Below, one piece after another: positions 1 through 36,916 of a stretch of DNA of 36,916 nucleotides. Under the pieces are notes generated by a model that was not told where the DNA came from, searched no databases, and saw nothing but the letters and a program-made list of their open reading frames with translations. Position numbers and translations under genes: made by a program. Every line of letters starts with the position of its first letter. The first letter of the stretch is position 1. Where the stretch lies: NCBI GenBank assembly GCA_041736305.1, contig JBGSTX010000222.1, positions 1 through 36,916 of the forward strand, written 5' to 3'. The stretch comes from Oligoflexus sp. (lineage in GTDB: Bacteria > Bdellovibrionota_B > Oligoflexia > Oligoflexales > Oligoflexaceae).

Positions 1-165
1 GAGCGTTTCTACCGCGTGGACACCGCACGTTCGCGTAACGAGGGAGGGACGGGCCTTGGCCTCGCTATCGTGAAACACCTCGTTATTCAGCTCAATGGCC
101 TCATCGCCGTCGAAAGCGAGCTCGGCAGGGGCTCTCGTTTCAGTGTTCGTCTCTTGAGTGCCTGA
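1..165 (+). CDS. phoR: 3' end of a two-component sensor histidine kinase (PhoR-like HATPase_c), truncated by the window edge
   Basis: Frame 1 reads [26 protein letters not shown]...[15 protein letters not shown], stop TGA at 163-165. It carries the F and G2 boxes of HATPase_c and lies directly upstream of pstSCAB. Confidence 0.8.
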
Positions 166-214
166 GACTCCTCTATGTTATTTAAAATAAGTCATTATGG
201 CGTTTATTGCGTTT

Positions 215-236
215 GGGGGCCGAAGCCCCTATTTTC
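215..236 (+). terminator. Probable intrinsic terminator after phoR
   Basis: GGGGGC-CGAA-GCCCCT hairpin followed by ATTTTC. Confidence 0.5.
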
Positions 237-502
237 ACTCGCTGCTCCTATCTAAAGATCATTTTTGCTTTCGTCATTCGACCTTTACGGGTATATAGAA
301 GCGCCATACGAGGAACAGCGGAAGGTGGCGAGTCAGTACGGTAAAACGTCCCGGATTCCCGGAAATTCAGCTTGGTTTTATTTTCTCTTTATATTTTTGC
401 AGTAAACGGTGTTGGCCCTCAAGGTCTACGGAACGCAGGAGCCCTGTCTTTACAGCCCCTGGCTCTGCTTAAGTGACCTAAAACTAATTTTGGAGAGTAT
501 CC

Positions 503-1438
503 ATGAAAGCAAACAAACTCATCGTCGGCATTCTGGCTTTGGCGGCAAGCACCTCGGTTTGGGCTGTCGATAAGAGTCTCAAAGGCGATGTCAAGCTCGA
601 TGGTTCAAGTACTGTATTTCCTATCGCTGAAGCCGCTGCAGAAGAATTTCAAAAAGAATATCCCAACGTTCGCGTGACTGTCGGCCTTTCGGGTACAGGC
701 GGTGGATTTAAGAAATTCGCTGCGGGCGAAATCGATATCAGCAATGCTTCACGCAAAATAAAAGATGAAGAAAGCAAGAAAGCGCTTGCCAATAAAGTCG
801 ATTTCGTCGAACTGCCAGTAGCCAACGATGGGATTTCAGTCGTCGTCAATCCAAAAAACACGTTCGTCAAGAGTCTGACCGTCGCTCAGCTCAAGTCGCT
901 CTGGGAACCAGGCAGCAAAGTAAAAACCTGGAAAGATCTCGATCCGAGCTGGCCTGCTGAAGCGATCAAGCTCTATGGCCCAGGTGCAGATTCTGGTACC
1001 TTTGACTTCTTCACAGAGCACGTCATGGGTACCGCCCGCCTCTCTCGTAACGACTACGTGGCCAGCGAAGACGACAATGTCTTGGTTACCGGAGTTTCCA
1101 GAGACAAAAACGCTTTAGCTTACTTTGGCTTTGCTTATTACATTGAAAATCAGAAGGTCCTTCGGGATATTCCTATCGCAGCCACCGGCAAGGAAGCAGT
1201 AACTCCCACTCCCCAAACTATCGAAGACGGTAGCTACACTCTGTCTCGTCCTCTGCTTTTCTACGTCAACACCAAGTCGGCGCAAAAACCTGAAGTTAAG
1301 ACTTTCGTCGAATTCATGATCAAAAATGCCGCTAAGCTTTCCAAAGAAGTCGGCTACGTTCCTTTGAAAGAAACGATGTACACAGACGCTCTGAAGAAAT
1401 TTCAGACGAGTGTCAATGCAGCCAAGCAGACCCATTGA
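503..1438 (+). CDS. pstS: Phosphate ABC transporter substrate-binding protein
   Basis: Signal peptide; DGSSTVFP, GTGGGFKKF, DSGTFDFF and SRPL motifs of the PstS family; GGAG RBS upstream. Confidence 0.95.
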   Translation: MKANKLIVGILALAASTSVWAVDKSLKGDVKLDGSSTVFPIAEAAAEEFQKEYPNVRVTVGLSGTGGGFKKFAAGEIDISNASRKIKDEESKKALANKVDFVELPVANDGISVVVNPKNTFVKSLTVAQLKSLWEPGSKVKTWKDLDPSWPAEAIKLYGPGADSGTFDFFTEHVMGTARLSRNDYVASEDDNVLVTGVSRDKNALAYFGFAYYIENQKVLRDIPIAATGKEAVTPTPQTIEDGSYTLSRPLLFYVNTKSAQKPEVKTFVEFMIKNAAKLSKEVGYVPLKETMYTDALKKFQTSVNAAKQTH

Positions 1439-1488
1439 GTTCTCATCGATAGAGTGAAGATGAACCAAGAGATTGTATCTTTGAGACT

Positions 1489-2421
1489 ATGAGGTACCGC
1501 ATGGCTTCCAGCAGCAGCCAACGTTGGGCGAGAATCAGTCAGTGGCAACGCTGGCGGGAAGATTTGGTTCTAAAAGCGCTCTTCCTCTGCGCAATGATCT
1601 CAATTTTTACGACTCTCGGTATCATCTTCCTTCTCTTAAGTGAATCTCTGCAGTTCTTTTCGCACGTATCGCCTATCGAGTTCTTTTTTGGAACGGAATG
1701 GGCTCCGCTTTTCGAACCACGCAGCTTTGGCGTTATTCCGCTAGTCTCCGGCACTCTCCTCATCTCCTTCGGTGCTCTTATATTTGCATTACCACTGGGT
1801 CTCGGCATTGCCATCTATGCCGCCGAGTATGCGACAGGTTGGTGGCAGAAGATTCTCAAGCCGGTGCTCGAGATCCTTGCTGGCATCCCTTCTGTCGTCT
1901 ACGGCTATTTTGCTCTCAACAAGGTGACTCCCGCGCTCCAATTTTTCTTCCCCGATGTCGAAGTTTTTAATGCAGCAAGCGCGTCAATAGTCATAGCTAT
2001 CATGGTCCTGCCGACCATCGCGTCCATCTGTGACGACTCGCTGCGGGCTGTACCAAAGGCCGTGCGAGACGGAGCCTATGCCTTAGGCGCGCGCAAGTCT
2101 GAAGTTCTGGCTCATATAGTCGTGCCATCTGCGTTGAGCGGAATTTTGGCTTCCTTTATACTCGCCTTCTCGCGCGCCATTGGGGAAACAATGGCAGTGA
2201 CTCTAGCTGCCGGCGCCACGCCCCAGCTCACCCTCAACCCCTTCGTCGGGGTGCAGGCCATGACCTCATATATTGCCCAGGTAACTATGGGGGACGTTCC
2301 TCATGGTTCTATAGAATACCAATCCATCTTTGCCGTGGGTCTCTATCTCTTTCTAATGACCCTGGCCATGAATCTTTTGTCGCAATTTATTGTCAAACGC
2401 TACGCGAGGAAGTATGAATGA
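1489..2421 (+). CDS. pstC: Phosphate ABC transporter permease PstC
   Basis: Hydrophobic protein with LAGIPSVVYG, EAA-like loop DGAYALGA and SRAIGETMAV. The start could be 1501. Confidence 0.95.
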   Translation: MRYRMASSSSQRWARISQWQRWREDLVLKALFLCAMISIFTTLGIIFLLLSESLQFFSHVSPIEFFFGTEWAPLFEPRSFGVIPLVSGTLLISFGALIFALPLGLGIAIYAAEYATGWWQKILKPVLEILAGIPSVVYGYFALNKVTPALQFFFPDVEVFNAASASIVIAIMVLPTIASICDDSLRAVPKAVRDGAYALGARKSEVLAHIVVPSALSGILASFILAFSRAIGETMAVTLAAGATPQLTLNPFVGVQAMTSYIAQVTMGDVPHGSIEYQSIFAVGLYLFLMTLAMNLLSQFIVKRYARKYE

Positions 2422-3365
2422 GCCAGATAGAAAGTGCTTTCGGTTCACCTAACCGAGCCATGTCTAGTCAGGAAGGATCCATGTCCTTGAAGGAAAGCCG
2501 TTCCGTTTTCGCCGTTAACATGCGCAGGCGTCAACTTAAAGAGAAGGCTTTCTTCGGGGTGATTTTTTGCGCGACCATCGTGGCTATCACCATCTTGGTC
2601 TATCTGATTGCTAGCATCTGGAGTGACGGTTGGCCCTACTTGAACTGGGACTTCTTCACTAATTTCCCTTCTCGCTTCGCCAATAAGGCGGGCTTCAAAT
2701 CAGCAATCTATGGCAGTGCATGGCTAGGGTTTTTAACCCTCATTATTTCTGTGCTTTTTGGCGTAGGTTCCGCCGTCTATCTTGAAGAGCTTGCCAACCG
2801 CAGTCGCACTAACCGCTGGATAGAACTTAGTATAGCTACTTTGGCTGGTGTTCCCTCGATTATCTACGGGATGCTGGGGCTTGGTATCTTCGTTCGCTTC
2901 TTTGCTCTAGGCCGCTCCGTCATCGCAGGCGCCTTGACTCTCAGCCTGCTCATCATGCCTGTCATCATCATCGCAGCGCGAGAGGCTCTTAAGAGCGTCC
3001 CCACCGGCATCAGGACGGGCGCTTATGCGCTAGGTGCCTCGCGCTGGCAGACAGTAAGAGATCACGTCTTGCCCTCGGCTTTTCCCGGAATCGCCACAGG
3101 CGTAATTCTCGCTATGGCGAGAGCTGTTGGGGAAGCTGCACCACTGATCATTCTCGGTGCTTTGACCTATATCGCTTTCGTTCCGGAAAATATGTTCGAC
3201 TCCTTTACGGCCATGCCTATTCAAATATTCAACTGGGCGTCGCGTCCGCAGCCTGCCTTTCACGATCTCGCTGCAGCGGGAATCATTGTTCTGCTGGGCT
3301 TCTTACTTATATGCAACGCCGCCGCCATTTACCTCCGTTCGCGATGGAGATCGCACAAGCCATGA
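2418..3365 (+). CDS. pstA: Phosphate ABC transporter permease PstA
   Basis: [21 protein letters not shown] and [10 protein letters not shown] motifs; ATGA overlap with pstC. Confidence 0.95.
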
Positions 3366-4126
3366 TTCAATCGCATGCCAGTTCTATCTTGGAAACGCGC
3401 AATCTCAATATCTATTACGGCGATAAGAAAGTCGTTCGCAACGTCAGCATGAAAATTCCGAAGAGGACCGTTACGGCCCTCATCGGCCCTTCAGGATGCG
3501 GCAAGAGCACTCTCCTGCGGACCTTCAACCGTATGAATGATTTTATCGAGACTTTTCGCCACGAGGGTGAGGTTCTCTTTGAAGGGACCGACATCTATCG
3601 TTCAAAGAGTGATGTGACCGAGTTCCGTCGGCGCGTGGGAATGGTTTTTCAAAAGCCAAATCCTTTTACCTCCTCCATTGCAAAAAACATCAGCTGGGGT
3701 CCACTGGTCAATGGCTACGTAGGCGACGTCAATGAGTTGGTCGAACGCTGTCTGCGTAAGGCTGCCCTCTGGGACGAGGTGAAAGATAAGCTAGGCGATA
3801 GCGGTCTCGCTCTTTCCGGTGGCCAGCAACAGCGTCTCTGTATCGCGCGGGCTATCGCTATGGACCCCGAAGTTATTTTGATGGATGAACCCTGCTCGGC
3901 CCTCGACCCCCAGTCTACTCTGGCGATAGAAGATCTAATTTCCGAGCTGAAGCAGAATTTTACTATAGTGATAGTGACGCATAACATGCAGCAGGCGGCC
4001 CGTGTCTCCGAGTTTACTGCCTTTATGTACAACGGTGACCTGATAGAATATGACGAAACTTCGAAAATCTTTTCTTCCCCGGCGGAAAAACTAACTCGCG
4101 ATTACATCGTAGGTCGCTTCGGCTGA
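3362..4126 (+). CDS. pstB: Phosphate ABC transporter ATPase
   Basis: Walker [35 protein letters not shown], Walker [12 protein letters not shown]. Start placed at ATG 3362 (ATGA overlap with the pstA stop). Confidence 0.96.
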
Positions 4127-4300
4127 GTTTCTGCGTAGACTGCCTAAATTTCTTCTCTGGTCGAGACCGACCGGCGATGCTAGATTATCAACTTGTATCG
4201 CCGTATCCTTTGCTAGACTTGGGTTCCCAGAAGCAACTGCTCCCTAGTCTCGGCATTTGGACACCCCAATATCCACCCCGGACCGCGTCGAGAGTATTCA

Positions 4301-6106
4301 ATGAGCAGACAGTTGGAAGGTTGGCAGCGAACCCATAACCTCGGCGAACTAACAGACAAGCACGATGGCCAGACGGTATTTTTGATGGGCTGGGTACAGA
4401 CTCGTCGAGATCACGGTCATCTTATATTTGTCGATTTGCGAGACCGCTTCGGCTTCACCCAGGTCGTACTTGATCCTTCGCAGGCACCAGGTCTCCTTGA
4501 GATCGGTGAGAAGCTGCGCAACGAGTTTGTTCTCGCCGTCAAAGGCGTCGTTCGAAAGCGCCCAGAAGGTATGATAAATAGCAAAGTGCCGACTGGTACC
4601 ATTGAAGTTCAGGTGACAGACGCCAAACTTCTCAACAGCTCCGACCCGCTGCCTTTTCAGATTCAGGATCAAAGTGATGCGAGCGAAATGCTCCGCCTCA
4701 AGTATCGCTACCTTGACCTACGCCGCCAGACGCTCAGAAATAATATTCTCAAGCGCATTCAGTTCGTACGTGAGATGCGGCGCGCGCTAGAAGATGAGAA
4801 CTTTCTCGATATAGAGACACCTTTTCTCTATAAGTCGACGCCGGAAGGCGCGCGCGAGTTTTTAGTGCCCTCCCGCGTTCACCCGGGCAAATTCTATGCA
4901 CTTCCGCAGAGTCCGCAGCTTTTCAAGCAAGTCCTCATGATCGCGGGCATGGATCGCTACTATCAGGTGGTCAAGTGCTTCCGCGACGAGGACCTTCGTG
5001 CCGACCGCCAGCCAGAATTTTCGCAGATCGACCTTGAAATGTCTTTCGTCGATCGCGAGCAGATCCTGGCGACGATGGAGCGAGTGGTCGCGCGCGTCTG
5101 GGAACGTTGCTCGGGCCAAGCCGTGAACTTGCCGCTGCCGCGTATGAGTTACGATGATGCGATGGAGTTCTACGGCAACGACAAACCTGACACTCGCTTC
5201 GAACTCAAGCTGCAGAATATCGGAGCCGAAGTTCAAAGCTCGAGCTTCAAAGTCTTTGCCGGCGCTCTCAGCACCGGTGGCATCGTCAACGTTCTGCATA
5301 TCAAGGGTCAAGGCGAAGCCTTTAGCCGCAAGGATCTCGACGAACTGGGCGAACTTGCCAAGCAGCACGGTTCGGGCGGACTGGCCTGGGCTAAGGTCAA
5401 AGAGGGTAAGGGCCAAGAGAGTTGGCAGTCCCCGATCGCGAAGTTTATTGGGGATGCGAACGTCGACGCAGTTAACGCCAAACTCGGGGCGAAGTCTGGA
5501 GACCTTATACTCTTCGGAGCCGGAGACTATCGCTCGACGAAAGCTTCACTCTCGGCCGTCCGCCTCGAGATCGGACGTCGCCTCAAGTTGATGGATCCCC
5601 AGAAATTCAATTTCCTCTGGGTACTTGATTTCCCGAGTTTCGAGCGCGATGGAGAGACGGGCCGACTGATCGCCTGTCACCATCCTTTCACCTCGCCTCG
5701 CGACGAGGATATCGCTCTGATCGAGACGCAGCCTGAGAAAGTAAAGGCCAAGGCTTACGATCTCGTGCTCAACGGCAATGAAGTTGCCGGAGGTTCGATA
5801 CGTATTCACAGCCAGGAACTCCAGGCGCGTATCTTCAAGCTCCTCGGCCTCAGTGCCGAAGAAGCGCAGGCGAAGTTTGGCTTTCTTTTGGAAGCTCTCC
5901 GTTACGGAGCACCACCGCACGGAGGTATGGCTTTCGGTCTCGACCGCATGACTATGCTTCTGACGGGCTCCGAATCAATTCGGGATGTGATTCCCTTTCC
6001 AAAGACTAACAAGGCAGCCGACCTGATGACAGACGCTCCCAGTGAGGTCGGTCCAGACGAGCTCCGCAATCTGCACATTCGCGTGCAGAAGATGACCCTA
6101 GAGTGA
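4301..6106 (+). CDS. aspS: Aspartate--tRNA ligase, probably the non-discriminating Asp/Asn type
   Basis: OB-fold RRDHG..FVDLRD, LRLKYRYLDLRR, STPEGAREFLVP, FRDEDLRADRQPEF, GGSIRIH, PPHGGMAFGLDR. Confidence 0.97.
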   Translation: MSRQLEGWQRTHNLGELTDKHDGQTVFLMGWVQTRRDHGHLIFVDLRDRFGFTQVVLDPSQAPGLLEIGEKLRNEFVLAVKGVVRKRPEGMINSKVPTGTIEVQVTDAKLLNSSDPLPFQIQDQSDASEMLRLKYRYLDLRRQTLRNNILKRIQFVREMRRALEDENFLDIETPFLYKSTPEGAREFLVPSRVHPGKFYALPQSPQLFKQVLMIAGMDRYYQVVKCFRDEDLRADRQPEFSQIDLEMSFVDREQILATMERVVARVWERCSGQAVNLPLPRMSYDDAMEFYGNDKPDTRFELKLQNIGAEVQSSSFKVFAGALSTGGIVNVLHIKGQGEAFSRKDLDELGELAKQHGSGGLAWAKVKEGKGQESWQSPIAKFIGDANVDAVNAKLGAKSGDLILFGAGDYRSTKASLSAVRLEIGRRLKLMDPQKFNFLWVLDFPSFERDGETGRLIACHHPFTSPRDEDIALIETQPEKVKAKAYDLVLNGNEVAGGSIRIHSQELQARIFKLLGLSAEEAQAKFGFLLEALRYGAPPHGGMAFGLDRMTMLLTGSESIRDVIPFPKTNKAADLMTDAPSEVGPDELRNLHIRVQKMTLE

Positions 6107-6113
6107 GGCTTCT

Positions 6114-7082
6114 ATGCAATCGACGCTTTCGCCTGATGTAGGTGAGTGGATAGACTTTCCGATGGGACCTCGGCTGCGGGGCTACCTTGGGATTAGCGAG
6201 GCCGAATACCGCGGTGCAGAGGCTGGTCACCCGAGTCCTGAGCGCGGCGACGCTTTTCAAGCCTACCTCGACGAGTTCATGCAGAGGCAGGCCGTCGAGG
6301 ATCAGGCGGAATTTGTGGATTTGCTCGAGGAGCTGACGGCTATGGGCCTTTCGGCGTCGGCCTTAGCTTTGGCTGAGCGTTTTCCGCAGTTCAGTATCGA
6401 GGGAGATTTCCGCGCCTGTCTCGCTCTTGGTTCCGCGCTTATGATGGAAAGCGAACTCGACGAGGCGGTCCAGTTTCTGGTCCAGGCGCAGGCTACGGTC
6501 CCCCAGGAGATTGCGCCCTACGTGAATCTGAGCGCTATTTATTTTGCTCTCGAACGCGACAGCGACTCTATGTATTGGGCCGACCGCGGACTCCAGATCG
6601 ACCCTAATAATTTCCGACTTTGGGAGTTGGTCGCGTCGATCTATCTGCACGAAGACAGCAAGACAGCCGGGACGCGGGTACGGGCGAAAGCCGAGCAGCT
6701 GCATTCCTATGCCGGCTCTTCTCTAGCAGCCGATATGATCGATCCCCAAGACAAGCTGCTGAAGGCCCAGTATCTCAGCGACGTTTTCAATGCGGGAGCG
6801 CGCGAAGAAGAGTTTCTGGTTGAATATACCGCCGCTTTAGGCATGGCCCAGCAGTTCGAGAAAATTCCTCAGCTGGTCTGGCGGCTCGAGCATCTGGAAA
6901 AGAAGGAAATTCACTGGAAGCTTTATGCGCATGCGGCTCAGGCCCACCTCGCCCTCAATCAAGAAGAGCAGGCAGCCCATCTCATTAAGCGCGTGTCTCA
7001 GTTCAATGACGTCCCCTCTCAGGTCCTCAGCGATCTGCAGGAAATCTACGATCAGCAGACTGAGTCTCAGACGGCACCCTAA
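6114..7082 (+). CDS. Tetratricopeptide-repeat-like alpha-helical protein
   Basis: TPR-like units (LALGSALMMESELDEAVQFLVQAQATVP; YVNLSAIYFALE...GLQIDPNN). Tightly packed between aspS and the RidA gene. Confidence 0.65.
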   Translation: MQSTLSPDVGEWIDFPMGPRLRGYLGISEAEYRGAEAGHPSPERGDAFQAYLDEFMQRQAVEDQAEFVDLLEELTAMGLSASALALAERFPQFSIEGDFRACLALGSALMMESELDEAVQFLVQAQATVPQEIAPYVNLSAIYFALERDSDSMYWADRGLQIDPNNFRLWELVASIYLHEDSKTAGTRVRAKAEQLHSYAGSSLAADMIDPQDKLLKAQYLSDVFNAGAREEEFLVEYTAALGMAQQFEKIPQLVWRLEHLEKKEIHWKLYAHAAQAHLALNQEEQAAHLIKRVSQFNDVPSQVLSDLQEIYDQQTESQTAP

Positions 7083-7119
7083 AGCTCCGATTCATGAGAT
7101 CAAGTAAGGAGAGAGCGGA

Positions 7120-7503
7120 ATGTCCATCAAAGAAGTCTCGAGCAATCAAGCTCCAGCGGCCATAGGTCCCTACTCGCAAGCGATCGTCCACGGTGGTGTG
7201 GTATACTGCTCCGGTCAGATCCCTTTGGATCCTCAGACCGGGCAGATGAAAAACAGCAGCATCGAAGAAGAGACCCACCAGGTGATGAAAAACCTTCGCG
7301 CTGTGCTCCAAGCCGGAGGCAGTGACTTGCATGGCGTAATTCGGACGACTATTTATTTGCAGAATCTAGAAAATTTCGCCAAAGTGAATGAGGTATACGC
7401 AAGTTACCTGAGCAAGCCCTATCCGGCGCGTGCGACAGTCCAAGTGGCGAAACTTCCGCGAGGAGCCTCCGTCGAGATTGACGCTATAGCTAGACAGCTG
7501 TAG
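7120..7503 (+). CDS. ridA: RidA/YjgF/UK114 family reactive intermediate deaminase
   Basis: APAAIGPYSQA, SGQIPLDP, PARATVQV..LP...VEID motifs; AAGGAG RBS. Confidence 0.92.
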   Translation: MSIKEVSSNQAPAAIGPYSQAIVHGGVVYCSGQIPLDPQTGQMKNSSIEEETHQVMKNLRAVLQAGGSDLHGVIRTTIYLQNLENFAKVNEVYASYLSKPYPARATVQVAKLPRGASVEIDAIARQL

Positions 7504-7822
7504 GGAATCTTGTAGAGCCCTTCAGCCTTACTCGTTACTCGTTCATGCAAGCCTCCTTCGGATCTGCCTTTGACTCTGGACTTTCGATTTTTGGAAAGCC
7601 CAGGGGCGCCTACTTCCATCTGTCGCTCGGAAGGTACTAGCTCTCGCTTCGAACAAAGTAGACCCCAGGGACCGACCTCTGCAAACCGCGCCTGGTCAGC
7701 CCTGAAGGGAGTCCGGCGGCCGATTTTTCTTTCCGGAAAACGTGCCACATAGGTATGAAAACCTTATTTGCTATGTTAGACTTGAAAAAACGACCAACTG
7801 AAGATTGGTATTTGGGAGCCCC

Positions 7823-8296
7823 ATGAGACGCTTTCCTATGCTCATTAAGAAAAGCGCTTTATATATTATGGGCCTATTGAGTCTTGCCTTATTCCTTGGA
7901 CAAAGTATTAAGGCAGCGCTTAAACCGCCTGTAGTGACCACATATGTAGAAATCGATGGTGTAGATTATGGCCCTTTCGATATAATCGAAGGTATGAATA
8001 AATTTGCGAGTGACGGTTTTCCAGTTTCGGCTCAGACCAGCTTTGAGACTATTCGTCTCAGCCGCGAGTTCGTAACTCAGCCATCTCTTTATCTCTGGGC
8101 CAAAAATCAGACCAGCCGCAAGTTTGGACCGAAAGACATCCATCTGGTCATGGAAAATGAAGAAGGACACGTCGTATCACGCAAGGTTTTGCAGCTTTGC
8201 CAACCTTTGTCTTGGTCCGTAGAATCTTCTAATCCTTCCTTAGGTGGTTTCAATGAGACTGTCGACTTGGCCGTCCAGAAAATCTCGATCTTCTGA
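7823..8296 (+). CDS. Exported protein resembling a T4 gp19/Afp1-type phage tail tube
   Basis: GGGAG RBS before ATG 7823 and an N-terminal signal/TM (IKKSALYIMGLLSLALFLGQSIKA). The rest follows the tail-tube pattern: VEIDG..F..IEG; IRLSR....LYLW; KDIHLVMENEEG.VV; QPLSW; ETVDLAVQKI. Confidence 0.6.
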   Translation: MRRFPMLIKKSALYIMGLLSLALFLGQSIKAALKPPVVTTYVEIDGVDYGPFDIIEGMNKFASDGFPVSAQTSFETIRLSREFVTQPSLYLWAKNQTSRKFGPKDIHLVMENEEGHVVSRKVLQLCQPLSWSVESSNPSLGGFNETVDLAVQKISIF

Positions 8297-8303
8297 GACG
8301 CGC

Positions 8304-9656
8304 GTGAGGCCTATACTGATTGCAGCAAGTTCATCATTGGCAGCTATTTGTTTTTTTGGTTGTCAAAACCTGTGGAATTCTTCGCCGAATTCCAGCAGCA
8401 TGCCGGCTCCAGAGCCGAGGCCAGTTTACGCAGCTAGCGTGAAGGTCTATCTGCAGGACGATGCGAAGCACGAGATGTTTCTCGGCGAATTCGATCGCGC
8501 TTCCTGCGTCAACGGCTTCCCACAGCAGTGGTCTTACTACTTCACGAGCGTCGTGGGTCAGCATCGCTTCGATCTCGACTATGCTCCTCTCCTCGATCAA
8601 AAATCAGGTTCGGGTGCGCTCGTCGTAAAAACCGCTCAGCAGCGTTATCATCTCCGCATCGGCACTCTGCCTAGCACTATTGTTGCGCGCCAGCTCTGTG
8701 AAGAAACTAAAGAAGCCGACACGGTGAAGTTTGCCGCTGATGCTCCTGAGAAGGACGATCTGCTTTCAGCTCTCCGCTTGGCTGCTCCCGATTGCCAGTT
8801 CGAATACGATGGCGACAAAGGCTTAGCCTGCAGATTACAGCATCCGAACTCCAAAGAATTGCTTACGCAGCTAGAGACGCTGAAGAAAAACATGACCACC
8901 AAGTGGAATCATCAGCCCTATCTGCTGATTCGACGTCTTACTTTAGCGATGCAGATGCTCGACGCCCTGCGTCGCGACAGCAAAGCTGACTGGCAAAAGT
9001 CCTGTCGCATCGTCAAGTACTCGCTTCCCAACGAATTGCCTCTCAGCTTTCGCTCAAAACTCTGGCGGGATAAAGTTTGTAACGACAGCAAACCCGACGA
9101 TGACACGGTGCTGATCGGGCTCGATCAAGCTGTCCGCGAACTGCAAACCCTCTCGCGGCGCATTGAAGAGGCAAGTCTGGTCGGACTCTTCACTCTGTCT
9201 GTGCCGCGCGATCAAAGTGCCTCTAAGGATTACTGGGTAAGCCTGCAGCCGATAGAAATCCCGCTGGTCATGAGTGAAGTTCCGCCGCAGACGATGAGCT
9301 GCGTTTGGCATCCACTCTTCTTCGAACAGCCTGAGCAGCAGCTGGTTGCGATCGATCTCGTCCAGGTCCCTCATTCGGATAAGAGCTTTTGTGCTCCAGC
9401 GCCCTCGCTCGCGCGAGCCAAGCGCGAGGCCGATATCTATGTACGTTCGAGTATCGCCAGCGAAATGGAGTTTCAGATCTCCAATGGCCAGTCGAAGAAG
9501 CTGCGCCTGCCGACGGGTGATTACCGTTACAGCGTTTCACAGTTCAGCGGTCCTTTCCCCGATGAAATGACATCAACGCAAGAGATTGCGCCCCTTTCAA
9601 CTGGTCACATCAGCTGGAAGAGCGCGCGCCCTCACCTAGTTATCAAATCCTGGTGA
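8304..9656 (+). CDS. Cysteine-rich putative lipoprotein of unknown function
   Basis: GTG at 8304 gives MRPILIAASSSLAAICFFG-C (lipobox-like), then a Ser/Pro linker and several further Cys. It starts 7 nt after the tail-tube-like gene. Confidence 0.65.
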   Translation: MRPILIAASSSLAAICFFGCQNLWNSSPNSSSMPAPEPRPVYAASVKVYLQDDAKHEMFLGEFDRASCVNGFPQQWSYYFTSVVGQHRFDLDYAPLLDQKSGSGALVVKTAQQRYHLRIGTLPSTIVARQLCEETKEADTVKFAADAPEKDDLLSALRLAAPDCQFEYDGDKGLACRLQHPNSKELLTQLETLKKNMTTKWNHQPYLLIRRLTLAMQMLDALRRDSKADWQKSCRIVKYSLPNELPLSFRSKLWRDKVCNDSKPDDDTVLIGLDQAVRELQTLSRRIEEASLVGLFTLSVPRDQSASKDYWVSLQPIEIPLVMSEVPPQTMSCVWHPLFFEQPEQQLVAIDLVQVPHSDKSFCAPAPSLARAKREADIYVRSSIASEMEFQISNGQSKKLRLPTGDYRYSVSQFSGPFPDEMTSTQEIAPLSTGHISWKSARPHLVIKSW

Positions 9657-9776
9657 TCGACTAAGAAGAGGAGAGGACGCAGCTTCCTCTTCTCCAGCTT
9701 CCTTCCCTTGTAGAGCGCCCCCTTCATCATTATAGTCCCCCTGCATTGCCAACCTGCAGCAGAGGGTCTCCGCGCT

Positions 9777-10382
9777 ATGAAATACACTATTCTCAACGGC
9801 AGTTCTCGCCAGCAATCTCAAAGCGGCCGCGTCGCCCGCTATATTCAGGCGGAGCTCGCCTCGCAAGTCCAGAATGAAACCTATCTCTGTGACCTAGTGA
9901 ACAATCCTCTGCCTCTGTGGGATGAGAGCATCTGGTCTGAGGGTGAAGTATGGACGCGCCTCTGGAACCCCATTAAGGCCGAGCTGCAAAGCTCAGATGC
10001 TTTCATTTTTGTGGTTCCTGAGTGGGGAGGGATGGTACCTCCCGCCGTAAAGAATTTTTTCATGCTCTGTACTGCACGTGAACTCGGCCATAAACCTGGC
10101 CTTATTGTCGCGATAAGTTCTTCCCGCAATGGCGTCTACCCTGTGGCAGAGCTTCGTGTCTCTTCCTTCAAGAACAACCGTCTCTGCTACATTCCCGAGC
10201 ATCTCATTGTCCGTGAAGTGGAAAGTATGTTCCAGGCTGGCAGCTCACACAGCGAAGATGACGCATATATCCGTCTGCGTCTCAGCTACTGTCTCCGTCT
10301 TCTCGAACAATATGGCTTAGCTTTGAAGCAGGTGAGGGCTAGTCAGCTTATCGATCATAAGTCTTTCCCTAGCGGTATGTAA
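9777..10382 (+). CDS. NADPH-dependent FMN reductase (flavodoxin-like fold)
   Basis: ILNGSSRQQSQS phosphate loop, DAFIFVVPEWGGMVPPAVKNFF, KPGLIV. Confidence 0.88.
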   Translation: MKYTILNGSSRQQSQSGRVARYIQAELASQVQNETYLCDLVNNPLPLWDESIWSEGEVWTRLWNPIKAELQSSDAFIFVVPEWGGMVPPAVKNFFMLCTARELGHKPGLIVAISSSRNGVYPVAELRVSSFKNNRLCYIPEHLIVREVESMFQAGSSHSEDDAYIRLRLSYCLRLLEQYGLALKQVRASQLIDHKSFPSGM

Positions 10383-10569
10383 GAAAGGCGAGCTTCTGGA
10401 TTTTCCCTTTTGACGAGGCTTAATAAAATAGGCTATAGCCTTAGCTTGCTTAGGTCTCAAGTTTAAGGCTCTTTTCCAGAAGTGTTCTTCTCTCTCCAGC
10501 TTGAGGTCTCAAGCAGCGTGCGGCCCCCAGCGGACTTCCAAACTCTCTCAGTGTCGAGGTAATCGATTC

Positions 10570-12138
10570 ATGCTTGATGTTCTCAGCGACGGCTTTCGCG
10601 AAGCCAAACTGAAATTGAGGGGCAAGGCCACTCTCAACGAATCCAATGTCAAAGAAGCTATCGACCTGATACGCAGAAGTCTTCTCGAGGCCGATGTCGA
10701 GTACGGCGTGACCAAGAATTTTCTGCAAAGAGTGCAGGAAAAAGCCTTGGGTCAGGAAGTGCAGCTCCGCGCTGGCAAGGGTGCACAGCGGATGAACGTT
10801 TCACCTGCTGATCACTTCGTGCAAATCTGTCAGGAAGAACTTGAATCCCTGATGGGTCCCGTCGATGCCGAGTTGACCTTCGCTACCAATCGCCCGACGA
10901 CCATCATGATGGTTGGTCTGCAAGGTAGCGGTAAAACGACTACCACCGGGAAGCTGGCTCGCTATCTCACCACCAAACTCAAGAAGAAGCCACTCTTAGT
11001 CGCTGCCGATATCTATCGTCCCGCCGCTGTTCAGCAGCTGCAAGTACTCGGCGAACGAGTTGGTGTACCGGTTTTTCATGTAGCGCAGGCTAATCCGGTC
11101 ACTATCTGTAAAGAAGCGATCAAGAAAGCTTATGAGCTAGGTTGCGATGTCATCGTTTTCGATACTGCAGGTCGATTGACTATAGATGAAGCTCTGATGC
11201 AGGAATTGGTCGACATTCAAAAAGAGACCAAACCTGACAACGTCCTCCTCGTCTGTGATTCGATGATGGGTCAGGATGCTGTGACCACAGCGCGATCCTT
11301 CGATGAGCATCTGAACCTCTCAGGGGTCATCATTACCAAACTCGACGGTGACGCGCGTGGCGGTGCTGCTCTCAGCATCAAAGAAGTCACTGGCAAGCCG
11401 ATCAAGTTCTTGGGTATGGGTGAAGACCTGGAACGGCTCGAAGAGTTCCGTCCTGAAGGTTTAGCGAGTCGCATTCTAGGACTCGGTGACATCGTCGGAC
11501 TGATGGAAGACTTTCAGAAAGTCTCGACTGACGATCAGGAAGAACAGGCGCTTAAACTTCTGCAAGGCCAATTCAGCTATATGGATTTCTATAAACAGAT
11601 AGAAATGATCCAGAAGATGGGTTCGCTCAAGGACATTATCGCCAAGCTGCCTATGCAGGATATGATTCCCAAGGGCGCTAATATTGATGACAAAGAGCTG
11701 ACCAAAGTGAAGGCGATGATCGACTCGATGACCAAGCGCGAGCGTATCGGTCTCGATAATCTCGATCAAAGTCGTATGACCCGCGTCGCCCGTGGAGCCG
11801 GCCGTCCTATCAAAGAAGTGCAGGAGCTACACAAGCGCTTCCTAGGCATGCGGAAAATGATGGGAAGCTTCGGCAAGAACCTCGGCGGGATGATGGGAAA
11901 AATTCCTGGCATGAATCAGCTGAGCCAGCTCAATCAGCTCAGGAAAATGGGTCAGGCGGGTGGCCCTGGTGGAATGGGAATGCCTGGGATGGGTGGAATG
12001 GGAATGCCGGACGAGCTGAGCTCGATGTTCGGCGGCGGCGACTTTGGTGCAGCCGCTCCCAAGAAGCCGATGGACCGTGAAAAGCAAAAGAAAATGAGAA
12101 AAGACGCCAAAAAGGCTCGAAAGAAGAATAGGAAGTAA
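10570..12138 (+). CDS. ffh: Signal recognition particle protein Ffh
   Basis: LLEADV, GLQGSGKTTT, DIYRPAA, DTAGR, TKLDGDARGGAALS and a Met-rich M domain. Start moved to ATG 10570 (MLDVLSDGF). Confidence 0.97.
   Translation: MLDVLSDGFREAKLKLRGKATLNESNVKEAIDLIRRSLLEADVEYGVTKNFLQRVQEKALGQEVQLRAGKGAQRMNVSPADHFVQICQEELESLMGPVDAELTFATNRPTTIMMVGLQGSGKTTTTGKLARYLTTKLKKKPLLVAADIYRPAAVQQLQVLGERVGVPVFHVAQANPVTICKEAIKKAYELGCDVIVFDTAGRLTIDEALMQELVDIQKETKPDNVLLVCDSMMGQDAVTTARSFDEHLNLSGVIITKLDGDARGGAALSIKEVTGKPIKFLGMGEDLERLEEFRPEGLASRILGLGDIVGLMEDFQKVSTDDQEEQALKLLQGQFSYMDFYKQIEMIQKMGSLKDIIAKLPMQDMIPKGANIDDKELTKVKAMIDSMTKRERIGLDNLDQSRMTRVARGAGRPIKEVQELHKRFLGMRKMMGSFGKNLGGMMGKIPGMNQLSQLNQLRKMGQAGGPGGMGMPGMGGMGMPDELSSMFGGGDFGAAAPKKPMDREKQKKMRKDAKKARKKNRK
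11968..12008 (+). repeat. 17-bp direct repeat encoding the GGMGMP tail of Ffh
   Basis: GGTGGAATGGGAATGCC at 11968-11984 and 11992-12008. Confidence 0.8.
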
Positions 12139-12144
12139 AGACTG

Positions 12145-13572
12145 ATGGATGCGAGCTTAGAGCCAAGAGTAGAAACTAAAGTTCCCAAGAAAGTTTTTAT
12201 CGAAACTTGGGGCTGTCAGATGAACGTTGCCGACAGCGAAGAAATGCTCGGCATGCTCGAAGCTCACAACTATCAGGCGACCTCTGATGCCAGCGAAGCC
12301 GACCTGGTACTGCTCAACACTTGCCACATTCGAGAGAAGGCAACGCACAAGGTCTTAACCCGACTTGGCACTTTGCGTCCTCTGGTGGAAAAAAAGCCGA
12401 GCATGAAGATAGCGGTCACCGGCTGCGTGGCCCAAGCTGAGGGCGCCAAGCTCCTGCAAAAAGCTGATAACATCGATATTCTGCTCGGTCCCGGTAAGAT
12501 CGCCGAGCTGACTTCTCTCCTCGATGCTCACGAGCAGGGTAAAAACCCCGTGATGGCTCTTGGATTCGATCGACATAAGGATGAGGGTGAAGCTCTACTC
12601 CTCACACCTCGCGCCTTGACGCCAGGAGAGCTGCCGAAGGTTAAACCTACTGTCAGTGGCAAATCCGAAATCACCCGCTACGTGAACATCGCGCAAGGTT
12701 GCGATAATTTTTGTACCTTCTGTGTTGTGCCCTTTACCCGTGGGCGAGAGCTGTCGAGATCTCCAGCCGATATTCTCGATGAAGTTGCGGCGATGATAGC
12801 CGATGGTTGCAAAGAGATCACCCTCCTGGGACAAAACGTCAACAGCTATGGTCACGACTTGCTTACTAAGGGCCGACTCTCGGCATCAGAAGCGGGACCC
12901 TTCGCCGACCTTCTCGAAGCAACTCTCGCGCTTCCAGGCCTCGAGCGGCTGCGCTTTACCACCTCCAATCCTCACGACTTCACACGACCGCTAGCCGAAC
13001 TCTTCCGCCGGCATCCGCAGCTGGGACGATACATTCATCTGCCGGTTCAGGCGGGCAATGATGAAGTTCTGGAGCGTATGAAGCGCAAGGTTACAGTTGC
13101 GGAGTACATGGAACGCGTGCAGTGGTTGCGCGAAATCGATCCGACCATGGCTCTGTCGACCGATATTATCGTCGGCTTTCCGGGTGAAACCGAAGAGCAG
13201 TTCGAGGACACCCTGAAGCTTATGGCGGAAGTCCGCTACTCCTTCGTCTTTGCTTTTAAATATTCGTCTCGCAAAGGTACGGCTGCGGCTCGCTTCCGCG
13301 ATCAGATCCCCGAAGAGGTTAAAACCGCTCGACTAGCGCGGCTCAATGCTCTGCAGGATAGGATCACGCTCGAAGGTAACAGTGCCGAGATTGGGCAGAC
13401 CCGTCAGGTGCTTTGCCACTACGAGAGCCGTAAGACTCCAGGACACTACTACGCCCGTACCGAACATTTCCGCCTGGTGCGGATAGCTGCCCCTCGGAAC
13501 ATAGTCGGTGAGCTCTGTACTGTGAAAATCACGGACGCAAACAAGACCGCATTGATTGGCGAGCTGCTTTAA
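12145..13572 (+). CDS. miaB: tRNA-2-methylthio-N6-dimethylallyladenosine synthase (radical SAM methylthiotransferase)
   Basis: TWGCQMN..DSE, NTCHIREKA, GCVAQ, radical SAM CDNFCTFC, STDIIVGFPGET, C-terminal TRAM domain. Confidence 0.95.
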   Translation: MDASLEPRVETKVPKKVFIETWGCQMNVADSEEMLGMLEAHNYQATSDASEADLVLLNTCHIREKATHKVLTRLGTLRPLVEKKPSMKIAVTGCVAQAEGAKLLQKADNIDILLGPGKIAELTSLLDAHEQGKNPVMALGFDRHKDEGEALLLTPRALTPGELPKVKPTVSGKSEITRYVNIAQGCDNFCTFCVVPFTRGRELSRSPADILDEVAAMIADGCKEITLLGQNVNSYGHDLLTKGRLSASEAGPFADLLEATLALPGLERLRFTTSNPHDFTRPLAELFRRHPQLGRYIHLPVQAGNDEVLERMKRKVTVAEYMERVQWLREIDPTMALSTDIIVGFPGETEEQFEDTLKLMAEVRYSFVFAFKYSSRKGTAAARFRDQIPEEVKTARLARLNALQDRITLEGNSAEIGQTRQVLCHYESRKTPGHYYARTEHFRLVRIAAPRNIVGELCTVKITDANKTALIGELL

Positions 13573-13584
13573 TTACTATCGCCC

Positions 13585-13713
13585 TCATTCTTCATAGCGA
13601 ACGGGCAAGCTTCCGCTCGCTATGTCTCGTGAGAGAAGATGCGATACGTAGGCATAAGCTACGATGCTCAGAAGAAAAAGAGCACCAGACACGATATAGA
13701 GTTGGTTATACAT
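13585..13713 (-). CDS. Small (42 aa) single-TM membrane protein
   Basis: GAGG RBS 4 nt before ATG 13713; MYNQLYIVSGALFLLSIVAYAYVSHLLSRD...; lies directly downstream of the DUF1573-like gene. Confidence 0.55.
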   Translation of the reverse strand: MYNQLYIVSGALFLLSIVAYAYVSHLLSRDIASGSLPVRYEE

Positions 13714-13741
13714 AGGTCCTCGTCTCGTTTTTTGCGCGGCA

Positions 13742-14461
13742 CTAGAGCCGCTGGGTGTTGAGCGCACTCACGACGGGGATCTTGAGGACCTTTAGCTCAG
13801 AATTGGTGGTCACCTCTATGCTTTCAAACCAAGGTTTGCTCGGCACGGGCCCTTTCCAAGTGATACGGAGTTCCCAGGCATCCTCGACCGGTCGATAGCT
13901 CACATCGAAAGTATCCTTATTGTAGTCAACTTTCTCAATATGCAAACTTTGCTTAGATGCTCCCCTGATGAGGACAGTTGCGCTTCTTGAGCCGGCCTTT
14001 TTGCTCGCGAGGTTCATCTCGACCAGTGTCGGATGCCAGCTGAGAGTCCGAGCCACCTGAGCCTTGAGTCGCAGCACGATCGCGCTACCTTCCTGCTGGT
14101 TGGTGAGGATAGTGATGCTTTTGTTGAAGGGGCCGCTAAAGGCACTTGTGTCAACTTTGACGGAAAGCGTGCCTATATATCCTGCCTTGAGTACCTGCCC
14201 TGCTTTCAAAGATTGGCTGATGCAGCCACAGTCCTGATGTATCCCAAGAATAGTAACGTCGCCATCGCTGCTGATGCGAAATGGAAACTCAAAGTGGAGT
14301 TCATCGCCCTGAGCGACCCGACCTCGATCGAGCTGTTTCTGCTCCATTTCAAGACGGCCGATGGGAAAACCGAGCGCAGAAACGAGATTTTCCTCAATGC
14401 TTTCTGCCTTTAGCGACTGCGCACTGAAGAAGAGCATAATACCGACCAAGACTCGCTTCAT
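13742..14461 (-). CDS. Secreted DUF1573-like Ig-fold protein
   Basis: Signal peptide; FEFPF...ILGIHQDCGC...L..G..G.L.V.VDT..F.GPFNKSITI.TN pattern typical of DUF1573; GGAG RBS. Confidence 0.75.
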   Translation of the reverse strand: MKRVLVGIMLFFSAQSLKAESIEENLVSALGFPIGRLEMEQKQLDRGRVAQGDELHFEFPFRISSDGDVTILGIHQDCGCISQSLKAGQVLKAGYIGTLSVKVDTSAFSGPFNKSITILTNQQEGSAIVLRLKAQVARTLSWHPTLVEMNLASKKAGSRSATVLIRGASKQSLHIEKVDYNKDTFDVSYRPVEDAWELRITWKGPVPSKPWFESIEVTTNSELKVLKIPVVSALNTQRL

Positions 14462-14598
14462 AGTTAAGCTCCAACGAGAAAAAGATCCGACTGAGATCTC
14501 GTCTGCGTTTCGGCAGAAGCGGCTGCGACTTGCTAGGTAAAATTTGCACTCGAGACCTCCTCCGGCTGACCGATAGAGCCAGTCAGGGAGGTTTTGAG

Positions 14599-14979
14599 AT
14601 GGAAGGCTGGCTTGAATTTATTGAACAGGACCTGCTGGTCATCTTCAGTGGGCTCGAAGGACGCGACCTGGCTATTCCGGTTTGCAGTCTGGCGATGCTG
14701 ATGCTGCTGCTAGTTCCCTTGAAAAGCATCGACAGGCAGGATGTCATCTGCGGAATGATCTACGTGGTTTACTGCGTAGCGGCCGGAACAATATTTTTCT
14801 TTGCGATTCCAGGCGTGCAGGACGGCCTCACCGCGATCGGTTTGCATCTAGCTTTTACCTGTCTGCTAGGAGCTGTGGCTGCCTATCGCTGGTTCCACAG
14901 CACCAATGATTTTGTAATTAATCAGCGCGAGGACTCTGCAAGTCCCAAAGCTCAGGAGCCTTTACATGAGAAAAAATGA
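14599..14979 (+). CDS. Hypothetical membrane protein (about 3 TM)
   Basis: GGGAGG RBS before ATG 14599; three hydrophobic segments. Confidence 0.6.
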   Translation: MEGWLEFIEQDLLVIFSGLEGRDLAIPVCSLAMLMLLLVPLKSIDRQDVICGMIYVVYCVAAGTIFFFAIPGVQDGLTAIGLHLAFTCLLGAVAAYRWFHSTNDFVINQREDSASPKAQEPLHEKK

Positions 14980-15226
14980 TCATGATACCCGTCTTCTCAT
15001 CTATCGAAGCCGTCAGATCTCGCTCGCTTTTCTGGTAATTGCCGCCTTGATTACCTTCGCCGTCATCATCGTTCAGGCCCAAGTGAATGGGCTTGTATGG
15101 TGGCACCTCGTGCTGCCGCTCAGCGCTCTGGGCAGCGCTTTTTGCTTAGTTCCTAAAACTGAAGAATGGGAATATAAGCCTTGGCAAGGCAAGCCGCGTA
15201 AGGTTGAACAGAATTTTGATCGCTGA
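14966..15226 (+). CDS. Small hypothetical membrane protein (2 TM)
   Basis: AGGAG RBS; overlaps the previous gene; two hydrophobic segments, then EEWEYKPWQ. Confidence 0.6.
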   Translation: MRKNDHDTRLLIYRSRQISLAFLVIAALITFAVIIVQAQVNGLVWWHLVLPLSALGSAFCLVPKTEEWEYKPWQGKPRKVEQNFDR

Positions 15227-15235
15227 GCCTCGGGC

Positions 15236-15961
15236 TCAAATTCCTTTGAGCATAACTTTATCTTGCCAGAGGAATTTGCCTGCATCGGGGGCGTCGAGCG
15301 GTTCTGCACTTATATGGATTTCAGCCTCATGGCCCAAAGCGCCGCGAAAATCGACCAGATCGCCCTTGTTTTCCAGCCATTCGCCATCTGCTCCCAGTGG
15401 AGCATTCTGCAATATCCAAACGCGCTCAGCAGCTTTTTCGATACTCACATTTACATAGAGCTTTGCAGGTGAAGCCGTGCCGATTGCGGACGCTCCGGGA
15501 AGCACACAGGCGATTTTCATATAAGCGGGGAGCTGGGGATTTAGTAAAAGCGCGCCTTCGTTGTTGAGCTGGGGCGTGCTGCGATCGCTTTGAATCCACG
15601 AAACTTCACAGTTCAGCTCGGCATAGCCTACGCCCTTACTGACCATATTTCGATCTTCTTGGATCTGCAGCTTAGGAGGCTGAATAATAAACAGGGTCGC
15701 TGCTGCCGCCAAAAACGCCAGACCACCCTGATACATACGTCGATTCGCGAGACGCCGTGGTGTGCGTTGAAAGCGATCAAAAATAAAACTTGGTACGGCC
15801 CCATTCTGCTGTAGCAGCGCCTGAAGAGAGCTAGAAACCTGGACCTCGGCTTCATCCAATTCTTCTTCAGTTAGGCCATCCACCTTGGCTTCGGCTTCTC
15901 GCAGGAGCACCTTCAAACGGTCCCCTTCGGTCTCGCTTATCCTGTAAGTCTTTGTCATCAT
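15236..15961 (-). CDS. Single-pass membrane protein, putative anti-sigma factor (paralogue B)
   Basis: AAGGAG RBS; charged helical N-terminus, TM GGLAFLAAAATLFII, MVSKG, then a beta-rich domain with two Cys. Adjacent to the ECF sigma gene. Confidence 0.65.
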   Translation of the reverse strand: MMTKTYRISETEGDRLKVLLREAEAKVDGLTEEELDEAEVQVSSSLQALLQQNGAVPSFIFDRFQRTPRRLANRRMYQGGLAFLAAAATLFIIQPPKLQIQEDRNMVSKGVGYAELNCEVSWIQSDRSTPQLNNEGALLLNPQLPAYMKIACVLPGASAIGTASPAKLYVNVSIEKAAERVWILQNAPLGADGEWLENKGDLVDFRGALGHEAEIHISAEPLDAPDAGKFLWQDKVMLKGI

Positions 15962-16071
15962 GACGAAACTCCTTAAACCAGGAAGGCTGCAACCCCATGG
16001 CGACAGCGCTATCTTCTCGGTTTAAGGATGAGGTGTAGGCCAGAAATATTGCAGTAGGCACCCATTTTGGA

Positions 16072-16650
16072 TCAAGTAATTTCGATGCCTTTTTCTTCAA
16101 CCAACCGAACCATGGCCTGACTGACAATCAGTCGAAACCGTCGTAGATGAGAAAGGACGGTATTCTGGTTCATATTGAGTGCGTCTGAAATTTCCTTAAT
16201 GGATTTTTCTTCGAGATAAAAAAGCTTAGCTACTGTTGCTCGCGGCTCACCCTCATGCACTTCGATCAGCTGACGGAGTAGCACCAGAGAATGCTCGAAC
16301 TGCAGGCTCGCAAAATCATCTTCGGCTACGAGTATGACTTCGCGATCAGCACCGTCCTCATCGTCACCCGCGCTATCGGTCGCTGCAACGCTCACGCTGC
16401 GCTTGGTCTTACGGATCTCATTGAGACAGCGATTGCGGGCGATCGTCATCAGCCACCCGCTGAATGCGGCCTGTTCTTTCAGGCTGCCTATGTTCTGCCA
16501 GGCCTGCACAAAAATATCTTGAATCAAGTCGTCAGCGCCAGCGTCGTAGAACCTATAGCGAGTCACGACAGCTCGGACCGCCTGGTAGTGGCGCCGATAG
16601 AGAGTTTCAAAATCCAAAGGTAGGCTCTCTTTCTTCACCTGCTTGATCAA
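16072..16650 (-). CDS. ECF-family RNA polymerase sigma-70 factor
   Basis: Region 2: ADDLIQDIFVQAW...FSGWLMTIARNRCLNEIRK. Region 4: LFYLEEKSIKEISDALNMNQNTVLSHLRR. Likely TTG start at 16650 overlaps the upstream TGA (TTGA). Confidence 0.92.
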   Translation of the reverse strand: MIKQVKKESLPLDFETLYRRHYQAVRAVVTRYRFYDAGADDLIQDIFVQAWQNIGSLKEQAAFSGWLMTIARNRCLNEIRKTKRSVSVAATDSAGDDEDGADREVILVAEDDFASLQFEHSLVLLRQLIEVHEGEPRATVAKLFYLEEKSIKEISDALNMNQNTVLSHLRRFRLIVSQAMVRLVEEKGIEIT

Positions 16651-17510
16651 CTGTTTGTCCCCTTTACTGCGATACTGTCGAACCAAAGCACAGGCGATTT
16701 TCCTAGGATTATTTCGGCTTCAGATTCAGTTCGCGGCAAGGCGGTTTCTGAAGAAATTTCTCGTTCGCTTAGTAGACCACTAATCACCCATGGCGATTGA
16801 TATTGCAAGACGAAACTAGCAAGCTTCCCCTCGTGTAAGATTCCTTTAGCATCTCCTGCTGTCACCGGAATATTTCTTAAACTCAGCGGCTGCGGACCTT
16901 CGATCGAAACATTTAGAAAACCCGACCGGTCACAGCGAACACTCAGCTGAAATGCAGTCCCAGTAGGGCCTTCGTAACCCATCCCATCGACTGATGGAAC
17001 GATCGTACCACCACCTTTGACGGTTTGCAGAAGAGAAATTTCACAACGTGCTGGCAGCGATGAGCTATTTCCTTTACTCACCATGAGCAATTCATCATCG
17101 CTTGCTACCTGCTGAGGTTTTTGCAAAGCGGGAATGATAACGAACAAGGCGAGCGCGGCTGCAGCCATCGCCCCAGCCCAAGTCATCCAGTTTTTCGAAC
17201 TCGGTTTTTTATGTAAGGGCATAACGTTGCTTGGTGTTTGTAAGTCTTTCTGCTCATCAGCCTCGATGGGATGGACGCGCCTTTCAATGGCTTTCCATTG
17301 CCGTTGCCGATCCTCTTGATCTGGACTGAGAGTCGATCTGCCGGATTTAGCGCCAGCGATACGTTTCAGCTTCTGCTGCACGTCGCGCTCGAGCATCTCC
17401 AGCTCGGCATCCGAGATATTGGCGGCGTCGAGACGCTTCTCTTCTTCGAGCAGCAGGCTCTTTAATCGAGCCATATCTTCGTCTTTAATCGTAAATTTTT
17501 TGTCGTTCAC
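16647..17510 (-). CDS. Single-pass membrane protein, putative anti-sigma factor (paralogue A)
   Basis: Charged helical N-terminus, TM WAGAMAAAALALFVIIP, MVSKG, then a beta-rich domain with two Cys. Its stop overlaps the likely ECF sigma start. Confidence 0.65.
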   Translation of the reverse strand: MNDKKFTIKDEDMARLKSLLLEEEKRLDAANISDAELEMLERDVQQKLKRIAGAKSGRSTLSPDQEDRQRQWKAIERRVHPIEADEQKDLQTPSNVMPLHKKPSSKNWMTWAGAMAAAALALFVIIPALQKPQQVASDDELLMVSKGNSSSLPARCEISLLQTVKGGGTIVPSVDGMGYEGPTGTAFQLSVRCDRSGFLNVSIEGPQPLSLRNIPVTAGDAKGILHEGKLASFVLQYQSPWVISGLLSEREISSETALPRTESEAEIILGKSPVLWFDSIAVKGTNS

Positions 17511-17567
17511 GTTGATCCCATCTTCTCGTAGGGTCGCTGTTGACCGGAAAGTGTTGACCGTCTCTTT

Positions 17568-19304
17568 TTACCAAAATGTTCCTGCGTAGACAGCAAGTGT
17601 TGGTGAAATTAGGACAGATCCCTGCTCTTCACTAAAGTTTCGCACCAGGTCGAGCCGTGCCTCTGTACCGACGCGCAAGAGGTGATAGGCCCAGGTTGTA
17701 TCGACTCCAGCCCCAAATCCAAGGCTAGGTTGCAGCACAGATCGATTGCGGGCGGTAAATGCTTCTTCCTCTAGCTCGCGTTTGATGTAGAGAGCCCCTG
17801 CTCCCGCTAACCAGCGCGCTTCGGTACGAACGCTACGGTCAGCCCGTGTCAAAATATCCAGGGGGTAGCGGCGACTGAGACCAACCAGGGCGCTGACCAT
17901 GCTGCGCTTCTGCTTGAACTTGCGAAAGCTTCCTTCGTCACCTTTAACTTCGATCGACTCATTTTGCTCGGGATAGAGCGTCAGCTCCAACGCGAGGTCG
18001 TGTACCCACACAGCTTCCTCGAGGGTGTAGCGAAGGTCGATACCCTGCGCACTTTTCGGTGCATAGCCGTCCTGAACATCACCGTCAATGAATTGCTGCA
18101 CCCGTAGACCCATCGTCAAACTATGAGGGAGTCTCGGCAAGAGATAGTTCGCTATCGAATACTCACGGCCAGCCTGGAAATTGACGACGCGATCGGTGAG
18201 AATTTTCTGCGAATCGGGATCGCGCACGGTAAGGCGCACATCGCCCTCCGGTACGGTAAGACCTTTGGTAACCGAACCGTATTCCTTGCCGTCGATGGCA
18301 ACCACGAGTTTGGAGAAGCGGTCCATCAGCGAGAAGAGGCTAGCTCCCGCTGAGCGTTTTTTCAGCTCACCTGAGACGATGATAGGATCAGAGCCGAGCA
18401 GTTCCATGATTGCCGAAGGACGCTGACGCCCTTGGGTGTACGCGTAGGTCGCTTGGCTTGCGTAAGCATGGGCTTCCGTGATGGAGACCGCACCGTCACC
18501 GTTGCGATCCTGCTTAAAGCCTTCGATGAGAAAGTGGGTGTAAACATCATTTCCAAGCCGCTCATCTTCGAGGGCAGGTTCACGCCAGCCGCTAGCGGTG
18601 AGGATGATCGAACCTTCTGATCGTTCTTGAATAGGCTCTTCGAAGTAAGGCGCCTTCAGCTGCGCAAGAGCACGCTTCATTTCGGGCGTGAGCACCGATT
18701 TGCCGACCCCTGAGTGGCAAAAGGCGAGGATCAGTACCTTCTTCCGCGACTTTAGTTTTTGAAATAGATCGACCAGCTCATCGTAGTCGACGGCGGTATT
18801 CTTCATATTTTGGGGATCGGTTCCGCTCATGATGATGTAGCGACCGACTTTGCCGTCTTCCTTGTAGGCAACCGTGCCGTGAGTCGACAGGTAAACGACG
18901 ACGGTATCTTCCTCGTTCCGATTGTCTTGATCGATTCTCTCGAAGGCTCGTTTCACATCGCTTGGCATTACGGATTTTTCACCATCGATGAGCAGCTCTC
19001 CACCATCGAAGGTATGAGCGTCTTCGCGGAAGTAGCGATAAACATCTTCAGCATCTTTTCGAGCGTAGCGGAGTTGGCGCCAAAGCGGGTTTTCAAACTG
19101 GCCGACACCGATGGAAAGCACAAACTTTTTAGGTCGTAGACTTTCGACGACGGCATTTTCAGGAGCCGCCTCTAGCGACCATGGCCTGAGACTGAAGCCA
19201 AACGCGAGGAGGCAAAGCAGAGGGATAATGCGGAGAGATTTATACACGGCTAAACTCCTGAGTGACAGCCGCGCCAACCTATCCGTAAATCCCCTTGAGG
19301 TCAA
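17568..19304 (-). CDS. Exported caspase-family (peptidase C14-like) protease with a predicted C-terminal outer-membrane beta-barrel
   Basis: Signal-like N-terminus; VLSIGV..F.....LRYARKDAE; catalytic His in VVVYLSTHG and Cys in VLILAFCHSG; ILTAS, VYTHFLIEG and Q.P motifs. The C-terminus has amphipathic strands ending AVYAGTFW. Confidence 0.85.
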   Translation of the reverse strand: MTSRGFTDRLARLSLRSLAVYKSLRIIPLLCLLAFGFSLRPWSLEAAPENAVVESLRPKKFVLSIGVGQFENPLWRQLRYARKDAEDVYRYFREDAHTFDGGELLIDGEKSVMPSDVKRAFERIDQDNRNEEDTVVVYLSTHGTVAYKEDGKVGRYIIMSGTDPQNMKNTAVDYDELVDLFQKLKSRKKVLILAFCHSGVGKSVLTPEMKRALAQLKAPYFEEPIQERSEGSIILTASGWREPALEDERLGNDVYTHFLIEGFKQDRNGDGAVSITEAHAYASQATYAYTQGRQRPSAIMELLGSDPIIVSGELKKRSAGASLFSLMDRFSKLVVAIDGKEYGSVTKGLTVPEGDVRLTVRDPDSQKILTDRVVNFQAGREYSIANYLLPRLPHSLTMGLRVQQFIDGDVQDGYAPKSAQGIDLRYTLEEAVWVHDLALELTLYPEQNESIEVKGDEGSFRKFKQKRSMVSALVGLSRRYPLDILTRADRSVRTEARWLAGAGALYIKRELEEEAFTARNRSVLQPSLGFGAGVDTTWAYHLLRVGTEARLDLVRNFSEEQGSVLISPTLAVYAGTFW

Positions 19305-19390
19305 TGCCTTTCACCTCTCCTGGCAAGCGTCAAAGCTTCTCAGCTAAAGGCATTCAGGCATTTGCCAGCGAGTACGATAATCTCTGCATA

Positions 19391-22141
19391 CTAGTCATTT
19401 TTACGCAGCAGAGGCAGCTTATAGACTTCCTCCGGATATTGCCCGATGGTGCCCGAGCCTATATTGCGCCGGATATCCCCGTAAGCTTCGGAGGCTATCC
19501 AGTGTTCGAGTTCCCAACGCAGACTGAGGGGGCTGCGCATTTTTTCGAGACTGGAGAGAGCCAAACTGTGATCCTGGAGCATGGAGGTCGTAAGCTTGGC
19601 TAAAAAACGCGCAAAGACCAACTGGGCCTTTTCATCATCGAAGAGTCGAGACAGCTGCGCAAGCTCGTACCAGGACTTTCTTTGCTGAGGACTGAGCGCT
19701 CGCAACCAGCGTCCGACTTTGCCCGGCATGGGCAGCTCGGCGCCACGTGACATCCGTGGCACGATCGCCTCTATCTGATGGTGGAGGAGACTCAACTGCC
19801 AATCCCAGGCGGTGATACCCAATCTCTGGGCCAAGGCCATGAAGAGAAGGGCCCACTTGGTATCGAGCAGGCTGCCGAAGAAGGGCGGCTTTTTCTGCCA
19901 GAGCCCTTTCGATTGCGCACTGTACATTTTCTTCGGCTGCGGCAGCCAAGTCGCGCGTTCGAGAGCGTTGTGTATCTCGCTTTCGCTCTCGGTCAAGCCA
20001 CGACCTTTCTTTACGGGCAGGAGGTGCTGATTGAGGGTAGCGAGAAGCTCGGGTATCAGCGGCCCGATGCACACGAGACCTTCGACCAGCTTTTTCTCGT
20101 TGCCTTCGAAGGTACTCAAGATCCTTTTAATGTGTACTTCTTGCAGATCGACGAGAGAGAACTCCCGTTTTTTCTCGCCGCAGATGCCCCAATGCCTTTC
20201 GAGCCCTTCGTTCATCACCTGCCTGACGCGAGCCAGCGTTGCGATGCGCCAGCACTGGTCGTAGCGTTTCAATTGAAAGCTGAGCTGCCAGAGCCGGGCC
20301 AGATCGCTATTGATGTAGTGGGTGAGGTAAGCCTTCCGCTCGAGGACCAGACTCTCAAGCTGCGCCTGTCCCCTCTCGCGGGTGAGATTCTCTAAACCTT
20401 CTATAACCGTCCGACTCGGTTGCACGACCTGCTGCAAATAACTGCTGACGTCCGCTTCGGTGATTTCACGCGTCTCGCCGACCAAGCGCACGATCAGCAG
20501 GAGTCTTTGCCGCTGTCCTTCGTCAAGTCTTTCCGTCTTGCTGATCCAGTGCAGCAGGCCTCGATGCAGTTTGCTCCAGCTGATGGCGAGCGGCTCTTGG
20601 CTATGGGCTTCGGCTTCCCCATAGAGCCGTCGGGCATCCCAGAGCAGCATCTCATCGGCTCCCAGATTCCAAGTAAACGCGTGTACTTTAGCGATAGCCT
20701 GCCAGGTCCAGTTGCGCAGAGGATCGCCAAAGTCGTGCTCTTCGACAGCGTGCCAGATGGCATGATCGTAAGCAGGACGGTTGAACTGAGTCGCTTGCAT
20801 CTGAAAGAGATGGAGGATGTTAGGGAGCAGATACTCGAGCTGCTGGTACTGGAGCAGAACTTCAGCCAGCGACTGCCAAGCTTCTACTGTCTCGGGAAAC
20901 CACTGCATGGGCGACTTCAGCCACTCATTGAGGGCGGCACGATCTTTGGGAGCCCCCGCTTCAAAACGCTGGATGCGGAGCAAGAAAGAATCGAGCAAAC
21001 CGATCCGGCCGCGCCAGTCGAGCTCTCTTTGCATCTTCTGCCCGTATGTGCAGAGACCATCCTGATCGCGCTCCACCCGGATATCGAGCAGAATATCGAG
21101 GGCGCGCTGAAACTCAGGAGCCGTGCGCGGAATGTTTTCGAGCAGTTGAATGGCCAGAGACTCGTCGCGCTCGCGCAAGGCAACTTCGCCCAACATGAGA
21201 GACATACTGCTGTCGCTGAGTTTTACCTGGCCTCCGTATTGCTTCAGAGCCATCCAAATTTCTTGATCGTGTCGACGAAAGTACTTGTACGCCGCCTCGC
21301 TCTGATCGGCTTCGATATAGGACCAGCAGCAGTAGAGACGTTCGATAGGCAGGAGCCGCAGCGTCAGATCCTTGCGAAAGAGCAGTCCATCGAGCACCGC
21401 GCGCCTTTTAGCCTGCCAGAGCTTAGAGACGACATGGACCCGAATATCAGCCGTGATCTGCAGATAAAACGCGACCGAATGTTTGGCCAGACTACCCAGA
21501 ACTTCTTCGAGTTCAGAGGCGGAGCCGTAGAGAAAGGCGAGTTCGCTCAGGCGTGCGGCTACATCGGGACGCGGAAAATTTTCGTAGAGGTTCCAGGCTT
21601 CCGTGCGGAACGAAGCCCAGCTCTGCTGGGTTTCAATCTTTTTGCGCAGTTTAAGTTCGGCTTCGAGGGCCTGATCCAGTCGTTCTTGGGGGGCAGCTAG
21701 CGGCGCAGTTTCGGCGACTTTAGCCCGAAGAGGCTCGGCATTCGTTTCAGCTCGGCGCTTAGCTTCCGCGTTTTCTAAGTTCTCGACGGGAGGAAGCGGC
21801 TGTACTGCAAGTTTATCCTGCAGATGTTCTGCCGGATAAGCCAGTAGCTCAGCGAGGGGTATCGATATGTTTTCCTCAGCAGAGCTCACAGCCGTAGTCA
21901 GGGACTCATCCCGCTGGGCACCTTTCCGGAAGCTAAACTCATCATTTAACTTTACTGGCGCACCAATACTAGCCGGAGATCTGGCGGTGGTCTGGAGGAG
22001 CGAGGCTTTGAGATCGGAAACTGTTTCCGGCTTGAGGCCAAGTTTTTCAGCCCAGCGCAAAAGGCGCAAGTTCTGAGGAAGGTCGCTCTGCATCGCATCC
22101 TGCGCCTTTTCAGGCCCTTCACCGCCCTTGTCCTTCTCCAT
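19391..22141 (-). CDS. Large (about 916 aa) alpha-helical hypothetical protein, TPR/solenoid-like
   Basis: Long ORF with GGAGGG RBS before ATG 22141 (MEKDKGG); Leu/Trp-rich helical composition; no catalytic motif recognised. Confidence 0.75.
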   Translation of the reverse strand: MEKDKGGEGPEKAQDAMQSDLPQNLRLLRWAEKLGLKPETVSDLKASLLQTTARSPASIGAPVKLNDEFSFRKGAQRDESLTTAVSSAEENISIPLAELLAYPAEHLQDKLAVQPLPPVENLENAEAKRRAETNAEPLRAKVAETAPLAAPQERLDQALEAELKLRKKIETQQSWASFRTEAWNLYENFPRPDVAARLSELAFLYGSASELEEVLGSLAKHSVAFYLQITADIRVHVVSKLWQAKRRAVLDGLLFRKDLTLRLLPIERLYCCWSYIEADQSEAAYKYFRRHDQEIWMALKQYGGQVKLSDSSMSLMLGEVALRERDESLAIQLLENIPRTAPEFQRALDILLDIRVERDQDGLCTYGQKMQRELDWRGRIGLLDSFLLRIQRFEAGAPKDRAALNEWLKSPMQWFPETVEAWQSLAEVLLQYQQLEYLLPNILHLFQMQATQFNRPAYDHAIWHAVEEHDFGDPLRNWTWQAIAKVHAFTWNLGADEMLLWDARRLYGEAEAHSQEPLAISWSKLHRGLLHWISKTERLDEGQRQRLLLIVRLVGETREITEADVSSYLQQVVQPSRTVIEGLENLTRERGQAQLESLVLERKAYLTHYINSDLARLWQLSFQLKRYDQCWRIATLARVRQVMNEGLERHWGICGEKKREFSLVDLQEVHIKRILSTFEGNEKKLVEGLVCIGPLIPELLATLNQHLLPVKKGRGLTESESEIHNALERATWLPQPKKMYSAQSKGLWQKKPPFFGSLLDTKWALLFMALAQRLGITAWDWQLSLLHHQIEAIVPRMSRGAELPMPGKVGRWLRALSPQQRKSWYELAQLSRLFDDEKAQLVFARFLAKLTTSMLQDHSLALSSLEKMRSPLSLRWELEHWIASEAYGDIRRNIGSGTIGQYPEEVYKLPLLRKND

Positions 22142-22295
22142 GCACCCTCCTGCCGACTCGCTATTTAGGATCATTTTAGCACACTCCCAAGATTTCTTAG
22201 CCGTCCTTCTGGCCAAGAGGCCTTGACCTTTAATGGGCCCTCTTATATGTCTCGGTCAGTCGTGAAGATAAATACAAGTAAGCGGACAAATTGAC

Positions 22296-23744
22296 ATGTT
22301 TCAACTGTTAGCGCTCGATCTCGATGGCAGCATCGTTGATCTTCTCGAACGAGAGTCGAAGGAGTTGGGCGGAACTGTAAGTACGGCGAGCAATCACTAC
22401 GAGCTCGTAGTCAAATGCCAAGAGTGTCGCTACGATGCCCTCTTTATCGATCTCGATCATCCGCGCTCGGGAACTGTTGAAGAAATCGAACAGTTTCGCA
22501 TGATCTCACCTCAGCTTCGTTCCTTTGTCGTCACTTCGCTACCGCAGTGGGAGCAGGCCGTCCTAGCCATCAGGTCGGGTGCTGAAGACTACATGGCTAA
22601 ACCTCTGAATCCAGAAAAGCTGCGGGCGATTCTGCAGACTCTGCAGCGCAGTCCTCTGCATCGGCCCGAGACGGGCAGTCTAGAATTTCAGAAGTCCAAG
22701 CGCATTATTGGGCGTTCGGCTGCGATCCGCAAAGTTTACGATCTCATTCAGAAGCTTGCCCGCGTCGACACCTCAGTGCTTATTCGAGGGGAAAGCGGTA
22801 CGGGTAAGGAGTTGGTTGCTCAGGCTCTGCACTACAACTCCGTGCGCCGCCAAGGGCCTTTCGTCGCCGTCAACTGCGGCGCCATTCCTGAGAACCTGAT
22901 CGAGAGCGAACTCTTCGGCTACGAGAAAGGCACCTTCACCGGTGCTGATAAGAAGCGTCTCGGCAAATTTCAGTTTGCTAATGGGGGTTCGATTTTTCTC
23001 GACGAAATCGGCGACGTTTCGCCCCAGATGCAGGTCAAGCTCCTGCGCGTGCTGCAGGAGAGGAAGATCACTCCGGTCGGTGGCAATCAGGAGATTCCGG
23101 TCGACGTCCGGATTATTTCCGCCACCAACCGCAATCTTGAAAAGATGATGCAGGAAGGCAAGTTGCGCTCCGATCTCTACTATCGTCTCAACGTTATGCC
23201 GATTCCTCTGCCTCCGCTTCGAGCTCGTCAGGAAGATATCGAGGACCTGGCTAAGTTCATGATAGAGAAATTCAACAAGCTCCACGGACGCGGCATCAAA
23301 AAGCTCAGTGCTGATGCACGGGACGCTTTGATTCACTACGACTGGCCAGGCAATATCCGCGAATTGGAAAACGTCATCGAGCACGCCTTTATCATCGAGG
23401 GTAGCGACGTGATTCATTCCGATTCGCTGCCACCGCACATGGTTCAGCAGGTGGGCCAGAGCGAAAGCTCAGGAGCTCCCCTGTCGCAGATAGTCGCGAG
23501 TGAAAAACTGGACCAATCTATCGATGCCGAGCTCAAGCAGATCGAGCAGCTGCTGCCGGACGACAACAATTCTTTGAAGTATCCCGAACTCAAAGAGCAG
23601 TTTGAAAAAGAATTCATCAAGCGCGCCCTCAAAGCTTTCAACGGTCGCATCAATCAGACCGCTGAGCAAACGCAGATGACCAAGGTCACTCTCCTCCGTA
23701 AGCTTGAGAAGTACAACATCAACCCCAAAGAGTTCCAGCACTGA
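22296..23744 (+). CDS. Sigma-54-dependent response regulator (NtrC/AtoC family: REC-AAA+-HTH)
   Basis: Receiver residues (FIDLD, VVT, AKP); GESGTGKE; ESELFG.EKGTFTGA; FLDEIG; RSDLYYRLNV; WPGNIREL; Fis-type HTH. Confidence 0.95.
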   Translation: MFQLLALDLDGSIVDLLERESKELGGTVSTASNHYELVVKCQECRYDALFIDLDHPRSGTVEEIEQFRMISPQLRSFVVTSLPQWEQAVLAIRSGAEDYMAKPLNPEKLRAILQTLQRSPLHRPETGSLEFQKSKRIIGRSAAIRKVYDLIQKLARVDTSVLIRGESGTGKELVAQALHYNSVRRQGPFVAVNCGAIPENLIESELFGYEKGTFTGADKKRLGKFQFANGGSIFLDEIGDVSPQMQVKLLRVLQERKITPVGGNQEIPVDVRIISATNRNLEKMMQEGKLRSDLYYRLNVMPIPLPPLRARQEDIEDLAKFMIEKFNKLHGRGIKKLSADARDALIHYDWPGNIRELENVIEHAFIIEGSDVIHSDSLPPHMVQQVGQSESSGAPLSQIVASEKLDQSIDAELKQIEQLLPDDNNSLKYPELKEQFEKEFIKRALKAFNGRINQTAEQTQMTKVTLLRKLEKYNINPKEFQH

Positions 23745-23826
23745 AGATCAGGCAGCGTCAGGCTTTCGAGCTCTCTTAGCCGCGCGACGGCTAGGGAGTT
23801 TACGGCACGCATTGACTTCTGCTATC

Positions 23827-24399
23827 ATGGCGGGATTAGCGAATCTCAACCTGGTGGATCTTCTGGAAACTTTTCGCATCATCGGCATCGATCCTGGCTC
23901 GCGTATCACCGGCTTCGGTATTCTCGAAGTTCCACGCGGAATCGTGAATCTGAAAAAAATCGAAGTGATCGCGTTTGGAACCTTGCGCTCCAAAGCTGGC
24001 CTTTGCCATACCGACCGTGCCGGCTACCTCCACGAAGCTCTCTACCAGCTCGCGAGTCAGTATACGCCCGAAGTCTGCGTGATGGAGAAAGCCTTTACCG
24101 GCATCAATCCCTTATCTGCCTTGCGCCTAGGCGAAACCCGCGGTGCTCTCATTGCGGCCGTGCGCCGCCTGGGTATCAACGTTTCCGAGGTAACGGCCAC
24201 TCACGTAAAGAAGACCATCACGGGCCAGGGCCATGCCACGAAAGAGCAGATTGCGCTGGCTCTCAAGTACCTCCTCACTTTTGACCGCGGCGACCTTCCC
24301 TTCGATGTCAGTGATGCCGTTGCCATTGGTCTGTCTTATGGACTATCTTTAGGCTTATTGCATAAGCCGGCGAAGTCTTCGTTCAACATGCCGGTCTAA
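23827..24399 (+). CDS. ruvC: Holliday junction resolvase RuvC
   Basis: IIGIDPGSRITGFG, VMEKAF, LGETRG, VKKTITGQGHATKEQI, DVSDAVAI. The start is uncertain (23827 or GTG 23854). Confidence 0.93.
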   Translation: MAGLANLNLVDLLETFRIIGIDPGSRITGFGILEVPRGIVNLKKIEVIAFGTLRSKAGLCHTDRAGYLHEALYQLASQYTPEVCVMEKAFTGINPLSALRLGETRGALIAAVRRLGINVSEVTATHVKKTITGQGHATKEQIALALKYLLTFDRGDLPFDVSDAVAIGLSYGLSLGLLHKPAKSSFNMPV

Positions 24400-24421
24400 A
24401 GCTATCTCAAATTTCCATTAA

Positions 24422-25441
<1,020 letters not shown>

Positions 25442-25444
25442 GGC

Positions 25445-26695
25445 ATGGCTTTCGCTTATCCGGTCGCTTTTCGCTATCTGCAATCGAGTCGTGAGAACAG
25501 GTATTTCTCCTGGATCACTCTGCTTTCTCTCAGCGGTCTCGCCATCGGGGTAGCGGCTCTTATCGTCGTGCTTTCGGTCATCAATGGCTTCGAATTCGAG
25601 CTCAGAAACCGCTTCCTGCAGGCCAATGCTCATATCATGGCTTACCGCTATCCGGCTGGGATGGTGAATCCAGAAAAATGGGCAGCGATGATTCAAAAGG
25701 ATTTTCAGGCGAAAGTGCGAGGTACCTCGCCTTTTATCCATTACGAGACCATGGCCAAATATGGGGGCATCATGCAGGGGGTGCTGGTGCGCGGCATCGT
25801 CCCTCGTCAGCGAGAGAACGTGCAGAGTCTGCATGGTTTAATTCACCCGGACGAGGCTCTCGATAAGCTGCAGGCGGAAATCGACGAACTCGCCTCGGGC
25901 AAGCCGGAACCTGAGATACCTTCGATAATCGTTGGCGCGGGTTTGCTGGGAATATTCAACGCCAAGATCGGTGACACCATTTACCTGATCGCTCCCTCGG
26001 AAAACCGCTTCTCAGATATGAAGCGCTTCAAGATCATAGCTACCTACAACTCGGGTCTCAAACATTATGACAATCGACTGATAGCGATGAGTCTCACGTC
26101 CGCCCAAAAGTTTTTCAATATGGGTGAAACCGTGACAGGGCTTGAGATTGGTCTCAATGACCCCGATCTGAGTCCTCCGGTCGCGAGGGAGATGGAAGAA
26201 AAATACAATCTCTCCTTTCGCGAGTGGCAGTCGCACAACAAACCGCTGATCGATGCCATGGAGCGCGAGCGCGTTGTCATCGCCTTGATTGTGGCGATGG
26301 TGGTGCTGGTAGCTGGATTCAATATACTCTCAACGGTTTTCGTGTCGGTAAGTCAAAGACAGCGGGATATCTCTATCCTCAAGGCTTTGGGGGCAAACAA
26401 TCGGCAGGTGATCGGTCTCTTCTTAATTCAGAGTCTTTCGATCGGCATTGTTGGAAGCGTGGTTGGCGTCATCATGGCTGGAGGAATTTCCTATATCCTC
26501 AAGACTTATCCTTTCATTGATCTGCCGGAGCCTTACTTTCTCACGAGTTTGCCCGTCCATTACAGCTCCTCTGTTTATGGCGGTGTCTCAGCATGCGCTA
26601 TCTTAATTTGTCTTATAGCGGGCCTTTATCCTGCTTTTGTAGCATCACGCGTTATACCCACAGAGGGTATAAAGGGCACGGGAGAAGCCCTCTGA
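25445..26695 (+). CDS. Lipoprotein-releasing ABC transporter permease (LolC/LolE/LolF family)
   Basis: IGVAALIVVLSVINGF, a periplasmic MacB-like domain, VAGFNILST, DISILKALGA, GLYPA. Confidence 0.9.
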   Translation: MAFAYPVAFRYLQSSRENRYFSWITLLSLSGLAIGVAALIVVLSVINGFEFELRNRFLQANAHIMAYRYPAGMVNPEKWAAMIQKDFQAKVRGTSPFIHYETMAKYGGIMQGVLVRGIVPRQRENVQSLHGLIHPDEALDKLQAEIDELASGKPEPEIPSIIVGAGLLGIFNAKIGDTIYLIAPSENRFSDMKRFKIIATYNSGLKHYDNRLIAMSLTSAQKFFNMGETVTGLEIGLNDPDLSPPVAREMEEKYNLSFREWQSHNKPLIDAMERERVVIALIVAMVVLVAGFNILSTVFVSVSQRQRDISILKALGANNRQVIGLFLIQSLSIGIVGSVVGVIMAGGISYILKTYPFIDLPEPYFLTSLPVHYSSSVYGGVSACAILICLIAGLYPAFVASRVIPTEGIKGTGEAL

Positions 26696-26788
26696 GCCAA
26701 AAGCCGTGCGCGAAACAAGCTGAAAAATTGTTTGTAAATCAAGGTATCTCAAGGCTAAGATAGGCGGTGTTTTTCATATGAGGCAGAC

Positions 26789-27484
26789 GTGGGGTCACCG
26801 TTGAGTAACGACGAGGCTACGGCGAAGAAAAAGAAGATACCAGCGGGAACCATTCCTTTGATGATGGCGGGTGACCTACTTTTGGCACGATCGAGCAATC
26901 GTGAGTACAGCCAGGTTTTTCGGCGCTATGAGGCGATACTCGAGGTCTTAGCCAATATGGATAGGGATGAGCGAATCATGAACTACAAGTTTTTGATCGC
27001 TCTGATATTGACTAGCCACGCAAAAAAACTTCAGAGCGTGCAGGAGCGCAAGGCGCTCTTTGACCTTAAAAATGAGCTTTATTTCAACGTCGCCAACAAT
27101 AAAAATTTGCGTCGCAAAATTGCCTTTCGCTATCTGGTGTCAAAGAATTTTCGCGTCGTCACTTTCTGCGAACCCTGTCAGGCGAAGAATACAGCGGAGA
27201 AGCTCGAACGTCACAAGTGGAAGTTCTGTCGCAACTGCGTTGTCGATAGGAAATTCTACAACGTGCTGCAGATGTCGCATCACTTTGAAAAAGGAACCGT
27301 TGCTCTCTATCTGAGCAACGATTTGGTTCACAAAGTTGAAAATCTGAAAGTGACGCAAAAAGGCAAGCTAGAGAATCAGAAAGAAGAAGGTCGCTTTGAC
27401 AAGTTTCACTACAACGTCAAAAACCTCGATATCTTCACTCTTGAATCGGTAAAGAAGGTGCAGGCCCGCCTGCTTCTGATATAG
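26789..27484 (+). CDS. Basic hypothetical protein with two CxxC motifs
   Basis: 231-aa ORF with FCEPCQ...FCRNC; Lys/Arg-rich. Confidence 0.7.
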   Translation: MGSPLSNDEATAKKKKIPAGTIPLMMAGDLLLARSSNREYSQVFRRYEAILEVLANMDRDERIMNYKFLIALILTSHAKKLQSVQERKALFDLKNELYFNVANNKNLRRKIAFRYLVSKNFRVVTFCEPCQAKNTAEKLERHKWKFCRNCVVDRKFYNVLQMSHHFEKGTVALYLSNDLVHKVENLKVTQKGKLENQKEEGRFDKFHYNVKNLDIFTLESVKKVQARLLLI

Positions 27485-27502
27485 AAGAGACGGACCTAAA
27501 GC

Positions 27503-28621
27503 TCATTCGCCGAAGAGTTTTCCAAAAAAGCCGCCGGCTCCGGCGTGCACTTTCTCCCCAGAAATCTCTGCAAATTTCGCGAGCAGTTCACGCTGTTCTT
27601 TAGAGAGTTTCGTCGGTATTTCGACGTTGAGTTCGACGATCATATCACCGCGTCCGATACCCTTCAGACGAGGAATACCTTCACCGGGTACAGTGATTCG
27701 CTGACCAAACTGCGCTCCGGGTTGCACATCGACTTCTATCTGATTGCCGGGTCCGAGTATGGGCACTGAGAGTCGACAGCCAAGTGCGGCCTGCACCATC
27801 GAAATGCTGGCCGAGTAGATAAGGTTAGAGCCATCGCGCTCAAAATCCTTGCTATCTTTGACCTGAAGGAAAACGTAGAGGTCGCCAGCAGGTCCTCCCA
27901 TCCCTCCGCCCATGCCCTCTGAGGACACGCGAAGACGGACGCCTTGATCGACTCCCGGAGGAATCTTCACGCTGACTTTCTTAGCTTCTTTAACTCTCCC
28001 GCGACCCTTGCAGGCTTTGCAGGGATTGGTAACCATCTCGCCTTCGCCTTGGCAGCTAGGGCAGGTGGTAGCAACGCTGAAAAAGCCCTGACTCCGCCGA
28101 ACCTGGCCCATGCCACCGCAGGTCGTACAGGTTTTTTTGCCACCCGACTCCGCGCGCTCGCCTTTGCAGGTTCCGCAGGAAATTTCACGATCGTATTCGA
28201 TATATTTTTCGACGCCGAAAGCGGCTTCTTCGAATTCGAGGACCAGATCATAGCGCAGGTCAGCGCCTTTACGAGGCCGCTTCTTGCCACCACCGCCTTG
28301 ACCAGGAGCACCGGAGAAGCCGAAGAAATCTTCGAAGATGGAACCGAAGGAGGAGAAGATATCGTTGACGTCCGAGAAGCCCGAGAAGCCTTGGCCCGAG
28401 AGGCCGGCGTGCCCATAGGCATCATAGACCCGACGCTTTTCAGAATCGGTCAGCACTTCGTAAGCTTCAGCTGCTTCTTTGAACTTGTCCTCAGCTTCTT
28501 TGTTGCCAGGATTACGGTCTGGGTGAAACTGCATAGCAAGTTGACGATAAGCTTTTTTGATATCTGGTTCAGAAGCTCCTCGGGAAACACCCAGGATCTC
28601 ATAGTAATCGCGCTTTTCCAT
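27503..28621 (-). CDS. dnaJ: Molecular chaperone DnaJ
   Basis: J-domain with HPD, G/F-rich region with DIF repeats, four CxxCxG repeats, C-terminal domain. Confidence 0.97.
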
Positions 28622-28677
28622 TTTAGCCGTATCCGTGAATCTAAGGTTATAAGAAGCCTTACAGCCTCTGCGACAAA

Positions 28678-29502
28678 TTAAGATTGGAAGCTGTGTTCGG
28701 GGCCAGGAAACTGACCACTTTTCACTTCAGAGTCGTACTGTTTAACAGCTTTGAGGACTGATTCTCCTAAATTAGCATACCTCTTTAAGAATTTTGGAGT
28801 AAATTCACTGTTAAAGCCAAGGAGATCATGGAGCACAAGGACCTGTCCGTCGGTGTCTGGTCCGGCCCCTATCCCTATAGTAGGAATCGAAAGTTCACGA
28901 GTCACTTCAGCGGCCAGGGGCTGGGGCACGAGTTCGAGGACCAGCGCGCAAGCACCTGCTTCCGCTAAGCCCTTGGCGGCTTCGAGGAGTTCCTTACCTT
29001 GTTCACCGCGGCCTTGCACGCGATATCCGCCAAGAGTATGTATGCTCTGCGGCGTCAGGCCGAGATGACCGACTACAGGTATGCCGGCCGCGACGATAGC
29101 CTTCACCTGCGGCAGAATTGCCGCTCCACCTTCAAGTTTAACAGCGTGCGCCCCCCCTTTTTGCACCAGACGACCTGCATTGCGAAGGGCCTGTTCGACC
29201 GAAATGTTATACGACAGAAAAGGCATGTCGGCGACCAGCATAGCTCTTTTCAAGCCTCGACTGACCGCGGCAGTGTGATGGAGCATGTGTTCCATCGTCA
29301 CGGGTATTGTATCTTTAAGTCCTAAAATTACGTTGCCAAGGCTGTCCCCTACCAAAACCATATCGATCGTGCTTTGTTCGATCAGCGCGGCGAATGCAGC
29401 GTCGTAGCAAGTGATCATGCTGATCTTTTGACCATCATGCTTGCGCTTCTGCAGTGTCCTCACTGTTACGGGCTGCTGCGCTTCGGGCGAATGTTTGCTC
29501 AC
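28678..29502 (-). CDS. panB: 3-methyl-2-oxobutanoate hydroxymethyltransferase
   Basis: [42 protein letters not shown]. Confidence 0.97.
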
Positions 29503-32284
29503 CGTCTGTCCTTTTGCTTAGAAATAGGTAGGGTGCAGTCCGCGACTCAGAAACATGGCGCAGCCCTTCAGGCTGTCCCTGATAAACGATGTTTCCCCCG
29601 TCTCCGGCTGCTTCCGGTCCTAACTCGATAAGCCAATCAGCAGCTTGAATCAAGCCGAGATGATGTTCGACGACGATGATCGTGTGTCCCGCATCGCGCA
29701 GGCGGAGCAGCTGGAGGAGCAGCTGGTGAACGTCCTGATCAGAAAGACCGGTCGAAGGTTCGTCGAAGATGAGGCAGCTGCTCTCGCGCTCATTGGCGTC
29801 GAGCATCATCTTCAGAAGCTTCAAGCGTTGGGCCTCGCCACCAGAGAAGGAAGAAGTGTTTTGACCGAGCGTCACATACCCGAGTCCTAAGTTGATGACC
29901 TGATCGAGCGACTGGGTGAGGCGGGGCTGATCATAGAAGAACTCTCGCGCCTCGCTCAGGGTCAGGTTCAAAATTTCGCGCAGGTTTTTGCCTTTCACTG
30001 TAATAGCCAAGGCGTCCTGAGTGAACTGTTTACCCTCACAGGTTTGGCAGGTGACAGGCATTTCACCCAGGAAGGATAAATCCTCGATCACGTAACCGAG
30101 TCCCTTGCAGGTTTCGCAGCGGCCACCGGGTACGTTGAAGCTAAAAAACCCCGGTTTGAGATTCTTCGCTTTGGCCTGCGGTGTCGCCGCCAGGATTTTG
30201 CGGATTTCGTCGAAGATGCCGAGGTAAGTGGCGATCGTCGAGCGCGAGGAGCGGCCGATTCCTTCCTGACTGACAAAGTGAATGGCATGGAAGCTTTTGA
30301 GGACGGCTGGCGGTCCGAGCGAGTCGGCGAGAACCGCTGACTTTTCATATTCTTCTTCAGCCTCTTGTCCGAGAGCCTCGACTAGCATGGGATAGAGAGT
30401 GTGACGAATCAGACTGGTTTTGCCGCTGCCGCTGACCCCACAGACAACGTTGAAGCCGCGCACCAAAAAACGGGCGCTGACGTTTTTGAGGTTGTGGGTA
30501 CGCGCATTTATGAGTTCTAAAAACTGGTCGTTCTCACCGATAGTTCGACTTTTAGGCCATTTAATGGCCTTGCTTTGACGGCCCGAGGGCAGTCCTGCGT
30601 AGCTCAGTTCTCCGCCGCGGTGACCGGCGCCGGGGCCGATTTCAATGAGGTGTTCGGCCCCATTGATGAGAGTCCGCTCGTGTTCGACGACGACGATCGT
30701 ATTGCCTTGATCGCGCAATTCCTGCACGACTTCCAAGAGGTGTTGGCTATCGCGGGCGTGCAGGCCTACGCTCGGCTCATCGAGACAGAAGAGAGTCCCG
30801 GTCAGTGCGCTGCCGAGGCTTCGGGCCATATTGATCCGCTGCGCTTCACCACCTGAGAGCGTGCGGGCGCTGCGATTGAGATTGAGGTAGCTCAGTCCCA
30901 TTTTCAGAAGGTAGCCGAGTCGGGCGAGCCCTTCTTGGGTGGCTTCGTCGACGGCCGCCATGAGACCTCCGTCGAAGTCGGGGTTCTGCTGCAGACGATG
31001 CCGCGCTTCCAGACTTACGAACCAAGCGTGAAAGTTCTGCAGGGAGAGTTCGCCGTATTGGGCAAAATTCTTGTCATCGATGAGGCAAGCGAGGGCTTGG
31101 CTGTTCAGTCGTTTGCCTTCGCAGCTGCTGCAGAGAACATAGGTCGTAAAGCGCGAAGCATGAATACGGTAGTGGGCTTTGTAGCGTTTGCTGTCGAGGT
31201 ACTTGAAGTAACCGTCGATGCCATCGAACTGAGTTTTGCTGTCGCCTTCATAGAGCCACTTCCAATCGCTCTGCGTATAGCTCTTGAAGGACTTCGTCGT
31301 ATCGAATCCGCGCGCCGCAGCACTCTTCTTGGCCATTTTATAATAGACTGTATGCTCCCCGAAGTTCCAGGGTGAAACCCCTTCTTTCAAGAGCGAGGAG
31401 CTCATGTCAGGAATGATTTTAGCGCGATCTTTGATGGGCATCCGACCAAAACCTTGGCAAGTTTCGCAAGCCCCTTGAGGATGATTGTGATTGAAGAGCG
31501 TCGGAGAGGGCTCGATATATTCCTTGCTGCAGCTTGGGCACTTGAGGAGTTTGCTGAACCTCTGCTCCTCTCCTGCTTCAGTTCGCAGTACGGCATCGCC
31601 GCGTCCGAGGCGCAGGGCGAGTTCCGAAGCCTCTATAGTGCGCGAGCGATTTTCCTCCGTGAGCTGAATGCGGTCGACGACGATAAGGCTTTTCTTGAGG
31701 TCTTTGGGGTCGACGTCTTCGATTTTCTGCAATTCCCCCTTCACCCAAGCGCGCGTGAAACCCTGACCGACGATCTGGGTCTTGAGATCGTTCGGCTTCA
31801 CCGAAGCCCAGGCATCGAGCGGTGCTAGCACGAGACAGCGCTGCCCGGGCCAGCGTTCTAAAACCACCCGGCTGATAGCGGGTCCATTGGCTTTGACGAG
31901 GGGATGCCCACAGCAGTAGACCTGAGACAGATGGCCGAAGAGTATGCGGAGCACGTCGTTGAGTTCGGTCATGGTGCCGACTGTCGATCTTTGATTCAGA
32001 CCGGCTTTCACCTGACGAACGGCGATAGCTGGAGGCAAATTCCTCACATCATCGAGCACCGGACGCGCCATTTGTTTAAGAAACTGCCGCGCATAGCTCG
32101 ACAGGCTTTCAACATAGCGGCGGTAAGATTCCCCGTAGAGAGAATCGAAGACCAGCGAACTTTTCCCTGAGCCGGAGACGCCGGTCACGACCGTAATTTT
32201 GCCCAGAGGAAAACGCAGGGTAATATTTTTAAGATTATGAGTCCGCACACCCTGCAGCTCGATATGCTCCAAAAAATCTGACAT
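29435..32284 (-). CDS. uvrA: Excinuclease ABC subunit A homologue
   Basis: Two ABC ATPase halves (HNLKNI, GVSGSGKSSL, LSGGEAQR, LDEPSVGLH; HNLKNV, GVSGSGKT, FSGGEAQR, FDEPSTGL) and CxxC zinc fingers. Confidence 0.93.
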   Translation of the reverse strand: MSDFLEHIELQGVRTHNLKNITLRFPLGKITVVTGVSGSGKSSLVFDSLYGESYRRYVESLSSYARQFLKQMARPVLDDVRNLPPAIAVRQVKAGLNQRSTVGTMTELNDVLRILFGHLSQVYCCGHPLVKANGPAISRVVLERWPGQRCLVLAPLDAWASVKPNDLKTQIVGQGFTRAWVKGELQKIEDVDPKDLKKSLIVVDRIQLTEENRSRTIEASELALRLGRGDAVLRTEAGEEQRFSKLLKCPSCSKEYIEPSPTLFNHNHPQGACETCQGFGRMPIKDRAKIIPDMSSSLLKEGVSPWNFGEHTVYYKMAKKSAAARGFDTTKSFKSYTQSDWKWLYEGDSKTQFDGIDGYFKYLDSKRYKAHYRIHASRFTTYVLCSSCEGKRLNSQALACLIDDKNFAQYGELSLQNFHAWFVSLEARHRLQQNPDFDGGLMAAVDEATQEGLARLGYLLKMGLSYLNLNRSARTLSGGEAQRINMARSLGSALTGTLFCLDEPSVGLHARDSQHLLEVVQELRDQGNTIVVVEHERTLINGAEHLIEIGPGAGHRGGELSYAGLPSGRQSKAIKWPKSRTIGENDQFLELINARTHNLKNVSARFLVRGFNVVCGVSGSGKTSLIRHTLYPMLVEALGQEAEEEYEKSAVLADSLGPPAVLKSFHAIHFVSQEGIGRSSRSTIATYLGIFDEIRKILAATPQAKAKNLKPGFFSFNVPGGRCETCKGLGYVIEDLSFLGEMPVTCQTCEGKQFTQDALAITVKGKNLREILNLTLSEAREFFYDQPRLTQSLDQVINLGLGYVTLGQNTSSFSGGEAQRLKLLKMMLDANERESSCLIFDEPSTGLSDQDVHQLLLQLLRLRDAGHTIIVVEHHLGLIQAADWLIELGPEAAGDGGNIVYQGQPEGLRHVSESRTAPYLFLSKRTDGEQTFARSAAARNSEDTAEAQA

Positions 32285-32362
32285 GGTTCCCCCTCACAGC
32301 TGAGTTGCGCATGCGCCACGGAACACAGTATCCTGTCTCCATGGGCAAAGGGAGGGGATTTC

Positions 32363-32794
32363 TCATGGAGAGCGGGGCAAGATTCCGGCTACAGCTTGGC
32401 TACTATCAACATCGACGCGGCCATCGCGATTGAGATCGTATACGCGGCGAACTACTTGGCCCTGAGCATTGAGGTACTCTAGCATGTCGGTATTGCCGTC
32501 TTTATTGAAGTCCCAGGCGCGATAAGCGAGGCGCCTTTCGAGCAGCTGATCTCCGGCATAGACGCGAACAAAAATTGGCAAGAGATCGGGCATGGGATCT
32601 TCGGCTTTTTCGAGGGCTGCTGGTTCTAGAACATAATGGGTCCTAGGCGGCTCTGCAGGGGTTTTTTCAGTTGTGACACAGGCGAACAGCAAGGTAGATA
32701 TACTTATCCAAAGAGCACAGCGCAAAGCTGGCTGCCATAAGCGCGGGCTCGAGTGAGCGCTCGGGGTCCAATTTCGAAGCAAGGGCGTAGGCAT
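32363..32794 (-). CDS. Putative lipoprotein with Dx[DN]xDG calcium-binding motifs
   Basis: AGGAG RBS before ATG 32794; lipobox LLFA-C; motifs DFNKDGNTD and DLNRDGRVD. Confidence 0.65.
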   Translation of the reverse strand: MPTPLLRNWTPSAHSSPRLWQPALRCALWISISTLLFACVTTEKTPAEPPRTHYVLEPAALEKAEDPMPDLLPIFVRVYAGDQLLERRLAYRAWDFNKDGNTDMLEYLNAQGQVVRRVYDLNRDGRVDVDSSQAVAGILPRSP

Positions 32795-32883
32795 AGGGTA
32801 TCTCTCCTGGTCCGTCCTTATATCGATCGACACAAAATGGCTTTCCATTAAATCGCACCGTACAACATGAGTTCAAAGCAGCT

Positions 32884-34689
32884 ATGCAAGATCCTAAATT
32901 GATTCGTAATTTCTGCATCATTGCCCACATCGACCACGGTAAGTCAACGCTCGCTGATCGACTTATCGAAACGACCGGCAGCTTGACTCTTCGCGAGATG
33001 ACCGCCCAGGTGCTCGACAGTATGGATATCGAGAAAGAGCGCGGGATTACGATCAAGGCTCAGACGGCTTCGATGAAGTACAAGGCCAAAGACGGCAAAA
33101 TTTACCTACTGAATCTGATCGACACCCCAGGGCACGTCGACTTCAGCTACGAAGTTAAAAGAAGTCTGGCAGCTTGCGAGGGTGCCCTGCTTGTCGTCGA
33201 TGCCGCGCAAGGCGTTGAGGCGCAGACGGTGGCCAATGTTTACATGGCGATTGAGTCCAATCTCGAAATCATTCCCGTGATCAACAAAATCGATCTACCC
33301 TCTGCAGATCCCGACGCTGTCATGCTGCAGATTGAGGACGAGTTGGGGATCGATACGACCAATGCGGTGCGCGCCAGTGCGAAGGCCAATATCGGTATCG
33401 TCGATATTCTGGAAGCTATTGTAGCGTTCATTCCGGCTCCGGCCGATAATAACTCGGAGACCTTTCGTGCTCTGATCTTCGACAGCTGGTTCGATGCCTA
33501 TCTAGGTGCCGTTTCGTTGATCCGCGTCGTATCGGGTCAAGTGCAAAAGAATCAGCGCATTATGATGCTTTCAACGGAGAATACGCACGAAGTTCTGAAG
33601 GTCGCGCAGCTGACCCCGAAGATCATCGATTGCGAACGTCTGACGAGCGGCATGGTGGGGATCATCTCTGGTTCCATCAAGTCGGTTCGCGACACCAAAG
33701 TCGGCGATACCATGACCGACGCGCAAAAACCCAACATGACCCCTTTGCTAGGGTTTCAAGATGCCAAGCAGATGGTCTTCGGGGGTATTTTTCCGGTTGA
33801 TGCCTCCGATTACCAAAATCTAAAAGACTCGCTTGAAAAGCTGATGCTCAACGACTCCTCTTTGACGACCGAGCCCGAGGTGTCGCAGGCACTTGGTTTC
33901 GGCTACCGAGTTGGCTTCTTGGGTCTCTTGCACATGGACATCATTCAGGAGCGTTTGGAGCGCGAGTACAACCTCGATCTAATCTTTACAGCTCCAACCG
34001 TAGTCTATCGGGTACGGACGACCAAGGGTGAGAACCTTTTGATCGAGAACCCCGCTAAGCTGCCTGAACCGGTTGCAATCGAAGAAGTCCAAGAGCCTTA
34101 TGTGCTCATGACGATTCACACACCGGAAGAATACATCGGTAGTATTCTAAAGATTCTTCAGGAAAAGCGCGGTATCCAGAAAGACATCGAGTATACGAAT
34201 GCGAAGAAGGTGAAAATCCTTTACGAACTGCCGATGAACGAGATGATTTTCGACTTCCACGACAAGCTCAAGAGTATTTCTCGCGGCTATGCATCGATGG
34301 ATTACGAAGTGATCGATTACCGTCCTGGTGACCTTTGCAAGGTTGATATCATGGTCAACAGCGATAGGGTCGATGCTCTCGCTTGTATTACGCACCGATC
34401 GTCGGCCGATTTCCGGGGACGGGCGATCTGCAAGAAGCTCAAAGAGATTTTGCCTCGTCAAATGTTCCAGATCGCTCTGCAGGCAAGTATCGGCTCCAAG
34501 GTCATTGCCCGCGAAACTATTTCTGCTCTACGCAAAGACGTAACGGCTAAGTGCTACGGCGGTGATATCTCACGGAAGAGAAAGCTCTTGGAGAAGCAGA
34601 AGGAGGGTAAAAAACGAATGAAGCAGATCGGCAATGTCGAGATCCCTCAGAAAGCTTTCTTAGCCATCTTGAGTCTGGATGAAGATTGA
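32884..34689 (+). CDS. lepA: Translation elongation factor 4 (LepA)
   Basis: [72 protein letters not shown]. Confidence 0.98.
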
Positions 34690-34903
34690 TCCTTAAGTTT
34701 ATTACTAGTATCTCGAGTCCCCCTTAAAAGTATCCGGGGGTTCGAGCCTAATCAAGCGACTCTTCACCCAAAATTACCCGCCGCCAAGTCTCTATTTTCT
34801 GGCTACAAAACAGCTTCGCTCAAGTTTTTCCCAAAAATTCCGATAAGAGACAAAATAATTCCGTCTACGAGTTGAGACTTTTGCTAGGGAGAGGGTGTTG
34901 ATA

Positions 34904-35707
34904 ATGCAAATAAGTAATTTTTCCTTGAGGCTTTTTATTCCAAGCGTGTCGCTGCTACTTCTGCAGTTTTCATGCAGTGATCTTTCGCTTAACGGTGGCG
35001 TCAAGGCGAAGTCAGCGCCGGCTTTCAGCCAGTCCGAAGATAAAAACACAGGCATGAACCAGGACGCGCTGAAAGAAGACAAGTCCATGTTGGACGTAAC
35101 TGCGTTGTCCTATGCACAGCAGAAGCACAATGAAGTAGCTGCACAGCTGGGCGATTCGAGTTTTACAGTGTTTCAGCATGAATTTGAGGGTTTGCAGTCT
35201 CTCTTTGCTGAGCTGATAACTGGCCTCGAACTCATCGACGACAAGCGGACGATTAGAGAACAACTCACTGATCTCGGTCTCGATCCCGAAGAGCATGAAG
35301 AGCCTAGTGATCAAGATATCGACGATGCTTTGCTGTCGATAGAGATCGATATTTTGTCCGACAGACTAATGAATTTGCAGGGACGCCCGACTATGCATCT
35401 AGCACAACCTGTCGCAGTTCCCGGCCCCGAAGAGAAAAAGTTGGACTCGTTTGGAGAGAAATACAAAGCCTACAAACAAGAAGTTAAAGATCTGATTTCC
35501 GACGAAAAGGAAAAGGAAGACTATGGCGTTAAATTTAGTGCCGGTTGCTTCTCGCTGATGTTTTCGGGCGATGTTTTTCGAAATGCAGCTGTCTTCAGCA
35601 CACTGAGCGCCTTCAGCAACTCAAGCTTTTATTCTTTCGGATTTTTGAATGCTTCTCAGCAAGTTGCCAATCCAGGGTCCAAGCCTTTTTGCTTGGTAAC
35701 CTACTGA
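34904..35707 (+). CDS. Hypothetical exported or lipoprotein-like acidic protein
   Basis: GAGGG RBS; signal-like N-terminus ending LLLQFS-C; acidic core. The start could be TTG 34898 or GTG 34895. Confidence 0.6.
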   Translation: MQISNFSLRLFIPSVSLLLLQFSCSDLSLNGGVKAKSAPAFSQSEDKNTGMNQDALKEDKSMLDVTALSYAQQKHNEVAAQLGDSSFTVFQHEFEGLQSLFAELITGLELIDDKRTIREQLTDLGLDPEEHEEPSDQDIDDALLSIEIDILSDRLMNLQGRPTMHLAQPVAVPGPEEKKLDSFGEKYKAYKQEVKDLISDEKEKEDYGVKFSAGCFSLMFSGDVFRNAAVFSTLSAFSNSSFYSFGFLNASQQVANPGSKPFCLVTY

Positions 35708-35714
35708 GTAGTAG

Positions 35715-35741
35715 AAAGCCGGCGCAGAGAGCCGGCTTTTC
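35715..35741. terminator. Probable bidirectional intrinsic terminator between convergent genes
   Basis: AAAGCCGGC-GCAGAGA-GCCGGCTTT(T), with A/T tracts on both sides. Confidence 0.7.
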
Positions 35742-36590
35742 TCATTTTGTACGAGGAAGCTGGCAGCCGGGGGTATTGATATCGAGATTCCCTTTGGCGT
35801 TGCGGCAGGAATAGACCCAGTAGGTTTGCTGAGCGTAACCAATACCCTTCTCGAAGAAGACTTCTCCGTTTTCATCTATCTCACAGGGATTGTTGACTTC
35901 GCAGCGGCGGCCGCTCTCGTTAGCGGTGTTGTTAACGGCCACGACAGTTCTGGTACCTTCTTCAATGACCGGCGAGCCCGAAGTTCCACCAAATACATCA
36001 CATCCAGGACGGCTGTAGCGCATAGAGGCTTCGAAGAGCCAGCGGCCTTCTTTGAGATTATAGGCGAAAGATTCGACTTCGCAGGAGAAGCCTTGTTTCC
36101 AGTAGCCAGAGATGACTTGGATCGGTGTTCCAACTTCTGAGCGATCGCGGGAGAAAGTGAGAGCTTCGATATTATAGCGATCGGCTATCTGCTGATAGGT
36201 CTCTTTCAGGCGGTAAATGGCCAGATCGGTTTTTGTCATTGTTGCGTAGAGAAGTTTATCGGCGGTGACTTTGCCGAGCCTCTTGGCGCCTTCGTTGAGG
36301 ACATCGAAGGTGCGAGAATTTTTCTGATCAAAGAGAACAACACCTGGATCGATAAGGCGAACGCAATGGCCGTTGGTGAGAACCATCGCCTGGTCGGATG
36401 ATCCACTATCATCGAAGCGAACGAGACTTCCCGAGCAACCGGATAATCCTAGTATACCGCGGAAATCGTAGCCTTCGGCGAAATACGAGTGTTCAGGTGC
36501 AAGAGGCAAGGGACTTCCCCACTCGGGAAAAGCTTGGGCCTGTTCGAAAGCAAGTAGCGTAAAAGATGCTGAGAGCAGAAGTCGTTTCAT
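35742..36590 (-). CDS. Secreted trypsin-like serine protease (S1 clan PA)
   Basis: Signal peptide ending AQA; CSGSLV; catalytic triad TNGHC, TDLAI, GTSGSPV; several Cys. Confidence 0.9.
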   Translation of the reverse strand: MKRLLLSASFTLLAFEQAQAFPEWGSPLPLAPEHSYFAEGYDFRGILGLSGCSGSLVRFDDSGSSDQAMVLTNGHCVRLIDPGVVLFDQKNSRTFDVLNEGAKRLGKVTADKLLYATMTKTDLAIYRLKETYQQIADRYNIEALTFSRDRSEVGTPIQVISGYWKQGFSCEVESFAYNLKEGRWLFEASMRYSRPGCDVFGGTSGSPVIEEGTRTVVAVNNTANESGRRCEVNNPCEIDENGEVFFEKGIGYAQQTYWVYSCRNAKGNLDINTPGCQLPRTK

Positions 36591-36772
36591 GCAGCCATCC
36601 CTGTCTGAATTTAAAAGTGTAAAGCTAATTAGGATTAATCTCTTTCCGAGCTCTCCTGCAATGCAGCTTTCCTGAAACGAAATCCTGCCGGAGTGGACTT
36701 ACACAGTTTCCAAATCTCACAAGACAGGGGTACATTTGGTTATGGTGAGTTTGCGAGGCTTTTAAAGGAGGG

Positions 36773-36812
36773 AAAAGACAAAGCCCCTCGAACCGAAGTC
36801 CGAGGGGCTTTG
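36773..36812 (-). terminator. Terminator downstream of the 5S rRNA
   Basis: 12-bp perfect stem CAAAGCCCCTCG (36779-36790) / CGAGGGGCTTTG (36801-36812), followed on the minus strand by TCTTTT. Confidence 0.75.
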
Positions 36813-36822
36813 CTATTTTAAA

Positions 36823-36916
36823 GGCTGCACCGAGCTACTCTCCCACAGGTAAACCTGCAGTACCATTGCCGCTGAGAAGCTTGACTTCCGTGTTCGGGAT
36901 GGGAACGGGTATTTCC
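36823..36916 (-). rRNA. rrf: 5S ribosomal RNA, 3' portion; the 5' end lies beyond the window
   Basis: The plus strand reads CTACTCTCCCAC...AGTACCATTGCCGCTG...CTTGACTTCCGTGTTCGGGATGGGAACGGGT, the reverse complement of conserved 5S sequence (CCCGTTCCCATCCCGAACAC...GGGAGAGTAG). Confidence 0.95.

Follow-up and report, generated by a model that had tools for sequence, protein, structure and literature searches.

How might a caspase-fold protease, an ECF sigma factor and two membrane proteins, here A and B, work together when their genes lie side by side? The question is raised by a locus of Oligoflexus sp. (assembly GCA_041736305.1, contig JBGSTX010000222.1, positions 1 to 36,916), the window being this whole 36,916-nucleotide stretch. 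The four-gene observation of the initial annotation is confirmed, and its interpretation, a caspase-triggered release of the sigma factor, is partly supported. All four genes are present as open reading frames with the same direction, on the minus strand, in the order caspase, A, sigma and B (Table 1). The reported TTGA overlap can be read directly, the TGA stop of A occupying positions 16647-16649 and the TTG of the sigma frame positions 16650-16648, and the junction is equally tight in orthologous loci (4-nt overlap or a gap of at most 10 nt). From its sequence, this junction is a translational-coupling overlap; sigma/anti-sigma gene pairs usually overlap or abut. The true start of the caspase gene is probably GTG 19247 rather than 19304: GGAG precedes it, and the public gene call likewise gives 559 residues. 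The TTG at 19304 opens a conserved TTGACC -35-like hexamer and is probably not the start codon. The 941-residue ORF upstream of the caspase gene probably lies outside the module; it occupies this place in 12 of 14 Oligoflexales loci, the remaining two ending at contig ends, and is missing from the sigma-X-caspase loci described below. Pfam and NCBIfam searches return no match for it, and its atlas neighbours are unnamed or TPR-like. The claimed independence from CRISPR is supported because the window is a housekeeping region.

Table 1. Features of the locus and their positions in the window.
Feature	Position	Strand	Remarks
Caspase-barrel gene	17568..19247	-	559 aa from GTG 19247; ORF to TTG 19304, 578 aa
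Protein A gene	16647..17510	-	287 aa
ECF sigma gene	16072..16650	-	192 aa from TTG in the TTGA overlap; open frame starts at 16686
Protein B gene	15236..15961	-	241 aa
Protease domains (559-aa numbering)			N-terminus signal-peptide-like; C14 caspase, aa 36-296; Ig-like beta-sandwich, aa ~300-365; predicted barrel, aa 375-559
Catalytic His123 codon (STHGT)	18879..18881	-	invariant, 18/18
Catalytic Cys177 codon (FCHSG)	18717..18719	-	invariant, 18/18
EF-hand-like loop DRNGDGAVSITE, aa 247-258, within caspase domain	18474..18509	-	invariant columns
Candidate ECF-type promoter before B: TGCAATAT, 17 nt, TCCT	16025..16053	-	conserved spacer motif
Candidate sigma-70-like promoter upstream of the caspase gene: TTGACC, 16 nt, ATAGGT	19277..19304	-	conserved
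941-aa ORF, upstream neighbour	19391..22216	-	syntenic

The protease is assigned to Peptidase_C14 by Pfam (PF00656; 30.1 bits for a cut-off of 21.4). A sequence search against all solved caspases gave no match, and VIA-align places its caspase domain close to MALT1 (Z 22.2, rmsd 3.0, 213 aligned), Arabidopsis metacaspase 4 (Z 22.1, rmsd 4.2, 235 aligned) and GSU0716 (Z 20.9, rmsd 2.9, 216 aligned). The His/Cys dyad, noted initially as intact, is kept in all aligned homologues, drawn from two phyla, which argues that catalysis matters. Pfam and the structure alignments also bear out the caspase fold, and the hydrophobic, signal-peptide-like N-terminus agrees with the export signal proposed earlier. 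The strand-rich, aromatic-ended C-terminus of the initial annotation is recovered in the AlphaFold2 model (pLDDT 80) as eight long strands that match Ail of Y. pestis (Foldseek, 3qra, E 3.4e-7), the last residues being ...GTFW; according to this model, the C-terminus is an eight-stranded Ail-like outer-membrane barrel. In OmpX/Ail-type barrels the N- and C-terminus are both on the periplasmic side, and the N-terminal caspase should therefore be periplasmic. The caspase domain further contains a loop that fits what we take to be the EF-hand consensus, DxNxDGxVxxxE, with D247, N249, D251, G252 and E258 invariant in 18/18 homologues. The Pfam EF-hand_1 hit is sub-threshold (E 0.033; 14.2 bits for a cut-off of 25.4), and judging by its residues the loop may bind calcium.

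The sigma factor matches Pfam Sigma70_r2 (E 1.5e-18) and Sigma70_r4_2, as well as TIGR02937 (80.1 bits for a cut-off of 42.9), and its 12 orthologues are 58-82% identical to it. It forms reciprocal best hits with the caspase-linked sigma of Corallococcus coralloides (1e-17 and 6.6e-18), the next own-genome hit in this search standing at 8.8e-4. A quick sigma tree needs five label changes, at least three of them forced by supported branches, and does not trace the sigma-caspase linkage to one origin.

Protein A comprises three cytoplasmic helices (residues 10-79), a transmembrane helix (residues 109-129), an invariant K146-G147 pair and a periplasmic Ig-like beta-sandwich with conserved Cys156 and Cys193. 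Its AlphaFold2 model predicts the periplasmic domain with pLDDT >90 and the three helices on the cytoplasmic side. B is laid out in the same way, with an N-terminal helical motif, a transmembrane segment, K109-G110 and a periplasmic domain containing Cys118 and Cys152. As the initial annotation held, the two are, by profile alignment, real paralogs (hhalign, 99.7% probability, E 3e-27, 225 columns), although pairwise BLASTP finds nothing significant (E 0.64). Neither matches a family in Pfam, NCBIfam or the PDB sequences, and the zinc anti-sigma motif is absent from both. A complex prediction of the sigma with A residues 1-100, a modelling suggested at the outset, scores 0.45 for 0.00 with the best of three controls, in a range (up to 0.60) that holds only 18 of 157 solved complexes plus both mismatches that passed the mark, which is reached by 116 of the 157 solved complexes and 2 of 215 mismatches. 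The contacts agree by at least 53% between runs, with a partner pLDDT of at least 54. The prediction lends weak support to sigma binding by A.

In most related loci, the place of A is taken by a single-pass protein, here X, which carries the HxxxCxxC anti-sigma motif with H30, C35 and C38 invariant. In the PDB it matches the DdvA anti-sigma best (E 0.0045), and RslA as well. A and X are homologous over the transmembrane-plus-periplasmic region (hhalign, 91% probability, E 9.3e-7), whereas their cytoplasmic domains differ, the profile alignment beginning only just before the transmembrane helix. B aligns with X at 32% probability, and profile comparison detects no homology between the N-terminal motif of A or B and the X zinc domain. 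Sequence comparison would thus make the periplasmic domain the constant partner and the sigma-binding end the part exchanged between A and X, as expected if the periplasmic domain, kept across phyla, works with the caspase. A DUF4384 match, sub-threshold in both cases, links 2 of 21 X proteins to a domain described as often joined to protease domains and occurring in orthocaspases (L035, E 4.6e-5, 23.9 bits for a cut-off of 27; L025, E 0.023). The Lys-Gly pair past the transmembrane helix is invariant in A (14/14) and B (9/9) and recurs in X (K 21/21, G at least 90%), these being among the few invariant columns across the three, and a K-[GS] pair comes after the transmembrane segment in 5/5 short proteins designated X'. 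In the A model the Lys-Gly pair closes the first predicted beta-strand of the periplasmic domain instead of lying in a free linker, and its role may thus be structural, not that of a cleavage site. Through the homology with X, the three cytoplasmic helices of A and the gene overlap, the anti-sigma assignment of the initial annotation is retained for A as a candidate; for A and B together it is only indirectly supported, the zinc motif and a known family being missing.

Linkage of the genes was followed in the best 80 of 202 relatives, which comprise 13 caspase-A-sigma loci, 51 sigma-X-caspase loci, one with a divergent sigma, three without sigma despite flanks of at least 2 kb, six in which the caspase ends at the contig end with sigma and X upstream, and six not evaluable. 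Among these best 80, 68 loci are evaluable, and in 65 of them the caspase gene has an ECF sigma no more than 2 kb away. The trio of caspase-barrel, ECF sigma and single-pass protein occurs in Oligoflexia, Myxococcota and a few MAGs labelled Gammaproteobacteria, most commonly in the order sigma-X-caspase; the 51 loci of this kind support the myxobacterial neighbourhoods mentioned in the initial annotation. No further conserved gene surrounds the trio, the largest neighbour cluster reaching 4/46. The earlier proposal had been made to depend on whether the genes co-occur in different genomes. Of 131 genomes of the phylum, 17 encode an A-type protein, whose gene directly adjoins that of the caspase in 17/17, and the other 114 encode none. 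Multi-copy genomes hold one module per caspase, with two sigma-X-caspase modules in C. coralloides and, in O. tunisiensis, three modules with sigma and one caspase copy without. This copy and the 3 of 68 evaluable loci devoid of any sigma indicate that the protease can have a sigma-independent role. Within the Oligoflexaceae, synteny extends to unrelated neighbours (the 941-residue ORF, two small membrane ORFs and a DUF1573 gene), so that conservation inside the family is weak evidence and the argument rests on the comparison across phyla.

The ECF-type motif before B is conserved as TGCAATAT-N16/17-TCCT, its GCAAT core unchanged in 9/9 orthologous sigma-B spacers. All seven genomic copies are non-coding, and 4/7 are followed after 30-200 nt by an ORF on the same strand, versus 3/94 for the 8-mer alone. 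Related genomes show a strong over-representation of the motif: in five genomes with the module the strict motif gives 40 sites versus 3 control sites, and in five relatives without it 8 versus 3. We infer that the motif is read by this particular sigma, and its position before B suggests that B could be a sigma-induced feedback inhibitor. The caspase gene appears from its upstream sequence to have a sigma-70-like rather than an ECF promoter, kept as TTGACx-17-(A/G)TA(A/G)(A/G)T in L003 and L005-L007, the four aligned orthologous loci nearest to this one; a simple consensus scan does not pick it up. Such a promoter fits a regulator, without proving one.

Metacaspase-sigma operons of myxobacteria have been in print since 2012, without a mechanism and in a cell-death context (PMC3501461). 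As the initial annotation had stated, no demonstrated mechanism for the module was found in the literature; the module is a real, uncharacterised system. The closest studied analogue is DdvA, which differs in that the caspase-fold domain is fused to the anti-sigma itself: its periplasmic CHAT domain was proposed in 2024 as the site-1 protease acting before RseP (PMC11506125). In another known system, an ECF-like sigma is held by Csx30, and Csx30 in turn is cleaved by Csx29 (bioRxiv 10.1101/2022.08.17.504292).

We tentatively propose, at somewhat less than even probability, that the genes form a module dedicated to signalling from the envelope to the cytoplasm, with the caspase as site-1 protease on the anti-sigmas. 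Its core would be the ECF sigma, a single-pass inner-membrane anti-sigma and a caspase that its own barrel tethers to the outer membrane on the inner side. At rest, A would keep the sigma at the inner membrane via its three-helix cytoplasmic domain. An envelope signal would activate the caspase or bring it within reach, and the caspase would cut the anti-sigma either within its Ig-like domain in the periplasm or in the juxtamembrane region, possibly at the invariant Lys-Gly ~15 residues outside the membrane. An RseP-type site-2 protease would then clear the stub and free the sigma; an RseP-like M50 protease is encoded in the genome. The free sigma would read TGCAATAT-N16/17-(G)TC(C/T)T promoters, one of which would drive B, making B a second, sigma-induced anti-sigma that exerts negative feedback.

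The caspase-barrel might instead be an accessory effector or a co-transcribed output, for example a protease of envelope remodelling or cell death with other substrates; A and B would then be ordinary anti-sigmas sensing something else, and the linkage would reflect co-regulation in place of a protease-substrate relation. The cell-death context of the 2012 survey (PMC3501461) fits this, as does the last place of the protease in the common sigma-X-caspase order, where regulated targets often stand. Caspase-barrels without sigma also adjoin large lipoproteins and a response-regulator-like gene (L018, L019, L021) or an 858-residue secreted protein (L096). We nevertheless regard an effector as doubtful: in the window the caspase gene comes first, behind a sigma-70-like promoter, the ECF-type motif precedes B and not the caspase, and what A and X conserve across phyla is the periplasmic domain, not the sigma-binding end. 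It is unlikely, too, that the caspase-barrel performs no proteolysis, or cuts only itself, and binds the periplasmic domain of the anti-sigma much as FecA acts on FecR, or that control runs the other way, with the Ig-like domain regulating or inhibiting the protease. Relaying a surface signal from an outer-membrane protein to a single-pass anti-sigma is a well-established scheme, and the DUF4384 matches are compatible with a protease-binding or regulatory role; however, they are sub-threshold and few, the catalytic dyad is invariant, and the barrel has eight strands, unlike the 22-strand TonB-dependent transducer, with no signalling domain seen.

More improbable still is that A and B are no anti-sigmas, but membrane substrates, adaptors or chaperones of the caspase flanking an independently regulated sigma. 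In favour of this, they match no anti-sigma family, their N-terminal motif shows no detectable homology to the X zinc domain, and close sigma paralogs of O. tunisiensis are devoid of any A-, B- or X-type partner. Against it, every orthologue has the stop of A overlapping or abutting the start of the sigma, A places three cytoplasmic helices before its transmembrane helix, and X, which stands where A does next to the orthologous sigma, carries the canonical HxxxCxxC motif and resembles DdvA and RslA in PDB matches. Finally, inherited synteny without functional coupling, to which the conserved Oligoflexaceae neighbours on both sides would point, is hardly credible, as the trio is kept across phyla in another gene order, in other neighbourhoods and in several copies per genome, and A-type genes lie away from a caspase in 0 of 131 genomes. 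With the caspase as candidate site-1 protease on the anti-sigmas, the cluster suggests a possible new route by which a surface signal may reach gene expression.

The four co-directional genes of the initial annotation are all present as open reading frames on the minus strand. The TTGA overlap between A and the sigma gene was found in the sequence as described, and the same abutting junction of A stop and sigma start also occurs in the orthologous loci, so that the TTG at 16650 is the most likely sigma start. The TTG at 19304 that opens the caspase frame is the beginning of a −35-like hexamer, which makes 19247 the probable start of a protein of 559 residues, the length also given by the public gene call. 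An element TTGACx-17-(A/G)TA(A/G)(A/G)T, with GGAG and then GTG downstream, precedes the caspase gene in the window and in the four closest aligned loci (L003, L005, L006, and L007). Right behind the −10-like hexamer of this candidate promoter, TTGGCGCGG is kept in the five closest loci, where it may act as an operator or mark the region of transcript initiation. A simple promoter and terminator scan of positions 14900-22500 was uninformative (1 promoter-like site vs 3.7 expected from shuffles).

Coordinates of genes, motifs, and related features (unprefixed positions refer to the window; G000, genome of the window; G058, genome of a Pseudobacteriovorax MAG; C, contig; L, related locus)
Feature	Position	Strand	Size or remark
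Caspase ORF	17568-19304	-	578-aa open frame
A	16647-17510	-	287 aa
Sigma ORF	16072-16686	-	open frame
B	15236-15961	-	241 aa
TTGGCGCGG	19264-19276	-	
EF-hand-like loop DRNGDGAVSITE	18474-18509	-	within caspase domain
ORF directly upstream of caspase gene	19391-22216	-	941 aa
Small membrane-protein ORF	14530-14979	+	149 aa, convergent to B
Small membrane-protein ORF	14966-15226	+	86 aa, convergent to B
DUF1573 gene	13742-14461	-	
Site-2 M50 protease	G000:C345:11892-13478		PF02163, E 1.2e-61
Bipartite motif copy	G000:C232:28163	+	non-coding; DUF4360 secreted protein downstream
Bipartite motif copy	G000:C324:1986	-	non-coding; 162-aa secreted protein downstream
Bipartite motif copy	G000:C217:22564	+	non-coding; lipoprotein with Peptidase_M15_4 domain ~450 nt downstream
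Bipartite motif copy	G000:C146:1794	-	non-coding; 135-aa protein downstream
Bipartite motif copy	G000:C16:473	+	non-coding; no clear downstream ORF
Bipartite motif copy	G000:C106:58	+	non-coding; no clear downstream ORF
Caspase-barrel without ECF sigma	L018:4305-6095		low-GC sub-clade
Caspase-barrel without ECF sigma	L019:6965-8698		low-GC sub-clade
Caspase-barrel without ECF sigma	L020:6884-8611		low-GC sub-clade
Caspase-barrel without ECF sigma	L021:4154-5803		low-GC sub-clade
Fourth O. tunisiensis caspase-barrel	L096:5744-7408		no sigma nearby
Split type-1 caspase gene	L013:6989-8709 / G058:C56:208235-209353		two ORFs, one TAA inside match
O. tunisiensis sigma paralog	L084:5811-6371		
O. 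tunisiensis sigma paralog	L085:6035-6694		
O. tunisiensis sigma paralog	L086:5891-6529		

The caspase-barrel protein was described as an exported caspase-fold protease with an intact His/Cys dyad and a strand-rich C-terminus ending in an aromatic residue, an architecture that is supported here. Pfam reports Peptidase_C14 (PF00656, 30.1 bits vs a 21.4-bit cut-off, residues 60-297 of the 578-aa ORF); NCBIfam NF047832 (caspase, EACC1-associated type) scores 69.8 bits, below its 140-bit cut-off. In an alignment of 18 diverse members, H123 (SxHGT) and C177 (C[HYF]SG), in the 559-residue numbering, are invariant in all 18. The AlphaFold2 model (pLDDT 80) comprises a signal-peptide-like helix, a caspase domain (residues ~36-296), a small β-sandwich (residues ~300-365), and then strands; this predicted helix and a hydrophobic N-terminal stretch suggest an export signal. 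DSSP assigns eight long strands between residues 375 and 558 to the predicted barrel (pLDDT mostly 74-97), and Foldseek matches the modelled C-terminal part with Ail (3qra, E 3.4e-7, TM-score 0.62 on target). Phe or Trp is last or second-to-last in 17 of the 18 aligned chains, which end with W (10), F (6), F-R (1), and ...ALSL (1). As OmpX/Ail-type barrels have both termini on the periplasmic side, the caspase should project from the outer membrane into the periplasm. With VIA-align, the caspase fold resembles the MALT1 paracaspase (Z 22.2, rmsd 3.0, 213 aligned), the Arabidopsis metacaspase 4 AtMC4 (Z 22.1, rmsd 4.2, 235 aligned), GSU0716 (Z 20.9, rmsd 2.9, 216 aligned), and the animal caspases 3/7/9 (Z ~20). 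The best structural matches are Arg/Lys-specific enzymes, with caspases within about 2 Z units; the P1 residue is basic for meta-, ortho-, and paracaspases and Asp for caspases. Searching the PDB at sequence level, either with the family profile or with only the caspase domain, returned no usable match to a solved caspase. Among 8000 scored candidates, a protein-collection search reported 102 relatives at E ≤0.001, all of ~520-590 residues and from Oligoflexus/Pseudobacteriovorax and Myxococcota, and no other C14 peptidase was found in the window's genome. The caspase domain also harbours the EF-hand-like loop, of which D247, N249, D251, G252, and E258 are invariant in 18/18, and a likewise invariant C-H-S-G-x-G-K-S motif at the catalytic Cys. 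Lys198 lies in a low-confidence linker of the model (pLDDT <50 at residues 179-182 and 198-211). Calcium control of the caspase and autoprocessing after Lys are possibilities only.

The ECF assignment of the sigma (192 residues) is borne out by Sigma70_r2 (E 1.5e-18) and TIGR02937 (80.1 bits vs a cut-off of 42.9), r4_2 being slightly below its cut-off (E 3.7e-5, 23.7 vs 25.7 bits); none of the named ECF subgroups of NCBIfam reached cut-off with this protein. Reciprocal best-hit searches pair it with a sigma linked to a caspase in Corallococcus coralloides. In a quick tree of 83 sigmas, the linked ones cluster (5 label changes vs a shuffled mean of 9.7, 0/500 shuffles as low) and an all-linked clade of 53 is present, a single origin of the linkage being neither shown nor excluded by this tree. 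Three unlinked O. tunisiensis paralogs (L084, L085, and L086), 38-46% identical to the window sigma, are sister to its clade and stand without a caspase and without an A/B/X-type partner; two secreted proteins with Cys residues come before L084 and look, by eye only, like the DUF4360-type regulon candidate described below.

Neither A nor B matches anything in Pfam or NCBIfam. Their proposed paralogy, not significant by BLASTP (E 0.64), is established by the profile comparison that replaced it (14 A vs 9 B orthologues; probability 99.7%, E 3e-27, 225 columns). Both possess the N-terminal helical motif RLxxLLxEEExxxDAxSDxEL, a single transmembrane (TM) helix, an invariant Lys-Gly ~10-17 residues past it, and a periplasmic domain with two conserved cysteines; the HxxxCxxC motif (class I, ZAS) is absent from both. 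A is predicted to fold into three cytoplasmic helices, the TM helix, and an Ig-like sandwich (pLDDT >90). For this fold, Foldseek returned no match at E ≤0.001, and the best VIA-align matches (Z 7.4, rmsd 3.2, 90 aligned) are generic Ig-like domains (PKD, macroglobulin, CsgC) without a functional lead; a PDB search with the A profile gave no match. In the Protein Atlas, the A ectodomain is nearest to unnamed Myxococcota clusters (0.92), which is a lead only. By profile comparison, no part of the caspase protein is homologous to the periplasmic domain of the anti-sigmas (probability <1%). Complex prediction for the sigma with A(1-100) scored 0.45 vs 0.00 for the best of 3 controls, with runs agreeing in at least 53% of contacts and a partner pLDDT of at least 54; this mark is reached by 116/157 solved complexes and 2/215 mismatches, and scores ≤0.60 are those of only 18 of the 157 solved complexes and of both mismatches that passed. 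The predicted complex lends weak support to an anti-sigma role of A.

Similar caspase, sigma, and membrane-protein neighbourhoods do occur in myxobacteria. Of 202 related places on one-genome-per-species contigs, the best 80 were classified, and 51 of these display the order sigma-X-caspase, X being a single-pass protein. By record title, most are from Myxococcota (Anaeromyxobacter, Corallococcus, Myxococcus, Archangium, and others), while Oligoflexales contribute several as second copies and five belong to MAGs with the label Gammaproteobacteria or Chromatiaceae. The order of the window, caspase-A-sigma, occurs in 13 of the best 80, with B after the sigma in most of them; B is missing in the locus L009, while in L012 it is divergent and detected only by the B profile (E 1e-4). 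In 6 loci a contig end cuts the caspase, with sigma and X upstream, and the remaining ones comprise a divergent sigma/anti-sigma pair (1), loci with no sigma despite both flanks being at least 2 kb (3), and loci not judgeable (6). No conserved fourth gene was found around the sigma-X-caspase trio. The X proteins comprise ~260-300 residues, and H30, C35, and C38 (HxxxCxxC) are invariant in 21/21; zf-HC2 is matched by 5/21 (best E 0.0041), and the best PDB matches are the anti-sigma DdvA (E 0.0045) and then RslA (E 0.081). Over the TM-plus-periplasmic part, X and A are homologous (probability 91%, E 9.3e-7, 188 columns). The Lys-Gly past the TM helix is invariant or nearly so in X, and K-[GS] is found past the TM in five short X-type proteins from second-copy modules of Oligoflexales and Silvanigrellaceae. 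DUF4384 (PF14326) is hit below threshold by 2/21 X proteins (best 23.9 bits vs a 27-bit cut-off, E 4.6e-5, for the X of locus L035) and gives no match in the window's A and B; such sequence scores hint at a possible remote relationship, not at membership. An X-alignment profile search of a set of 5.8 billion proteins did not clarify the matter, returning 27 proteins, all unannotated, one of them named 'transmembrane anti-sigma factor' by a source.

Among 131 genomes of the phylum, the caspase-barrel is present in 37. The expected co-occurrence holds: A-type proteins are found in 17, each directly beside a caspase gene, whereas the other 114 have none. In multi-copy genomes, the caspase copies are each accompanied by a sigma and an anti-sigma of their own. 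Some caspase-barrels stand without a sigma. Four of these form a low-GC sub-clade (L018-L021, MAGs labelled Oligoflexia or Bacteriovoracaceae) with a ~1130-1185-aa lipoprotein-like ORF, a ~206-212-aa lipoprotein, and a 475-487-aa ORF, response-regulator-like by its N-terminus, as neighbours that may constitute a different signalling partner for the same protease. Another is the fourth caspase-barrel of O. tunisiensis (L096), located behind an 858-aa secreted protein, the other three copies (L006, L026, and L094) having a sigma each. In a Pseudobacteriovorax MAG (L013), the split caspase gene may be a pseudogene or an assembly error, and the adjoining A and sigma are intact.

Between the sigma stop and the B start, TGCAATAT followed 16-17 nt on by TC(C/T)T is kept in 9/9 aligned orthologous loci. 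The bipartite pattern TGCAATAT-N15-18-TC(C/T)T has 7 copies in the window's genome, all outside rough gene calls, and 4/7 are located 30-200 nt upstream of a same-strand ORF vs 3/94 for the 8-mer alone. Five related genomes with the module contain 11-27 copies, the reversed-pattern control giving 1-5, and many of the copies close with CGTC(C/T)T, as ECF −10 elements commonly do. The strict form TGCAATAT-N14-17-GTCYT yields 40 sites vs 3 control sites in the same five genomes and 8 vs 3 in five relatives without the A-type module, a suggestive correlation and not a test, since the ten genomes are all related. For most sampled sites an ORF starts 40-110 nt downstream, and the products are mainly secreted proteins and lipoproteins (e.g., a DUF4360 protein, a Peptidase_M15_4 lipoprotein, a Bax1-I family membrane protein, and DUF4423/HTH proteins). 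Given its conserved position inside the cluster and a sigma that is the sole member of its clade in the genome, we infer that the motif belongs to the window sigma. In myxobacteria, a TGCAAT motif considered upstream of the sigmas turned out to be absent, and the enriched AT-rich 7-mers there are part of the start of the divergent neighbour gene. A GTGAAC-like element ~60-70 nt before the sigma genes of eight Myxococcaceae/Archangiaceae loci (L050, L056, L060, L064, L069-L071, and L073), conserved between the divergent neighbour gene and the sigma gene of sigma-X-caspase operons, may serve as an ECF −35 element in autoregulation.

The cluster is embedded in a housekeeping region (a pstSCAB-like transporter, aspS, ffh, a MiaB-type enzyme, a sigma-54 activator, ruvC, hemB, dnaJ, panB, uvrA, and lepA), and the window displays no CRISPR or defence context, in line with the claimed CRISPR independence. 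PADLOC defence-system models gave only marginal matches (caspase model, E 2.5e-4, 18.4 bits), the remaining ones being spurious; a known anti-phage defence system was rejected, as the components lack a significant match. The 941-aa ORF is conserved in Oligoflexales, not in Myxococcota, has no Pfam/NCBIfam match and no signal peptide, and its Protein Atlas neighbours are unnamed or TPR-like clusters (a lead only); the promoter candidate appears to separate it from the caspase gene. On the other side, the two small membrane-protein ORFs and the DUF1573 gene are syntenic in most Oligoflexales loci; the two small ORFs have no family match above threshold.

The gene cluster thus stands as first described, with small corrections, and belongs to a real, widespread, and uncharacterised ECF system; the earlier interpretation is partly supported and the mechanism is a proposal. 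That the trio is functionally coupled in some way appears very likely. The best-supported reading, to which we would give somewhat less than an even chance, is a three-part relay with the caspase as site-1 protease: A would retain the sigma at the inner membrane, the outer-membrane-tethered caspase would cleave the periplasmic side of the anti-sigma, and an RseP-type site-2 protease would complete the release, an M50 site-2 protease being encoded in the genome. B, if expressed from the sigma-dependent promoter, would close a negative feedback loop. A direct relation between caspase and anti-sigma is favoured by the invariant catalytic dyad, by a periplasmic domain that is constant while the sigma-binding end is exchanged between lineages, and by the sigma and anti-sigma accompanying each caspase copy. 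Counting against a site-1 cut are the Lys-Gly, which in the model lies at the end of a predicted strand and not in a free linker, and those caspase-barrels that stand without a sigma.

Although we consider it improbable, the module might also be a spatial-separation sensor of outer-membrane integrity, in which one outer-membrane protein would be stress reporter and site-1 protease together, a combination not described so far, if true. The inserted barrel would keep the caspase at the outer membrane, away from the short anti-sigma ectodomains at the inner membrane (the periplasmic domains of A, B, and X are Ig-like and only ~150 residues long). A would be reached and cut in two situations only: failed barrel assembly, which would leave unassembled caspase-barrel in the periplasm, and envelope collapse or calcium entry engaging the invariant EF-hand-like loop. 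The regulon turned on by the freed sigma would be small and comprise secreted proteins, lipoproteins, and a cell-wall peptidase, with B as a sigma-induced decoy or reset anti-sigma.

The proposed three-part relay resembles RseA/DegS/RseP of the E. coli sigma E system in its single-pass anti-sigma and in a periplasmic site-1 cut near the membrane followed by an M50 site-2 protease, and, as there, an outer-membrane protein feature would take part in sensing. However, DegS is a serine protease anchored in the inner membrane, and C-terminal peptides from unassembled porins activate it, whereas the candidate site-1 enzyme here is a cysteine protease and itself an outer-membrane barrel protein; there is also no RseB homologue here, and the putative anti-sigmas are two paralogs. 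FecA/FecR/FecI likewise forms a trans-envelope relay of outer-membrane protein, single-pass anti-sigma, and ECF sigma, but FecA, a TonB-dependent transporter of 22 strands, carries an N-terminal signalling domain and lacks a protease, in contrast to the 8 strands plus protease of the caspase-barrel. The type III-E craspase (Cas7-11, Csx29, Csx30, Csx31, RpoE), like the proposed relay, involves a caspase-fold protease that cleaves a sigma-sequestering protein. Csx29 cleaves Csx30, and one group of Csx30 C-terminal domains is DUF4384 (bioRxiv 10.1101/2022.08.17.504292), a domain that occurs also in orthocaspases (PMC7475262). Craspase is, however, cytoplasmic, RNA-guided, and TPR-CHAT-based, while the protease here is a C14 enzyme expected in the periplasm with no CRISPR context, and the DUF4384 link is weak (2/21 X).

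The closest parallel is DdvA/DdvS. DdvA joins a zinc anti-sigma to a periplasmic TPR-CHAT, whose self-cleavage before RseP is proposed and still a hypothesis (PMC11506125). Shared with that account are the ECF sigma, the single-pass (here putative) anti-sigma with a three-helix cytoplasmic domain, and a periplasmic caspase-fold His/Cys module proposed for the site-1 cut before RseP. In contrast to the DdvA protease (CHAT, with TPR), described there as one polypeptide with the anti-sigma and presumed to cleave in trans inside a dimer, the window protease is a separate C14 protein on its own outer-membrane barrel, and all that the anti-sigma bears is a small Ig-like domain; DdvA, as described there, controls a CBASS-CRISPR island, whereas the window locus lies among housekeeping genes. 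A, B, and X were rejected as DdvA-type anti-sigmas, having no protease domain in the same polypeptide. CHAT-domain proteins are also reported in the context of ECF54 (PMC8999054), and orthocaspases are said to cut after basic residues (PMC6426788). A literature search, with the supplement of the ECF re-classification paper (PMC7826278) outside its scope, found no paper on a caspase-barrel/ECF mechanism; the main text of the bioRxiv version of that paper has 0 occurrences of 'caspase', and its supplement may hold a named ECF group with a conserved caspase neighbour.

The gene neighbourhood itself is not new. Asplund-Samuelsson et al. 2012 (PMC3501461) place 4/5 metacaspases of M. xanthus DK 1622 in operons with sigma-70-family factors and list this arrangement also for Anaeromyxobacter, Haliangium, Sorangium, Ralstonia, and Fibrobacter. 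These operons probably belong to the family of loci described here; the 80 loci compared include no record of M. xanthus DK 1622. The paper lists operons only, with no outer-membrane barrel, anti-sigma, ECF assignment, mechanism, or Oligoflexia. What the present analysis adds is a C14 protease that is a separate, barrel-anchored protein, a paralogous A/B pair of non-zinc type in a rearranged gene order (Oligoflexales), and a candidate promoter with its candidate regulon. The system is directly testable, since myxobacteria with the sigma-X-caspase operon are genetically tractable, and the candidate promoter motif is a ready reporter. ECF sigmas are among the main bacterial envelope sensors, with the site-1 protease and the signal known for few groups only, and in predatory and social bacteria (Myxococcota, Oligoflexia) a family of ECF systems is linked with a caspase-type protease which is at the same time a protein of the outer membrane. 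Should the caspase cut the anti-sigma, it would be the first outer-membrane-anchored site-1 protease and an in-trans, genetically separable version of the step only hypothesised for DdvA, and bacterial caspase homologues would have a concrete signalling role, not a cell-death role.
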